A program made the translations under genes and the position numbers. Positions 1-64,000 of a DNA stretch of 64,000 nt are shown here, piece after piece; the first letter of the stretch is position 1, and the number at the start of each line of letters is the position of its first letter. This stretch comes from Dehalococcoidia bacterium. GTDB lineage: Bacteria; Chloroflexota; Dehalococcoidia; UBA6926. The notes below the pieces were generated by a model. The model did not search any database and had not been told where the DNA came from. It was given only the letters and a program-made list of their open reading frames with translations. Location: positions 128,001 to 192,000 of the forward strand of contig CAXXET010000007.1 of the NCBI GenBank assembly GCA_963666115.2. Direction: 5' to 3'.

Positions 1-1620
1 GTCCGCGTCTGGCTCGCGACAATCCTGACCACGTTCCCCGCCAACGCCAACATCGTCGGCGTCACCCAGGACGTGGCGGCGGGCCCCAAGCTCCAGTGGA
101 CGTTCCGCGAGGCGTACGCGCCGGGGCAGGACACCCTGACCGTCGGCCACCTGTGGGTCTGGACGGAGCGCAGCACGTGGAACCCCGTTTCCGGCTTCGG
201 TGACGTCTACAGCAGCGACGTGTGGCGCAACCTGGCCGATCCCGCCATGACGCGCCACCCCTTCACCGGCCTGCCCATCCCCATGCGCGCCGGTTACCAG
301 GTGGAGACGGCAGGCCCGGGCGGCAAGCTCTCCGTGCCGTCCACCGTCCAGCGTTGGGACGCGGACGCCGGGGAGTGGGCGAGCGTGGGCGATGGCGTGG
401 AGGCCACGTCCAAGGTCACTTTCGACTACAGCAAGTTCTTCCAGGCCCCCTGGCATCACGGCCAACAGATCACGATGGCTGACCTTGTCTATGACATCTA
501 CCAGACCTTTGACATGGTGTACGGGCCGGAGAAGTCCCAGGTCGAATTCGCCCTCGCAACAACCGCCAAGCCGCTGCTGGACACCGTCCGCGGCTTCCGC
601 GTGCTGGATGAGAACCGCATCGAGGTCTACGTCGATTACTGGCACTTCGTGGACGACTACATCGCGGAGTACGCCGTGCCCGGCGGCATGACCATGCCGT
701 GGGAGGTCCTCGCCGCGATGGACGACGTGGTATTCAACCAGCGCCGCGCCGCCTACAGCGACACCTCCGCCCAGCGGTTCGGCGTGCCGTGGCTCAGCCT
801 GGTGCAGGACCGTGACGCCCGCACCGTTGACCGCGCGCTTGGGCAATTCGAGCGCGACGGCTTTGTGCCCATGGCGGCGCTCACCATCGGAGGGCAGGCG
901 CTCGTCACGGAGCAGGAGGCCATGGAGCGCTACCGCGCCGCGCAGGCGTGGTTCGATGAGCAAGGCCTCATGGTCATCAGCAACGGGCCGTTCTACCTGG
1001 AGCGGTTCGATCCCCCCGCGCAGTTCGCCGAACTCAAGGCATTCCGCGATGAGAACTACCCCTTCAAGCCCGGCGATTGGCATTTCGGCGCGGCAGAGCC
1101 CATCAGCATTGAGACCGGAAGCCCCGGCAGCATCGTCATCGGCCAGGATTTCAGCGTCGGCTCAACGGTGAACGGCCCCGGTGAGCTGGGCGTCCGCTAC
1201 GTCTGGTCGGACCCCGCCACGGGCAACGTCGTCAAGAGCGGCGACGCGGAAATCGCGGAAAGCTTTCCCGTACAGGCCTTCGTCAACCTCTCCGCGTCGG
1301 AGACCGCCGCGCTCGTCCCCGGCCTCTACCGCCTCTCCATCACCGCCTACAGCGATCAACTCTCCACAGTCTCAGAACGCGTTTTGACGGTGGAGGCGTC
1401 CGCGACGGGCGATGGGACGGCGACGGGCGGAGCCCCGGACGACACCGCCACCACCACAAACCCCGATGATGCCACCGCCGACAGCGACGCCGACACCGGC
1501 GGCGGCTGCTTCGCAGGCGCCGCTACATCGGACCTGCTGCTGATCGGGGGACTTTTGCTGGGGCTGGTGGGGGTGCGTGTTAGGCGGAGGCAACTCGAAA
1601 ATGGAGAGGACGGTGAGTAG
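1..1620 (+). CDS. ABC transporter family-5 (peptide/oligosaccharide) substrate-binding protein, 5'-truncated, with C-terminal Thr/Asp linker, GGGC motif and TM anchor
   Basis: Frame open from base 1. Family-5 SBP-like motifs WHHGQQITMADLVY and ISNGPFYLERFDP. Ends DTGGGC-hydrophobic-RVRRR. Confidence 0.8.
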   Translation, partial: VRVWLATILTTFPANANIVGVTQDVAAGPKLQWTFREAYAPGQDTLTVGHLWVWTERSTWNPVSGFGDVYSSDVWRNLADPAMTRHPFTGLPIPMRAGYQVETAGPGGKLSVPSTVQRWDADAGEWASVGDGVEATSKVTFDYSKFFQAPWHHGQQITMADLVYDIYQTFDMVYGPEKSQVEFALATTAKPLLDTVRGFRVLDENRIEVYVDYWHFVDDYIAEYAVPGGMTMPWEVLAAMDDVVFNQRRAAYSDTSAQRFGVPWLSLVQDRDARTVDRALGQFERDGFVPMAALTIGGQALVTEQEAMERYRAAQAWFDEQGLMVISNGPFYLERFDPPAQFAELKAFRDENYPFKPGDWHFGAAEPISIETGSPGSIVIGQDFSVGSTVNGPGELGVRYVWSDPATGNVVKSGDAEIAESFPVQAFVNLSASETAALVPGLYRLSITAYSDQLSTVSERVLTVEASATGDGTATGGAPDDTATTTNPDDATADSDADTGGGCFAGAATSDLLLIGGLLLGLVGVRVRRRQLENGEDGE

Positions 1621-1623
1621 AGG

Positions 1624-2865
1624 ATGACGACACAGAATGGGCCGGATCTTGGCTGGGTGCCCTTCTACGAGGAGTTTGCCAACAGGCTCAGGAAAGATTA
1701 CGGGCACGATACCAGGCAAGGAGAGTTAGTCCAGGCGGTTCGGGAAGCGTTGGCAGCCGTGAAGAGCGACGCTAGCGTCAACGAAGGTGCCACTTGCCCG
1801 TTCAGCGTGATGGCGTCATTCAATCGAGGGGTTTCGACTAGCAACGAGACTAGGAAGAAGATCTCGATCGCATTGAGGCATTCCCTGAGCGTTGGAGCAG
1901 ATTCACCTTCCAAATTTGACGGCATCCCTGTCGTCAACAGTCAGCAATGGCGGTTTTTTCCGTATACAAGCGAACCGGAACCGGGTGACATCGAATCCCT
2001 GTGGAAGGTCTTTCGAGACGCACTAGCGCTTGATAAGAATCCTGATGACGACGGTGCGAAGGCGGCATTTGCAGATTCGTTCAATGTCGCGCTCGGGGTC
2101 AAGAACAACGGCTTAAAGAAATTGACCATGGGTCTCTTTTGGATTCGGCCAAACACCTTTGTCGCGCTCGATGAGCCTAACCTCCTGTACATGGAGCGGC
2201 ACTTCCCGCACCCATTGGTTGGTAAGGCCAACAAGGCCAGCCAGAGCGGCAATAAGAGGGGTTTTACCGGTGACAACTATCTTGAACTCAACGACTATAT
2301 TCTCCGCAACCTAGAAGAGGCGAAAGAAGCCGGTTCGCGCGTGGCCAGCATTCCGTCGTTGTCGCATGCCGCATGGGTAAGTCGCAATCGGGACTTCGTT
2401 CAAACCGCGGTCGCGCAACTCTTTGAAGACTTAAGCGAGTTTGACCCAGCGATTGTGGAGGATGAGCTAGAAAGAAAGCTTTCGTCAATCGTCCCTCGCC
2501 CAGGCCAGAATAAGTTTCGTGAAAAACTCCTGAAGGCATACGGAGAACACTGCGCTATCACGGGTTACGATGCGGAGAAAGCACTGCAGGCAGCCCACAT
2601 TCGTCCATACAAGGGACGCAAAACCGATCGTGTTGATAATGGGCTGCTATTGCGCGCGGACATACATAACCTATTTGACGCATATCTACTCGGTATAGAT
2701 CCGGATACGGGAGATGTCTGGATTAGCAATGAGCTAAAGGATACGAAATACGCTGAGTTGGAGGGCAAGAAGGCACAGGTGCCGGAGAAACCTGCGCACA
2801 GGCCGAAAGCAGATGCATTGAGAGAGCGCTGGGAAAAAGCGCGGGAACTGGGTAGGTTCAATTGA
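1624..2865 (+). CDS. HNH endonuclease with McrB-like N-terminal domain (putative type IV restriction enzyme)
   Basis: C-terminal RPGQNKFREKLLKAYGEHCAITG..LQAAHIRPY..NGLLLRADIHNLFD is an HNH_2 signature. N-terminal WVPFYEEFA..PFSVMASFNRG..FDGIPVVN..KLTMGLFWIRP resembles the N-terminus of McrB-like ATPases. Visibly lower GC. Confidence 0.8.
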   Translation: MTTQNGPDLGWVPFYEEFANRLRKDYGHDTRQGELVQAVREALAAVKSDASVNEGATCPFSVMASFNRGVSTSNETRKKISIALRHSLSVGADSPSKFDGIPVVNSQQWRFFPYTSEPEPGDIESLWKVFRDALALDKNPDDDGAKAAFADSFNVALGVKNNGLKKLTMGLFWIRPNTFVALDEPNLLYMERHFPHPLVGKANKASQSGNKRGFTGDNYLELNDYILRNLEEAKEAGSRVASIPSLSHAAWVSRNRDFVQTAVAQLFEDLSEFDPAIVEDELERKLSSIVPRPGQNKFREKLLKAYGEHCAITGYDAEKALQAAHIRPYKGRKTDRVDNGLLLRADIHNLFDAYLLGIDPDTGDVWISNELKDTKYAELEGKKAQVPEKPAHRPKADALRERWEKARELGRFN

Positions 2866-2880
2866 CGCCTGCCAACGCTT

Positions 2881-2909
2881 TAGATTCCTCGGCTGCGCTC
2901 ACAATGACA
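2881..2909 (-). repeat. REP-like repeat (GTCATTGTGAGCGCAGCCGAGGAATCTA variant)
   Basis: Reverse complement resembles the copies at 8087 and 24216. Confidence 0.7.
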
Positions 2910-2954
2910 GCAGAGCGGCAGTGGGCGCTATCGCAAACCGACTTAGGTTATTCC

Positions 2955-3251
2955 TTACGCCGTAGTCTGCGGCCGGTACCGCTCGACGTGTATCTGATCC
3001 TCGCCCTTGCGCGCTTGCGCCAGGTCATAGGAGGTCTGCCGGCGCAGCCAGAAGTCCGCGTTTGACCATCCGGCCTTCTCGAGACGAATGGCCATGTCGG
3101 GTGAAATCGCGGCATGGCCGTTCAACACCCGCGAAAGCGTGTGACGGGCGACACCCAGAACCCCCGCCGCCTCAGTGATACTCAGGCCAAGGGGCTCCAG
3201 ACAATTCTCCCTGATGCTGCGGCCAGGATGGGGCGGGTCCTTCATAGCCAT
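2955..3251 (-). CDS. higA: HigA family addiction-module antitoxin (XRE HTH)
   Basis: [75 protein letters not shown] is a classic HigA pattern. Start is at 3251 or 3245. Confidence 0.9.
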
Positions 3252-4073
3252 CGAATTGTACCGTGTACCGATACGGCTATCAAAGGTCTCAATAGTGGCG
3301 ACTGGGCTAAGCCATACCGACCTGCCTCCGCTCACCCTGAGCCCGCCGAAAGATGCCCCCCATGTGACACCTCCATTTGACGCACCCCAAACACCTGTCC
3401 TAAAGTCACCCACATCGAGCCATCCCACGGCGGCCCGACACGCTAGCAACTGAGCCGCCACCATCCCCGGGAGCGCACAGGAGGGCGCCCCCTGCACGGG
3501 AAAAGAGAACGCATCGCTGCCAAGGTTCCTCAACATACCCGGCCAGGAAACCACGACGGGTTTGCTCGTGGCCACGGGCGATCAGTGACGGTGGGCTGAC
3601 GGGAGCGCGTAGCGGCCCAAAACATGCCATGACCCTGGCGGGCCGCCCTGCGCAACGTCCGACGCGGGTCAAGTGCCATCGGCATTTGCGTTAGGGGCAT
3701 GCCGTACATCCGTGAAGTGGCATCGCGGCTGTGCGAGGATGGACCGCCGCCGCTCACGTTAACCGCGTGTTGCGCGCGAGGGACGAACTTCCCGTCCGGC
3801 GACGTGATCGCCTGGCGGGAGGCGGACACGGCCAACGCCATCGAAAGGCCCGTGCCCACCCAACATGGGGCGAGGAACCTGCAGGCGCAGCAGACCCGCC
3901 CAGCGTCAGGCGTCCCCTGGCTGCGACCCAAGCGCGCCACCGGCCCGAACCGACGAACAGCCAGGAACCGGCAGCGATGCGTTCCCTCCAAGCCCCCCAA
4001 CTCGAACAACAAACCGAACCGCCAGAAAGGAGCCAACCGAGACCCTCTCCCCCGAACACGCTAAACTATACCG

Positions 4074-6275
4074 ATGATCGAGACTGCCCGAGCGGCAATT
4101 GGCGATGATCCTGCGGCGGCAGCACCCCCGCGCCCCGCGTTCGGTGAGCTTGAAACGCGCCTCAAGGCGCACCGGCTCCCGGCGGAGCGCATCGACGCCA
4201 TCCGTGAAGCGTTTCACACGGCTGAACGCGCCCACGAAGGCCAGCTCCGCAAGTCCGGCGACCCGTACATCTGCCACCCTCTTGAAACCGCCCTCATCCT
4301 GACCGGCATCGAAATGCTGGACGCGCCCACCCTGCAGGCGGCGCTCTTACATGACGTCGTCGAAGACTCCCCCATGACGCTCGACGAGATGCGCGAGGGC
4401 TTCGGCGCGGAGATCGCGGAACTTGTGGACGGCGTCACAAAGTTGTCTCGCCTCGCCGCGCAGCCCGCCAACGCCAGCGTCTACCAGGCCGAAAGCCTCC
4501 GCAAAATGCTCCTCGCCATGGCGCAGGATGTCCGCGTCGTCCTCATCAAGCTGGCCGACCGCCTCCACAACATGCGCACGCTGGACGCCCTCGCCCCTGA
4601 GCAGCGTCACCGCATCTCGCTGGAGACGCGCGACATCTACGCCCCCCTTGCCCACCGGCTCGGCATTGACAGCATCGAATCGGAACTCCATGATCTCGCA
4701 TTCTTCCACCTGGAACCCGCGCGGTATCGCCGCATCTCCTACCTCGTCGCCGCCCGCCTCACGGAGCGCGAAACGGGAGTCCGTGAGGCTCTGACGGCCT
4801 TGACGGAGTCCCTGGCTGAGCAGGGCTACAAGGACGTTGAGATTTCCGGCAGGACCAAGAGCATCTACAGCATCGCCCAGAAGATGGAGCGCTACCGCGA
4901 GATCGGGCGCGATTTCGAAGACATCAACGACCTGCAGGCCGTCCGCGTCGTCGTGAAGGACGTGCAGGACTGCTACGGCGTGCTCGGCATCATCCACGGC
5001 ATCTGGCGCCCCCTGCCCGGCCAGTTCGACGACTACATCGCCAACCCGCGCCAAACCGGCTATCAATCCCTCCACACAACCGTCGTCACGCCGGACGGCA
5101 ACACCCTGGAGGTGCAGATTCGCACGGCGGACATGCACCAGACGGCGGAATACGGCATCGCGGCGCACTGGCGCTACAAGGAGGGCGCGGCGGGCGGCGA
5201 GTTCGATGAGCGCATCGCGTGGCTGCGGCAGCTCCTTGATTGGCAGCGCGACGTGATCGGCGCGCAGGAATTCGTCGATCAACTGAAGCACGAGATACTC
5301 GTCGACCAGGTCTACGTCTACACGCCCAAGGGCGAGATTCGCGAACTGCCGGCCGGATCCACGCCCATCGACTTTGCGTTCCGCATCCACACGGACGTCG
5401 GCTACGGCACGGCGGGCGCGAAGGTCAACGGGCGGATGGTCTCGTTGAGCTACACGCTGAAGAACGGCGACACCATCGAGATCATCCCGTCCAAGAACGC
5501 CAAGGGGCCGAGCCTCGATTGGCTGAACCCGGACCTCGGCTACGTGCGAACGGAGTTGGCGCGTTCCAAGATTCGCCACTGGTTCCGCGTGCAGGAGCGT
5601 TCGGAGAGCGCCGCGCGCGGCCGCCAGATGCTGGAACGCGAGGCGCGCCGGCTCCACATGCAGCTTGACCCGCAGCACCTGGCGACCCTGTTCGGCTACC
5701 AGACGGCGGATGAGTTCATCCTGGCGCTCGGCACCGGGCAGGTCGGCGTCAACCAGATCGCCGCCCGCCTCGCGCCCCCAAAGGAAGAGCCGGAGACAAT
5801 CCAGATCCGCCCCTCCAGCGGCGAACTCGCCGTGAACGTGCCCGGGCTCGGCCCCACGCGCGCCCGCTCCGCGCCCTGCTGCCGCCCCATGCCGGGAGAG
5901 AAAATCCTCGGCTTCATCACGCGCAACCGCGGCGTCACCGTGCATCGGGCCGACTGCGACAACGTGCTCAACGAGGACGAGCCGGAGCGGTTGATGGACG
6001 TGAGCTGGCCGGATTTCGAGCAGAAATACCCCTCCACCGTCGTCATTTCGTCGCAGGACCGCGTTGGGCTTTTGCGCGACATCACGACGCTCGTGTCAGC
6101 CGATCACATCAACATCACGGGGGTGCGTGATAGACACGATGCGGATAGGACGGTTACGATAACTCTCACGGTTGAAGCCAGCGGACTGCCGCAGGTCAGC
6201 CGCATGATGTCCCGGCTGGAAGACCTGCCGGGCGTCTTCAACGTCTACCGGACATCGAGGAGCAGGAGAACGTGA
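4074..6275 (+). CDS. relA: RelA/SpoT (p)ppGpp synthetase/hydrolase
   Basis: RKSGDPYICHP, ALLHDVVED, KLADRLHNMRTL, GYQSLHTTV, EVQIRT, AAHWRYKE; TGS, zinc-finger and ACT domains. Confidence 0.97.
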   Translation: MIETARAAIGDDPAAAAPPRPAFGELETRLKAHRLPAERIDAIREAFHTAERAHEGQLRKSGDPYICHPLETALILTGIEMLDAPTLQAALLHDVVEDSPMTLDEMREGFGAEIAELVDGVTKLSRLAAQPANASVYQAESLRKMLLAMAQDVRVVLIKLADRLHNMRTLDALAPEQRHRISLETRDIYAPLAHRLGIDSIESELHDLAFFHLEPARYRRISYLVAARLTERETGVREALTALTESLAEQGYKDVEISGRTKSIYSIAQKMERYREIGRDFEDINDLQAVRVVVKDVQDCYGVLGIIHGIWRPLPGQFDDYIANPRQTGYQSLHTTVVTPDGNTLEVQIRTADMHQTAEYGIAAHWRYKEGAAGGEFDERIAWLRQLLDWQRDVIGAQEFVDQLKHEILVDQVYVYTPKGEIRELPAGSTPIDFAFRIHTDVGYGTAGAKVNGRMVSLSYTLKNGDTIEIIPSKNAKGPSLDWLNPDLGYVRTELARSKIRHWFRVQERSESAARGRQMLEREARRLHMQLDPQHLATLFGYQTADEFILALGTGQVGVNQIAARLAPPKEEPETIQIRPSSGELAVNVPGLGPTRARSAPCCRPMPGEKILGFITRNRGVTVHRADCDNVLNEDEPERLMDVSWPDFEQKYPSTVVISSQDRVGLLRDITTLVSADHINITGVRDRHDADRTVTITLTVEASGLPQVSRMMSRLEDLPGVFNVYRTSRSRRT

Positions 6276-6535
6276 CAAAGGGAATCTCGGCGGCCAAGGC
6301 GCATCGGCGCTCCCTCAGGAAGCGCGACGTCAACCGCCACCGGAATCGAACAATCAGGACACTCATCCGCAACGCGCGCGAGGACATCGAGGACGGGGTG
6401 GAGGAGGCGCCGGATACCGTGCGCCGCGCCATGGCCGCCCTCGACCGCGCGAAGGGCAAGACGCTGCACGGCAGGAACGTCGATCGGCGCAAGAGCCGCC
6501 TCGCCCGCCTCCTGAACAAGACCCAGGCCGCCTGA
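6272..6535 (+). CDS. rpsT: 30S ribosomal protein S20
   Basis: 87-aa basic protein, SAAKAHRRS..ALDRA..LHGRNVDRRKSRLARLLN. GTG start overlaps the relA stop. Confidence 0.85.
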   Translation: MTKGISAAKAHRRSLRKRDVNRHRNRTIRTLIRNAREDIEDGVEEAPDTVRRAMAALDRAKGKTLHGRNVDRRKSRLARLLNKTQAA

Positions 6536-6612
6536 TCTCCCCGCCGCGCCGATATGGCTGACATGACGATACACACCGACGGGACTCCCCGGTTATGTGA
6601 ACAGGATCACGT

Positions 6613-6699
6613 GCCGGGGTGGCGGAACGGTAGACGCGGCGGACTTAAAATCCGCTTCCCCAAAAAGGAGTGGGGGTTCGAGTCCCTCCCCCGGCACCA
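6613..6699 (+). tRNA. tRNA-Leu (anticodon TAA)
   Basis: GCCGGGG acceptor stem, CT-TAA-AA anticodon loop, long variable arm, GGTTCGAGTCC T-arm, encoded CCA. Confidence 0.97.
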
Positions 6700-6749
6700 C
6701 TCACGCAAATCCCCTGAATTGACCTAAAGGCAATCACCCACGACGAAAA

Positions 6750-7481
6750 ATGTCCAGAGACACGGTACGCATCCTCCACACGTCGGACGTGCACATCGGC
6801 GCGTTCACGGAGCGCTGGTCGCCCCAGCCCCGCAAGTGCCTCCACGCCTTCAAAATCGTCGTGGACCGCGCGCTTGAGGAAAAGGTGGACGCCGTCCTCA
6901 TTGCCGGCGATTTCTTCGACCACAACCGCATTCGGGCGGATGTGGCGGACTACGTGATGGAGCAGCTTGAACGCCTGCCGATGCCGACGGTCATCCTGCC
7001 CGGCAACCACGACCCGCTCGAACAGAACTCCGTCTACTGGCGGATGGACCTGGAGGGCCGCACGCCCAACGTCTACCTGATCAAGGACCCGGAGGGCGAG
7101 ACGGTGACGTACCCGGAGCTTGGCATCGCCGTGTGGGGCAAGCCGCACATCAGCTACGACGACGTGGACCTCTGCCCCCTCAAGGAGCCGCCGCCCCCCG
7201 GGCCGGAGCCCTGGCAGATCGCCATGTGCCACGGCCACTACGTGCGCGACGCGGCGGACGCGGGGCGCTCCTACCCCATCTTCCCTGCGGAGATCGCCAA
7301 CTGCGGGCGCGATTACGTCGCGCTCGGCCACTGGGACGCCCACATGGACATCAGCGAGGGCGACGTGGTGGCCTACTACCCCGGCTCCCCCACGTGGGTG
7401 GGCCTCTCCTCCATCGTCGAGTTCTCAGACCCAAACGGCGCCCGCTCAGTAACAGTAACCTCCTTCCCCGTCTCCCCCTAA
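6750..7481 (+). CDS. Metallophosphoesterase, SbcD/Mre11-like
   Basis: LHTSDVHIG, IAGDFFD, PGNHD, CHG, ALGHW and YPGSP motifs. Confidence 0.88.
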   Translation: MSRDTVRILHTSDVHIGAFTERWSPQPRKCLHAFKIVVDRALEEKVDAVLIAGDFFDHNRIRADVADYVMEQLERLPMPTVILPGNHDPLEQNSVYWRMDLEGRTPNVYLIKDPEGETVTYPELGIAVWGKPHISYDDVDLCPLKEPPPPGPEPWQIAMCHGHYVRDAADAGRSYPIFPAEIANCGRDYVALGHWDAHMDISEGDVVAYYPGSPTWVGLSSIVEFSDPNGARSVTVTSFPVSP

Positions 7482-7563
7482 TGTGACACGACCATTTGCC
7501 CCAAGCCCCCCATCCGCGTTACAACCCCATCAGACGACCAATCAACTGATGGGAGGAACTGCC

Positions 7564-8019
7564 ATGACCACGACGAATGAGCATGAGACGACCGCCGCAG
7601 AAGAGCGCGAACAGCCCACAGACCCCGAACAGCCAACCGTTGAGGAACTCAAATCCGAGTTGGCCGCCCGTGATGAGCGCGTCGCCGCCCTCGAAGAACA
7701 AGTAATCACGCTCGAACGCGAGCTCTCAACGACAGTCTCCCGCTACCGCCTCGCCCTCCTGGACGCCGCCCCGGAAATCCCCGGCGACCTGGTCAGCGGC
7801 AGCTCCGCCGAAGAACTCGAAACCTCCCTGGCAAAAGCAAAGGAAGTAGTAGACCAAGTCCGAACCCGCCTCCTAGAAGGCATGGAGTCCGCGAACGAGA
7901 ACACGGAGCAGCAGTCCGCTCACGGCATCCCCGCAGGCGCGCCGCCGCGAGCCCTCAACGACGCCTCAACAGACCTCACAACCAGGGACAAAATCGCCCT
8001 CGGCCTGGAAAGGCTCTAG
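7564..8019 (+). CDS. Coiled-coil protein resembling a phage capsid scaffolding protein
   Basis: GGAGG RBS before ATG 7564. Acidic N-terminus, coiled coil, PGDLVSGSSAEELETS..AK motif, C-terminal IPAGAPPR..LTTRDKIALGL. Confidence 0.55.
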   Translation: MTTTNEHETTAAEEREQPTDPEQPTVEELKSELAARDERVAALEEQVITLERELSTTVSRYRLALLDAAPEIPGDLVSGSSAEELETSLAKAKEVVDQVRTRLLEGMESANENTEQQSAHGIPAGAPPRALNDASTDLTTRDKIALGLERL

Positions 8020-8034
8020 GGGAGGCGCCTCCCC

Positions 8035-8195
8035 TCATTCCGGCGAAAGCCGGAATCCATCGGATTTGTCATTCTGAGCGCCCTTGGTGTCATTCTGAGC
8101 GCAGCGAAGAATCCAAAGCCCCAATTACCCATGCCGTTCACCCTGAGCGCAGTCGAAGGGCGCCCCTCCGTTTTTCCCGCGAAAACGGGAATCCA
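8035..8195. repeat. Cluster of short palindromic REP-like repeats of three types
   Basis: TCATTCCGGCGAAAGCCGGAATCCA; GTCATTCTGAGCGC twice (one extended by AGCGAAGAATCC); GTTCACCCTGAGCGCAGTCGAAGGG; TTCCCGCGAAAACGGGAATCCA. Confidence 0.85.
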
Positions 8196-8240
8196 TCGGG
8201 CCGCAGCTCTCCGGCCGCAATAACCGCGTGGGCGCTTGAG

Positions 8241-8268
8241 TTGACTTCTCTTAGCATTACAGTATTAT
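8241..8268 (+). promoter_or_regulatory. Putative sigma70 promoter
   Basis: TTGACT-16 nt-TATTAT in an AT-rich patch upstream of 8301, overlapped by an imperfect inverted repeat CATTAC..GCAATG. Confidence 0.5.
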
Positions 8269-8300
8269 AGCAATGTAGTAAGCAGGGCCATGGAGGGAAA

Positions 8301-8879
8301 ATGCCGCAGATTCTATTGACCGACGAAACATGGGCGAGGCTAAAGGGCCGAGCCGAGCCGTTTGAAGACACTCCTGACGATGTCGTACGGCGGCTACTGG
8401 ATGCGACGGACAACCAAGACCTGCCTGACGGCAAGGACGGATATGCAACAGGTAAAGTTCAGTCTCTGGACACACCTTTGCCTAGTGTTGTTACAGCTGG
8501 CCACCACTCAAACACACCCTCGATCACCGGTGCCCCTGCGCCTCAGAAACGCCGTCACTCTCGGCTGGGGCACGGGCTCAAAGTGCCCCAAGGTGATTTT
8601 CGTAATCCCATCCTTATGGTACTCCAAGAGATGGAGGGGCGCGGTCATGCCCGAGAAGTGCTGAAGGCCGTGGAGCGCAGGATGAGTAACCGACTTTCGC
8701 ATGTCGATTATCAGATCCTCCCCAGTGGGCAGCAGAAGCGCTGGGAGAAGTCCGCTAACTGGGAGCGCCAGCAGATGGTCAATGATGGCCTGCTACGAAA
8801 CGATTCACAGAGGGGCGTCTGGGAGTTGACCGAAGCCGGCTGGGCAGAGGCCCGCAAGATCAAGGGCGCAGGGGAATGA
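8301..8879 (+). CDS. RHH/SeqA-N-like domain fused to an Mrr N-terminal winged-helix domain
   Basis: N-terminal DETWARLKGRAEPFEDTPDDVVRRLL. C-terminal PILMVLQEMEG..LPSGQQKRWEKSANWERQQMVNDGLL..RGVWELTEAG. Confidence 0.75.
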   Translation: MPQILLTDETWARLKGRAEPFEDTPDDVVRRLLDATDNQDLPDGKDGYATGKVQSLDTPLPSVVTAGHHSNTPSITGAPAPQKRRHSRLGHGLKVPQGDFRNPILMVLQEMEGRGHAREVLKAVERRMSNRLSHVDYQILPSGQQKRWEKSANWERQQMVNDGLLRNDSQRGVWELTEAGWAEARKIKGAGE

Positions 8880-9067
8880 TGTACTCATCGCACAGATACG
8901 GACAATGCATGACCAAGAGTTATCGGACTATCTGCCGCTATTGCCGTAAGCCCGTAGTGTACTGGGAGTGTTTCCACGGCTCCAGGGTGTTCTTCGACCC
9001 GTCCGACCGTGGCGAAGGCAAGCATTCCTGCAATCAATACTACGTCAGTCGACGATGGCGATGGTGA
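8876..9067 (+). CDS. Small putative zinc-binding protein
   Basis: ATGA overlap with the upstream gene. CRYC..WECFHGSRVFFD..HSC. Confidence 0.5.
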   Translation: MMYSSHRYGQCMTKSYRTICRYCRKPVVYWECFHGSRVFFDPSDRGEGKHSCNQYYVSRRWRW

Positions 9068-9100
9068 TGCTTACGTATACGACCCTTATCCAGACAGGGC

Positions 9101-9124
9101 CAGATTCCCGCTTTCGCGGGAATG
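9101..9124 (-). repeat. ATTCCC-N8-GGGAAT palindromic repeat
   Basis: CAGATTCCCGCTTTCGCGGGAATG; its core is the reverse complement of the copy at 25478. Confidence 0.85.
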
Positions 9125-9178
9125 CGAGCGAGGAGCGCGACAGCTGCGCCTCATCCCGTCCTGTACAATAAAACCATC

Positions 9179-9538
9179 ATGGGCGCCTTCGAAGTACGAA
9201 TGACCGTTTCCGATCCCTCCGGCGAAAACCCGCGAGAGGTCGACGCTCTCGTGGACACCGGATCGCGGCGCACCATGCTGCCTGGCGATATGCTGCACCG
9301 GATGCAAACGCCCGTTAAATGGCGGCGGCAATTCGAGATGGCGGATGGCCGCGTCGTCGAGATGGACATGGGAGAAGCGCGCGTTGCGGTCAACGGCCTC
9401 GACACCGTAACCCAGGTCATCTTCGGCCCGGACGGCTGCCAGCCGCTGCTAGGCGCGATAACCATGCAGGAACTGGACCTGATTGTCGATGTCCCCAACG
9501 AACGACTAAGGCACGACGCAGGGCCGTTTCATCTCTAG
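9179..9538 (+). CDS. Clan AA retropepsin-like aspartyl protease
   Basis: VDALVDTGS, MADGR and PLLGAITMQEL motifs. Confidence 0.88.
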   Translation: MGAFEVRMTVSDPSGENPREVDALVDTGSRRTMLPGDMLHRMQTPVKWRRQFEMADGRVVEMDMGEARVAVNGLDTVTQVIFGPDGCQPLLGAITMQELDLIVDVPNERLRHDAGPFHL

Positions 9539-9553
9539 GGGCGCTCAGACCCC

Positions 9554-9985
9554 CTAAAGAATGATATCGATGACGTTGCTTCCCCCGACAGCATTCCTGA
9601 GCGTGGGTCCGAGGAGTTGCAACAGGTGAACGTCAACCCCCTGCCCCTGCAAGTCGCTGATCAAGCCTGAATAGCCGGTATCTCCGCTGATGAGGACGAA
9701 AACTGTTTCCTCCGGGTTTTGTCCGCACACGCTCTTGGCTTCGGCAATGAGCTTGTCATCCACGTTGTCGTCGATCGGTCGAGCCCGCCACCCAAGCTTG
9801 CTAAGTTCTTCGAGTGCCGCAGACTGATTCGTCCCGCCGAAAGCCTTGAACGTCTCAACCAATTCCCCTCCAAAGTGCCCTTGCAGCGCAGCCCTCATCC
9901 TGCGGCTCACGTCCTGAACACTCTTGGCGGCAACGCCCACGTTCTGGAAATCCCAAAAAACGAGCAACCGCGTCCGATTGGTCAT
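9554..9985 (-). CDS. NYN domain protein (PIN-like RNase fold)
   Basis: VFWDFQN, VDDKL, LISGDTGY..GVDV. Confidence 0.85.
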   Translation of the reverse strand: MTNRTRLLVFWDFQNVGVAAKSVQDVSRRMRAALQGHFGGELVETFKAFGGTNQSAALEELSKLGWRARPIDDNVDDKLIAEAKSVCGQNPEETVFVLISGDTGYSGLISDLQGQGVDVHLLQLLGPTLRNAVGGSNVIDIIL

Positions 9986-10048
9986 TGAGTCGCCTCCTTC
10001 AAGAAATGCCAGGGAACAGTTTATCGCTCGGCTGCGTGGAGTGCATGA

Positions 10049-10789
10049 TCAGAATGACCCTCGTATGTCAGGCCTGTCAGAAACAAGCCGCGTCATCGCA
10101 GCCAGCGCATCTGTGACTTGTGCGTATGAGGAGAGAATCATTTCCCCTTGATTCGTCTTGAGCAGGACTTCAACCTCGTTGACCCTGCTGCCAATCGTAT
10201 TGACGTCAGTGTCCAGGACTTGGGCCACTTCCTGTTGCAGTTGTTCGGCGATCTCAACGACACATTCTTGCCGTATCTCAGATAGCGCGTCATCGCCCAG
10301 GCTCTCGAATATGACCAGGGAAGATGAGGCAGTAGGCTCAGCGGCATTTTCCGGCCAGTCGAACTCCACACCGTGTCCTCTCAGCACAGATGCCATGTGT
10401 TCAAAGGGAACATGAAACAACTCGACACCGAAACTCCGCATGAGGGCTTGGGACGGCGCGGACCACCTGCCTGCGAGAACGGCTATCGACTTGCGGATTG
10501 TGGGGTGGGACTTCCGCAGGTTGTAATGAGCGACACACAACCAGCTGCCCTTGTCCCTGTTGTGTTTCGTATACCTGATGTACTTGGGGTCAATCATGAT
10601 CACCGGCCGGTCATCACTGTCGAAGACCACGGCGTCGATCTGGTAATCGTTGCCCGTCCCGTTCCTGAGTCTCTCCGGGCGGATGCTGTACCCGCGAGCC
10701 TCTACGATCGGGCGCAGGGTTTCGCGGACAGCCTCCTCGAAGAGCTTGCCCACGGCTTCACCAAGAGCGCTGGCAGCATTTCTAGGCAT
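10049..10789 (-). CDS. Putative type II restriction endonuclease (PD-(D/E)xK)
   Basis: GKLFEE..YQIDAVV..MIDPKYIRYTKHNRDKGS; directly downstream of the methyltransferase. Confidence 0.7.
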   Translation of the reverse strand: MPRNAASALGEAVGKLFEEAVRETLRPIVEARGYSIRPERLRNGTGNDYQIDAVVFDSDDRPVIMIDPKYIRYTKHNRDKGSWLCVAHYNLRKSHPTIRKSIAVLAGRWSAPSQALMRSFGVELFHVPFEHMASVLRGHGVEFDWPENAAEPTASSSLVIFESLGDDALSEIRQECVVEIAEQLQQEVAQVLDTDVNTIGSRVNEVEVLLKTNQGEMILSSYAQVTDALAAMTRLVSDRPDIRGSF

Positions 10790-10801
10790 CTAGGAGTTTC
10801 T

Positions 10802-12215
10802 TTACTTCGTTAGCGTGAGCACGCTCTCTCGCAGCGGAACCTTGTGCCGCTGGGGGTTGTGCCCCCACTTGCCGCCGCGAGTACGCAACTCTTCGACATC
10901 GTATGACGTAAAGCCGCTGGCCAACCCCAGCCGCCCAAGTATGTGCTCGGTGGCTACATGCACCCCGTATGGCGCCGAATCGCCGACGACCAGGACAAAG
11001 CGTCCGCCCGGTTTGAGCGCTCGTTCCGTGCTCTGCATAACACGAAGCATGTCCTCGAAGTAACCGGCAACCACATAATCGTAGGTTTTCTTGCCGCTCT
11101 TCACGGCCCGCATGTCAGCCAGGCGGCTGATGATGTCAGCCAGATCAGCGTGAACGTCGGGGGCCGCGGCGCGAATGCCCGGGCATTCACGCACACCATT
11201 CATTGCCGACATCGAAACTTGCGTTGTCGCCGCCATGACGAGGTGGTCCCGGATCTCACGCGTGATGTCCGCCCACGACGACATCTCACCCCAGAAATAC
11301 GTCTCCAGGCGCGTGCGGTCCGCGTAATCGTAGTTATTCAAATAGGGTGGTGACGTAACGACCAAATCCAGAACCTCTTCACCCGTATAGTCGCCAAATT
11401 GACGGGCATCGCCAAGCAGGACCTGGTGCGACGAAAAGGGCAACCCAAATCCCTGTACCACCTGCAGGTCGTCGAGCATCTTGTGGCATTGAATCTGAAA
11501 CTCGCTGAGCGCCTGCCGTTCCACCTTGCGTTCCGCGTACTTGCTCGGCGCGATGTACGGCCACCCGGCGCCCGCAGTCGTAACGACTCTCAATGTTGTG
11601 GTCAGCGCGAGCTTGAGAAAGTCCCGCGACTCCTCTGCCATATCAGTGTGTCCGATAACCTGCCTCAGCGCGGCGAGTTCCTGCAAATTACCCTGGCTGA
11701 AGCACTTGTAGATAAGCGCCGGCCAGATGCCCTCGTAGTCAGTCTTCCTCATGGCATCGCGGGCCCGGTCGAGTGTTTCTGCAACCAGCTTGGCAAGCCC
11801 GGCAAGGTCGTGATTGAGAAAGAGTTTCGTTCGTGCCACCCAGTGCACGAATCTGTGAGCCTCTACGCCAACCGAGTGGACGCCAAGCATACGTGCTGCG
11901 AGCGAGGTCGTGCCTGTGCCCAGGAATGGGTCGCCAACTGCATCTCCGGCGCCGATGCCATACTGGCTGATCTTTTGCCTCAACGAATTTGTGGGAGTAG
12001 CCTGCCGGATATGTGAACCAGCGGTGTATCGGAGCCTTTAGGCTGTCCTTGAAAGAACCGTAATCGCGGGTGTTGGCGGCCTCATCACTTGAGCCGGAGT
12101 TCGGGGCGGGGGCCGGCGCTCCTCGGGTGTAGATGGCCAGTGACTGTTGATCTCTTACCGCAACGGCATCGTCTCCGTTCGTAGCCAGGCCCCGAGACAC
12201 GCCGGTTGCAGTCAT
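10802..12215 (-). CDS. DNA N4-C/N6-A methyltransferase, frameshifted near 11973-11976
   Basis: PIHRWFTYPAGYS is in one frame; DPFLGTGTT and VTSPPYLNNYDY are in another. Removing one A from GCAAAAG joins them (EAKISQYG). Confidence 0.88.
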
Positions 12216-12315
12216 TATCGCCCTCACTCAGTACAAATGTGCCGACAGTGTATCACGAAAACACGCCGCGCTCACCCCGTAGGGTGAGCGCGGCATCTTG
12301 GCTCAACTTTCCGCT

Positions 12316-13457
12316 CTACCGCAAATTCCCCTGCAACTCCTCGATCGTCTCCTCCGCGTCGTTCACCATCTCCATCAAAATCGTCCGCGCCGGCTTCCGC
12401 TCCTTCAGCATCCCGCCGATCTGCCCGGACGGATTCCCGATCAGATCGAGCCTGCCCGCCTTGCGCGCCGCTTTCGTGAACGGCTCCTGGATCAGGCCCT
12501 GCAGCGGCATCGGCAGCGCCTCCAGACCGGAGGCCGCCCACTTCAGCTTCACCGCGTTCTGGTACGCCCGCTGCTGCTTGCCGGACGAGAACTTGCTCGT
12601 CGTGAACTCATCCGAGCGCGCCCCCAGGATCTGGTCCTTGTGCGCGTCCGGGATGTTGTTCTCTTCCGCCACCAGGAAAGCCGTGCCGACCCAGCAGCCC
12701 TGCGCCCCAAGCGCCCGCCATACGCCGCCGCACGTGCCGCCCGGTCCCGATGCCGCCCCGCCGCAAGCACGGGCCGCGGGGACACCTCGTCCACTACCTG
12801 CGGCACCAGCACGAACGTGGAGATGTTTGCCCGTGTGGCCGCCCGCCTCCCGTGCCCTGCGCCGTGATGATGTCCACGTCCGCGGCAAACCTGCCGCTGC
12901 GCGTGGCGCACCGCGCCCGTCATGCCGATCAGCTTCATCCCCTGCGCGTGCGCCTGCTGCGCGAACCACTCCGGCGGCTCGCCCGTCGCTGCGGCGAACA
13001 GCGGCACCTTGTTGTCCAGGACGATCTCAAACTTCTTGCGCAGCAACTCCGTGGACATCGGCGGCTGCTCAGAGACTTCCTCCGCCTCGAACCCATATTC
13101 CTCAATGAGTTCCTGCACGAGCGCCACGTGCTGCGGGTACTGCGGCGCAACCTGCGCATACAGCTCCCGGTTGCTCGTCGCCGTCACCTCGGCTCGCGTT
13201 GCCGGAACCAGGAAGTCCACCCCGTACGGCTTGTCGCCCACGAGCGACTTCAGCCGGCGGATGCCCTCGTCCATCTCATCGAGATTGCGGAAATTGTCGC
13301 CCAGCACCCCAAGCGCCCCGGCGTTCGTGATCGCCGCCACCATCTCAACCGGTGTCGGCGCAAGGTCCTGGCTGCCGCCCACGGCCATGCCAGCCAGCAG
13401 TATCGGGTACTCCATGCCGAGCGTGTCGCACAGCGGTGTGTGTAGCCTGTTTGCCAT
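12316..13457 (-). CDS. Nitronate monooxygenase/FabK family flavoprotein, several frameshifts at about 12700-12900
   Basis: YPILLAGM, EAGGHTG, LAAG, GAQGCWVGTAF and PSGQIGGML are spread over different frames. Paralog of the adjacent intact gene. Confidence 0.85.
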
Positions 13458-13473
13458 TGTGTCCTCCTATCCT

Positions 13474-14604
13474 CTAGCGCAGGTTGCCCTGCATCCGCTC
13501 GATGGTCTCCTCCGCCTCATTCACCATGTCCATCAGGATGTCGCGCGCCGGCCGCCGGGCCTTGAGCATCCCGCCCACCTGCCCCGCGCTCGCCGCGTCG
13601 ATGTCCAGCCGACCCGCCTGCCGCGCGCCCGCGTACAGCGGCTCCATCAGGATGCCCTGCAGCGGCATCGGCAGCGGCTCGATCCCGGACGCGGCCCACG
13701 CCTCCTTGACCGGCGTCTTGTAGCTGCGCGACTGCTTGCCGGTGTTGTACCTGGTCAGCGTGAAATCCTCTGACCGCGCCCCGACGATCTGCTCCTGGTG
13801 CTCCAGCGGAATCGCGTTCTCCTCCGCGACCAGGAACGCCGAGCCGATCCACACGCCCTGCGCGCCAAGCGCCATCGCGGCGGCAATCTGCCTGCCCGAC
13901 CCGACTCCGCCCGCCGCGAGCACGGGCGTATCCCCCATCGTATCCGCCACCTGCGGCACCAGCGGGAACGTCGCGATGTTGCCCGTGTGGCCGCCCGCCT
14001 CCGTGCCCTGCGCGATGACGAAATCCACGCCTGCGGCCTTCTGCCGCTGCGCGTGCCGCACCGCGCCGACAACCCCGCCAACCTTCATCCCGTGCGCGCG
14101 CGCCACGTCCATGATCATCGCGGGATCGCCCAGACCGGCGACGAAGATCGGCACGTTGTGATCCGCCACGACCTCGAACTGGCGGCGCAGCAAATCCGGC
14201 GACATCGCCTCCGCATCGTCATCGGCCAGCGCGACGTCCGGCAGGTTGTGCTCCTGGATCAACTCCTTGACGAAGCCGACGTGCTGCGGGTGCTCGCGTT
14301 CCAGCCGCTCCCGCACCATCGCCTTGGTGTCCTGCGCCCCCATCTCCGCCATCGTGGCAGGCAGCAGCAGGTCGATGCCCAAAGGCCCGCTCGAAAGCTG
14401 CTTGAACTCACGGATGCACCGGTCGATCGTGTCCGGCTTGCGGCTGCCGCATCCCATCACGCCCAGTCCGCCTGCCTCCGTGACGGCGGCGGCAAGCCGC
14501 GGCGGGCTGGGCATCCGGTCGTCCATCCCAAGCGACATCCCGGCCAGCAGAATCGGGTACTTGATTCCGAGCAAATCCGTTAACGGTGTCGTCAGACGAT
14601 CCAT
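13474..14604 (-). CDS. Nitronate monooxygenase/FabK family flavoprotein
   Basis: YPILLAGM, AQGTEAGGHTG, LAAGGVGSG, GVWIGSAF. Confidence 0.92.
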   Translation of the reverse strand: MDRLTTPLTDLLGIKYPILLAGMSLGMDDRMPSPPRLAAAVTEAGGLGVMGCGSRKPDTIDRCIREFKQLSSGPLGIDLLLPATMAEMGAQDTKAMVRERLEREHPQHVGFVKELIQEHNLPDVALADDDAEAMSPDLLRRQFEVVADHNVPIFVAGLGDPAMIMDVARAHGMKVGGVVGAVRHAQRQKAAGVDFVIAQGTEAGGHTGNIATFPLVPQVADTMGDTPVLAAGGVGSGRQIAAAMALGAQGVWIGSAFLVAEENAIPLEHQEQIVGARSEDFTLTRYNTGKQSRSYKTPVKEAWAASGIEPLPMPLQGILMEPLYAGARQAGRLDIDAASAGQVGGMLKARRPARDILMDMVNEAEETIERMQGNLR

Positions 14605-14773
14605 CGTCTCATCCCCTCTCCCCAGTTCACCACACCACGCGCGCCGCATCCCAACGCGCCGCGCCTGTCACCAATCCACGCGAACGGTGACGGCTTATGG
14701 TAAACCCGCCATGCCCTCCCCGCAAGCGCGAGGCAGGACACGGCGGGTCAGCAGACAGGAGAAGGGCGTTCGA

Positions 14774-16226
14774 TTAGACGACGCTGGCGCGCTGCTGGCG
14801 GCCCACGTACCCCACCACAACCACCTTGCGCTCCTCATCCCATGTGAAGGCGACCCGGATCTGCCCGGGCGTTGCGCCCTGTGCCGCGCCCGATGTGCTC
14901 CTCCAGCGTGTACGTCTTTCCGTCGTCGTTCGTCTGGTAATCGGAGCGGTGCCTGCCGGGCGCGCCGTCAAGCTGCACGGGGCGGTAGCGCCAGCCGCAC
15001 GTCGTGAACAGCGACACGTCCAGGTTCCCCACGGGCTTCTCGCCCGTCCGCGAATTGCGGTACGTCGTCGCCAGCCACTCCAGCGCGCTGTACACCTGGT
15101 TCGGCTGGTCGAAGTACATCTTGTGCTCGGAACCGCTGTTCAGTGCGAGCCGCAGCTCGTCCGGCCACCGGTTCTCGACGAACTCCAGCACCGACGCCAC
15201 GTCGCCAAAGTCCGGCGGCGCGGCAAGCGTCTCCGCGATCTCCGGCTCCGGCGTGTCCTCCTCAACAACCTCGGCAACAGGTTCCTCAACCGCAACCGTC
15301 TCCGCCTCCTCCACCTCAACGATTTCGACGGCGGGCGGCGCGGCGGTTACCTCCGCCGCCGGCTCCTCAACCTCAACGGCGGCCGGGCCGTTGGATTCAG
15401 TCGCCTCATGGGTTGCCTTATGCTCGAGTATGAGCGCCTGGAAATATGCCTCTGTGGCCTGCGCGGCGCACCTAAGCTGCACATTCTCCCGTTGCAGCGC
15501 CTCCACCATCTCGCGCAGATACTGCTTCTCAGCCTCGTCAGCCGGGGACTCTTCATCGGATGGAATGATCTCCTCGATGATCGACTCCGCCTCGATAAGC
15601 GCCGCCGCTTCCTCCAACGCCTGCATCGCCAGCGCAATCTTGTCGCGCAGGTGGGAGCGGTCGTCCTGGGGCAGATCGACGGCGAGCGCTTGCGGCGCCG
15701 CCTCTACCTCCTCTTCGTGCTCCTCCTCAACGTCCGGCTCGTCCTCAATCTCCTGTAGCGATTCATGGAGAGTCAGCGCAATCATCAGGTTAACGTCGTC
15801 CGATGAATACTGCGGATGCGCCGACGCAAGCGTTGTCGATAGGTTCTCCCCGGGCGCGCCGAATGTGGAACCGCCGCTTTCGGCCACATCATCGACTGCC
15901 GCCTCCACGATTCCCCGCAGTTCAACCCGTGACTCGCGCCACACGGTCAGCACGGACTCGGCGATTGCATCGACAACAAGGGCCGCGTTTCGCACGGGCT
16001 GAATCAGCATGATGGCCGGCGCGTCCGGCACGTCCGACTCACGAAAGCCGCGAACGGACACGTGCCCGATCAGCGCGTTGTTCAGGGCAGCCCGCGCCTC
16101 TTCAGAAACGCGCGCCCTGTTGGCCAGCGCCCACCGCGCCACGTTTTTCTGGTGTTCCTCGTCCAAAGACTGGAAGATATCCGTGTGACCTGCCGCCCCG
16201 GTTTCCGGGCGCAATGCAACAACCAT
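14774..16226 (-). CDS. Acidic coiled-coil protein with C-terminal RelE-like domain; frameshift near 14865
   Basis: GGAGG RBS. The C-terminus LEEHIGRG.. continues as IRVAFTWDEERKVVVVGYVG in the shifted frame. Confidence 0.6.
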
Positions 16227-16385
16227 TCCCGTGTCCTCCTGTTTCCCACGCGCTTCCCTGCCGTCACCCTGACGGCTATTTAATGATAAACCAGCGGCGC
16301 AACGGCTTTCCTCACACAACCGGGGATCCTGGTTCTCCGGTTAGGATAGAGTCAAGGAATTACGCGCACCGAAAGGATCAAAACA

Positions 16386-17198
16386 GTGCCTACGTTTGGC
16401 GACCTGGAACGCGCCCTGCCAAGCCTCTATGAATACAGGTGGTTCATAGCAGTTGGCGCCATAGTGATCGGCGCCGCATTCGCCTGGCTCGTCGTGAGCA
16501 AAGAGTGGCATAGGTATGTGTGGGAGCATCGTGTGCCGTTCGCGATTGGCGGCGCGCCGGTTGTCCTTGTCGGGCTATTCCTGGCCTGGTCACTGGCGTC
16601 GCCGCTCTTCATCAACGTCACCGTCGAGGAGGAGTTCCCGTTCGCCGCGCAGGCCATCGTGCCCGAGGGCATGGAACGCGAGGACGTTGAGAGCGCAATG
16701 GCGAGCATGGCAATGGTGGACGATCCCGTGATGGTGGAGGACATGCCGCCCGGTTCATCGATGACTGCATCGTCCATGGTGATGGCGGGCACACCGGTCA
16801 TGGCCGTCGAGGCCGAAATGATGTCCGATATGGAACAACAAAGCGCGCCGGTCGCGCTAAAGGCCGGCAGTTTCCGCGATGCGGACAGCTTCCACAGGGG
16901 CAGCGGCGATGCGACGATCTATTCCGCGCCCGGGGGCGGTCTCTTGCTGCGGCTTGAGGACCTGAACGTCACCAACGGACCGGCTCTGCACGTCATCCTT
17001 TCTCCCCATCCGGATCCGATGCGCCCGTCGGACGTCAAGCAGCCCGGCTACGTGGACCTTGGCCCGCTCAAGGGTAATCGCGGCGATCAGAATTACATGA
17101 TTCCCGCCGGCGTGGACGCTTCCGCAATGGGCAGCGTCGTTATCTACTGCAAGCCGTTCTCCGTCGTCTTCAGCGTGGCCTCATTGAACGACTCATAG
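16386..17198 (+). CDS. DM13 domain membrane protein
   Basis: Two TM helices; GSFRDADSFHRGSG..VTNGPALHVILS..DLGPLKGNRGDQNY..VVIYCKPFSVVF. Confidence 0.9.
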   Translation: MPTFGDLERALPSLYEYRWFIAVGAIVIGAAFAWLVVSKEWHRYVWEHRVPFAIGGAPVVLVGLFLAWSLASPLFINVTVEEEFPFAAQAIVPEGMEREDVESAMASMAMVDDPVMVEDMPPGSSMTASSMVMAGTPVMAVEAEMMSDMEQQSAPVALKAGSFRDADSFHRGSGDATIYSAPGGGLLLRLEDLNVTNGPALHVILSPHPDPMRPSDVKQPGYVDLGPLKGNRGDQNYMIPAGVDASAMGSVVIYCKPFSVVFSVASLNDS

Positions 17199-17312
17199 CC
17201 CCTGGCCTCGACCAGGATTCTCTCCCTCTCTTGCATCGTCGTTAGGTTGCGATGCACATTAAAGGCGTCTTGCCCTTCGCGCCCGGAACCTCACGGGGAG
17301 GAACAAACCGAT

Positions 17313-19529
17313 ATGACGGAACGACTCGCCCGACTCAGCGCCCGCAGGCCCATCGTGACCATCCTCCTGTGGGTGGCGGTTGCCCTCCTTGGCGGAGCGC
17401 TCATCGCGCAGCTCCTGGACAGCGCATTGACGACGGAACTCAAGCTCGGCAGCGGATTTGAGTCCCAACGGGCGGAGCAGCTGCTCGAGGATCGGATGCG
17501 CGGGCCGAAACCGATCACGGAGATGGTCATCGTCCAGTCCGAAAGCCTCACCGTTGATGATCCCGCATTCCAGTCCCGCGTCACGTCGCTAACCGGACAG
17601 ATCCAGGAATTGGGCGATGACGTCATTGACGAGGTCCTGAACTTCTACGCGCTAAGCCAACAGAACCCCCTGCAGGCCGCTGTCCTCGTGTCTCAGGATC
17701 GCCGCACCACTTTGGTTCCTGTGATCATGACGGGCGACCTGCAGGAGGCGGAAGACAACGTCCATTATCTCCTTGACCTTGCGAAAGAAGAGAACGGCAA
17801 GGACGGATTCCGTGTCCTGACGGTCGGCGATGCTAGCATCTCCCTCGAACGCAACGAACTGTCCGAACAAGACCTGCAGCAGGGCGAACGAGTCGGTATT
17901 CCCGTCGCGCTGATTATCCTCGTGCTGCTCTTCGGCGCCGTCGTCGCCGCCCTTGTCCCCATTGGACTCTCGCTGATCTGTGTCATTGCAGCCTTGGGCC
18001 TCGCGGCGGTCATCGGACAGTTCTACGAGTTGGTCTTCTTTGTCCAGTTGATGATCATCATGATTGGCCTGGCCGTGGGCATCGACTACTCCCTCATCAT
18101 CATTTCGCGGTTCCGCGAAGAGTTGGAGAGAGGGCTGTCCGCCTTTGACGCGACGGTAAAGGCGGGTGAAACGGCGGGGCGGACCGTGTTGTTCAGCGGC
18201 GCAACCGTGGTCGTCGCCCTCTGCGGCATGTTCGTCGTCCCGTTCGGCTTCTTCCAGTCGCTCGCCATCGGCGCAATCCTCGTCGTCATCGTCGCCGTCG
18301 CCGCCAGCCTCACTCTCCTTCCGGCGGTCATTGCCCTCATGGGGCCCCGGGTCAACATGCTGTCCATCCCCAGGTTCGGGCGGTCTCAGCCGCGTGCGGA
18401 ACAGGAAAGCGGGGGCGGCTTCTGGGATCGAATCACCCACGTCGTCATGCGCAATCCCGTCCTAAGCATCGTGCTCGTCGGCGTTCCGATGGTCGTCGCC
18501 ACGTATTTCTATTTCGACATCGAGACCGGCCTGAACGGCGTGGACGTCTTCCCCGGAGAAGCGGAGACCCGCGAGGCGTTCTTCGTCATGGAGGAGAAGT
18601 TCTCATTCGGCCTGATCGACCCGACGGAGGTCGTCATTGACGGCGATCTCGCTGATCCAGGCGTCCAGGGCGCCGTGCAGCAGCTCCAGGCCGCGTTGCT
18701 GGCCGACCCCGCATTCCCGTTGCCCACGCTGCTCGAGCCGAACACCGCCAATGACCTGGGGCTCCTGCGCGTCGTCATTCCGGGCGAGCCTGCGAGCCAT
18801 TCCGCCGTCGATGCCGTGAATACCATCAGGGATACGCACATCCCCGCCGCGTTTGACGGCGTGGACGCGGAGGTGCTCGTTGGCGGCAATTCCGCTGTCG
18901 CGGCTGAGGTCTTTGACGTCGTTGCCCGCTACACCCCCATCGTCTTCGCCTTTGTGCTCGGTGTCAGCTTCCTGATCCTGATGGTGGTGTTCCGCTCGAT
19001 AGTGATCCCCATCAAGGCCGTCTTCATGAACCTGCTGTCCGTCGGCACGGCATACGGACTGCTCGTCCTGGTCTTCCAGAAGGGCTACGGCAGAGACCTG
19101 CTGGGATTCCAGGAGGCTGCCGTCATCGACGTTTGGATTCCCCTGTTCCTGTTCTCCATCCTGTTCGGCCTCTCGATGGACTACCACGTCTTCCTGCTGA
19201 GCCGTATCCGTGAGCGGTTCGACCAGACGGGCAACAACCTTGAAGCGGTGGCATTCGGACTGCGGGAGACCGCCGGCCTCATCACCGGCGCGGCCCTGAT
19301 CATGGTCGCCGTCTTTGGCGCATTCGCCTCCGGTCAAACGATCATCAACCAGCAGGTCGGCTTTGGCCTCGCGGTCGCCATCTTCCTCGACGCGACGCTG
19401 GTGCGTTCCGTCCTCGTGCCCGCGACCATGGAGCTGCTGGGAGCGCGCAACTGGTATCTGCCCGGCTGGCTAAGCTGGCTCCCGGACGTCCGCATCGAGC
19501 CTGCCGAAGAGCACGAGGCTCCCGCTTAA
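17313..19529 (+). CDS. MMPL family (RND) transporter
   Basis: GLAVGIDYSL..RFREE, AGRTVLFSG, FGLSMDYHVFLLSRIRE, LDATLVR. Confidence 0.95.
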   Translation: MTERLARLSARRPIVTILLWVAVALLGGALIAQLLDSALTTELKLGSGFESQRAEQLLEDRMRGPKPITEMVIVQSESLTVDDPAFQSRVTSLTGQIQELGDDVIDEVLNFYALSQQNPLQAAVLVSQDRRTTLVPVIMTGDLQEAEDNVHYLLDLAKEENGKDGFRVLTVGDASISLERNELSEQDLQQGERVGIPVALIILVLLFGAVVAALVPIGLSLICVIAALGLAAVIGQFYELVFFVQLMIIMIGLAVGIDYSLIIISRFREELERGLSAFDATVKAGETAGRTVLFSGATVVVALCGMFVVPFGFFQSLAIGAILVVIVAVAASLTLLPAVIALMGPRVNMLSIPRFGRSQPRAEQESGGGFWDRITHVVMRNPVLSIVLVGVPMVVATYFYFDIETGLNGVDVFPGEAETREAFFVMEEKFSFGLIDPTEVVIDGDLADPGVQGAVQQLQAALLADPAFPLPTLLEPNTANDLGLLRVVIPGEPASHSAVDAVNTIRDTHIPAAFDGVDAEVLVGGNSAVAAEVFDVVARYTPIVFAFVLGVSFLILMVVFRSIVIPIKAVFMNLLSVGTAYGLLVLVFQKGYGRDLLGFQEAAVIDVWIPLFLFSILFGLSMDYHVFLLSRIRERFDQTGNNLEAVAFGLRETAGLITGAALIMVAVFGAFASGQTIINQQVGFGLAVAIFLDATLVRSVLVPATMELLGARNWYLPGWLSWLPDVRIEPAEEHEAPA

Positions 19530-19537
19530 AGAAGAAT

Positions 19538-19566
19538 GGCGGCGCTCCCACGTTGGGAGCGCCGCC
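19538..19566. terminator. Bidirectional intrinsic terminator
   Basis: 13-bp perfect stem GGCGGCGCTCCCA/TGGGAGCGCCGCC between convergent genes. Confidence 0.75.
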
Positions 19567-19589
19567 CGATTCCATCGAAACGTGGCCGT

Positions 19590-20768
19590 CTACCCTGTCG
19601 GCGCAGGCCCGAGCACGCGATACCCCTGGTTCTCCTCGGTGCGGTCGGCAACCGGTAGAATCTCGATCACGACGTTGGAGAGGCCCACAACCTCGCCGCG
19701 CGAGTCGAATGAGTAGTTGTTGCCGATCGTGCCGCTCCACGTAACCTCATAGAGGCAGTCGCGGAACGCGTCCGCGTCCTGGTCGTCCTCCGTCTCCTTC
19801 AGGCATTCCGCAGTGATGTACACGCTGTCATACGCGGAACCCAGGTACCACGGCAGCGTCACGTAGTTGTACCGCGCCCGGAAGGCCTGCAGAACGCTCT
19901 GTCCCTTGTCATTGGCAGGGTCAAGATCCGCGATCACCGCCTTCAGTCCCGTCGCCGCCTCGCCCGCAACCTCAAGCGACGTCGAGCCGATGGACACAAC
20001 CTCGCTGTAGATCGGCTTGTCAAACCCGATCTCGCGCGCCTGCTTGATGATTGAGCCTGCGCTGGCCTCCGCCTGCGCCGCCACCAGCAGCGCGTCCGGA
20101 TTCACCTCGCGCAGCAGGGTCAACTGCGTCCTGAAATCCAGTGTCTCCGTCTGGTAACGCTCCAGGCCGACGACCCGCCCGCCAAGAGCCTCAAACCGAT
20201 CGGAAACACCGCGCCGCACTCCCTCCGCATAGTCCGTCGACTCGGAGATCGTGGCCAGCGTCTGGATGCCGTCTGCCCACAGCAGGTTGCCCGTCTCGAT
20301 GCCCAGCTTCTCATCGCTGATCGCGGTGCGGAAGATATAGTCGCCCGCGTCCGCGATATCCGGGTTCGTCGCCGATGACGAGAACAGAACCACGCCATCC
20401 TCCTCGGCCAGGGGCGCCGCGCCCAGCATCGCGCCGCTGCAGGACGTGCCGAGAATGATCTTGATGTCATCCACGTCCGTCAGCTTGTTGTACGCCGTGA
20501 TTGCGTCCTGGGCGTTGCACTTGGAGTCCTCGGCAACCAGCTCGAGCGGCGTGCCGTTGATGCCGCCGTCCTCGTTGATCTCCTCCATCGCCAACTGCAT
20601 GGCCCGGTGGGAGAGGTTCCCGTACGTTTCGCCGGGGCCGGTAAGCGCCGCCATAACGCCGATGCGGTAGGTCTCCGGTTCATCGTCCCCGGTACAGCCC
20701 GCGGCAGCGCCGATGATCAGCATGCAGGACATAACGAGCAGAAGTGGCGCGATAATCGGGTGCTTCAT
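19590..20768 (-). CDS. Branched-chain amino acid ABC substrate-binding lipoprotein (LivJ-like)
   Basis: Lipobox AAGC; RIGVMAALTG, EINEDGGINGTPLELVAEDS, GDYIFRT. Confidence 0.92.
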   Translation of the reverse strand: MKHPIIAPLLLVMSCMLIIGAAAGCTGDDEPETYRIGVMAALTGPGETYGNLSHRAMQLAMEEINEDGGINGTPLELVAEDSKCNAQDAITAYNKLTDVDDIKIILGTSCSGAMLGAAPLAEEDGVVLFSSSATNPDIADAGDYIFRTAISDEKLGIETGNLLWADGIQTLATISESTDYAEGVRRGVSDRFEALGGRVVGLERYQTETLDFRTQLTLLREVNPDALLVAAQAEASAGSIIKQAREIGFDKPIYSEVVSIGSTSLEVAGEAATGLKAVIADLDPANDKGQSVLQAFRARYNYVTLPWYLGSAYDSVYITAECLKETEDDQDADAFRDCLYEVTWSGTIGNNYSFDSRGEVVGLSNVVIEILPVADRTEENQGYRVLGPAPTG

Positions 20769-20805
20769 CTCTTCCTCCTTGCGTACCGGCGGCTCGTCTG
20801 AAACA

Positions 20806-20882
20806 TGGTGGGCGATAGAGGATTTGAACCTCTGACCTCAGCGATGTCAACGCTGCGCTCTAACCAACTGAGCTAACCGCCC
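20806..20882 (-). tRNA. tRNA-Val (anticodon GAC)
   Basis: Reverse complement GGGCGGTTAGCTCAGTTGGTTAGAGCGCAGCGTTGACATCGCTGAGGTCAGAGGTTCAAATCCTCTATCGCCCACCA. Confidence 0.97.
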
Positions 20883-20957
20883 ACGCCACCCGTATCATGC
20901 GCGTTGCCGCAACACTGTGCGGGTGAGATTCATTCTATGTATGCCGCGCCCCTCCGT

Positions 20958-21872
20958 CTACCGCTCCCCAGCCACGTACCCGCTCTCCTCAAACAGCGTA
21001 CGCACCGGCAACCCGATGATCGACGCCACCCGCGCCTCCGGGTGCGTCTCCAGGTAAGACCGCACGATGGCGTAGCCGATCGAATACCCTGCCCACACCG
21101 GCACGCGGTCGTCGTCCCCGTACAGGTAGCGGCGAATCTCCAGCGGATCGGTATCGTTCAACCGGCTCTCCACGTTGGGCCAGATGGCGCGTTCAACCTC
21201 CGGCGCGAGCGCCCCGACCCAGTGCGGCCGGTGTTCCGGCACGATGCCGCCCGCAAAGGCATCGGCAATCCCCTCGGTCACCATCGCGTCCAGCAGGGTG
21301 TCCGGCTCATTGTTCTTGACGTAGATCATGCGCCCGCCGGTGAGGCCGCGCGGGAACAGCCAATTGCGGACAAGATGGACGTATTCGTGCGCCGTGATAT
21401 ACGCCAGCGTCTCCGTCCAGTTGTGCGCGGGCCACACGAATACGAGCGTCACGCCGGAGCCGAGGCTGACGCCGTTCGCGTATTGCAGGGCCTGGGTCAA
21501 CCCGCGGCTCTCGCCGTCCCCCATGAGGATGACGACGCGCGCCATGAGGTCCGGTCGCGGCAGGGCCTGTGAGCACCGGTAGAGCGTGTCTTCCACGATG
21601 CCGCGCGGCCCGGCGGCGTCCGCGGCGTTCACCGCGCGGATGAACGCGTTGAGCTCAGGATCGCCCGTCTGCGTCATCGTCCAGTGCTCGCCGATGTCGA
21701 TGAACGACGGCTGCTCCCCGGCCAGCAGGCGCCGGACGTAGAGCCGCAGCCGCTGCTTGAACAATTCCAGCGGGGGCTGCCCAACCTGGCCGAGGGCCTG
21801 TTCCGCGAAGTGCCCCTCCAGGCGGTACGCGGGAACCACCGTCATCTGACGCGGTAGCCGCCTGCCTGTCAT
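20958..21872 (-). CDS. DUF2268 family Zn-dependent protease
   Basis: AHEYVHLVR, TLLDAMVTEGIADAF, PVWAGYSIGY. Confidence 0.85.
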   Translation of the reverse strand: MTGRRLPRQMTVVPAYRLEGHFAEQALGQVGQPPLELFKQRLRLYVRRLLAGEQPSFIDIGEHWTMTQTGDPELNAFIRAVNAADAAGPRGIVEDTLYRCSQALPRPDLMARVVILMGDGESRGLTQALQYANGVSLGSGVTLVFVWPAHNWTETLAYITAHEYVHLVRNWLFPRGLTGGRMIYVKNNEPDTLLDAMVTEGIADAFAGGIVPEHRPHWVGALAPEVERAIWPNVESRLNDTDPLEIRRYLYGDDDRVPVWAGYSIGYAIVRSYLETHPEARVASIIGLPVRTLFEESGYVAGER

Positions 21873-21918
21873 GGCGAGTTGCGCGCGGACGTGGCGAGCG
21901 GTCGCACGGGCAGCGGCT

Positions 21919-24139
21919 CTACCCGATTGCGCCGGACTCCTCGAGCCCCGCGTATTCCTCGTCGGACATCCCCAGGATGCCGGTCAGTACCTCCCGCGTG
22001 TGCAGGCCGGGCGTGGGCGCGCCCATGCGAACACTGCCCGGCGACTCGCTGAATTTGATCGTCATGCCCGGGTGCTCGACGGGGCCCGGCACGTTGTGAT
22101 TCACTTCAACGACATAGCCGCGAGAGCGAAGCTGTGGATCGAGGTACAGATCCTCGCCGGTGGCCGCCATGCCCGCCGCAACCCCGGCGCGTTGGCACGC
22201 GTACATGACCTGGTGCGCCGAGCGGGTTTGCGTCCACGCCGTGATCTCTTCATCCAGGGCGTCGTGGTTCAACTGCCGATCCGCGAACGTTGCGAAACGC
22301 GGGTCGTTGACGAGTTCAGGCCGCCCAATCACCTCCGCCAGCGCGTGCCATGACGCGTTGTCGTCGTCCGGGCATGAGATGGCGCACCACCGGTCGCCGC
22401 CCCCGCACTCATAGACGCCCTGTGGCGCGGCGTTCGGGTCGCGATTGCCCCATGCCTCCGCGGACTCCGCCCCGAACTGCGTCTCGAGGAACGCGAGGCC
22501 GATCATGCTAGCGGCGGCCTGGAACTGCGGAATCTCAATGTACTGCCCCTGCCCCGTGCGCTCGCGGAAATGCAGCGCCGCCATGATCGACAACGCAAGG
22601 TTGCCGGCGGTGATGAAGTCCGGGTAGGCGTTCCTGCCGCGCGCGGGCCATTGCGCGTCCGGCTGCGCCCACAAATAACCCAAGCCGGTGAACGAGGTCA
22701 GGCACTGGCCGACTGCTGTAAAATTTCGCATCGGCCCCATCGCGCCGTAGCCGGGGCAGCTCACCATGATCAGGCGCGGGTTGACCCGCTTGAGCGCGTC
22801 ATAGTTGATGCCGAATCGGTCGATCGCGCCCGGCGCGTTGTTCTCCACGACCACATCCGCCTCCGCCGCAAGCCGCCTGAACAACTCCTGCCCGTCCGGC
22901 GTATGCAGATCAATGGCGATAGACCGCTTGTTGCGGTTGTTCTCGCCATAGGCCGCGTTGGTGCTGCGCCATGCCGTCGGGTTGCGCTCGCGGTCGTGAA
23001 CCCGCCCGTCCGGGAACTTGGTCGATTCGACCTTGATGACGTCCGCGCCGTAGTCGGCGATGAATCGCGTGCCGAACGGCGCGGCCCACACCCGCTCGAA
23101 TGCGAGTATCCGCACGCCGTCCAGCGGTAGGCGGGATTCCCGCGCTCCGTTCGACGCGCCCACCGGAACCGCCTGGCGCTCGGCGGGCGCGGTCCCAAGA
23201 ATCTCATCCTGGTGCTGCCCCAGCAGGGGCGCGGGGCGGCGGACGCTCAGGGGGCTCGCGCCGAAACGCGCCGTCCCGCCCGGGATCTTGTATTTGCCCA
23301 GGACGGGATGCTCCATCGGCGAGAAGAAACCGTACACCTCCGCGTGCGGGTGCGCGGCGAAATCCGCCGGCGTATTCGCGGGCGCAACTGTGACGTGCCT
23401 CTCCACGCCGCCGCCCAGGTACTCCTCCGCTGTCATCGAACTGATGAAATCCTTGGCGATGGCCTGGATGCGGTCTGTCTTGTCGTCCCGCCCGCTTAGC
23501 TCGCGCATGGCGGGGTCGAGCAAAAACGGGTCGGCAACCCAATTGGCGAACTCAACCCACTGGCGCGGCGAGGTCAGCGCAAGCTGCACCCACACGCCGT
23601 CGGACGCCTGGAAATACTGGGTGGGGCCGGTGCCGCCCTTGCTGCCGCGCCGCCGAGTAAACGGAGCCGCTCAATGCGGTGACGGCTATATCCGCTCCAA
23701 CAAAGTCTCGGTACGGGCCTGTGCGACCAAAGGGCGTGATGGACGTGACGACAATGGCGGGATTGACGGCGGCGAGATCGTCGTAGCCGAGGCCGCGCGC
23801 CTCCATCTCGCCGGGATGCCCGGATTCGAGAACAACGTCCGCGTCCCTGACCAGTTCAAGAAAACGCGCCTTGTCCTCCGCCGAATCGAGATCGAGCGTG
23901 ACCCCGCGCTTGTTGGTGTTGAAATGGATGAAGAACAGGCTGTTGTCCGGCCCGGCCTCCCCGTGAGCGAACGGGGCCATGCGCCGCGACGGGCTGCCGG
24001 ACGGCGGCTCGACCAAAATCACGTCCGCGCCCAGGTCGGCGAGAATGCGCCCGCACGGCTGCCCCTGCGGCCCCGTGAGGTCAAGCACGGTCAGCCCGCT
24101 GAGCGCCCCAGTTTCGCCTGCGCTCGTCCCGTTCGTCAT
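21919..24139 (-). pseudogene. Tandem-domain CaiB/BaiF CoA-transferase with internal deletion/frameshift near 23655
   Basis: Two CaiB domains (LADLGADVILVEPP..NTNKRG and ADYGADVIKVE..NRNKRS). The first domain jumps from ALSGSVY to GGTGPTQYFQASDG in another frame. Confidence 0.8.
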
Positions 24140-24215
24140 GGCATCCTCACTTCAAAGCTTCACCGAAAGCTCACGCACAGAATAGGAGCGCCCGCCCAAA
24201 GCGTCAACGCAACGC

Positions 24216-24249
24216 GTGTCATTCTGAGCGCAGCGAAGAATCCAAAGCC
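24216..24249 (+). repeat. REP-like repeat, 34-bp exact copy of 8087-8120
   Basis: GTGTCATTCTGAGCGCAGCGAAGAATCCAAAGCC at both loci. Confidence 0.9.
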
Positions 24250-24300
24250 ACCAATTGCTCGCCAACTTTGCTTCCACAACCGACGCCTTAAACTGACATC

Positions 24301-25443
24301 ATGAGCAAAACAGTAATGCTCCTGACGACGGTCGCCCTTCTCCTAACCGCCTGCGCCAACGGCGCCGCCCAACCAACGTCACCACCCCCCACAGCCCTGC
24401 CGCCCCCAACCCCCGCCGCCCCCAACCAGGACATGGACGTCGTAACAGTCCTCGAAAAAGACGCCATCCCCGCCATCCGCTCGCCGGAGTTCGTGGACGT
24501 TGACGCCGCCGAGTCGTGGATGAACCCCGATGAGCCGATCATCAGCGTCGAAATCGACGGCGACGCCCGCGCCTATCCAACCGCCATGCTCAGCCGCCAC
24601 GAGATTGTGAACGACACCGTGGGAGGCGCGCCGATTGCGGTGACGTGGTGACCCCTCTGCTACACGGCCATCGTGTATGGCCGAGAGGTGGACGGGCAGT
24701 TGCTGACCTTCGGCGTCTCCGGCAAGCTCATCCTCAACAACCTCGTCATGTTCGACGACCAGACGGACTCCGAGTGGAGCCAGGCATACGGCGCGGCCAT
24801 CTCCGGCCCCCTAGAGGGCGCGGAACTCGAACTGGTCGCATCGCGGCTAATGTCATGGGAGGCGTGGAAAAGCCTCTACCCGGACACCCTCGTGCTTGAC
24901 AAGCGAGGCCTCTACCGCCGAGACAACTACGACACGTACTACACGAACCCGCAGGCCGGAATCCTGGGCCGGAGCATCAATGACCGGAGGCTCGGACTAA
25001 AAGACCTCGTCCTCGGCATAGAAATCGGCGAGGCACAACGCGCCTACCCCTACGACGCCCTGGCCGAAACGCCGATAGTGAACGACACTCTCGCCAACCA
25101 CGAAATCGTAGTAATCCACGAACCGGACGCAGGCTTCGCCGCAGCCTACAGCCGCCGCCTAAACGATGCCGCCCACGCAATAGCCCAAGGCCCCTTCGGC
25201 ATGAACGCCCCAAAAAACCTGACCTTTGAGCAGGCCAACGCGGCTCAGTTGGGGAACGACCCAACAGTCTCCAGCCCCGTAATGCGAGACCGCGAAACAG
25301 CCTCAATCTGGAGCGCCTACACAGGCAAAGCAATCTCCGGCCCGCTCGAAGGCGCAACCCTAACCCAAATCCCGACCACCCCATCATTCTGGTTCGCCTG
25401 GGCAGACCTATTCCCGGATACGGGGGTGTGGGGAGAGGAGTAG
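24301..25443 (+). CDS. DUF3179 family selenolipoprotein (in-frame TGA at 24649-24651, W-U-P-L-C)
   Basis: ORFs 24301 and 24673 are in the same frame. KDAIPAI..RAYP..HEIVND..VTW*PLCYT..FGVSGKL..NLVMFD..WFAW. Lipobox LTAC. Confidence 0.9.
24654..24688 (+). promoter_or_regulatory. Putative bacterial SECIS element
   Basis: Lower stem CCTCT/AGAGG, upper stem CGGCCAT/ATGGCCG, loop CGTGT starting 20 nt after the TGA. Confidence 0.7.
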
Positions 25444-25477
25444 GATAGACGCCCCCGCCACACACCCCACCCCGCCG

Positions 25478-25505
25478 CGTCATTCCCGCGAAAGCGGGAA
25501 TCTAG
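25478..25505 (+). repeat. ATTCCC-N8-GGGAAT palindromic repeat
   Basis: CGTCATTCCCGCGAAAGCGGGAATCTAG. Confidence 0.85.
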
Positions 25506-25541
25506 GACGCATTACGCCAACCGTGCCCGACTCCCAGCAGA

Positions 25542-26240
25542 CTACCCCCTTAGCCGCACAGTAGTCTGCGTACCTTCCCCTCCCACTTCAAATCTGTCAG
25601 GGGCTGATCTGATGAGTTGCGTCAACTGCTTATGACCATAGTCGCTGGGCGTAAAGCCTTCCCTAAGGCGGCGCAGCGTAGTACCAACATCGGCCATGCG
25701 CGCCCAGCCATTATCCTTCGCTGTCGCCTCGATTGCCTGCCTCGTAAGTTCAATCCATCCCATCGAGGAAGGTTCCTCTTTGCGAGTCTCAGCCTTTTCC
25801 CCTGGCGCCAAGGTCTCCGTCACGACAAAAATGTCACATGCGCTCTTGAAAGCATCGGGGGTGTTATCTCGCCCAATGCCCATTGCAAACAAGCCCTGCT
25901 GACGAATTCGAGTTGCTAATCGAGTGAAATCGCTGTCGCTTGAGACGATACAGAACCCTTGCACGGACCCTCCATGCAGGATGTCCATGGCGTCGACTAT
26001 CAGGGCAATATCCGTCGAGTTCTTTCCCTTGACGGTGTTGAATTGCTGTACAGGCTGGAGCGCATGAAGATTGAGGACATCCTTCCAACTCTTCATGGTG
26101 GACCCCGCCCAATCCCCATAGACCCGCCGCGTCGTGACAGCCCCATGCTTGGCAGCCTCGGCTAGGATCTCCTCAATGATCGACGCTTGAGCATTGTCCC
26201 CGTCAATCAACACGGCAATCCGTCGCGATTCAGTAGTCAT
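25542..26240 (-). CDS. NYN domain protein with C-terminal OST-HTH/LOTUS domain
   Basis: IAVLIDGDN, RRVYGDW, GKNSTDIALIVDAMD, VSSDSDF; GWA..F.P.DYGHKQL. Confidence 0.92.
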   Translation of the reverse strand: MTTESRRIAVLIDGDNAQASIIEEILAEAAKHGAVTTRRVYGDWAGSTMKSWKDVLNLHALQPVQQFNTVKGKNSTDIALIVDAMDILHGGSVQGFCIVSSDSDFTRLATRIRQQGLFAMGIGRDNTPDAFKSACDIFVVTETLAPGEKAETRKEEPSSMGWIELTRQAIEATAKDNGWARMADVGTTLRRLREGFTPSDYGHKQLTQLIRSAPDRFEVGGEGTQTTVRLRG

Positions 26241-26280
26241 GCACCAGATTCTAGCTGATGGCCAACCTCTCCGCGAACAA

Positions 26281-27189
26281 TCACTGCGTCGCCCGGCCTC
26301 TCCCCGTCCCACCCCCCACCATATCCGCCACGGATGCCCCCAATGCGTCCGCTATCCGGGACAGCGCCCCGAACGATAGATTCTGCCTCCCGTTCTCAAC
26401 CAGGCTGATGTAGGTTCGATCCAGACCGCACGCCTCCGCCAGTTCCCTCTGGGTCATCCTCCGACGCGAGCGCATCGCGCTGATGGTCGACCCAAGCGCG
26501 CCGAGCTGCTGCTCCAAGCTCGGCTTGACGCTCCCAAGCCCCACAAGCCGCCGGCCCTCACTGACCGCCTCAGGAGCGGCGTGCGCTATCGCGTCGCAGC
26601 CCAGAGATGCCGCCGTCACGCTCTGCCCCGCCAAAGCCTGCCCGCCGAGGATGATCCGGGGCGCCGAATCTCCCAACGCTCGAATCTCATTGGACGCCCG
26701 CGTCACGCGCGGCAGGGAACCCGGTAGCGTGGCAGACAGCGCGACCAAATCGGCAGCGCGGTCCCGCGCGAAGCGCGCCAGATCCTCGCCCGGCGTCCCC
26801 ACCCCCAGGAAGTCCACGTCCCACCCGTCCATCGCAAAGAACTCCGCCACGAAACGCGCCCCGATGCTGTGCGGATCTCCCTCCGGCGGCGTCACCACAA
26901 CCCGCAGCCCATTGCCGGGGCCTGGCGTCCGCCTCCGGCTCAGCGCGTCCAGCACGCCGAGGGTGATCGTCGTCGCCAGGTGCTCCTGCGCAACGTTGAG
27001 CAGTCCGCTCCGCCACCGTTCGCCAATCCTGGCCTGTGAGGGCGCAAGCACGTCCAGGCAGATGGCCGCAGCGCCCGCCCCCCCGCTCAGGGCGTGGTCG
27101 ATCACCGAGTGCGCCAGCGCGGCCTGCCCGGCCACCAGGGCATCCAGGTATCTCTCCCGGGCCTCCGACAACTGCGTGTGCCCTTCCAC
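26281..27189 (-). CDS. Cobalamin-binding (CarH-type) domain fused to C-terminal XRE HTH regulator
   Basis: W-x9-EH (WRSGLLNVAQEH), GDPHSIG, LVALSAT, ILGG; C-terminal MTQRELAEACGLDRTYISLVENGRQNLS. Confidence 0.88.
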   Translation of the reverse strand: MEGHTQLSEARERYLDALVAGQAALAHSVIDHALSGGAGAAAICLDVLAPSQARIGERWRSGLLNVAQEHLATTITLGVLDALSRRRTPGPGNGLRVVVTPPEGDPHSIGARFVAEFFAMDGWDVDFLGVGTPGEDLARFARDRAADLVALSATLPGSLPRVTRASNEIRALGDSAPRIILGGQALAGQSVTAASLGCDAIAHAAPEAVSEGRRLVGLGSVKPSLEQQLGALGSTISAMRSRRRMTQRELAEACGLDRTYISLVENGRQNLSFGALSRIADALGASVADMVGGGTGRGRATQ

Positions 27190-27215
27190 TGCCCCTCACC
27201 CTTGCCAATCGGCTG

Positions 27216-27240
27216 ATGTCGTGTATATTATACATGATAT
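27216..27240 (-). promoter_or_regulatory. AT-rich imperfect palindrome containing a TATAAT -10 box (putative operator)
   Basis: ATGTCGTGTATA-T-TATACATGATAT (10/12 symmetric); TATAAT on the minus strand at 27227-27232. Confidence 0.6.
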
Positions 27241-27505
27241 GAGGGATTGAGTGAGTCTTACTCGACTCCTGGAGCGTTGTTATCTAGTCCAGGCGCCAGT
27301 CGCCTGAACCGGGGCGGCCCTTCTCCTCCTCCTTTGCGAATCCCGTTCGTTTCCCCCCACCGCATGAATCGAACCGGGTCGCGAGGGACGGGCCGCCCCA
27401 TCTCTCCCCCGCCTTCCTCCCCAACCCATCCCGCCCCGCGCTTGCTACAATAGCCCCATCGGTTGGGGGTAGAGTGACACGCCACGGGGCAGGAGGGACT
27501 GGGAC

Positions 27506-28348
27506 ATGACCGCCACGCAAGTTCAGGAAAAGCACGTCACCGTCAACGGGGTGAAGCTCCGCTATTTCGACTACGGCAATGAGGGCGCGATGCCCATGGT
27601 CTGCCTGCACGGCCACACCGGACAGGCACATATTTGGGACGAGTTCGCGGAGGCCATGGCGCCAAACTTCCACGTCGTCGCCGTCGATCAGCGCGGACAC
27701 GGCGGCAGCGAGCACGCCTCCACCGGCTACGCGCGTGACCGCTTCGTCGAGGATTTGGATGAGCTGGTCGTCGCGCTGGGCTTTAATCGATTCGTACTGG
27801 TCGGCCTCTCCATGGGCGGCTGGCACTCCCTGCTCTACACGGGCGAGAAGCATCCCGAGAAGGTGGAGCGCATCGTCATCGTTGACATCGGGCCGGAGCC
27901 CAGCGAGCGGTCAAAGGTGGAGTGGGGCGACCGCCCCCCGACGCCAATGTCCTTCGCCAGCGTCGATGAGGCCTTCGCGTGGGCCCGCGAGGGCAACCCC
28001 TGGGCGGCCGGGGCGCGGCTCCGCAAGGACATCGAGGATAAGGTGAAGCAGACGCCGGACGGGTCATGGACGTGGAAGGCGGACGCCGCCCTGTTCAACG
28101 TCCCCCTCGCGGACGGCACGGATGAGACCCTGATCAACCGCTACTGGAAGGCGATTGAGACCATTGAGCAGCCGATCCTGGAGGTTCGCGGGCTGGAAAG
28201 CCCCCTGATCGACGACCTGATCAAGGACAAAATGCTCGCCGCAGCCAAAAACATGTCCTGGGTGGACGTCCCAAACGCAGGCCACGTCGTCACGGTGGAC
28301 AAGCCACAGGAGTTCATCGCCGCCACCCGAGAGTTTTTGGGGGTCTAG
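27506..28348 (+). CDS. Alpha/beta hydrolase
   Basis: CLHG, DQRGHGGS, GLSMGG nucleophile elbow, AGHVV. Confidence 0.93.
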   Translation: MTATQVQEKHVTVNGVKLRYFDYGNEGAMPMVCLHGHTGQAHIWDEFAEAMAPNFHVVAVDQRGHGGSEHASTGYARDRFVEDLDELVVALGFNRFVLVGLSMGGWHSLLYTGEKHPEKVERIVIVDIGPEPSERSKVEWGDRPPTPMSFASVDEAFAWAREGNPWAAGARLRKDIEDKVKQTPDGSWTWKADAALFNVPLADGTDETLINRYWKAIETIEQPILEVRGLESPLIDDLIKDKMLAAAKNMSWVDVPNAGHVVTVDKPQEFIAATREFLGV

Positions 28349-29617
28349 CTACCCACCCGCCACCCCATCCAGCGCCTCCCGCCACTCGCGGGTAGACAGG
28401 CCGTTAGGGTATCCCTTCCGGTACGTGATGACACCGTTGCCGTTGATGACGACTGCAGACGCGTGAGTATTGATGCCGTATTCATTCGATAAATGCACAT
28501 CGAACGCCGCCATGCCCCAGGGATACCCCTGTCTCTCGGCGTATCGGCGGATACTGCTCTCATCATCGATCGGACTGGCAGCGATGGCGAGAACGGCAAC
28601 CCGGTCCGAGTAATCTCCGTATAGATCCTTGAGGCTCTGCAAATCAGAGCGACATACCGGTCAAGTGCTTGAGAAGAAGTACAAAACGACGGGCTGGTTG
28701 GCCTGCTTGAAGTCCGTCAGCGAGCGGGTTACGCCATTCGTCGTCGTCACCGTGAAGTCCGGCGCGGACTGCCCCACACGGTTGCCAACGGGCGGAGCGG
28801 GTTGGGCGGGCGGCTGGGTGGGCGGGATGGGCACAGGCGTGTCCGTAGGCTGCGTTGACGGCGTTGTGCCTGACAGCGTGGGAGGCGTCGGTTCGGCGGT
28901 TCCGGGCAGCAACGCAGGCGGAGCGACGGTTGGTGGCGTGAGCGTCGGCGGCGCTTGGGGGGTCCCCGTCACGGTCGCATTGGTATCCGGCTGCGAGGCG
29001 CTTGTATCGACCTGCGTGCCTGTCAACGGGAGCGTCGTCACCGCGTCAAGCGCCTCCCGCCACTGCTCAGCATTGTGGCTTCTCCCCGCCGCCCGGAACG
29101 TGATGACGCCATCGCCGTCGATGATGACCTTGGAGGGCTGGCGGATGACGCCAAAGGCCGTCTGCACGTCTCCGTGATAAATTGCCATTTCCCAGGGGTA
29201 TCCCTGTTGTGCGGCATATCTGTCTATCGTTTCCGCAGTCTCGTCCGGGTCGACGTCAACCGCGATGAACGCCACCTCATCCTGGTAGTCGGGGTAAACA
29301 CTCTTGGCAGTCTGCAACTCAGACCGGCATGACGGTCACCAGCTTGCGAAGAAATAGACGACGACAGGCTGGTTCGCCTGCTTGAAATCCGTCAACGACC
29401 GCGTCACGCCGGATGTGGTCGTCACGGAGAAGTCCGGCGCGAGATCGCCGACACGGTTGCCGACCTCCGGCGCGGCCTCCGCCGGCGTCCCGTTTTCCGG
29501 TGAGGTTGGTGCCGTCTCCTCCGTGCCCGTGCCGCACGCGGCGGCCAGCATCATCAGCGCCGCAACCAGCAGCGCGCCAACCAGGACGCCCGCCCACATG
29601 TGCAGTCGTATGCTCAC
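28349..29617 (-). CDS. Lipoprotein with two tandem TlpA/AhpC-TSA thioredoxin-fold domains, each with a UxxC motif (TGA at 29336-29338 and 28661-28663)
   Basis: Three in-frame ORFs separated only by TGA codons: FFASW*PSCRSEL and FFSST*PVCRSDL. Duplicated VGNRVG..APDF.VTTT.GVTRSLTDFKQANQPVV.YFF. GGAGG RBS, lipobox AAAC, real stop TAG. Confidence 0.88.
28634..28650 (-). promoter_or_regulatory. Putative SECIS hairpin for the second UGA
   Basis: GCTCTG-ATTTG-CAGAGC, loop starting 16 nt after the TGA. Confidence 0.65.
29309..29325 (-). promoter_or_regulatory. Putative SECIS hairpin for the first UGA
   Basis: GGTCTG-AGTTG-CAGACT, loop starting 16 nt after the TGA. Confidence 0.65.
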
Positions 29618-29636
29618 AAGTCGCCTTCCTCCGCGT

Positions 29637-31247
29637 TCATGGCGGCGAGCCAGCCAATCCCCACCCGCCCCCGCCCGGCGTCTCTATCGTAAGCCTGTCC
29701 CCCGCCCCAACGGTAGCCGTCACCGTCGCCGGTAGTTCTTCATCATCGTCTCCACCGATTCTGCGCAGCGTATTCCGGCCCGGCGCGCCGTCCGCCCCTC
29801 CCGCCAAACCCCACGCCCCGCGCGAACGCCTCTCCGTCAGCAGGGATACCGTCGCGTCGCCCAAAAACTCCACCGTCCGCACAAGGCCGTCGCCGCCCCG
29901 GAACCGCCCCGCCCCGCCGGAGCCGCGCCGCACCCCGTACTCCAGCACGCGGAATGGGTACTGGTACTCCAGCGCCTCGATTGGCGTATTGAGCGTATTC
30001 GTCATATGGCTGTGGATGGCCGACTCGCCGGGCCCGTCGGGGCTCGCGCCGACTCCCCCCGCGAGCGTCTCGTAATATGCGAAGGGCTGGCCGGTGCGCG
30101 GGTCCGTGCCGCCGATGGTCACGTTGTTCATCGTCCCCTGGCTTGCGGCCGGGATTTTGTCGGGCAGAACGTCTGCGAGCGCCCCAAACACGACGTCAAC
30201 TATCCGCTGCGATGTCTCCACGTTGCCCGCCGCGACGGCGCGCGGCGGGCGCGGATTGACCAGCGATCCCTCCGGCGTGATGACCTCCACGGACGCGAAC
30301 GAGCCCTGGTTCGCCGGAGCGCGCGGCCCGGCCAGGCAGCGCACGCAATACTGAACCGACGAGACGGTAACGGCACGCACCGCGTTGTTATTGCTCAGCG
30401 GCTGTTCCGGCGACGTGCCCGTGAAATCCACACTGAGCGAACCGTCGCCGTCGCTCGTGATGGTCACGGCGATGCGGGGACGCTCCCCGCCGCTCGTGGG
30501 TGGCTCCATATCGTCCGAGAACGCATACTCGCCCGACGGTATCTCGCGCAGCGCGGCCCGCACCAAACGCTCGGCGTACTCGATCAGCGCGTCGCCGTGC
30601 TCTGTCACCGCCTGCCAGCCATACCGCCTGATCAGCGACTCGTAGCGCCCCTCGCCAATGCGGTTGGCGGCGATCTGCGCCGCAAGGTCGCCCCGCCGCT
30701 CCTCCGGGGTCCGCACGTTCCGCATGAACAACTCAACGGCCTCGTCGTTGAGCACGCCTGCTTTGGCAAGCCTGATCGGCGGGATGATGAACCCCTCCTG
30801 GTAGATGGACGTTGACGCGGGCATCGAACCGGGGGCCATGCCCCCCACGTCCGCGTGGTGCGCCCGCGACGCCACGAAGCCCGCCAACTCCCCAGCATCC
30901 CCGTCATCAATGCCATCGGGAATGAACACAGGCGAGATCAAAGTCAAATCCGGCAGGTGCGTGCCGCCGAGATACGGATCGTTTAGCGCGATCAGATCGC
31001 CCGGCTCAAAAATGTCGAACCGCTCGATAGCGGCCTGCACCGACGCCGGCATCGCGCCCAGGTGGACGGGGATATGCTCCGCCTGCGCTAGGATGCGCCC
31101 CGTGGAATCAAAGACGGCGCAGGAAAAATCACGCCGCTCCTTGATGTTCGGCGACCACGCCGTCCGCCCCAGCGCCGCCCCCATCTCCTCCGCGATGGCC
31201 GCGAATAACCGCCGAAACACCTCCAGCGAGATGGCGTCAACGCTCAT
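29637..31247 (-). CDS. Hydantoinase B/oxoprolinase family protein
   Basis: SPNIKERRDFSCA, HIPVHLG, NDPYLGGTHLPD, AHHADVGG, ETPGGGGWG. Confidence 0.95.
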   Translation of the reverse strand: MSVDAISLEVFRRLFAAIAEEMGAALGRTAWSPNIKERRDFSCAVFDSTGRILAQAEHIPVHLGAMPASVQAAIERFDIFEPGDLIALNDPYLGGTHLPDLTLISPVFIPDGIDDGDAGELAGFVASRAHHADVGGMAPGSMPASTSIYQEGFIIPPIRLAKAGVLNDEAVELFMRNVRTPEERRGDLAAQIAANRIGEGRYESLIRRYGWQAVTEHGDALIEYAERLVRAALREIPSGEYAFSDDMEPPTSGGERPRIAVTITSDGDGSLSVDFTGTSPEQPLSNNNAVRAVTVSSVQYCVRCLAGPRAPANQGSFASVEVITPEGSLVNPRPPRAVAAGNVETSQRIVDVVFGALADVLPDKIPAASQGTMNNVTIGGTDPRTGQPFAYYETLAGGVGASPDGPGESAIHSHMTNTLNTPIEALEYQYPFRVLEYGVRRGSGGAGRFRGGDGLVRTVEFLGDATVSLLTERRSRGAWGLAGGADGAPGRNTLRRIGGDDDEELPATVTATVGAGDRLTIETPGGGGWGLAGSPP

Positions 31248-33250
31248 GCGGACGACCTTTCGAGAATGAGGTTCAGGCGCTCATCCACACGGCCAACCCA
31301 CCCCGGCGGCACATACGTGGTGCAGTCTGTCTGCGTAAGCACGGCAGGGCCGGCGATGCGGTTGCCCGCCATCAGCGCGTCGCGGTCATAGAGCGGCGCG
31401 GCGGTCTCTCCCGTGTCCGTCGTCAGCGTCGTCTCGCCAAGTCGTGCATGGCTCGCGTCCGGCCCGCCCTCCCCGTTCGCAACAGCGAACTCAGGGCGGC
31501 GCGCGGGTATGGTCGCGCGCAGCCGCAGCGTGACGACCTCCGTCGGCCAATCGGGATGGCTATGGTCGAAACGACGCTGGTGGGCGGCGTGAAAGCGTTC
31601 CTCCAGCGTCAGGCCGTCACCGCCGCCTGCCGGGATGGACAACTCGTACCCCTGCCCCTTGTACCGCACGTCCGCGAACGCCGCAAAGCGCGAGCTGGAA
31701 GCGTGTAGGCCGTCTGCGCCCATATCGAGCCGCGCGTCCGTTTCCATCCGCCCCAGCATCCGCCACACATTCGTCACCGTCGCGTACTCCATGTCCCACA
31801 TAACGGTGCGCGAGAAATCGCGGGTCACATCGATGTTCAGCATCCCCCACGCCGACAGCGCGCCCGGCAGGCGCGGTATCAGCACGCTGCGAATGCCAAG
31901 CCCGTCCGCGAGTTCGCAAGCGTGGAGCGGCCCCGCCCCGCCGAACGCCACCAGGGTGAAATCGCGCGGGTCGTGTCCCCGCTCCAGCGAGACTACCCGC
32001 AGCACTTGCTCCATGTTCGCGTTGGCGACGCGCGTAATGCCCAGGGCGGCCTGTTTTGGCGTCATGCCGAGCTGCCCGCCAATGCCCTCCATCGCCGCCT
32101 CCGCAGCATTCCCGTCCAGCGTCAGCCGCCCTGCAAGCGGCCTGTCCGCCGGAAGCCTGCCAAGCGTGATATTCGCGTCCGTCACCGTCGGGCCGCCGCC
32201 CCGTCCGTACGCGGCAGGCCCCGGCTCCGCCCCCGCGGACTGCGGCCCCACAGCCAGCGCGCCCCCCGCGTCCACGCTTGCAAGTGATCCGCCGCCCGCC
32301 CCCACCGTGTGAATATCGACAATCGGAACACGCAGCGGATATCCGCCGATGCTGCCCTCGGACGTGCGCTGAACCTCCCCGTCGCACAGCGAAACGTCCG
32401 TGGACGTGCCGCCCATGTCCAGCGTGATGATCCGGTCGAACCCCGCCGCCCGCGCCACCTCGAACGCCCCGACCACGCCCCCCGCCGGCCCGCTCAGCAG
32501 CGTCTCCACCGGGAAGCTGCGCGCCTGCCCAATGGTCATGCTCCCGCCGTTCGACGACATGATCCGCACCGTCGAATCCACTGATTTGTCAATTCGTGAC
32601 AGGTACGACTGCATAACGGGCGCGACGTAGGCGTTCAGCACGGTCGTCGTCGTTCGTTCATACTCCCGGAACTCCGGCACGACGTCGCTTGACAGTGAGA
32701 TCGGAATATCGGCGTGCAAACGCCGCCGCAGGGCATCCCGAACGGCCTGCTCATGCTCAGGACGCAGGAAGGAGAAGAGCAGCGCAACCGCCACCGACTC
32801 CGCTCCGGACGCCGCAATTGCCGCAGCAAGCGCGTCAAGCTCTGCCGCATCCGGCTCCCTTAAAACCTCCCCCTCAGCCGTCACGCGCTCATCCACGTCA
32901 AAGCGCAGTTCGCGCGGAACAAGGGGGGCGGGGCGAGTGACGCTCAGGCTGTACAGGTCGTCCCGTGCCTGCCTCCCAATCTCGATCACGCCCGCCATGC
33001 CCCGCGTCGCAACAAGCGCCGTCCGCGCCCCGCGCCGCTCCAGCGCCGCGTTCGTGCCAACGGTGCTGCCGTGAACGACCTCATCGTTCTTTTCGCCGTC
33101 CCCGCCGATCTCCCGCGCGCCGGCAAGAAACGATTGGGCAGGGTTTGCGGGCGTCGACGGAACCTTGATCAGGCGAATGGAGCCGTCGTCATCGAGACGG
33201 ATGATGTCCGTGAACGTCCCGCCCGTGTCGATCCCAATCAGTGGTGCCAT
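31244..33250 (-). CDS. Hydantoinase A/oxoprolinase family protein
   Basis: GIDTGGTFTD, HGSTVGTNA, SGPAGG, DMGGTSTD, GAGGGS. Confidence 0.95.
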   Translation of the reverse strand: MAPLIGIDTGGTFTDIIRLDDDGSIRLIKVPSTPANPAQSFLAGAREIGGDGEKNDEVVHGSTVGTNAALERRGARTALVATRGMAGVIEIGRQARDDLYSLSVTRPAPLVPRELRFDVDERVTAEGEVLREPDAAELDALAAAIAASGAESVAVALLFSFLRPEHEQAVRDALRRRLHADIPISLSSDVVPEFREYERTTTTVLNAYVAPVMQSYLSRIDKSVDSTVRIMSSNGGSMTIGQARSFPVETLLSGPAGGVVGAFEVARAAGFDRIITLDMGGTSTDVSLCDGEVQRTSEGSIGGYPLRVPIVDIHTVGAGGGSLASVDAGGALAVGPQSAGAEPGPAAYGRGGGPTVTDANITLGRLPADRPLAGRLTLDGNAAEAAMEGIGGQLGMTPKQAALGITRVANANMEQVLRVVSLERGHDPRDFTLVAFGGAGPLHACELADGLGIRSVLIPRLPGALSAWGMLNIDVTRDFSRTVMWDMEYATVTNVWRMLGRMETDARLDMGADGLHASSSRFAAFADVRYKGQGYELSIPAGGGDGLTLEERFHAAHQRRFDHSHPDWPTEVVTLRLRATIPARRPEFAVANGEGGPDASHARLGETTLTTDTGETAAPLYDRDALMAGNRIAGPAVLTQTDCTTYVPPGWVGRVDERLNLILERSSA

Positions 33251-33633
33251 TCATTATCACCGGACTCCACCAGCAGCGGCGCCTCCTGAGCGATACTCCC
33301 GTCCACCACGGCCTGCACCAGGTACAACCCGTCATTCTCGGCCTGTATGCCGAGGCTCATGAAGAACTGGTGGCCCTGGATCGGCAGCAGGTTCGCCATG
33401 ATCGGCTCGCTGCGGACGATCTCCATGCCGTTCGGATCGAGCACGCGCAGGATGAGTTCATGCGATCCCTCGCCGTGCAGGCGGCAGTAGATGGAGAACT
33501 GGAACGCCATCGGAAACTGTTGCGCCCCAACCGTGTCGAAGATGCCGATGACGTGCGCCCGCCCGCGTTCATCGCGAAAAGAATCCTGCCCCAGCAGCAG
33601 GGCGGTGACGCGGACGGCGGTGGATTCAGTCAT
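33238..33633 (-). CDS. DUF6941-like beta-sandwich protein
   Basis: LLLGQD..GRAHVIGIFD..AQQFP..GLY pattern. Confidence 0.55.
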   Translation of the reverse strand: MTESTAVRVTALLLGQDSFRDERGRAHVIGIFDTVGAQQFPMAFQFSIYCRLHGEGSHELILRVLDPNGMEIVRSEPIMANLLPIQGHQFFMSLGIQAENDGLYLVQAVVDGSIAQEAPLLVESGDNEWHH

Positions 33634-33658
33634 CGGCGCAAAAAACCACGGGGAGCGG

Positions 33659-34324
33659 TCACGCCCCGCGCCTGGCCGGGCACCACGCATTGTGTTCCGT
33701 CATCACGTCGTCCCAACTCTCAAAGCCGACGTGCAACTGCAGAAGATGCCCGCACTTCTCGCAGTCCTTGTGCTCAAACGTCTCGAACGGATCAACGTCC
33801 GCCCCCATCATCGCCTGCGAGGCCAACTCCACCAGCGACGACAGCCGCTCGACGGTCAGATCGACCATCCCCTGGAACGTGCCAGGCGGCTTGGGCGCTT
33901 GGATCGTGTCCAGCGAAAACCGTGCCGCCAGCACCAGGTGGTCGTGTCCAAGTCGCGGCAGCACGTTGCCTTGGATTGCCACCCCCTGCGCCGCCCGCGC
34001 CTCGATCGGCGGCTCGATCTCCAACTCCCGCGTCACCGTATTCATCAGCGCGATATACAGCGCGGTGCGTAGGCCGGCCCCGTCCAGCCCCGCCGGCAGC
34101 GCAGCCGCCGCGCCATCCCCGCTAAGCGGCGCGTCCCCGTTGCCGATGGCCGTATACACCGCGTCGCCCAGCGCCAGCAGCGCCCCCTGCTCCATCGGCT
34201 CAATGGCCGAAACAAGCCGCATGTCGTCGTCGGTCATTTCGGCGAGTTCGCCCAGGAACTGCTGAAAGTAGCGCCGCGCGGCGGGCGTCGGCCCCAACAG
34301 CGCCGAACGGGACGATGACGTCAT
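33659..34324 (-). CDS. Hypothetical protein with C-terminal CxxC/HxxxC
   Basis: Co-oriented ORF with GGAG RBS; CEKCGH..HNAWC. Confidence 0.55.
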   Translation of the reverse strand: MTSSSRSALLGPTPAARRYFQQFLGELAEMTDDDMRLVSAIEPMEQGALLALGDAVYTAIGNGDAPLSGDGAAAALPAGLDGAGLRTALYIALMNTVTRELEIEPPIEARAAQGVAIQGNVLPRLGHDHLVLAARFSLDTIQAPKPPGTFQGMVDLTVERLSSLVELASQAMMGADVDPFETFEHKDCEKCGHLLQLHVGFESWDDVMTEHNAWCPARRGA

Positions 34325-34399
34325 GCACTGAACTCCAAGGACAATCGCTATCGTGATCAGGTTGGTCGTTAGTAGTGTAGCACTGGGGCAGGGCAAAGC

Positions 34400-35647
34400 T
34401 CAGGTTCGCGCCCCCTGCGGCGTGTTCAGCCGCCCCGGCCCCGTCTCCGGCAGCAAGATTCCCGCGATGAACAGCGTGAACGATGTCGCGGCGATGACCC
34501 CAATGCCGATCAGGAAACTCCCCGTCTCATCGATGAGGAATCCCGCGATGATCGGCCCAATGAAGCTGGACGCGTTGCCCGCCGTCAGGATTGCCGCCCA
34601 GATCGCCACCGCGCGCTCCGGCGATGATCCCGGCAGTTCGATGGGGATGGTGAACAGCGACGGCTCATATAACCAGTGCAGGAAGCCGGTCACGATGACG
34701 GCCGTTAGCAGCAGTATCCCGACGGGCGCGTAGATGGTGGTCATTCCCGCCGCGCCCAGTATTAGTCCGGACCAGATGATGACCGGCCGCCTCTTCCCGA
34801 TGAATGTCGCGATGGCCCCTCCAATGACGTTGGCCGGCGCCCCCGCCAGTGAGAAGATGCCCGCCATCAGCCCCGCCATCGCCAGGCTCAGCCCGAGCTC
34901 CTCCTCGTAGAAGGTTGGCAGCCACGTGTTCAGCGTGATGAACTGCGCCCACGGGCCAATCACGGCGAAAGACATCAGCCACGTTTCGCGCCGCCGGAAA
35001 ACGCTCAGAATCGCGCCGATCTTCACCGGCTCCGGCGGCGCGCCGCCCAGCGCCTCCCGCTCCCGCCACAGAAACACGAACAGCACGGCCCCAGCCGCCG
35101 TGATGACCCCCTCCATGCCAATCGCCCACTCCCAGGTTGTCCAGTCCGCCAACACCGGCCCCATGTACTGCGCAACCGCCAGTCCCACGGTTATCGAGGC
35201 GAGCGCGACGGCGTTCGCGATTGGCACTTCTCGCGGCGGCGCCCACCGCATGATGATGGCCGCCGTGAGCGGCGTGATGGCCGCCGCCCCGATTCCCTGC
35301 ACCGAGCGCAGGGCGATGAACCACCAGAATCCCGGCAGAAACGGCGTCAACGCCGTGACCCCCAGCAGCGCCCAGCCGATGCCGTACACCGCGCGGATAT
35401 TCCATCGTGAGAGAATGATTGAGGCCGGGATGGTTCCGAGGGTGAACACCAGCGTGATGCTCGTGACCACAAAGCCGCCCTGCGACTTGCTCAGGTCCCA
35501 CGACTCCGTGATGAGCGGCAGAACCGACGCCGGGGCAAGGAACGCGATCCCCAGCATGAAGTGCATGAGGACGACAAGCGCATAGATGACGAAGCGATAA
35601 GCGGGAGCTTTGCTGGTCTCAGTTCCGGGGGTGTCGGTGTCAAGCAT
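34400..35647 (-). CDS. MFS transporter
   Basis: About 12 hydrophobic helices; LRSVQGIG, WLPTF, GKRRPV. Confidence 0.9.
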   Translation of the reverse strand: MLDTDTPGTETSKAPAYRFVIYALVVLMHFMLGIAFLAPASVLPLITESWDLSKSQGGFVVTSITLVFTLGTIPASIILSRWNIRAVYGIGWALLGVTALTPFLPGFWWFIALRSVQGIGAAAITPLTAAIIMRWAPPREVPIANAVALASITVGLAVAQYMGPVLADWTTWEWAIGMEGVITAAGAVLFVFLWREREALGGAPPEPVKIGAILSVFRRRETWLMSFAVIGPWAQFITLNTWLPTFYEEELGLSLAMAGLMAGIFSLAGAPANVIGGAIATFIGKRRPVIIWSGLILGAAGMTTIYAPVGILLLTAVIVTGFLHWLYEPSLFTIPIELPGSSPERAVAIWAAILTAGNASSFIGPIIAGFLIDETGSFLIGIGVIAATSFTLFIAGILLPETGPGRLNTPQGART

Positions 35648-35715
35648 TAGTGCAACTATAGCGGGTGGACGCGCTGAGTGGACGCCCGCAGGCGGGAGCA
35701 GGGAGCGAATCTGAC

Positions 35716-36186
35716 ATGCAGCCGAACTCGTGGGTATTTGCCACAATCGTCATCCTCGCTGTCTTCATCATCATCCTCACCGGCAACCTCTACATCACGC
35801 TCCTCATCGGGCTGCCGGTCCTCTTCACCGTCGGCCTCATCATCCTCTTTCGCCGTACCCGGCCCGAACCGCCGCCCGCCCCCCTGCCCGCCGGCCCCCT
35901 TCTCGAACCCGCCGAACTGGAAGGCCGCATCGACCGCATGGCCATGGAAGACGTCGAAGCCGAAGATTCCGGCTCGGGACTCTTCTCCAACAAGCCGCGC
36001 TATAACTCAGTCCTCGTCATCATCATCAGCGGAATCCGCTACCGGCTGGACCCCGCCCCCATGCGAAGAGGCGGCTACGATTGGATGAAAGAAGGCATGT
36101 GGGTCAAAGCCACCTTCGACCGCCAAACCCGCGTCATCTATGAAATCCAACAAGCCCCCGGCCCGCGTGGCTACGGAGACCGCTAA
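35716..36186 (+). CDS. Hypothetical membrane protein
   Basis: Two N-terminal TM helices, Pro linker, small beta-rich domain. Confidence 0.6.
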   Translation: MQPNSWVFATIVILAVFIIILTGNLYITLLIGLPVLFTVGLIILFRRTRPEPPPAPLPAGPLLEPAELEGRIDRMAMEDVEAEDSGSGLFSNKPRYNSVLVIIISGIRYRLDPAPMRRGGYDWMKEGMWVKATFDRQTRVIYEIQQAPGPRGYGDR

Positions 36187-36197
36187 CGGCGCCCCCC

Positions 36198-37082
36198 TCA
36201 CTCATACCAGCCGGAGCCGAACACGTAGCCATCGTGGTGGATCGCCCACACGTGCTTGACCTCGTCCTCGCCTGTTTCCGGGTTTAGGAAGCGGATCTGT
36301 ATCCACTTGCCTTCTTCGCCGGCGCTCAGCAGATCGTCGCCGTAGAAGTAGCCTGTTGAGTCGATGCGTTCGGATGGGTCGCGCTGGCGTATCTCCGGGC
36401 GGAAATGACCCACCGTCCGCCCCGTGCTCGCGTCGATGATGAACACGTACCACGGCCCGTCCACATTCTCCCGGCTGTTGTAGTAGTCGATCGTCACGTC
36501 GAACCCGGGCGCGTCGTACAGGATCAGCGCCTTCTCCACCAGCCACTGCGTGTACGCCTCATGATTCGACTTGCGCGGCAAATCCTCGTGCCAGCCTGAG
36601 CCGAACAACAGCCCGTCGTGCGTGATCAGCCACGCGTGCTTCATCTGCATCCGGCCGTTGGACGGATTCAGGGACTCATAGCGCACCCACACGCCGTCCT
36701 CGCTTGCCGCATCCAGTACCATCTGCCCGGACGGATACTCGTTGGTGGTTCGAACCTCGGAAAGATGCACCCCCTGGAAATCCACCTCCGGGCTCGGGTG
36801 GGCGATGAGCGTCCCGCCCTCATCCGCGATGAACACGTAATACTGCCCGTCGAAGCTCTCCACAGACCTGTAATGGGCAAGCGTGTCCTCCAGCCCGTCC
36901 GCCTCATAACGGTCAATGGCCCGTTGCACGAACGCCTGCGTGTACGCCGCCTGATCGCTCCGGCGCGCCTCAGCCGACGGCGCCCGCCCATCCTGCCTCT
37001 CCGGCGCCGCGCACGCCAACGCCGCCGCCGCGACCACCGCCACAGCCACCAGAACTGCCGCCGTCACGACACGACCCATCAT
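36198..37082 (-). CDS. Exported protein with tandem Cache domains
   Basis: Two repeats of AYTQ..V..A...Y...G....  /  DG.YYVFI /  G.W....NP..G....KH.W...HDG..FGSGW. Signal peptide with ALAC. Confidence 0.85.
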   Translation of the reverse strand: MMGRVVTAAVLVAVAVVAAAALACAAPERQDGRAPSAEARRSDQAAYTQAFVQRAIDRYEADGLEDTLAHYRSVESFDGQYYVFIADEGGTLIAHPSPEVDFQGVHLSEVRTTNEYPSGQMVLDAASEDGVWVRYESLNPSNGRMQMKHAWLITHDGLLFGSGWHEDLPRKSNHEAYTQWLVEKALILYDAPGFDVTIDYYNSRENVDGPWYVFIIDASTGRTVGHFRPEIRQRDPSERIDSTGYFYGDDLLSAGEEGKWIQIRFLNPETGEDEVKHVWAIHHDGYVFGSGWYE

Positions 37083-37852
37083 CGAATCAACCGCGCCTTC
37101 ATTCGCGCTACCGCCAGGTAGTAGAAACCCGTGCCCAGCACGACCAGGTACAACAGCGACCACACGCTCGTCATCGTCAGCGTCCCGTTGACGAGCTCCC
37201 TGATCGTTGCCACGTACGGCGTCAGCGGGATGATCCATGCCAGCTCCCGCACGATGTCCGGGTACCGCTCCAGCGGGAAGAAGACGCCGCCGAAGAAATA
37301 CATCGGCATCACGCCCAGCGTGATCGCGTAGTTGAACGTCCAGAACGACGGCGCGTGCGCGGTGACAAGCAGCGCCATCGACGAGAACAGGATTCCCGCG
37401 AAGAACGCGAGCGGCGGGATTAGTATGGCAAACGGCGACTCAACGAATCCCATCACCGCCAGCACGAACATGATCACCGTCGCGCTGAAGAAGGAGCGCG
37501 TCGCGCCCCATAAGACCTCGCCCGTGATCACATCCTCAATCGATAACGGCGTGGCGATCATCGCCTCGTACAGCCCGCGTATGGCCATGCGCGTATAGGA
37601 GCCATAGGTGCACTCGAAGAACGCCCCAAAGAGTGAATACCCGCCGATGATCCCCGGCCCGATGAACTGCACGTAGCTAACCTCGCCGCCCAGCGAGACG
37701 TACGCGCCCAGACCGAGTCCCATCGCCCCCAGCACCACCAGCGGCTCCACGAACAGCGGCCCCACCTCCGCCAGCGCAAAGCGCCTGAAGACCGTCCAAT
37801 TCCGCCGCCAGACGCGGAAGCCGAACGGAACGCGGTCCGGCGTCAGTATCAC
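37079..37852 (-). CDS. ABC-2 exporter permease (NodJ-like)
   Basis: VWRRN, YVQFIGPG, GEVLWGA, FGGVFFP. Confidence 0.9.
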   Translation of the reverse strand: MILTPDRVPFGFRVWRRNWTVFRRFALAEVGPLFVEPLVVLGAMGLGLGAYVSLGGEVSYVQFIGPGIIGGYSLFGAFFECTYGSYTRMAIRGLYEAMIATPLSIEDVITGEVLWGATRSFFSATVIMFVLAVMGFVESPFAILIPPLAFFAGILFSSMALLVTAHAPSFWTFNYAITLGVMPMYFFGGVFFPLERYPDIVRELAWIIPLTPYVATIRELVNGTLTMTSVWSLLYLVVLGTGFYYLAVARMKARLIR

Positions 37853-37854
37853 GG

Positions 37855-38775
37855 CTACTCCTCCAGCCCGCGCCCCGTGAGGCGCAGGAAAACGTCTTCA
37901 AGATTGGCGGGGCGTGAATAGATCTGGGCGCCCGGCACGGTGGATTCAGCAACATCAGCGCCGTTGAGGCCGAACGCGTGCACCGTGTCCGGCGTCTGCT
38001 CGATTTCCGCGCCGGCGTCACGCAGATGGTCGGCGATGCGGTCAAGCGCGGCGACGTCCAATGAATGCGCCTCGATGACCGTCTCGCCCGCAATGCGCCG
38101 GATGAGTTCCTGGGGTGTGCCCTCCGCGAGAATCTGTCCTTCGTGCATCACGATGAGCCGGTCACAGAGCGTCGCCGCCTCGTCCATGTAGTGTGTGGTG
38201 AGCAGCATCGTCACACCCTGGTCTTTAAGGCGGCGCAGCGTGCGCCACACGAGGTGCCGCGCCTGCGGGTCCAGCCCCGTCGTCGGCTCGTCCAGCACGA
38301 TGATCGACGGCTCGTTGATCAGCCCCCGCGCAATGAGCAGCCGACGCTTCATCCCGCCCGAAAGCTCATCCACTTTTGAACCCGCCCGATCCATCAACTG
38401 GAAGAGTTCAAGGGCGGTCGTTGCGCGCGCGTTGGCCTCCTCTGCGCCGATGCCGAAATACCCGGCATACAGCCGCAGGTTGTCGATCACGGTGATTTCA
38501 TCATCCAGGTTATCGCCCTGAGGCACGACGCCGATGACGGACTTGACCGCCCGCGCCTCCGTCTGCACAGACAGGCCGTTCACCAGCAGGCTGCCGGACG
38601 TGACGGGCGAGGCGCACGTGATCATGCGCATGGTGCTCGTCTTGCCCGCGCCGTTCGGCCCCAGGAAACCGAAGCACTCCCCCGGCCTCACTTCGAAATC
38701 AATGCCGCGCACAGCGACGAGATCGCCGAATTCCTTGACCAGCTTCTTTGCGACGACGGGCTTAACCTCAACCAT
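37855..38775 (-). CDS. ABC exporter ATP-binding protein (NodI-like)
   Basis: GPNGAGKT, LSGGMKRR, LDEPTTGLDPQARH. Confidence 0.93.
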   Translation of the reverse strand: MVEVKPVVAKKLVKEFGDLVAVRGIDFEVRPGECFGFLGPNGAGKTSTMRMITCASPVTSGSLLVNGLSVQTEARAVKSVIGVVPQGDNLDDEITVIDNLRLYAGYFGIGAEEANARATTALELFQLMDRAGSKVDELSGGMKRRLLIARGLINEPSIIVLDEPTTGLDPQARHLVWRTLRRLKDQGVTMLLTTHYMDEAATLCDRLIVMHEGQILAEGTPQELIRRIAGETVIEAHSLDVAALDRIADHLRDAGAEIEQTPDTVHAFGLNGADVAESTVPGAQIYSRPANLEDVFLRLTGRGLEE

Positions 38776-38819
38776 GTCGCCACAAGCGTAGCATGCGCCC
38801 CTAGGTCATTAAGCGCGGA

Positions 38820-39746
38820 CTAATCCATATCCTCCCGCGCCGCCCCGCGCGCCTTCCCCAACTCCCCCCGGTCATGCGCCCGCACCAGCGCATCGAACTC
38901 CGGCGGGTCCTCATCATCGGATATATCCCGCGCCGGCGGGCCGCCGAGGCCGCTGTCCACCAGTTCATGGCTGCTGCGAACATAGCCCCGAAAATCGGAT
39001 GCGCCTGACGGCGGGAACGATGGCCGCCCCTTCTGCGACGGATGCTGATAAACCTCGCCGATGATCACCTGCACGCCCTCCGCCGGATGATCCCGCAGGA
39101 ACGCGGCCTCATACCGGTTGCCGGCGTCCATGAGCGAGATGATCCGTTGCGCAAGACGCGGGTGGACGCGCCCGACGGGTTCCCCCCGGCAGGAATGAAC
39201 CAGCAGCCTGTTTCCCTCCTGGCTGAGCGTCAACGCCTCGCCGCTGCTCAGGTGCCCGACTGCAGTGCGGTCGGTCGCATCGACCAGGGTTACGATTGTG
39301 CTCTTGCCCGCCTCGCTCATCAGGAGATGCGAGGACAGGACGTTCCGATTCGGCGCCTCGGATTGCGCCGCGTCTCCGGCCGCATACTCGGCGGCCGTCT
39401 CGCCGATTGCTCCGGCGCCGTTGGGAGCGGGCGCGGATGCGGTGATCGTAGCAGCTACCTCCGCCCGTTCCAGCCGGTCGCGATTCCGGCAGGCGATCGT
39501 GTTCGATGAATTAAGCCGCAGCGCGCCGTCAACCGCGTCCCGCGCCTCCGACAGCTCTCCCAGTTCAAGCAGCGCCTTGGCCAGTCGATTCAGCGCCTCG
39601 ATGTTCCTAGGCGCAATCCGCAGGACGGCCCTGTTGGCCGCAACGGCCTTTCCCCAATCCTGGGCCAGCGCGGACGCAATTGCGGCATCCGTCTGGGTCT
39701 TCACCTCACGGGCTTGGTCGCGTTCATCGATCTGTGTCGTCGCCAT
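38820..39746 (-). CDS. Tetratricopeptide repeat protein with C-terminal beta domain
   Basis: ALAQDWGKAVAANR..ALNRLAKALLELG..NTIA..N..RL; EAGK..RIISLMDAGNRYEA..PSFP. Confidence 0.75.
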   Translation of the reverse strand: MATTQIDERDQAREVKTQTDAAIASALAQDWGKAVAANRAVLRIAPRNIEALNRLAKALLELGELSEARDAVDGALRLNSSNTIACRNRDRLERAEVAATITASAPAPNGAGAIGETAAEYAAGDAAQSEAPNRNVLSSHLLMSEAGKSTIVTLVDATDRTAVGHLSSGEALTLSQEGNRLLVHSCRGEPVGRVHPRLAQRIISLMDAGNRYEAAFLRDHPAEGVQVIIGEVYQHPSQKGRPSFPPSGASDFRGYVRSSHELVDSGLGGPPARDISDDEDPPEFDALVRAHDRGELGKARGAAREDMD

Positions 39747-40016
39747 GTCGGATGTCCTGCCTTTGCGGTCTCTCGTCCCTCGCGATACGCCTCTCAGGCG
39801 CGGGGACAACACGCAAAATGCGACACCACCACGACACGGCAGCCCGACCACACGCCCACAACGGCTCCTAATCCCGCCGCAGACGACGACCGGCCACCGA
39901 GCCCCGATCCCTGCCGCCTCCCCGCGCTACCGGACGGCAGTTTTCAAACTCAGTCCAAAACCTATTGTCTAACACATGTCAACCACACGGGGAGAGGCAG
40001 CCGCATTCCTCCCGCC

Positions 40017-40745
40017 CTAACGTGGCGGTATGTTACGGCCCCCCCGCAGCCTAACCCGCACTATCTCTGCCAGCGTCTGGGGGCCGTGGTGCAGGCGCAC
40101 GGTGCTCATTTCGCCGTAGCGCCACGTGACGGGCATCTCCACCACCCGCATTCCCCACCGCCGCGCCAGGTACAGGATTTCCGCGTCAAACGCGAAACCG
40201 TCCACTCGCTGCGCCCCAAACAGCTGCTCCGCCACCGCCGCCCTGAACGCCTTGAACCCGCACTGCGTATCCGTGACCGACAGCCCCAATATGGCCCGAG
40301 TCGCCCCGCTGACCACCTTGCCGCCGATGCGGCGGCTAATCGGCTCCCCCATGCGTTCCGCCCCCTCGATGGAGCGCGAACCGATGACGATGTCCGCATC
40401 CCGCGTCGCCGCAACGAACGGGCCAATCGTCTCTACCGGCACGGCCAGGTCCACATCCATGAACAGCCGGACGTCGCCTTTCGCCTCCAGCATCCCCCGC
40501 CGAACCGCGTGCCCCTTGCCCCGGTGAGGCAGCGAGAGCAGCCGCACACGCGGCGAATGGCCGGCGAACTCCCGCGTGATGGTCTCCGTGTCGTCCGTGC
40601 TGCCGTCGCTCGTGATGATCAGTTCAGCATCCGGGAAATGGGCATCGAGGTAGGCCGTCGTCTCATCCAGGGCGTCCGGCAGCCGCGCCTCCTCGTTATA
40701 GGCGGGGATGATGACGGACAGCGGGGGCGCGGCCTGGTCAGTCAT
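40017..40745 (-). CDS. GT2 glycosyltransferase (dolichyl-phosphate glucosyltransferase-like)
   Basis: IIPAYNE, DGSTD, GKGHAVRRG, DTQCGFK, GFAFDAE. Confidence 0.9.
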   Translation of the reverse strand: MTDQAAPPLSVIIPAYNEEARLPDALDETTAYLDAHFPDAELIITSDGSTDDTETITREFAGHSPRVRLLSLPHRGKGHAVRRGMLEAKGDVRLFMDVDLAVPVETIGPFVAATRDADIVIGSRSIEGAERMGEPISRRIGGKVVSGATRAILGLSVTDTQCGFKAFRAAVAEQLFGAQRVDGFAFDAEILYLARRWGMRVVEMPVTWRYGEMSTVRLHHGPQTLAEIVRVRLRGGRNIPPR

Positions 40746-40766
40746 GGCGAAACGCCTCGCCCCGCG

Positions 40767-41999
40767 CTACAGCGGGATGTCGTCCGGCGTTTCGAGGCTG
40801 AAGGCACGGTGCAGGGCGCGAACGGCGTCCTCCACGCTGTCCTGGTGGACGACGCACGTGAGGCTGATCTCCGCCGTTGTGATCATCTCGATATTCACGT
40901 CCGCGTCGCGCAGCGCGCGGAACATCGCCCCCGCGTAGCCGGGCGAGTTGGTCAGCCCCGCGCCGACGATGCTCACCTTGGCGAGATGGTCGTCCGCCGT
41001 CACGCCCGCCGCGCCAAGCTCGGCCTGTATCGCCCGCGTCCGCTCCAGGGTCTCCGGCAAATCGTCGCGCGTGACAGTAAACGAGAGATCACTGAGGCCG
41101 TGCTGACCCGCGTTCTGGACGATGATGTCCACGCTGATGCCCGCGTCTGCCAGCGGCGAGAAGACGTGCGCGGCAATGCCGGGACGGTCGGGCACGCCCA
41201 GCAGCGTCACCCGCGCAATGCCCGCGTCATGCGCGATCCCGCGCACCTTGTTGCGATTCTCCATGAGTTCTCCTCCGTGTATGCGGGTGCCGCCGGGGTC
41301 ATCCAGCAGGCTTGAGGCGACAAGAATGGGCACGTCGTACACCCAGCCAAGCTCGACGGCGCGGTTGTGCATGACACGCGCCCCCTCGCTCGCCATCTCC
41401 AACATCTCATCGTAGTTGATGTCCACCAGCCGGCGGGCATCGGGAACGATGCGCGGATCGGCGGTGTAGATGCCGTCCACGTCCGTGTAAATCTCGCAGA
41501 TCGGCGCGCGCAACTCCGCAGCCAACGCGACGGCTGTCGTGTCTGATCCGCCACGCCCCAGCGTCGTTATCTCCATATCGTCCGTCGTGCCCTGGAACCC
41601 CGCCACGATGACGATGTTGCCGCGGCCGATCTCATCCTTGAGACGTTTCGGTTCGATCTGGGTAATCCGCGCGCGGGAAAAATCCGTATCCGTGCGGATG
41701 CCCGCCTGGAATCCGCTCAGGCTGACCGCGCCGAGGCCGAGATCGCGCAGCGCCATCGCCAGCAGCGCGCCCGATACGAGCTCGCCCGTTGACAGCAGGA
41801 GGTCCATCTCGCGGGGCGCGGGATTATGGGAAATGCTGCGGCTCAACCCGATAAGCTGATCCGTTGTCTGCCCCATGGCGGATACGACCACCACGAGGTC
41901 ATCGCCGGCCTCGCGTTCCTTCGCCACCCGTGACGCCACGCGCTTGATGTGGTCGGCGGAGGCGACCGAGCTCCCGCCGTACTTCTGGACGCGGAGCAT
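40767..41999 (-). CDS. lysC: Aspartate kinase
   Basis: VQKYGGSSV, VVVSAMG, TTLGRGGSD, ACT domains. Confidence 0.96.
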   Translation of the reverse strand: MLRVQKYGGSSVASADHIKRVASRVAKEREAGDDLVVVVSAMGQTTDQLIGLSRSISHNPAPREMDLLLSTGELVSGALLAMALRDLGLGAVSLSGFQAGIRTDTDFSRARITQIEPKRLKDEIGRGNIVIVAGFQGTTDDMEITTLGRGGSDTTAVALAAELRAPICEIYTDVDGIYTADPRIVPDARRLVDINYDEMLEMASEGARVMHNRAVELGWVYDVPILVASSLLDDPGGTRIHGGELMENRNKVRGIAHDAGIARVTLLGVPDRPGIAAHVFSPLADAGISVDIIVQNAGQHGLSDLSFTVTRDDLPETLERTRAIQAELGAAGVTADDHLAKVSIVGAGLTNSPGYAGAMFRALRDADVNIEMITTAEISLTCVVHQDSVEDAVRALHRAFSLETPDDIPL

Positions 42000-42004
42000 T
42001 GAGT

Positions 42005-42940
42005 CTACAACTCCGTAACGACGTGGGCGCCTTGTTCAGACGGCGCAAGGACGAATGCGCGGCCCGCGATGCCCAGCGACTGCGCCGCATCCTGCATGGC
42101 GGCTGAAACGTCGTCCGCCCGCTCAGGCGATGACATGGCGATGATGGTTGGGCCGGCGCCGGACAGGAATGCTGTGTACGCCCCCGCGTCCTTCGCCGCC
42201 CGCGTCAAGGGCGCGAGGCCGGGAACCAGCTCCGCGCGGTATGGTTGATGCAGCCGATCCTCTGTCGCCAGCGCAAGGTCGGCCCAGTGATGCGTCATGA
42301 ACGTGCGGATCAGCAGCGCCGTCCGCGCCACGTTGAATGACGCATCGCCCAGCGGAACGTGGCCCGGCAAGGCCGCCCGCGCCTCTGAGGTCGGCACCTG
42401 CTCATCGGGGGCAAAGGCAATGCAGTCTAGGTCGGACGGAAAATCGAGTTGTCGGGCCACCGGACGGCCCTCCTCGGACATGACCGCCAGGCACGCGCCT
42501 CCCATCAGGGCTGGCGCAACGTTATCGGGATGCCCCTCGATCCGCGTCGCGTCGGCAATCATATCCTCGATGTCGCGCTCACGCCCCAGGACCCTGTTTG
42601 CGATGAGCAGCCCGGCGGCGCACGCAGCCGCGCTGCTGCCAAGGCCGCGCGCCAGCGGAATCTGGTTGGCGGCGGATATGTGGAGCGGGGGCAGTGTTTG
42701 CCTGAGATTCGCCGCGCCGACATAGGCGGCGCGGAACACGAGATTCGCATTCGCCGGCCCGGAGATTTCGTTCTCGCCTTCTCCACTTATTTGGAAGCGG
42801 TTGGCGTCGGCCGACGCCACGCGAAGCTCCAGCCAAAGGTCAAGCGCCATCCCCACGGCATCAAAGGCAGAGCCAAAATTAGCCGTCGAAGCCGGCGCCC
42901 GCACTGTAAACGGAGCGAAACCACTCGTCATAGTAGTCAT
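42005..42940 (-). CDS. thrB: Homoserine kinase
   Basis: PASTAN, IPLARGLGSSAAA, EGHPDNVAP, LSGAGPT. Confidence 0.96.
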   Translation of the reverse strand: MTTMTSGFAPFTVRAPASTANFGSAFDAVGMALDLWLELRVASADANRFQISGEGENEISGPANANLVFRAAYVGAANLRQTLPPLHISAANQIPLARGLGSSAAACAAGLLIANRVLGRERDIEDMIADATRIEGHPDNVAPALMGGACLAVMSEEGRPVARQLDFPSDLDCIAFAPDEQVPTSEARAALPGHVPLGDASFNVARTALLIRTFMTHHWADLALATEDRLHQPYRAELVPGLAPLTRAAKDAGAYTAFLSGAGPTIIAMSSPERADDVSAAMQDAAQSLGIAGRAFVLAPSEQGAHVVTEL

Positions 42941-42979
42941 GCCTTAAGTATAGGGGTATCGACAGCCTGACCCAACGAG

Positions 42980-43789
42980 CTATTGACCCAAAATGACCTC
43001 GCTGTTCCGCCGCGCCACCGCCTCCCACAGTAGCCGCGCCCTCTCCTTGCCCTCCGCCTTAGCCGGATCGATGACGAGTCTGCCCGAGCGCGTATAAGAG
43101 CCGATGGTCTGTAACTCGCTGCGGTTCGCTTTCCACGTCCACGGACGGCCGCGAGCATCCAAGAGTGTCGACTCTGCCAGCGAACGATCAAGCGGCACGG
43201 CTACCGGCAGTCTCAGCGACGCCTCAGGATCGCCCTTCCATACCCAGAACTTGTTGAGCGCCCGCGCGTGATACGCCGCACGCCGGATGTGCGCGTTCGC
43301 GCCAAACACCGTGAAATCCCGCCCCGTTGGATACGTCTCCACGTCCCGCAAGACATCGGCCACGCGAAAGAACCCAATCAGGTAGAAACCCGCCGGCCCC
43401 ATGAATCGATCCTTGCCGTCGTGCCCAACCAGCCGCGCCAGGAAAACGATATAGTCGCCCGGCCCGCACGCCTTCAGGCCCGCCCCCCTGCCCGTCGTCT
43501 GCGGGTTGTCTCCGTAGGTGAACGCGCGAAACTCCGGGTCGTCGTGCAGCCGATCGTTCCACCGTGAGACGGGCGCATAGTCCGCAAGCGTCTTGTCCGG
43601 ATCGTTATAGGCCGCCAGCTTTGGATACGCAGGCAGCGTCGGCGACCACAGCCGCCGTTCCTCCGGGATCGGCAGAAACTCGAATGTGCCGTCGGCAAAG
43701 ACGGGGCTGCGGAGCGCCCCATGCGAGGCATTCACGCCGACGTTGACCATGAAGATGCGGGCGCTGGGGTCAATTCGTGCAACAATCAC
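42980..43789 (-). CDS. Nmad3-like (nucleotide modification associated domain 3) protein
   Basis: SPVFADGTFEFLPIPE, HDDPEF..FTYGD, GDYIVF..L, YLIGFF, NAH. Start uncertain. Confidence 0.7.
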   Translation of the reverse strand: MIVARIDPSARIFMVNVGVNASHGALRSPVFADGTFEFLPIPEERRLWSPTLPAYPKLAAYNDPDKTLADYAPVSRWNDRLHDDPEFRAFTYGDNPQTTGRGAGLKACGPGDYIVFLARLVGHDGKDRFMGPAGFYLIGFFRVADVLRDVETYPTGRDFTVFGANAHIRRAAYHARALNKFWVWKGDPEASLRLPVAVPLDRSLAESTLLDARGRPWTWKANRSELQTIGSYTRSGRLVIDPAKAEGKERARLLWEAVARRNSEVILGQ

Positions 43790-43791
43790 GT

Positions 43792-44977
43792 ATGAATCGT
43801 AGCAGTAATGCCGCAACCCGAACGCAGGCCGTCAAGGATGCCGCCACCCACGCCGGCTTTGACGTCGTCGGCATCGCCTCCGCGGATGTCTTCCGTGAGC
43901 GCGGGGAGACAACGAAAGAGCGCGTCGCCGAGGGACTCATGGACGGCCTGCCCTGGTTCACGCAAGACCGCGTCGAACGCGGAATGGACCCGGCCGCTAT
44001 GCTGCCCGGCGCCCGCTCCATCATCTCCCTCGCCCTCAGCCATCACCATCAGCACGCCGCGGAAGCCCCTGACACGCAGCCCCGAGGACGCATCGCCCGC
44101 TACGCATGGGGCGAAGACTATCACCGTGTCTTTGCTCGCAAGGTCCGCGCATTTATCGAATCTTTGCCGGACGTGACGGGAGAATCTGACATCGGCACGC
44201 GCTGGTACACGGACACGGGGCCGATGCTCGACCGCGCCGTCGCCGAACGCGCCGGCGTCGGCTGGTTCGGCAAGAACACCAATATCCTCACGTCGCAGGG
44301 CTCATGGATGCTATTGGCGCAGATCATCACGACCCTCGAACTCACGCCGGATGAGCCGCTCAAGAAGACGTGCGGCGCGTGCAACATCTGCGTCGATGCC
44401 TGCCCCACCGGCGCAATCGTCGCCCCCTATGTCCTGGACAACAGCAAGTGCATTTCCTACCTGACCATCGAGAATCGTGGCCCGATTCCCATTGAGTTGC
44501 GTGAGCAAATCGGCGACTGGATTTTCGGCTGCGATGTCTGCCAGGATGTCTGCCCCGTCAACCGCAAGGCGCAGGTTGGCAAGGCCTACACGGAACTCAC
44601 GCGAGACGCTGAAAACCGCGCCCGCCCCGAACTCGTCGAACTCCTTGAACTGGACGACGACGGCTTCCGTGACCGATTCCGCGGCAGCGCCGTCCTCCGC
44701 GCCAAGCCGGAGGGAATGCGCCGCAACGTCTGCATCGCCCTCGGCAACATCGCAGACCCTGCAACCGTCGCCCCGCTCGCCCGCGTCCTCCGCGAAGACC
44801 CCTCCCCCACAGTCCGAGGCCACGCCGCCTGGGCCCTAGGCCGCATCAGGACTGAAGACTCCGTTGCGGCACTGAAAGATGCCCACGACGCTGAACCAGA
44901 CCCCAACCGCCCAACAAGAGATTACGTCGGCATTGGCGAGAGTCACTCTCCCACATACACCTCCCCGTCCGGCCTGA
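43792..44977 (+). CDS. queG: Epoxyqueuosine reductase with C-terminal HEAT repeat; probable frameshift near 44901
   Basis: ARYAWGEDYH, DTGPMLDR, GWFGKN, CGACNICVDACPTGA, FGCDVCQDVCP. Removing one C at GACCCC gives DPTAQQEITSAL...stop. Confidence 0.93.
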
Positions 44978-46513
44978 ACGACGCATACCCGAACCAGAAC
45001 GCCACGTGGCCTGGGATGCGCGCCAGTGCCTCGTCGCCCGGCCCCCTCAACCCATCCGGCGTCACACGCCACTCCCCGCCATCCCCATCAAACACCCCCC
45101 CGTCCGGCCCCGCCTTGAACGTCCGATCCTCCCGCAGAAACGCCTGCACTCCTCCGCCCTCATCCGTCACCACCACAATCGGAACCCTCGCTCACCATGT
45201 CATTGAGAACAACTCCGGGGCCCAATTCCTCAAGTGTTTCCAATGGATACGCCTTGCTTTCCCCGCTGTCCAGGATCGCCGCGAATACCTGCGATTTTGG
45301 CCGCAGCCGTGAATTCCCCGCGCCCGGACCGCCGGGGAACATCAGGCTGGGGCTGGAGAAATAATCGTAGTATGCCGCCCCCGGCGTGCCCGGCTTCTCA
45401 TACGGCCGCTCATGCCCCGTATCGAGTGACAACACCGTCGTATCGGGGTGCTGCCGGTTCCACTCGCCCCACGTCGTCAGCGTCACCGGCAGGATCGGCA
45501 GCGTGATGTCCTCCCCAACGAGCTCCCCGACAACCGGAACCCCCATGAACTGGTTCCACAGACTCTTAGTGTCAGCGTCATACATGAGCTTGTTCGATCG
45601 ATAAAGCAGCCCCGACGACCCCGAACACATACGGCTCCTGCCCGCCTCCCCGCCGTGTGTCATACAGGATGCCGGAGCCGCACAGCGTGCAATACGCCAG
45701 CGCGAACGGCTGCCCGCCCACCACGTCGTTCGTCATCTCATGCCAATTCATGATCCGCAGCGGATAGGCGCGCGCCTCCCCGTTCAGGTACACGCCGAAC
45801 ACCTGCTCATCCGCCTCAAGATAGCGCGCCTCATGCGCCGGAATCACCGCGGGGTTGTCCAGCGACGGGATGCCGTCTACAACCACCCCGCCCCACACGA
45901 TCTCCTCCAGCCGGATCGTGTGCGCCGCGCCCTCCTCCGGCAGGAATTCGCGGAACCGCTCGTCCACCGTGCTGAGAATCTCGCCCCTTCCACCACGCGT
46001 ACGGCTCGGGCGCATCGTATTCGGGATGGTCCCCCACCCATTCCAGCCATTCGAAACTGTCCGCCCCAGGGATGTACTCCCCCGTCAAATCCCGCAGCGT
46101 ATCCAGCAAGTGCCCCCGATAGATCTGCCCATACGGATACACGGTCAACAGGTCAACCAAAAACGGTGCGTTGCGCGGGTCTTTCGTGAGACGAATACGT
46201 CCTACCCCCGGCGCAAGAAAGCCCGTCAGTGACCCCCCTGTCGATATGTCCGGCTCGTCATACAGGGCGGCGGTCAGCGACTCACGCAACTGCTCCGTGG
46301 TGAGAACTGCGACGCTGGCGAACGTCGGCGGGGGCGTCGGCGCCGGGGAAAAGCATCGGCGACTGCCGTCGGCGACGAAACCGAGAACGGCGCCCCCGCC
46401 GGACGCTCGGGCAGTTCAGTTGGAACCGGCGTCGCCTGCCCTCCGCACGCCCCCGCAAGAACCGCCGTCACTGTCAACAGCAGGGCGATCGTCAAACCGG
46501 CGAGCCGACTCAT
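44943..46513 (-). CDS. DUF3179 family lipoprotein (Cys form), multiple frameshifts
   Basis: Lipobox AGAC; WGGVVVDGIPSLDNP, RAYPLRIMNWHEMTND, YCTLCGSG, SGLLYRSNKLMYD and FWFG are spread over several frames. Confidence 0.85.
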
Positions 46514-46601
46514 ACGCAGCCCGCTTTGCCTTGACCGCTTTCAAGCTGCCCGCGTATCATCGTCATGCGCGATTCGACGCAACAGAAGCAACTGACGTTC
46601 A

Positions 46602-46874
46602 ATGAGGTTTGCACGGGTGAGTTATCTCAACGCGATGTACCGCTTCTTCATTCCGGGCCTGGAGGCCAAGCTTCGCCTGCTCGCCACTGACGTGAGCATC
46701 CTCGTCGGCACCATGCTCGCTACCATTCTAATCCGACATTACATGTTCAGTTCCCTTGAGGCCGGCGCGGACGTCGTGACGGGGTTCCTCGTTGGATTCA
46801 CCGCCGTCGTCTCCTTCAACTCTATCGTCTATTTCGGCTCGCTGGCAGAGCCCGAGCCTGAGTCCGAGTCGTAG
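46602..46874 (+). CDS. Small two-TM membrane protein
   Basis: Two hydrophobic segments; fills the gap before pncB. Confidence 0.5.
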   Translation: MRFARVSYLNAMYRFFIPGLEAKLRLLATDVSILVGTMLATILIRHYMFSSLEAGADVVTGFLVGFTAVVSFNSIVYFGSLAEPEPESES

Positions 46875-46945
46875 CCGAGGGAGCCACTCCTGGCACCGCC
46901 GGCTCCCTGCCGACATGAACATGGCGGCCCTCATCGGGCGGAGCA

Positions 46946-48325
46946 ATGTCCCCGCGCGGCGCGCGCGATTCCTCCGGCCACAGCCTCGCCATCTTCACCG
47001 CCCTCTATGAACTCACCATGTCGCAGGCGTGGTGGCAGAGCGGCAACGCCCACCACGCCGCCTTCAGCCTCTTCATCAGGCGCTTCCCCCCCAACCGCTC
47101 CTACTTCGTCCTCGCCGGCATCCATGACATCCTCGATTACCTAGCCGACTTCCGATTCACCGAGGCGGACATCGCCTACCTCGGCTCGCTTGACCGCTTC
47201 GACGGCGGCTTCCTTGAATACCTGGCTGATCTGCGCTTCACCGGCAACGTCCGCGCAATGCGAGAGGGCCAGATCTTCTTTGCCGATGAGCCGGTCATGG
47301 AAATCTCCGGACCCGTCATCGAGTGCCAGATTCTCGAAAACTACGTCATCAACCGCGTCAGCCTCCAGACCATGCTCGCCACCAAAGCCGCCCGCGTCAT
47401 CCACGCCGCCCGCGGACGCCCCGTCACCTACTACGGCTCCCGGCGCGCCCCTGGCGTCGATGCCGCCGGCCAGATGGCCCGCGTCGGCGCAATGACCGGC
47501 TTTGCGGGCACCGGCAACGTCCTCGCCGCCGCCCAGCACGGCATCGCCCCTATGGGCACCATGGCGCACTCATTCGTCGGCTCATTCCCAACGGAACTCG
47601 ATGCCTTTCGCGCCTTCGCCCGATCCTTCCCGGACGCCTCCACCTTCCTCATTGACACCTATGACCCCATCGAGGGCGCGCGCAACGCCATCACCGTCGC
47701 CCTGGAAATGAAAGCCATCGGCCACAGGCTCGGCGCGGTTCGGCTCGACAGCGGCGATCTGCTCAACCTCTCACGACGCGTGCGCGCCATGCTGGACGGC
47801 GCGGGGCTGGAGGATGTCGATATCGTCGCCAGCGGTGAACTCGATGAGTTCGTCATCGACGGACTGCTGCGTGACGGCGCGCCGATCGCCGGTTTCGGCG
47901 TCGGAACGCGCATCGGCTCCTCCGCCGACGCGCCCTGGACCGACTCCGTCTACAAGCTGGTCGAATACGCCGGCGAACCGGTGCTCAAGCTGAGCGTCGG
48001 CAAGGAAACGCTCCCGGGCCGCAAACAAATCTACCGGTACGAAGACGAAAGCGGCGGCTACGCGCGAGACGTAATCGCCATGGCGGACGAGCCTCCGCCA
48101 AACGGCGCAGCCCCGCTGCTGGAAGACGTCATGCGGGACGGCAGCGCCCTGCGCCCCCACCCAACGCTCGATGAGTCCCGCAGCCTCTTCCAACAAGGTT
48201 TCGCCGCCCTCCCGGAAGACATCAAAACCCTAACCGGCGCGGCAGCCTACCCCGTCGAAATCTCCCCCGCGCTCGCCCAACTCCAACAGCAAATAACCAC
48301 AAACCTCTCCACCCGCAGCGCCTAG
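46946..48325 (+). CDS. pncB: Nicotinate phosphoribosyltransferase
   Basis: LYELTM, YGSRRA, GTMAHS, LIDTYD, VRLDSGDL, VYKLVEY, TLPGRKQ. Confidence 0.94.
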   Translation: MSPRGARDSSGHSLAIFTALYELTMSQAWWQSGNAHHAAFSLFIRRFPPNRSYFVLAGIHDILDYLADFRFTEADIAYLGSLDRFDGGFLEYLADLRFTGNVRAMREGQIFFADEPVMEISGPVIECQILENYVINRVSLQTMLATKAARVIHAARGRPVTYYGSRRAPGVDAAGQMARVGAMTGFAGTGNVLAAAQHGIAPMGTMAHSFVGSFPTELDAFRAFARSFPDASTFLIDTYDPIEGARNAITVALEMKAIGHRLGAVRLDSGDLLNLSRRVRAMLDGAGLEDVDIVASGELDEFVIDGLLRDGAPIAGFGVGTRIGSSADAPWTDSVYKLVEYAGEPVLKLSVGKETLPGRKQIYRYEDESGGYARDVIAMADEPPPNGAAPLLEDVMRDGSALRPHPTLDESRSLFQQGFAALPEDIKTLTGAAAYPVEISPALAQLQQQITTNLSTRSA

Positions 48326-48369
48326 AAAAATCCGGCATACTATGTGGGAAGCGCGGAGGGAAAGCGGAT

Positions 48370-48726
48370 ATGAGCATGTTTAGCGTCACGTTTCAGTTGG
48401 AAAGCGGGAACGGCGGGCAGCGCCGCGAGTTTCGGGGCACTGTCGACACCGGGTCCACGTACACGATGGTTCCTGCATCGATCCTGGAGCAGATCGGGAT
48501 TAGGCGGGCCAACAGCTACGTCTTTGAGTATGCGGACGGGCGTACTGAGCGTCAGGACACCGGTCCTGCTGTTGTCATCATTGACGACAACGAAGGAGGA
48601 ACGACGGTCACGTTCGGACCCGAGGACGCTGAGCCGATCCTTGGAGTTCACGCCCTCGAAGCTCTAGGCTTCGTCGTCGATCCGGTCAATGAGCGTCTGG
48701 CACACGTCAGCCGCCTGCGCATCTAG
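48370..48726 (+). CDS. Clan AA retropepsin-like aspartyl protease
   Basis: VDTGSTYT, YADGR, PILGVHALEALG..DPVNERL. Confidence 0.88.
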   Translation: MSMFSVTFQLESGNGGQRREFRGTVDTGSTYTMVPASILEQIGIRRANSYVFEYADGRTERQDTGPAVVIIDDNEGGTTVTFGPEDAEPILGVHALEALGFVVDPVNERLAHVSRLRI

Positions 48727-48747
48727 CACCGCCAGCCCCTACCAACC

Positions 48748-48773
48748 CGTGATTCCTGCGAACGCCGGAATCC
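48748..48773 (+). repeat. Degenerate ATTCC-N-GGAAT palindromic repeat
   Basis: CGTGATTCCTGCGAACGCCGGAATCC. Confidence 0.7.
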
Positions 48774-48850
48774 GTCCCCTCGCCCGCTAGTACCGCTCGG
48801 CATTGGGGTCGTCCACGTCAAGGTGTATCCAGGGGGAGCACAATCACAAA

Positions 48851-49267
48851 TCACACCAACTTGCAGTGAACAAGTGCCTCTCTCAGGGCAGAGGACGCCG
48901 GCGCGATATGATACGAACCCTTCTCCGTCCATGATGCTGAATTCAGCGCAGCGGGATTAGTTTCCGCGAAGATGGCAACCAATTCATCGTGTGCCACCAA
49001 GTACCAATCCGCACCAATTGGAAAGGCCATGTACAGGTTCTTGTCGAGATACTTACGGCCGATAGTCACACGAGCTTTCAATTGAACCTTTAGCGTCTCC
49101 TCACCGTCCTTGTGGTACGCTAGGAAGTCAGCACCCTGCCAGTCATCCGACAACTTGATGCAGTTATACCCGTAATCGGCTAGCTTGGCGGCTACCTTGT
49201 GGAAGTTGTATGCCTCTTTCTGTCGGGCGTTCAGACGCCCATAATCGACACGTCGCAATTCCGCCAT
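48851..49267 (-). CDS. Small PD-(D/E)xK-like nuclease
   Basis: QKEAYN..LADYGY..DDWQGADFLA..KVQLK. Confidence 0.6.
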   Translation of the reverse strand: MAELRRVDYGRLNARQKEAYNFHKVAAKLADYGYNCIKLSDDWQGADFLAYHKDGEETLKVQLKARVTIGRKYLDKNLYMAFPIGADWYLVAHDELVAIFAETNPAALNSASWTEKGSYHIAPASSALREALVHCKLV

Positions 49268-49320
49268 TTCCTCACTCCTTTCTCCGCAGGGCGATCTGAG
49301 ACACTATACCCTGAGAAAAG

Positions 49321-49689
49321 CTAAGGCTGATACAACCAGCCGCGTTGGTTTGCGTTTCGCGTGAGGGCGCTTGCGACCCTCTTGGTCTGCCCCGGGGAAA
49401 CGGGCGTGAAGTCAATGACTGCGTGTTCCGGTGAGTCCGGCGTGGGATCGGCGATGGCGGCAAGATCTTGATCGCGCACTTCGGCAACCGTCACTGCCAC
49501 AACTCCTTCGGACGAGTGGCCTTGGCTTGTGTAAGCTCTCCAGGCTTCATCGGGAGTGATGTGGTCCCCATCGTGAACTGATAAGCGGCCTTGATCTTTC
49601 CGTGTTGGCTTGAAGGCTTGAGACGTCGGACGCCCATTACTGATCCAGCTACGGCTAATTTGGCGTAGGAGGAGAGTTTCGGGTTCCAT
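49321..49689 (-). CDS. Hypothetical protein, possible RES/ART-like toxin
   Basis: LLRQI..SQAFKP..GRLSV..GVVAV..DP..PEHAVI. Confidence 0.5.
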   Translation of the reverse strand: MEPETLLLRQISRSWISNGRPTSQAFKPTRKDQGRLSVHDGDHITPDEAWRAYTSQGHSSEGVVAVTVAEVRDQDLAAIADPTPDSPEHAVIDFTPVSPGQTKRVASALTRNANQRGWLYQP

Positions 49690-49693
49690 CCGC

Positions 49694-50095
49694 CTAGTTC
49701 GCGTGATGGCGCAACTGATCGGCAACCCACTGCCAGTCTACAGGGTCATCCAGATTAACGACGCGCTCCTCTAGGAAGTCTGTGCTCAGATCGGTGCAAA
49801 ACCATTCCGCAGTGTGGGCGTCGATGTCAATCTCAAGACTGCTCTCAATATCACCAAGAGACCACTCTGCTTGAACGCCGCCCTCCGGTGTCGGGTACAG
49901 GTAGGGATGAGGCGCGTCATCAGGATAGAAACGCTCAAACTGCGCGGCGAGCCAATCAAGGCCGTCGTGGCTGGGAGCTTTCCCAAAACCGCTGCCCCAG
50001 TCACGGACGTTTTGCATGCCGTCCGCCCAACCGTCTTCCAGATCACGCAACTCCGCGAGCCGACGTTTGATGTCCAAGTGAACCGTGGCAACCAT
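49694..50095 (-). CDS. Hypothetical acidic protein, possible antitoxin partner
   Basis: RLAELRDLEDGW.DG..AP..YPTPEGGVQAEW; GGAGAGG RBS. Confidence 0.55.
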   Translation of the reverse strand: MVATVHLDIKRRLAELRDLEDGWADGMQNVRDWGSGFGKAPSHDGLDWLAAQFERFYPDDAPHPYLYPTPEGGVQAEWSLGDIESSLEIDIDAHTAEWFCTDLSTDFLEERVVNLDDPVDWQWVADQLRHHAN

Positions 50096-50203
50096 CAGCC
50101 TCTCCTACGGCAACAGATACACGCTGGTCAGTATACTCCCACAGTCTTGACTCGCAATCGCGGCGTCACGAAGCGCGGCGCGAAAACGCGCTTCGCCGCC
50201 CCG

Positions 50204-50866
50204 TTACTCGTCCAGTGTTCGAATATGCGCCACCAGCATCCACCGCTCTGCCGGTGACAGCAACTGGGCGAAGCCTGGCATGTTTGTCATGTTCTGCCAT
50301 GCGCCGTCATTCGATGTCCACGCCGGTGTTGGGAAATCGCCGTTGCCCCGGCTGATGATGCGGTACAGATCGCCCGCCGTTCGTGCCTGCGTATCGTCCT
50401 CCGTCAGGTTCTTCGGCACGTTCACGCCGGCCGCCTCAAACGCGATGGTGACCTGCAACAGCCCTTCGCCGTCCCCGGTCGCCCCGTGACACATCGCGCA
50501 ATTGCGCTGGAACAGGAAATTTCCGTACTCCAGCACCTCGGGAGTAACGACAATTGGATTGCCGTCAACGCCGTTGAGTTCCTCGTCCGGCATCAAGTCG
50601 AAGTGCTCAAGGCGCAGATCCGCATTCAACTGCTCTTCCGGCCCGCCACCGCTCTTGTACGCCACCGTGCCGGGCCGCAGCGACATGGACGGCCCCTCCT
50701 GCTTGCGAACCGCAGGCGAATAGTGCATTTCCTGGAAATAGTCCACCGGATAGGCGCCCGTCGAGCAGCCCGTCAGCGCGATAACGGCGACGGCGACCAG
50801 GGCAAGCGCCACCAGGCCCACTCGCCGTGCCGGCCAACTCAACGTCCTTTTTGCTGCTCTCTGCAT
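50204..50866 (-). CDS. actE: Alternative complex III monoheme cytochrome c lipoprotein ActE
   Basis: Lipobox LTGC, EMHYSP, CAMCHG, MPGF, ERW..V..IR.L. Confidence 0.85.
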   Translation of the reverse strand: MQRAAKRTLSWPARRVGLVALALVAVAVIALTGCSTGAYPVDYFQEMHYSPAVRKQEGPSMSLRPGTVAYKSGGGPEEQLNADLRLEHFDLMPDEELNGVDGNPIVVTPEVLEYGNFLFQRNCAMCHGATGDGEGLLQVTIAFEAAGVNVPKNLTEDDTQARTAGDLYRIISRGNGDFPTPAWTSNDGAWQNMTNMPGFAQLLSPAERWMLVAHIRTLDE

Positions 50867-50915
50867 TATTCTGCGCCTGTTCGCTGTGTCGTCTCTCTAA
50901 GTCGTTGTGCCGCCC

Positions 50916-51434
50916 CTACGACGGCTCGTTGATCACGTCCTCCGCGCCCCCGCTCCGGAGCGCCTGCTGCGCGTCCCCGATCTTCGACTCGTCCACCGTG
51001 ACAAGCAGGCCGATGTAGCCGAGCGTGATCCGCGCGTCGTACAGCGGGCCTACGCCGCCGGGGCGCGGCAGCCGGCTCTCGAAGATAACCCCGATGACCG
51101 TGAAGATCATCGCGACCAGCAGCGTGAACTCGTACATGATGATCATGCTTGCCGGAATCGCGAGGATGGGCTTGCCTCCCGTCACAAGCGGGAACGCCGT
51201 CTGCGTTGCAAAAACGAAGAGGAACGCGGTGATGAACCCAATAAACGCCCCGAACAGGGAGAATCGGAAGAGCTTGTTCTTCTTGATATGCTCCCCGAAC
51301 GCGCCCTCCGGGTACGGGTTGCCGGTCATCACCTCGTAATCGTCGCTGGTGAAACCGGCCCCGCGCAGGTTGCGCGCCCCCTCCGCCGCGGAGTCCGCGT
51401 CGCTGTACAGGCCAAGAACACTCTGGTTCGCCAT
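50916..51434 (-). CDS. actD: Alternative complex III ActD (DUF3341)
   Basis: PYP, PLVTGGKP, YEFTLL; two TM helices. Confidence 0.85.
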   Translation of the reverse strand: MANQSVLGLYSDADSAAEGARNLRGAGFTSDDYEVMTGNPYPEGAFGEHIKKNKLFRFSLFGAFIGFITAFLFVFATQTAFPLVTGGKPILAIPASMIIMYEFTLLVAMIFTVIGVIFESRLPRPGGVGPLYDARITLGYIGLLVTVDESKIGDAQQALRSGGAEDVINEPS

Positions 51435-51457
51435 TTCCTTCGCTCCCACTGTGCGGG

Positions 51458-52849
51458 CTACCAGGCCCGCGGCTCCTCTGATTCCCGTACGATGGCGGGC
51501 ACCGTCACCTCACCGATTTGCACCTCGGATCGGAAGACCTGCCCCTCCTTCTGTTCCCACGCCGGCACTAATGGCACCAGCTTGGCGAATATGATGAGCA
51601 GCATCGCCACCATCCCGAACGACGCAAGAACGATCACGCTCTCCGTCAGGCTCGGGACATAGTTCGCCCATAAGAACGTCAACTCCTGTTTCCGTTCGAT
51701 GGCCGGGATGATGAGGAAGAACCTCTCCAACCACATGCCGATGTTGACCAGGATCGACGTCCAGAACATCAACGCGATGTTCCGGCGGACCTTCCGGTTC
51801 AACCATAACGGTATCGGTATCACGTATGAGGTCAGCACCATGATGATCGTGATGGCGTTGAACGGCCACTCCAGCAGCCGTCGCTCCATCACCGCGACCT
51901 CCTGCTCCTCCCGCGTGTAGAAGGAGAAGGCGAAGTCCAGGAAGAAGAAGAACAGCCACGCCGTCGCGATGAAGATCAGCAGACGGCCAACCGCGTCGAA
52001 ATGATCCTCCCAGATGAAGTTTTCAAGCTTGAATATCCAGCGCATGAACGCCATCAGCGTCAGCACCATCGACACGCCGGAATGCACCGCGCCGATGACG
52101 AAGTACGGCGCGTAGACCGTCACGTGCCACGCCGGCACCACGGACGCGGCGAAGTCCCATGACACGATGCTGTGGACGGACACGAACACCGGGAGGATCA
52201 GCGCGGACATCAGGATGCCGAAGATGCCCTGAAGCTGCCACTGCCGCGGCGTGCCGCGCCAGCCCATCGCCAGCATTCCGTAGATCGTCCGCCGCATCCC
52301 CGTGCTCTGGTCGCGGATGATCGCGAAGTCGGGAATCAGCGCCGTGAACACGAACAGGATGCTGCCCGTCAGGTACGTCGTGATGGCGACCGGGTCCCAC
52401 ACCAGCGGCGAGCGAACGTCCGGCCACACGCCCCGCGTAAAGTCGTACGGCAGCAGCCAGTAGATGATGCGCCACGGACGCCCCGCGTGAATCACAGGGT
52501 GAATAAGCGATGTGACGAGCGCGAAGACCGTCATCACCTCCGCCGCGCGCGTGATTGGGCGTTTCCATTCCGCCTGCGTCAACCGCAGGATGGATGAGAT
52601 CATCGTTCCGGCGTGGCTCACGCCGATCCAGAACACGAAGTTGACGATGAAGAATCCCCAGAACGCCGGACGCTGTAGGCCCGTGATCCACAGTCCCTGC
52701 CAGATCAAAATCGTGACGGCGACCGCCCCCGCCATAACGAGGATGAACGGCGGCAGGAAGGCCAGCACGTGCCGCCTCCGCAGTTCGAAAACCGGCCAGA
52801 GCAACTCGTCGTTGATCTGGCTGGCCGTCAGGACCGGTCGATCTCGCAT
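51458..52849 (-). CDS. actC: Alternative complex III NrfD-family quinol-binding subunit ActC
   Basis: NFVFWIGVSHAGTMISSIL, RAAEVMT, HAGRPW, SPLVWD, VSVHSIVSWDFA, GMWLERF. Confidence 0.92.
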   Translation of the reverse strand: MRDRPVLTASQINDELLWPVFELRRRHVLAFLPPFILVMAGAVAVTILIWQGLWITGLQRPAFWGFFIVNFVFWIGVSHAGTMISSILRLTQAEWKRPITRAAEVMTVFALVTSLIHPVIHAGRPWRIIYWLLPYDFTRGVWPDVRSPLVWDPVAITTYLTGSILFVFTALIPDFAIIRDQSTGMRRTIYGMLAMGWRGTPRQWQLQGIFGILMSALILPVFVSVHSIVSWDFAASVVPAWHVTVYAPYFVIGAVHSGVSMVLTLMAFMRWIFKLENFIWEDHFDAVGRLLIFIATAWLFFFFLDFAFSFYTREEQEVAVMERRLLEWPFNAITIIMVLTSYVIPIPLWLNRKVRRNIALMFWTSILVNIGMWLERFFLIIPAIERKQELTFLWANYVPSLTESVIVLASFGMVAMLLIIFAKLVPLVPAWEQKEGQVFRSEVQIGEVTVPAIVRESEEPRAW

Positions 52850-52864
52850 TACCTCGTCTCTCCG

Positions 52865-54268
52865 CTAGTCCGGCTTCGCCACAACATGCGCGTGTCCAAC
52901 ACCGAATGGCCTCACCACGCGCAGCAGCAGCGCTTCCCGCGTCTCCCAGAGGGACACGAACGGCGCAACCCGCGAGGCCAACAGGATCATTAGGGCAACC
53001 GCGGACAACATTCCGGCAAACACCAGGATTTCAAGAATGCCCGGGTAGCCGATGTTGTGCGGAATCTCGTGCAGCTCGTGGCCGCCGACTTGCTCGATTG
53101 ACCACGTATTCACGTAGATGCGGAGCCTGTCAAAGAAGTTGCCGATGATGATGATCACGCCCACCACGGCCGGCCCGAGAATACTTCGCCGCACCGGGTT
53201 CCACATGATCAGCAGGAATGCCGTGATGAACGACAGCCCGATGGCGCCCACGAACATCCAGAGCTGTGGACGCGCCAGTAAGTTTTCAACCGCCGGGTCT
53301 CCGAACGCCAGGAGCGCGAGAATCTGCTGCTCATGCGGCAAGCGTCCGTACCAGAACAGGATGAATCCGCTCCAGAAGAAATAGAACCAGAACAGCGTCA
53401 ACGCCAGCAACAGCCGCCCGTACGCCCAGAACTGCTCAAGCTCGAAATAGCGCGCCAGACCGCCCCACTTGCGCAGCGCGTACTGCACGACGATGAACAG
53501 TCCGAGTCCCATCTGCAGGCCGGTCACGGCGTGGAACGCGGGGAAGATCGGATCCTTCCAGCCCGGCGTCAGCACCATCGCGTAATCCGTCGCGAACACC
53601 ATGTGCGTTGTGGCATACGCGGCGATGTACATCGCGCCGAGGATGCCCAGCGCCGACTTGTGCATCGCCCACTGCTGAGCCGTGCCGATCCACCCGTAGG
53701 CGAGCGATGACGCGATGCCGCGCGTGCGCCCGCTGCCATGATCGCGCACAGCCGCCAGATCCGGCAGCACGGAGACGTACAGGAATATCAGCCCGATGCA
53801 GACGAACGTAGTCAGCATCAGCAGGTCCGGGAACCACGGGGCCAGCCGCCAGTCCATCCACAGACTGTTGCGCCCCTCCAGGCCCGGGTGCGCGGCCATG
53901 ATCGGCAGGTAGAACACCAACATGACGGGGCCGGCGAGCGCAAACAGCTCTGCCGCCCTGCTCGTGGGGCGGCGCCACTGCGCCCGGGCGAACCGCAGGC
54001 CAATGGCCGCCATCGGGATGCCCATCACCAGCGAGAACACGTAGAAATATGCGACGGCGTAGTACTTCCACCGCGTATGGTCGTCCAGGCCGCCGAGCAT
54101 CATGAGGATCGCAGCCGCAACCCCCAGGGTTGTGATCGCGGCGAGAATCCACATCGCGCGGCGCATGCGCGGGCCGGTCTCCCGCGCGTCGTGGATGAGC
54201 TCTTGTGTCAGCTCGTCCTGTGTCGCGGGAGGCCCGGGCGCCTCATGACCGTTGTGGGTGTTCTGCAT
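52865..54268 (-). CDS. Second NrfD-like membrane subunit (ActF-like)
   Basis: WRRPTSRAAE, DLA..RD, PGW....P, FWFYFFWS..LFWYG; ActC paralog lacking the ActC HxGRPW motif. Confidence 0.75.
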   Translation of the reverse strand: MQNTHNGHEAPGPPATQDELTQELIHDARETGPRMRRAMWILAAITTLGVAAAILMMLGGLDDHTRWKYYAVAYFYVFSLVMGIPMAAIGLRFARAQWRRPTSRAAELFALAGPVMLVFYLPIMAAHPGLEGRNSLWMDWRLAPWFPDLLMLTTFVCIGLIFLYVSVLPDLAAVRDHGSGRTRGIASSLAYGWIGTAQQWAMHKSALGILGAMYIAAYATTHMVFATDYAMVLTPGWKDPIFPAFHAVTGLQMGLGLFIVVQYALRKWGGLARYFELEQFWAYGRLLLALTLFWFYFFWSGFILFWYGRLPHEQQILALLAFGDPAVENLLARPQLWMFVGAIGLSFITAFLLIMWNPVRRSILGPAVVGVIIIIGNFFDRLRIYVNTWSIEQVGGHELHEIPHNIGYPGILEILVFAGMLSAVALMILLASRVAPFVSLWETREALLLRVVRPFGVGHAHVVAKPD

Positions 54269-54277
54269 CCTCTTCCC

Positions 54278-55015
54278 TCAGTGGGCCGCTTCCGCCATCT
54301 CGTCCGAACCCGCCTTTGACGTGGCGACGCCCTTGAGATAGCGAACGTTCGGCTCCGTCCCGATGGCCCCCTGCAGCGTGTACGCCCTCGCTTCGTCCGC
54401 AAATTTCTGCGAAACGCGGCTATTCGGATCATTCAAATTCCCAAACGTAAGCGCGTCCGTCGGGCACGCCTGCTCGCACGCCGTCATGAAGTGATCCGGC
54501 GCGCTCGTCCCCGTGCGCTTCGCGATGCGAACCGCCGCGTTGATGCGCTGGATGCAGAAGGTGCACTTCTCCATGATTCCGCGCTCGCGCACGGTCACGT
54601 CCGGATTCAGGTAGTTGTGGAACGTCGCCGGCCACGTCGGGCGGCGATAGTTGAAGAAACGGGCATGGTACGGGCAGTTGTTGGCGCAGTAGCGGGTGCC
54701 GACGCAGCGGTTGTACACCTGCACGTTGAGGCCGGCGGGATTGTGGTACGTCGCGTAGACGGGGCACACAGGCTCGCACGGCGCGTTTCCGCAATGCTGG
54801 CAGAGCACCGGCAGGAAGTAGGCGTGGACATTCGGATACTCGCCCTCCCAGTAGCGCTCGATGCGAATCCAGGCAATTGCACGCCGCTCCGTAAAGTCGC
54901 GCTCCAGGTTGATGGGAAGGTTGTTCTCAGCAGCGCAGGCGATCACACACGCCTGGCAACCCGTGCAGGCGTCGATATCGACCGCCATGCCCCACTTGTA
55001 GTCTGACATTGTCAT
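54278..55015 (-). CDS. ACIII iron-sulfur subunit (ActB2)
   Basis: CTGCQACVIAC, CQHCGNAPCEPVCP, CVGTRYCANNCPY, EKCTFC..ACEQACP. Confidence 0.92.
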   Translation of the reverse strand: MTMSDYKWGMAVDIDACTGCQACVIACAAENNLPINLERDFTERRAIAWIRIERYWEGEYPNVHAYFLPVLCQHCGNAPCEPVCPVYATYHNPAGLNVQVYNRCVGTRYCANNCPYHARFFNYRRPTWPATFHNYLNPDVTVRERGIMEKCTFCIQRINAAVRIAKRTGTSAPDHFMTACEQACPTDALTFGNLNDPNSRVSQKFADEARAYTLQGAIGTEPNVRYLKGVATSKAGSDEMAEAAH

Positions 55016-55042
55016 CGCGCTATTCTCCGTCGCCCTTCCTGC

Positions 55043-57295
55043 TTAGGTGTACTCCAACTGAATGATATGCGTGCCCTCGAGTTGTTGTCCCGTAAAGCCG
55101 CCCTCCATGCGCGCCATGCGCATGCGGCGGCCGAGCGGCCGGATTGTGACTGTTGTCGCGCCCCAGGCCTGGGAGCCCGTGCCCTTGACTTCAATATCTT
55201 CGAGCACCGTATTCACGTTGCCGTCTGGGTTGTCAGCGTAACGCCCTGAGAATGACCTGCCGCGTCCGAACGGAACGGCAACCACGTTGGGCGGAATGCC
55301 GGGATGGAGATACACCGGAACCTCGACCGCGCCGCTGGCGGATTCCAGGGCAACCAGATCACCGTCACGCAAGCCCAGGCGCGCAGCCTCTCGATTATTC
55401 ACTTCCACCCAACTGTGCCACACCATCGACGTGACGGGGTCGGGAGCGGATTGGATCCAGGGCAGGTGTCCGCTGCTGCCGTCGCCGACGGTGGCGCTGG
55501 CGAACGGAATCAGGTGATAGCGGTCTGTATGCTCGGCTACACGCTCCGGCATGGCGGCCAGGGCAGGGCTCAGGTCAAATGACGGTCGTTCCCAGATCGT
55601 TACGCCGCGGCCGGCGATGTTCCACCAGCCGCCGCGCTGCAGCACGCCCGTCGTAAATGCTGCCAGCGTCGAACCCTGCACGGAACCCCGGCCGCGATTC
55701 ATGGCGTGCAGGTCCGCCAACGCATTCAGCACCACCTGCTCCATGCTGTCGCCGCGCGTCTTCCGGTTCATACCGCGACTCCGCATTAGTGAGATCAACA
55801 CGTCGCCCATCGCTCGAGAGTCGTACACGGCGCGCCGCGAACTGTCCAGGAGGGGCGCGGCAACCGGCTGTTGCACTGTGAGCACCTCATAGCCCGGACC
55901 GGGATTGGGCACATCCGTCCCCCAGGATTCCAGGTAATGCTGATCGGGAAGGATGAGGTCGGCCATTGCCGTCGTCTCGTTCGGTTCGGACGAGAAACTG
56001 ACGACGTTTCGAGCGCGGCTCAGGGCCTGCCCAAACTTGAGGCTGGCCAGCGCATGAACGGGATTCGCTCCATCGACAAGCACAAGGTCAATATCGCCGC
56101 GATCAAGCCGGTCGCGAACCGCCCGCCACTCAGAATATGTCGTCGGACTCGGCAGTCCCTGGAGTTCCGGCAACGACGGCCCTGTATTGAATTGCACGCC
56201 GCCCCGCCGGCCGACACTGCCAAGAACACCATTGAGGATCATGCCTGCTTTGGCGTTGAAAAGGCCGTTCGTTTGGGCTGCGGCGGAACTTCCGACCAGC
56301 ACGACCGTTGGGCCGTGCGCTGCGAGGCCGTGCGCGATGTCCGTGATCTTTTCGCCAGTCAACACGCCGGGCGTTGCGCCCAGTTGATCCGCAATCACGT
56401 CGGGGCGATACGGGGCAAGCGCCACCACGCCCTGGCCATTCGTCATGGCATTGACGGTGGCCTCATCGGCAAGTCCCTCATGGGCGAGAACGTACGCAAT
56501 GCTAAGAGCCAGGATGCCCTCGCGTCCAGGCGCAATAGGCAGCCACGTGTCCGCGTTCGCGGCGGTCATGGAAAAGCGGGGGCTTGCATGGACGTGCGTC
56601 CCCCGGCTCCTGCCCTCTCCACGGCGGAAGTGGCCGTAGGCCTTGTTGTAGTGAACCGGCGCAAGCCATGACTCAAGGAAATCGGCTCCAATTGAGAGCA
56701 CGGAACCGGCATTCGCAATGTCAAAGAAGGGGAGCCTGTCCTGGCCGAACACATCTTTGGCAGCCTGCCGGATGGCGGCGTTTTCAAGCGGCTCCAACTC
56801 CAGGTGCTGGATGCCGGAACCCTCCGCGAATTCGTGGGTCACCGCCCCGAGATGGCCCCGGTTTGGGCGCGTGATCAGGAGGGTGCGAGACGCATTCGCC
56901 TCGTTCAGCAGGGCATCGAGGCGGGCAAGTCCGCCGGCCCACGTCGTCTGCCGACCACTCTCCATGGGGCCGCTGAACCTGTCAGGATGGTAAAGCGATT
57001 GCACGCCGGCCAGGCAGCCGGCCAACAGTCCGCCCCGATTGAGCGGATGATCCGGGTTGCCCTCGATCTTCTTGGCCCGGCCTTCTGCGACACGCACGAG
57101 GATGCCGCAGCCTTCGTTGCAGCACGTGCACGACGTGGCGTACATGTCCTCAAGTCCCTGGGCGAGGTCCTCAGGCAGATCGCGCGGGCTCTGCTTGATG
57201 AGTTCCCGCTCGGGAATGGCGCAACCCGCAAAGAGGACACCGGCCACTGAAGTGGCTCCGGCTACCCTCAGAAAGTCCCGCCTTGTCAGGTCCAT
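55043..57295 (-). CDS. ACIII molybdopterin-oxidoreductase-like subunit (ActB1), Tat lipoprotein
   Basis: TRRDFLR followed by LFAGC; CTCCNEGC; KIEGNPDHPLNRG; ADLILP..LESWG. Confidence 0.88.
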   Translation of the reverse strand: MDLTRRDFLRVAGATSVAGVLFAGCAIPERELIKQSPRDLPEDLAQGLEDMYATSCTCCNEGCGILVRVAEGRAKKIEGNPDHPLNRGGLLAGCLAGVQSLYHPDRFSGPMESGRQTTWAGGLARLDALLNEANASRTLLITRPNRGHLGAVTHEFAEGSGIQHLELEPLENAAIRQAAKDVFGQDRLPFFDIANAGSVLSIGADFLESWLAPVHYNKAYGHFRRGEGRSRGTHVHASPRFSMTAANADTWLPIAPGREGILALSIAYVLAHEGLADEATVNAMTNGQGVVALAPYRPDVIADQLGATPGVLTGEKITDIAHGLAAHGPTVVLVGSSAAAQTNGLFNAKAGMILNGVLGSVGRRGGVQFNTGPSLPELQGLPSPTTYSEWRAVRDRLDRGDIDLVLVDGANPVHALASLKFGQALSRARNVVSFSSEPNETTAMADLILPDQHYLESWGTDVPNPGPGYEVLTVQQPVAAPLLDSSRRAVYDSRAMGDVLISLMRSRGMNRKTRGDSMEQVVLNALADLHAMNRGRGSVQGSTLAAFTTGVLQRGGWWNIAGRGVTIWERPSFDLSPALAAMPERVAEHTDRYHLIPFASATVGDGSSGHLPWIQSAPDPVTSMVWHSWVEVNNREAARLGLRDGDLVALESASGAVEVPVYLHPGIPPNVVAVPFGRGRSFSGRYADNPDGNVNTVLEDIEVKGTGSQAWGATTVTIRPLGRRMRMARMEGGFTGQQLEGTHIIQLEYT

Positions 57296-57330
57296 CTCGC
57301 CTTATCCGTCCGTTTCTCTCGTCAGTTCCC

Positions 57331-57873
57331 TCAAGAGTGACACGTGGAGCACGTGGTCGGCGCGCTGTTTTCCTTGTGGCAGCCGACGCAGTCTCCCATC
57401 TTGAGAATCCTTACCTGTTCAACCTGTCTCATGCTTCCCACGTCGCCGTGACATTCGGAACACTCAAACCCGGCCGTAATGTGGGGCTCATGTCGAAATT
57501 GCGTGTGGTCGGGGAGTCGATGCTGGCGCACCCAATTGAGGGGCTCCCCGGATTCCCACGCGGCGCGCAACGGCTCAAGATTGGGATTGTTGGTCGCGAC
57601 GGTCTTGTGGCAGAACATGCACTGTTCCACCGACGGCACAGTCGCCGTTCGCGACGTGTCTGCTGCCCGGTGGCAAAACTCGCATTCGATGGCAAGGGAG
57701 TTCACGTGCTGGTCATGGGGGAACTCCATTTCGTTCTCCGGCACGGAATAGACGGCGCCAAGCGCGGCGGTTCCGCCGGAAAACGCGATGATTCCGACAA
57801 CGATCAGGGCAAGGGGGATTGCAATGAGCACTCCGATTAGACGGAGTGGCAGGGCCCCTACTCGCTGTCGCAT
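57331..57873 (-). CDS. actA: ACIII pentaheme cytochrome c ActA
   Basis: One TM helix and five CxxCH motifs (CEFCH, CMFCH, CSECH, CVGCH, CSTCH). Confidence 0.9.
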   Translation of the reverse strand: MRQRVGALPLRLIGVLIAIPLALIVVGIIAFSGGTAALGAVYSVPENEMEFPHDQHVNSLAIECEFCHRAADTSRTATVPSVEQCMFCHKTVATNNPNLEPLRAAWESGEPLNWVRQHRLPDHTQFRHEPHITAGFECSECHGDVGSMRQVEQVRILKMGDCVGCHKENSAPTTCSTCHS

Positions 57874-57892
57874 CTGAACGAACGCCCCGTTC

Positions 57893-58192
<300 letters not shown>

Positions 58193-58374
58193 GGATTAGG
58201 CACTCCCCAGGCAGGATTTTTGTGATACGCATCAATACGAAACGGTACACGCCGCCAAGAGTCGGTGTCAATCCCCATTTCGGACGCGCCGAGAGCCGTT
58301 AAGCGCGTGCCCACCACGCGGACGGCAGGCGCGGGGAGTTGTGCCAAAATTCACACAGTAGAATCGAAATGGGT

Positions 58375-58743
58375 TCAGACCCAGAACGGGGGGCGGCGCA
58401 CAGACTCGACGTACATGCCGAGCGGCCTCCCGCCCAGGAGATGAAGGTGCGCGTGGGGCTGCGATTGCATGCCGTCCTCGCCGAAATTGGAGAGGATACG
58501 GAATCCGCCCGGCGCGTGCTGCTTGCCAAGCTCGACAGCGAGCGCCGATGCGCGCTCCATGTCCTCCTTCCAGAACTGCTCCTGCGTCTTGTGTTCTTTC
58601 GGGACGATGAGCAGTTGAACCGGCAGCCAGCGCAGGTGGTTGCGAAAGACGATCAGGGTCTCGTCCTCATACCAGATTTCGGCCGGTTCGCGGCCGGCGA
58701 TGATTTCACAGAAAACGCAGTAGGTTGGCGCAGCACCCGTCAT
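58375..58743 (-). CDS. HIT family protein
   Basis: YCVFCEI, QSQPHAHLHLLGG. Confidence 0.92.
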   Translation of the reverse strand: MTGAAPTYCVFCEIIAGREPAEIWYEDETLIVFRNHLRWLPVQLLIVPKEHKTQEQFWKEDMERASALAVELGKQHAPGGFRILSNFGEDGMQSQPHAHLHLLGGRPLGMYVESVRRPPFWV

Positions 58744-58752
58744 GCGACAAGT

Positions 58753-60174
58753 CTAACCGTGGACGCGCCGCGACCGCGACTCAGACATGGGCTGCGTGAC
58801 GTTGCGCCGCAGCAAGTAGTTGGGCACATCGATGTTAAAGGCGATGCTGAAACGCGGGTCGGCCAAGCGCGACGCTATACGGGGCTCATCCTGCGCCAGT
58901 TCATCGAGGGAGATGTTCATGGTCACGACGGTCGCGAGCCGCGCGTTGTAGCGGTAGTTGATGATCTGATACAGCTTCTCCTGCGCCCATGATGTCGTGG
59001 CATGCGCGCCCAAATCGTCAAGGGTCAGCAGTGGAATCGTCCTGACTCCCTCAAACAGTTCGTCATAGGAAACATCGCTTTGCGGGCCAAATGTGTACCG
59101 CAAGTGATCCAGCAAGTCCGGCACAACGACGAACAGTGTTGCGATCCCATTGGCGCGGCAGTGATTGGCGATGGCGGCGGCAAGGTGCGTCTTGCCCACG
59201 CCGTTGTCGCCGGTGAAAACAAGCCACCCGTCAGGCTGTTCCGCATAGCTCTGCGATGTCTTGATGGCTCCCTCAAGGCTCTGGCGTTGATGGCGGTCCA
59301 GGGAGTCATATTTCCGCGGATCGAAGTTCGCAAAGTCCATATCGGCGAAGCGCGGGAGGTCCAACGCGTCCGTCGCGCGGAGGCGGCTGCTGACTGCGCC
59401 GGTCGCGAGGACAGTCGCCACTCCCGGAGAGGTGAGCCTGCTGAGGAGCTGCGGTTCTATTTCCATGAGGGGTCTGCTGAGCGTAACGACGGTCGGGCGG
59501 CGCTCGATGAATCGCTGGTTCAAGACCTGAAAGAGCTTTTCCCGCGCCCACGGTGTTGCGGATTGAACGCCGAGGTCGTCCAGGATGAGCAGCGGCGCTT
59601 CCTTCACCTGCTCAAAGAGGGAGTCAAACGGTGTCTCAGCGTTCGGGGCGTATGCGGCACGCAGATAGTCAAGGAAATCCGGAACGGATACGAGCAAGGC
59701 AGGCAACCCATGGTGGATGGCGTCATTGGCGACGGCGGCAGCGAGACGGGTCTTTCCGCTGCCGGCGGGGCCGTGGAGGACGAGCCAGCCGTCCAGATCG
59801 GAGGCATATTTTCTGGCCCCGGCCAGCGCATCGGCATACGTGCCATGCCTCTCATTGCCAACCGACCGTTCCACTTCGGACTGCAGGGATTCAAAGGTAA
59901 CGTGGGCAAATGGCTCAAGCTGCCCATAGCGTTGCAGGCGGCGGAATCGCTCACTCTTGAGCTCTTCCGCGCGGCACACGCAGGGAATGAGCTTGCCGAA
60001 GTCCGGGTCGTCAAGGGGCAGTTCCCGGCTGACCCACCCCAAGCCGTCGCAGACGGGGCAGCGTTCGGCGTCCGGGACCGCGTCACGTTTGGGGACGTCA
60101 GCGCCAGCGGACGACCTGGCCGTATTCTCCTCCGCGATAGCGGTCCTTCGCAGGACGTCGCTGAGTCGTTCCAT
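58753..60174 (-). CDS. DnaC/IstB-like helicase loader with two ATPase domains
   Basis: CPVC..C.C; GPAGSGKT/LILDDLG and GDNGVGKT/LTLDDLG. Confidence 0.88.
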   Translation of the reverse strand: MERLSDVLRRTAIAEENTARSSAGADVPKRDAVPDAERCPVCDGLGWVSRELPLDDPDFGKLIPCVCRAEELKSERFRRLQRYGQLEPFAHVTFESLQSEVERSVGNERHGTYADALAGARKYASDLDGWLVLHGPAGSGKTRLAAAVANDAIHHGLPALLVSVPDFLDYLRAAYAPNAETPFDSLFEQVKEAPLLILDDLGVQSATPWAREKLFQVLNQRFIERRPTVVTLSRPLMEIEPQLLSRLTSPGVATVLATGAVSSRLRATDALDLPRFADMDFANFDPRKYDSLDRHQRQSLEGAIKTSQSYAEQPDGWLVFTGDNGVGKTHLAAAIANHCRANGIATLFVVVPDLLDHLRYTFGPQSDVSYDELFEGVRTIPLLTLDDLGAHATTSWAQEKLYQIINYRYNARLATVVTMNISLDELAQDEPRIASRLADPRFSIAFNIDVPNYLLRRNVTQPMSESRSRRVHG

Positions 60175-60781
60175 CTCCCCTACCCCTGTCTCTCCAGTTG
60201 CGAAGAATCGAGCGCACGTACGCCCAACGCCGCGCGTTCTGCGCTGCCGCTTCCTGAAAGGCCTCACGTATCCAGGCGGCTGGATATTCCTGCTCCGTCT
60301 CCGAAAGTTCCTGCGCGATGCCCGCTCCCGGAATCGGACCGATCGTGTCTTCGTAGAGCCGGAATATCTCGCCGGGCTGCGAGGACGGCTCCTCCGTTCG
60401 GGCTCTCACCCTCTTTGGCGACAATACGGCATCACCGGCCATGACCCGTTCGGCGGCCCGCCGTCCCTCAGAGTCATTCACAAAATACGCCGCGTCTCCA
60501 TCTTCGAGCCCAACTTCGAGGAACACGCCGGCGCGCACAAAGTCGGCCATGACAACAGCGCCGTCTGTCAGTTCCGTGAGTTCAGGCGCACCAGCCAGTT
60601 CACGAGCGGTGACGAAGCGAATTGCGCCCTTGCGGCTGCGGATGCGGCGCAGGACAACGAGGAATAGCTTGATCTCCTCGACGCTTGTCAGGCACGGGAG
60701 AATCTCCGCAAAGAACGCCTCCGGAACCGGAGTGGCCTGTGTGGGTGTGGGAAAGCCCTGAAAGGCGTCAATGTCACGCAT
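60098..60781 (-). CDS. DnaD domain protein
   Basis: IFRLYEDTIG..YPAAWIREAFQEA..RWAYVRSILRNW. Confidence 0.88.
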   Translation of the reverse strand: MRDIDAFQGFPTPTQATPVPEAFFAEILPCLTSVEEIKLFLVVLRRIRSRKGAIRFVTARELAGAPELTELTDGAVVMADFVRAGVFLEVGLEDGDAAYFVNDSEGRRAAERVMAGDAVLSPKRVRARTEEPSSQPGEIFRLYEDTIGPIPGAGIAQELSETEQEYPAAWIREAFQEAAAQNARRWAYVRSILRNWRDRGRGDGTTQRRPAKDRYRGGEYGQVVRWR

Positions 60782-60796
60782 GGCGGCTTGCTCGGC

Positions 60797-62194
60797 TCAC
60801 CCTGTCAAGTAGTAATCGTCCGGGCCGCCGCCGGCGCGGGCAGCATTGCGGAACGTGGTTGTCTGCTCTTCAAAGACGACCTGCATCCGACCCGTCGGTC
60901 CGTTCCGGTGCTTGGCAACGATGACATCTGCAATGCCGCGGGGATATTCCTGGTCGGGGTGCTGCCGCTCCCATTCCTCGCCGGTGAATACCATGTCCGG
61001 GCGGTAGAGGAACAGGACGACGTCCGCATCCTGCTCGATCGCGCCGCTCTCCCGCAGGTCGGACAGGAGCGGCTCATGGCGGGGGCGATTCTCAACCGCG
61101 CGGGAAAGCTGTGAAAGAGCCAGCACCGGGACGTTCAGATCGCGGGCGAGCGCCTTGAGCGAGCGCGAGATTTCGCTGATCTCCTGCACGCGGTTGCCAA
61201 AGAAATTCGCGCCGGACATCAGCTGCATGTAGTCCACCACGATGAGATCAAGCCCCTCTTCAAGGAAAAGCCGCCGCGCCTTGGAGCGAAGCGCGACGAC
61301 GCTCAGGTTGACCGAATCGTCGATGTAGAGGGGCAACTCGGCGAGCCGTCCGACGGCGTTCATGATTGCGCCCTCTTCGTAGTCGGTCCACATATGGGCC
61401 CGAATGCGCGTGGAGTTGATGCCGGACTCGCCTGCCAATAGGCGCTCCACGACCTGATCCGACGCCATTTCGAGGCTGAAGAACGCGACGATGCGGGGGC
61501 GTCCGTCCGGTCTTTGGGTCTGCGCGGCAGCCTTCGCGACGTTGAGGGCAAAGGCGCTCTTGCCGACGCCAGGGCGGGCAGCAAGGATGAGGAGGTCCGC
61601 GGCCTGAAACCCACCGCCAAGCTGGCGGTCAAGGTCGACAAAGCCGCTTTCGACGCCTCCGGCGCGGCCCCCGGCAGTTTGCTCACTATCTTCGACGTAT
61701 CTATCCAGGACATCCCGCAGCGCCTCAAGATCCCGCGTGGTCTGCCCAATCCGCATCCTGTAGAGCAGTTCTTCGGCCTTGCGGAGGGATTCTTCCTCAT
61801 CCTCCTCGGCGCGTGTTCCAATCCCCGCGATTTGGCCTCCCGCATCAATGAGACGGCGGTGGATGGAGAGCCGCCGAACGACGCGGGCATAGCTGTCCGC
61901 GTACACGGAGGTTGGGACAACGGCGATGAGGTGACTCAGGAAGGGGAGTCCGCCGACTTCTTCGAGCCGCTGCCGGCGGGAAAGCTCGTCCGCGACGCTT
62001 ATCTGACTGATGGGCTTGTTTTGCGTGAAAAGGGTTACGCAGGCTTCAAATATCCATGCGTGACGCTGCCGGTAAAAGTCATTCGGCTCCAGGATGATCT
62101 GAAGGCCCGGCACGGCCTCGCCGTCAATGAGCATTGAGCCGAGGACGGCTTCCTCCGCTTCATCGTCGTGTGGCGGCAGTTGTTCTGTGTACAC
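60797..62194 (-). CDS. dnaB: Replicative DNA helicase
   Basis: PPHDDEAEEAVLG, AARPGVGKS, FSLEM, DYMQL, LSQLSR, LRESGAIEQDAD, AKHRNGPTG. Confidence 0.97.
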   Translation of the reverse strand: MYTEQLPPHDDEAEEAVLGSMLIDGEAVPGLQIILEPNDFYRQRHAWIFEACVTLFTQNKPISQISVADELSRRQRLEEVGGLPFLSHLIAVVPTSVYADSYARVVRRLSIHRRLIDAGGQIAGIGTRAEEDEEESLRKAEELLYRMRIGQTTRDLEALRDVLDRYVEDSEQTAGGRAGGVESGFVDLDRQLGGGFQAADLLILAARPGVGKSAFALNVAKAAAQTQRPDGRPRIVAFFSLEMASDQVVERLLAGESGINSTRIRAHMWTDYEEGAIMNAVGRLAELPLYIDDSVNLSVVALRSKARRLFLEEGLDLIVVDYMQLMSGANFFGNRVQEISEISRSLKALARDLNVPVLALSQLSRAVENRPRHEPLLSDLRESGAIEQDADVVLFLYRPDMVFTGEEWERQHPDQEYPRGIADVIVAKHRNGPTGRMQVVFEEQTTTFRNAARAGGGPDDYYLTG

Positions 62195-62257
62195 AAAGCA
62201 CCCCGGCCCCGTCCCACGCGTCCACGCATGGCAAATCCGGACGGGTTTCCGAGTCCC

Positions 62258-62848
62258 TTACTCCTCTTCTTGACCCTCTTGGGGTTCGTCGTCGCCGTCC
62301 GCGGATTCTTCGGCGGCATCGTCAGAGGCTGGGGTGGTTTCATCGATTGCCGCATCGTCGCCCTCGTCCGCGCCCTCTTCGACGAGGGGAGGCGGCTCCG
62401 TTCCCTCCTGGTAGACGGTGATGGTGACGGAGGGAATCACATCCGGGGCAAGGCGAACAGGGGTCTGGTGGTGCCCGAGTTCGCGGATCGGCTGGGCAAG
62501 CTGGACGGCGCGACGATCAATCTCAACACCCATGGCCTCATTGACGGCGTCCGCAATCTCCGCAGACGTGACGCTGCCGTACAGGCGGCCCCCCGGGCCA
62601 ACACGCACAGGAATCAGCAGGCGCTCCTCAGAAAGCCGTTCACCGACGCTCTCCATCTCAAGGTTGAGCTTGGTGCGACGCTCGATTTCGGCCTTCTTGC
62701 GGGCGTCTGCGCGGGCCAGTTCCTGGGGAGTTGCCAGCACAGCCAAGCCCTTTGGGATGAGGAAGTTGCGGGCGTAGCCATCCTTGACATCGCGGACGTC
62801 CCCCGCGATGCCCAAGCCGGGCGCCTCATCGATCAGGACAACTTTCAT
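62258..62848 (-). CDS. rplI: 50S ribosomal protein L9
   Basis: VKDGYARNFLIPKGLA, GRLYGSVT. Confidence 0.96.
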   Translation of the reverse strand: MKVVLIDEAPGLGIAGDVRDVKDGYARNFLIPKGLAVLATPQELARADARKKAEIERRTKLNLEMESVGERLSEERLLIPVRVGPGGRLYGSVTSAEIADAVNEAMGVEIDRRAVQLAQPIRELGHHQTPVRLAPDVIPSVTITVYQEGTEPPPLVEEGADEGDDAAIDETTPASDDAAEESADGDDEPQEGQEEE

Positions 62849-62987
62849 CGGAGTTCCTTTCAACGAATAGTAGTACGTGCGTTCTTATCCGTCAAGCATT
62901 CCACCACGGCCTGATGGCCTGCGAGACGGCACACAAGAGATAAGGGTAGGGAACGGGGGCGGGTGACGGCAAGAGTTTGGCTGCGAG

Positions 62988-64000
62988 TTATCCACCAATT
63001 TGGGAGGCTAAAAGCCCGCTCTCCCATGCGTTTGCGGCCTCTGCGAGCGGCATATCAATGATGCCGGTGACGCGGAGCGCGTCGCCGCCCACTGCGCCGA
63101 TTTCGCGCATGGGCATGCCCCGCTCCTCACAGAGGTCACGGAGTTCCTCCAACTTCTCAGCCGCAGCGGAGATCACGATACGCGCCGGCGCTTCGCCGAA
63201 CAGGGCAGCGTCGATTCGGTCATGGTCATCGAGGACGAGGTCAAGGGACGCGCCGATGCCGCCGATGGCGCAGGATTCCGCCACGGCGACCGCCAGCCCG
63301 CCCTCCGACACGTCATGCGCCGATTTGATCAGTCTGTTGCCGATGGCATCCCGCACGAGGGACTGCACCCTCGCCTCTCCATCAAGATCAACGGTGGGTC
63401 GGCCGGCGACGACACCGTGAATCCGGGAGAGGTACTCGCTGCCCCCTAGCGCGGCAACAGGCAAGTCAGCGCTTGACGTGCCAAGCAGAACGATGCGATC
63501 CCCCTCCCCGACAAATCCCGCCCCGGCTCGCGCGGAGAGGTCGTCCAGCAGGCCGACCATGCCGACTGTCGGCGTGGGATCAATAGGGCCGTCGGCGGAT
63601 TCGTTGTACAGGCTGACGTTGCCGCTGATGACGGGGATGTCCAGGGCGCGGCAGGCATCGGCCATGCCGCGTATGGCCTGCTCAAACTGGTAGGCGATGG
63701 GCTCGCGCTCGGGGTTGCCGAAGTTGAGGCAGTCAGTGATTGCCAGCGGACGCGCGCCAACGCAAGAGAGGTTGCGGGCGGCTTCAATGACGGTAAGCGC
63801 CCCGCCGGCATACGGGTCCAGATAGCAGGCGCGTGGATTGACATCAATCGTAAGGGCAACGCCCTTGTTTGTTCCCTTGATGCGGAGGACGGCGGCGTCC
63901 GCTTGCCCAGGCGCCAGCACGGTATTGTTGCCAACCTGGTGGTCGTATTGGCGGTAGACAGCGCGCTTGCTGGCGAGGGAGGGAGCTGTGAGCATCCCGA
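62988..64000 (-). CDS. purL: Phosphoribosylformylglycinamidine synthase II (partial)
   Basis: YRQYDHQV, TDCLNFGNPE, SGNVSLYNE, AHDVSEGG, LFGE. Confidence 0.96.
   Translation of the reverse strand, partial: GMLTAPSLASKRAVYRQYDHQVGNNTVLAPGQADAAVLRIKGTNKGVALTIDVNPRACYLDPYAGGALTVIEAARNLSCVGARPLAITDCLNFGNPEREPIAYQFEQAIRGMADACRALDIPVISGNVSLYNESADGPIDPTPTVGMVGLLDDLSARAGAGFVGEGDRIVLLGTSSADLPVAALGGSEYLSRIHGVVAGRPTVDLDGEARVQSLVRDAIGNRLIKSAHDVSEGGLAVAVAESCAIGGIGASLDLVLDDHDRIDAALFGEAPARIVISAAAEKLEELRDLCEERGMPMREIGAVGGDALRVTGIIDMPLAEAANAWESGLLASQIGG

Follow-up and report, generated by a model that had tools for sequence, protein, structure and literature searches.

A 422-codon gene with two in-frame TGA codons very likely encodes one exported, probably lipid-anchored protein with two selenocysteine (Sec)-containing domains of the ResA/TlpA type, formed by the in-frame fusion of two adjacent genes, here called A and B. 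It lies on the minus strand (29617-28349, GTG start to TAG stop, with TGA translated as Sec, U) of the window, the whole 64,000-nucleotide stretch of Dehalococcoidia DNA that was analysed. The parts of this protein are known, since UxxC selenoproteins of family PF00578 and bacterial proteins with several Sec residues have been described; the fusion is its unusual feature.

The fused gene and its signals

The original prediction was that three open reading frames (29336-29617, 28661-29317, and 28349-28642) are really one, broken by two TGA codons, and the frame list and translation bear this out. The two codons are U94 (29338-29336) and U319 (28663-28661), and, as was also claimed, each opens a TlpA-type U-x-x-C motif: FFASW-U-PS-C-RSEL at U94 and FFSST-U-PV-C-RSDL at U319. 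The ribosome-binding site, the lipobox-like end of the signal peptide, the Pro/Thr-rich linker, and the TAG stop can all be read directly from the sequence. The gene has indeed been missed by standard annotation, which splits it in three, and its database relatives are cut in the same way: P0005, P0007, P0074, and P0115 are fragments that end or start at a TGA. The features, all on the minus strand, are as follows.

29624..29632, minus: Shine-Dalgarno-like GGAGG (29632-29628) and AAGG (29627-29624), read directly, with a putative function
29534..29617, minus: GTG start, hydrophobic signal peptide, and lipobox-like LAAA-C28, from ancestral gene A
29033..29470, minus: domain 1 (gene A), ResA/TlpA-type thioredoxin fold, W-U94-P-S-C97 (Pfam AhpC-TSA, residues 56-174)
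29336..29338, minus: TGA 1, predicted Sec94 (TGA in 22 of 22 genus genomes, Cys in homologues)
29309..29325, minus: SECIS-like hairpin 1, stem of 6-7 bp, loop AGUUG, 16 nt after the UGA (covariation)
29030..29035, minus: fusion junction; the DNA resembles that of congeners up to 29033, where relatives have the final codon ahead of the gene A stop
28790..29032, minus: Pro/Thr-rich stalk of about 80 residues (196-276), a shortened remnant of the gene B stalk
28352..28789, minus: domain 2 (gene B catalytic domain), ResA-like fold, T-U319-P-V-C322 (AlphaFold2, Foldseek)
28661..28663, minus: TGA 2, predicted Sec319 (TGA at 21 of 21 B sites)
28634..28650, minus: SECIS-like hairpin 2, 6-bp stem, loop AUUUG, which deviates from the consensus loop (covariation)
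28349..28351, minus: TAG stop, abutting the stop of a convergent alpha/beta-hydrolase gene

The Shine-Dalgarno-like stretch sits between the stop of the upstream hydantoinase-B gene (29639-29637) and the GTG start; a promoter/terminator scan found nothing adjoining the gene start. The -3 residue of the lipobox-like motif is Ala, and Leu, Val, or Ile is usual at this position. The Cys is kept in congeners, and a lipobox-like motif (by a loose regular expression) precedes site 1 in all 22 genus loci. As judged from its sequence, the gene probably codes for a lipoprotein-type exported chain with its lipid anchor at C28.

Sec machinery and conservation of the UGA codons

The source genome (2.07 Mb in 9 contigs, 100% complete by markers, 63% G+C) contains selA, selB, selC, and selD. 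Matches to the selA, selB, and selD profiles exceed their cut-offs, with selD having an in-frame TGA of its own, and the selC product, a tRNA-Sec with anticodon TCA, scores 68 bits against a cut-off of 47. selA is above its cut-off in all 22 genomes of the genus.

Conservation of the codons is complete within the genus: TGA followed by x-x-Cys is present at 43 of 43 homologous sites in 22 genomes (22 at site 1 and 21 B sites). Seven further UGA sites are found in 6 of 8 loci from other families. In addition, homologues have Cys opposite both TGAs, as expected. Among the best 150 phmmer hits in the whole library, Cys occupies the U position in 193 of 200 alignments spanning site 1, and in a 108-row alignment of domain 2, with U read as C, both Cys columns are invariant. 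Together, the complete machinery, the conservation of TGA, the covarying hairpins described below, and the Cys homologues indicate that both TGAs most likely encode Sec. The 422-residue chain would then need two recoding events, as originally proposed.

The 14 named relatives are metagenome-assembled genomes (MAGs) of Dehalococcoidia or Chloroflexota, and 4 of the 7 sequencing runs listed carry the label sponge metagenome; the listed runs include no RNA data, which is neutral with regard to expression. Two Dehalococcoidia, with 49 and 46 genes, are among the ten richest selenoproteomes in BSepDB, according to the available portion of PMC13326102.

SECIS-like hairpins

Each UGA is followed by a hairpin whose 6-bp stem lies at +14..19/+25..30. 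The predicted pairing probability in a 150-nt context is 0.81-0.82 for hairpin 1, and the value for hairpin 2 is 0.97-0.99. When the 34 distinct sequences are aligned, 99% of 204 stem cells are paired, with 23 two-sided changes. No shuffle among 500 matches this covariation, a count that is not a probability because the sequences are related, and slid registers pair at 34-54%. RNAalifold recovers the same stem unaided. Pair 18/26 is U-A in 25 of the 43 sites and C-G in 18, with no exception, even though the 3' change replaces Gln with Arg. The Leu codon in the loop is TTG at 42 of 43 sites, compared with 8.5% TTG among Leu codons in a rough training set.

Of 62,865 genomic TGA triplets, 30 are followed by a perfect 6-bp stem in this register, both Sec sites included, a figure that flatters the hairpins because the register was derived from these two sites. 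Single-sequence folding z-scores over 60 nt are weak (-1.48 and -0.64, not significant), and a generic hairpin follows 543 of the 4646 open-context TGAs in the genome. Thus, the case is carried by covariation among related, non-independent sequences. An Rfam scan of the 64-kb window returned 2 tRNAs and no match to a SECIS model.

Published constraints on bacterial SECIS elements (bSECIS) are a loop of 3-9 nt with G in one of its first two positions, a stem of 4-16 bp, a spacing of 16-37 nt, and a minimum free energy of at most -7.5 (available text of PMC13188914). Site 1, with its AGUUG loop, 16-nt spacing, and -7.9 kcal/mol, lies within all of them. At site 2 the stem, spacing, and energy (-7.7 to -8.8) also lie within these limits, and the stem covaries; in the AUUUG loop, G is missing from the first two positions, except when the closing G-C pair opens, which shortens the spacing to 15 nt.

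Two ResA/TlpA-type domains

Pfam AhpC-TSA matches the protein in two stretches (132 bits against a cut-off of 26, E 1.4e-38), and AhpC-TSA, Redoxin, and Thioredoxin_8 each match twice within the 422 residues. An AlphaFold2 model of domain 2, built from the 108-row alignment, has a pLDDT of 95.9, and its best Foldseek match is the ResA structure 4nmu (TM 0.86, rmsd 1.5). AlphaFold2 applied to the complete chain from its single sequence gave a poor model (pLDDT 43.6), which was discarded. Among the best 25 of 31 NCBIfam matches, none reaches the cut-off of a ResA, CcmG, or TlpA equivalog (ResA 95 versus 170 bits, DsbE 90 versus 123). The protein is therefore not classed as ResA, DsbE, or TlpA proper.

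The two domains differ at the position of the cis-Pro. In domain 1 this position is Q160-P161, and QP is found in 19 of 22 A domains; in domain 2 it is H385-A386, and HA is found in 14 of 21 B domains. His at this position appears in 1 of 187 other alignments, and that one is itself a B fragment. The cis-Pro probably helps to bind substrate and may prevent metal binding (available portion of PMC2757866). Given this likely role and its replacement in domain 2, the second domain may have a different job from the first. The His suggests a possible analogy with Sco-like proteins; a literature search for a Sco-like His/cis-Pro arrangement found none.

A sub-clade of 14 B domains (L013-L019, L021-L027) has Trp changed to Thr before the Sec, His-Ala at the cis-Pro position, and AUUUG in place of the AGUUG loop, all together. 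Since the 14 form one clade, the three changes may be a single event.

Origin by fusion of genes A and B

The original prediction took the two domains for an internal duplication, which fits how the sequence looks; as an account of its origin, this is not upheld. In 20 of 21 congeners, domains 1 and 2 are two separate single-Sec lipoprotein genes, A and B; in the twenty-first, G016, only gene A is seen. In the congeners, gene A ends 102-106 codons downstream of its UGA. After a further 20-25 nt comes gene B, with its own signal peptide, lipobox-like Cys, and a longer Pro/Thr stalk. The Sec sites are 883-1080 nt apart in the split congeners versus 675 in the fused gene. By alignment, about 200 nt are missing at the junction (the stop, the 20-25 nt between the genes, and the start, signal, and lipobox of gene B), and the alignment with 6 congeners shows another deletion, of about 54 nt, within the stalk. 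The stalk segment PPALLPGTAEPT is shared with congeners. The fused junction is present in 1 of the 22 genus genomes.

In a protein tree of all 43 domains (midpoint-rooted for drawing only), domain 1 is nested among the A genes and domain 2 among the B genes, and a tree uniting domains 1 and 2 in one clade is rejected by the AU test (p-AU 5.9e-58). Thus, the duplication is older than the lineage and, as these sequences are read, the fusion is a derived state of the source lineage. The direction from split to fused follows from the nesting of the fused row among unfused rows in both clades. The comparison places the loss of gene A's stop and of gene B's signal peptide, by which the genes were joined, in this lineage only.

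No other two-TGA frame with tandem domains is among the listed matches of a class-wide search (401 genomes, a strict first look, 33 matches at 1e-19), and both loci found in a metagenome scan are split. A homologue search with residues 50-200, restricted to proteins of 232-739 aa, had no match at 1e-15 and is uninformative. Another family of the class possesses, at L065 (G334), a neighboring pair of single-Sec UxxC lipoprotein genes of its own, which are not fused.

In DNA, the two domains resemble each other far more in their 5' parts (29390-29470 and 28700-28790) than in their 3' parts. This likeness may reflect gene conversion between the paralogues.

Proposed decoding and alternative explanations

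As in standard bacterial recoding, SelB with Sec-tRNA-Sec would bind the hairpin 16 nt after each UGA and insert Sec twice. The signal from gene A would direct export of the chain, and C28 would be lipidated. The fold suggests that selenol/thiol-disulfide exchange would then take place at each U-x-x-C site, beyond the membrane, and that the Pro/Thr stalk would hold domain 2 at a greater distance. Failed recoding would yield by-products of 93 and 318 residues. In E. coli, recoding is 30-40% per site and depends on selenium (available text of PMC4513850); at that efficiency, full-length protein would result from 9-16% of initiations.

Such losses, multiplied over two recoding steps (extrapolating from the available text of PMC4513850), are one point in favor of a different reading of the real fusion, in which UGA2 is seldom recoded and domain 2 is mostly a passenger, so that a one-Sec product with a tail is made and the deletion is merely tolerated. 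This is improbable. The AUUUG loop that departs from the bSECIS consensus would fit it, but the same loop is common to 14 of 21 B domains, and in the 13 of these that are free-standing genes the stem still covaries, and canonical SECIS elements account for 87.4% of BSepDB entries, meaning that non-canonical ones are common. Domain 2 evolves faster (dN/dS against 8 congeners of 0.13-0.28, versus 0.07-0.10 for domain 1), and yet the unfused congeners have values close to those of the fused gene (0.05 for A and 0.19 for B); dN/dS of the fused gene is dominated by its history before the fusion. The occurrence of the fusion in a single genome of the genus also suits a passenger. Strain differences speak against a passenger. 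The 33 in-gene differences listed for the contigs described below touch 31 codons, of which 18 change synonymously, 13 non-synonymously, and none to a stop; in domain 2 the counts are 13, 8, and 0. This stop count covers the listed differences, beyond which there are 86 more, and each contig covers part of the gene; the X2 or X3 strains could still have a stop outside the listed differences.

Still less probable is a programmed, selenium-responsive switch, along the lines of the selenium-dependent isoform ratio raised in the original prediction, in which termination at UGA2 gives a selected, functional isoform. It would draw on the selenium dependence of recoding in E. coli (available text of PMC4513850) and on the fact that a stop at UGA2 leaves domain 1 intact. 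However, the architecture is confined to one lineage, and the presence of the junction in one genome gives no sign of an old, conserved regulatory design. In addition, the short form would end in 43 residues of domain 2 that cannot fold, and low selenium would be expected to block UGA1 first, so that both domains would be lost together. The product of a stop at UGA2, domain 1 with the stalk and a fragment of domain 2, is an ordinary by-product of incomplete recoding.

An assembly artefact, with a real genome that has two genes like its relatives, is suggested by the split state of 20 of 21 congeners, by the metagenome-type assembly, and by the similar 5' stretch in both domains. Contigs from 4 runs were aligned, and 3 of them, from three studies, cross the junction; X4 has no listed contig there, a gap that carries no weight either way. 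The X1 contig 28854-29069 crosses gap-free with 0 differences (as does 28630-28829 of X1 over TGA 2), although X1 may be the source sample. The X2 contig 28861-29193 and the X3 contig 28902-29110 also cross gap-free, differing at 7 of 333 and at 18 of about 209 letters, respectively, and therefore come from other strains. No indel or joint is listed in these three junction contigs. Moreover, the junction lies away from the shared repeat: there, the end of A is followed by the middle part of the B stalk. Consequently, an artefact is largely refuted, with very little probability left to it. There is equally little to recommend the view that the TGAs are true stops in a pseudogene or are read as Cys or Trp through a changed genetic code, for although Sec insertion is deduced from sequence, TGA is kept at every site with intact frames downstream, the TCA tRNA scores as tRNA-Sec and the only tRNA-Trp has a CCA anticodon, TGA ends 5 of the 11 neighboring genes examined and gene A itself in 2 congeners (TAG or TAA in the others), and the hairpin covaries.

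From the sequence comparisons taken together, this is very probably a real double-Sec gene that is translated as such.

Comparison with known selenoproteins and redoxins

Table 1 of PMC13188914, in its available form, lists Prx-like thiol:disulfide oxidoreductases (PF00578, UxxC/UxxU, 1-2 Sec) and Redoxin-family proteins (PF08534, UxxC). The fused gene belongs to the same Pfam families and shares with them the U-x-x-C motif, a UGA with an in-gene hairpin, and Cys homologues. It differs in having two full domains with one Sec each, whereas the two-Sec form of PF00578 is presumably a single UxxU site. A tandem UxxC/UxxC redoxin has no row among the selenoproteins listed in the available part of that source.

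The original prediction also held that two recoding events are uncommon in bacteria. This is overstated, since bacterial proteins with 2-3 Sec have been published (available text of PMC13188914): the double or triple selenoproteins HUGP/GUXX-star fusion (NF041212), methyltransferase/UXPK-star (NF047649), MbdU (NF045648), ArsM/DUF2284 (NF041536), and ArsM/AhpD (NF041537, 3 Sec). As far as that source describes them, they resemble the fused gene in having more than one recoded UGA per frame, including in domain fusions; they have other folds, and the fused gene is distinguished by an unfused ancestral state that survives in 20 congeners. None of these five models is among the best 25 of 31 NCBIfam matches.

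ResA, CcmG, TlpA, and pneumococcal Etrx (4nmu, 1su9, 2yp6) resemble the protein in the fold of domain 2, in sequence matches, in a membrane anchor (predicted in the fused protein) and stalk, and in the Pro that domain 1 keeps at the cis-Pro position. They differ in that the fused gene would have Sec for the nucleophilic Cys, lacks that Pro in domain 2, is far from reaching the family cut-offs, and has no DsbD/CcdA partner found in its genome with the models PF02683 and PF13386.

Several redoxin domains per chain are not unusual (two or more in 44 of the top 150 hits), and tandem TlpA-like proteins such as P0004 are similar in this respect but have Cys in both domains. P0006, P0153, and P0154 represent an independent tandem redoxin with Cys in domain 1, unlike the fused gene. 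In P0154, a signal and a lipobox-like Cys precede a WCPIC domain, and beyond a Pro-rich linker lies the second domain, which is cut at FFAATW; its cluster probably has one Sec in domain 2. The source of P0006 was not found among the 301 genomes searched.

Fusions of Trx-fold selenoproteins with other domains were reported in the GOS paper (available portion of PMC2398784). No published description of a tandem UxxC/UxxC redoxin was found in the available portions of the literature searched, including PMC1976440, PMC12013277, and bioRxiv 10.1101/2022.07.06.499078; a supplement or BSepDB may still list such a protein.

Redox partners and genomic neighborhood

In none of the 22 genus genomes does the DsbD/CcdA model PF02683 exceed its cut-off, and PF13386 has no match in the source genome. 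By these two models, the textbook reductant for exported ResA/TlpA proteins is not found. Cytochrome c assembly genes are present elsewhere in the source genome; no cytochrome c maturation or Msr gene adjoins the fused gene. Its neighbors are hydantoinase A/B upstream, the convergent hydrolase, and DUF3179. Hydantoinase B and the hydrolase are retained in 15 of 15 congener loci and DUF3179 in 13 of 15; these syntenic neighbors do not name a substrate.

The DUF3179 lipoprotein-like gene (24301-25443, plus strand), 3 kb away, has an in-frame TGA at W-U117-P-L-C followed by a hairpin with the loop CGUGU. It is a candidate second selenoprotein of a listed family, DUF3179 UxxC/T being among the selenoproteins in the available text of PMC13188914. 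An NYN/OST-HTH gene and a B12-binding HTH regulator lie at 25542-27189 (minus strand), near the tRNA-proximal region. Each is found within 3 kb in 1 of 15 congener loci, and so they are probably inserted or variable.

De novo scans of the genome for Sec codons gave 315 candidates, too noisy for a count of the selenoproteome. Of 7 further candidates tested, 5 have a Pfam match on read-through: C7:268998+, C3:23697-, C3:9354-, C4:384268+, and C6:445152+ (L107, L109-L111, L113), with glutaredoxin-like, GrdB, DsbA-like, rhodanese, and AhpC-TSA as their families and, in most cases, a hairpin after the UGA. C4:417645+ (L108) and C4:504246+ (L112) have a UGA and a hairpin, and the 70 residues compared with Pfam gave no match. 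Many congeners have a third redoxin, more distant, whose frame contains one TGA (e.g. G011:C51:59404-59766). It is not among the two matches listed for the source genome and may be the AhpC-TSA Sec gene at C6:445152.

Implications

Since UxxC redoxin chemistry and multi-Sec bacterial proteins are already catalogued, the impact of this fusion is moderate. Its value lies in the presence, within one genus, of the same two Sec genes in both fused and separate form, a natural experiment on the cost of a second UGA to a bacterial mRNA and on the origins of multi-Sec proteins. The 43 aligned hairpins also define, with support from covariation, a SECIS for Chloroflexota, and one of its loop variants departs from the published consensus. 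A more far-reaching reading, though an unlikely one, is that of a young double-selenoprotein fusion with two functionally different Sec sites, in which domain 1, with its cis-Pro, would exchange disulfides, and domain 2, which lost the cis-Pro and acquired a neighboring His, may bind metal through Sec, Cys, and His. The protein would act outside the cell, with no recognisable DsbD/CcdA. If this were true, the protein would represent a new extracytoplasmic selenium-based redox or metal-handling relay in Dehalococcoidia, possibly together with the syntenic DUF3179 selenoprotein.
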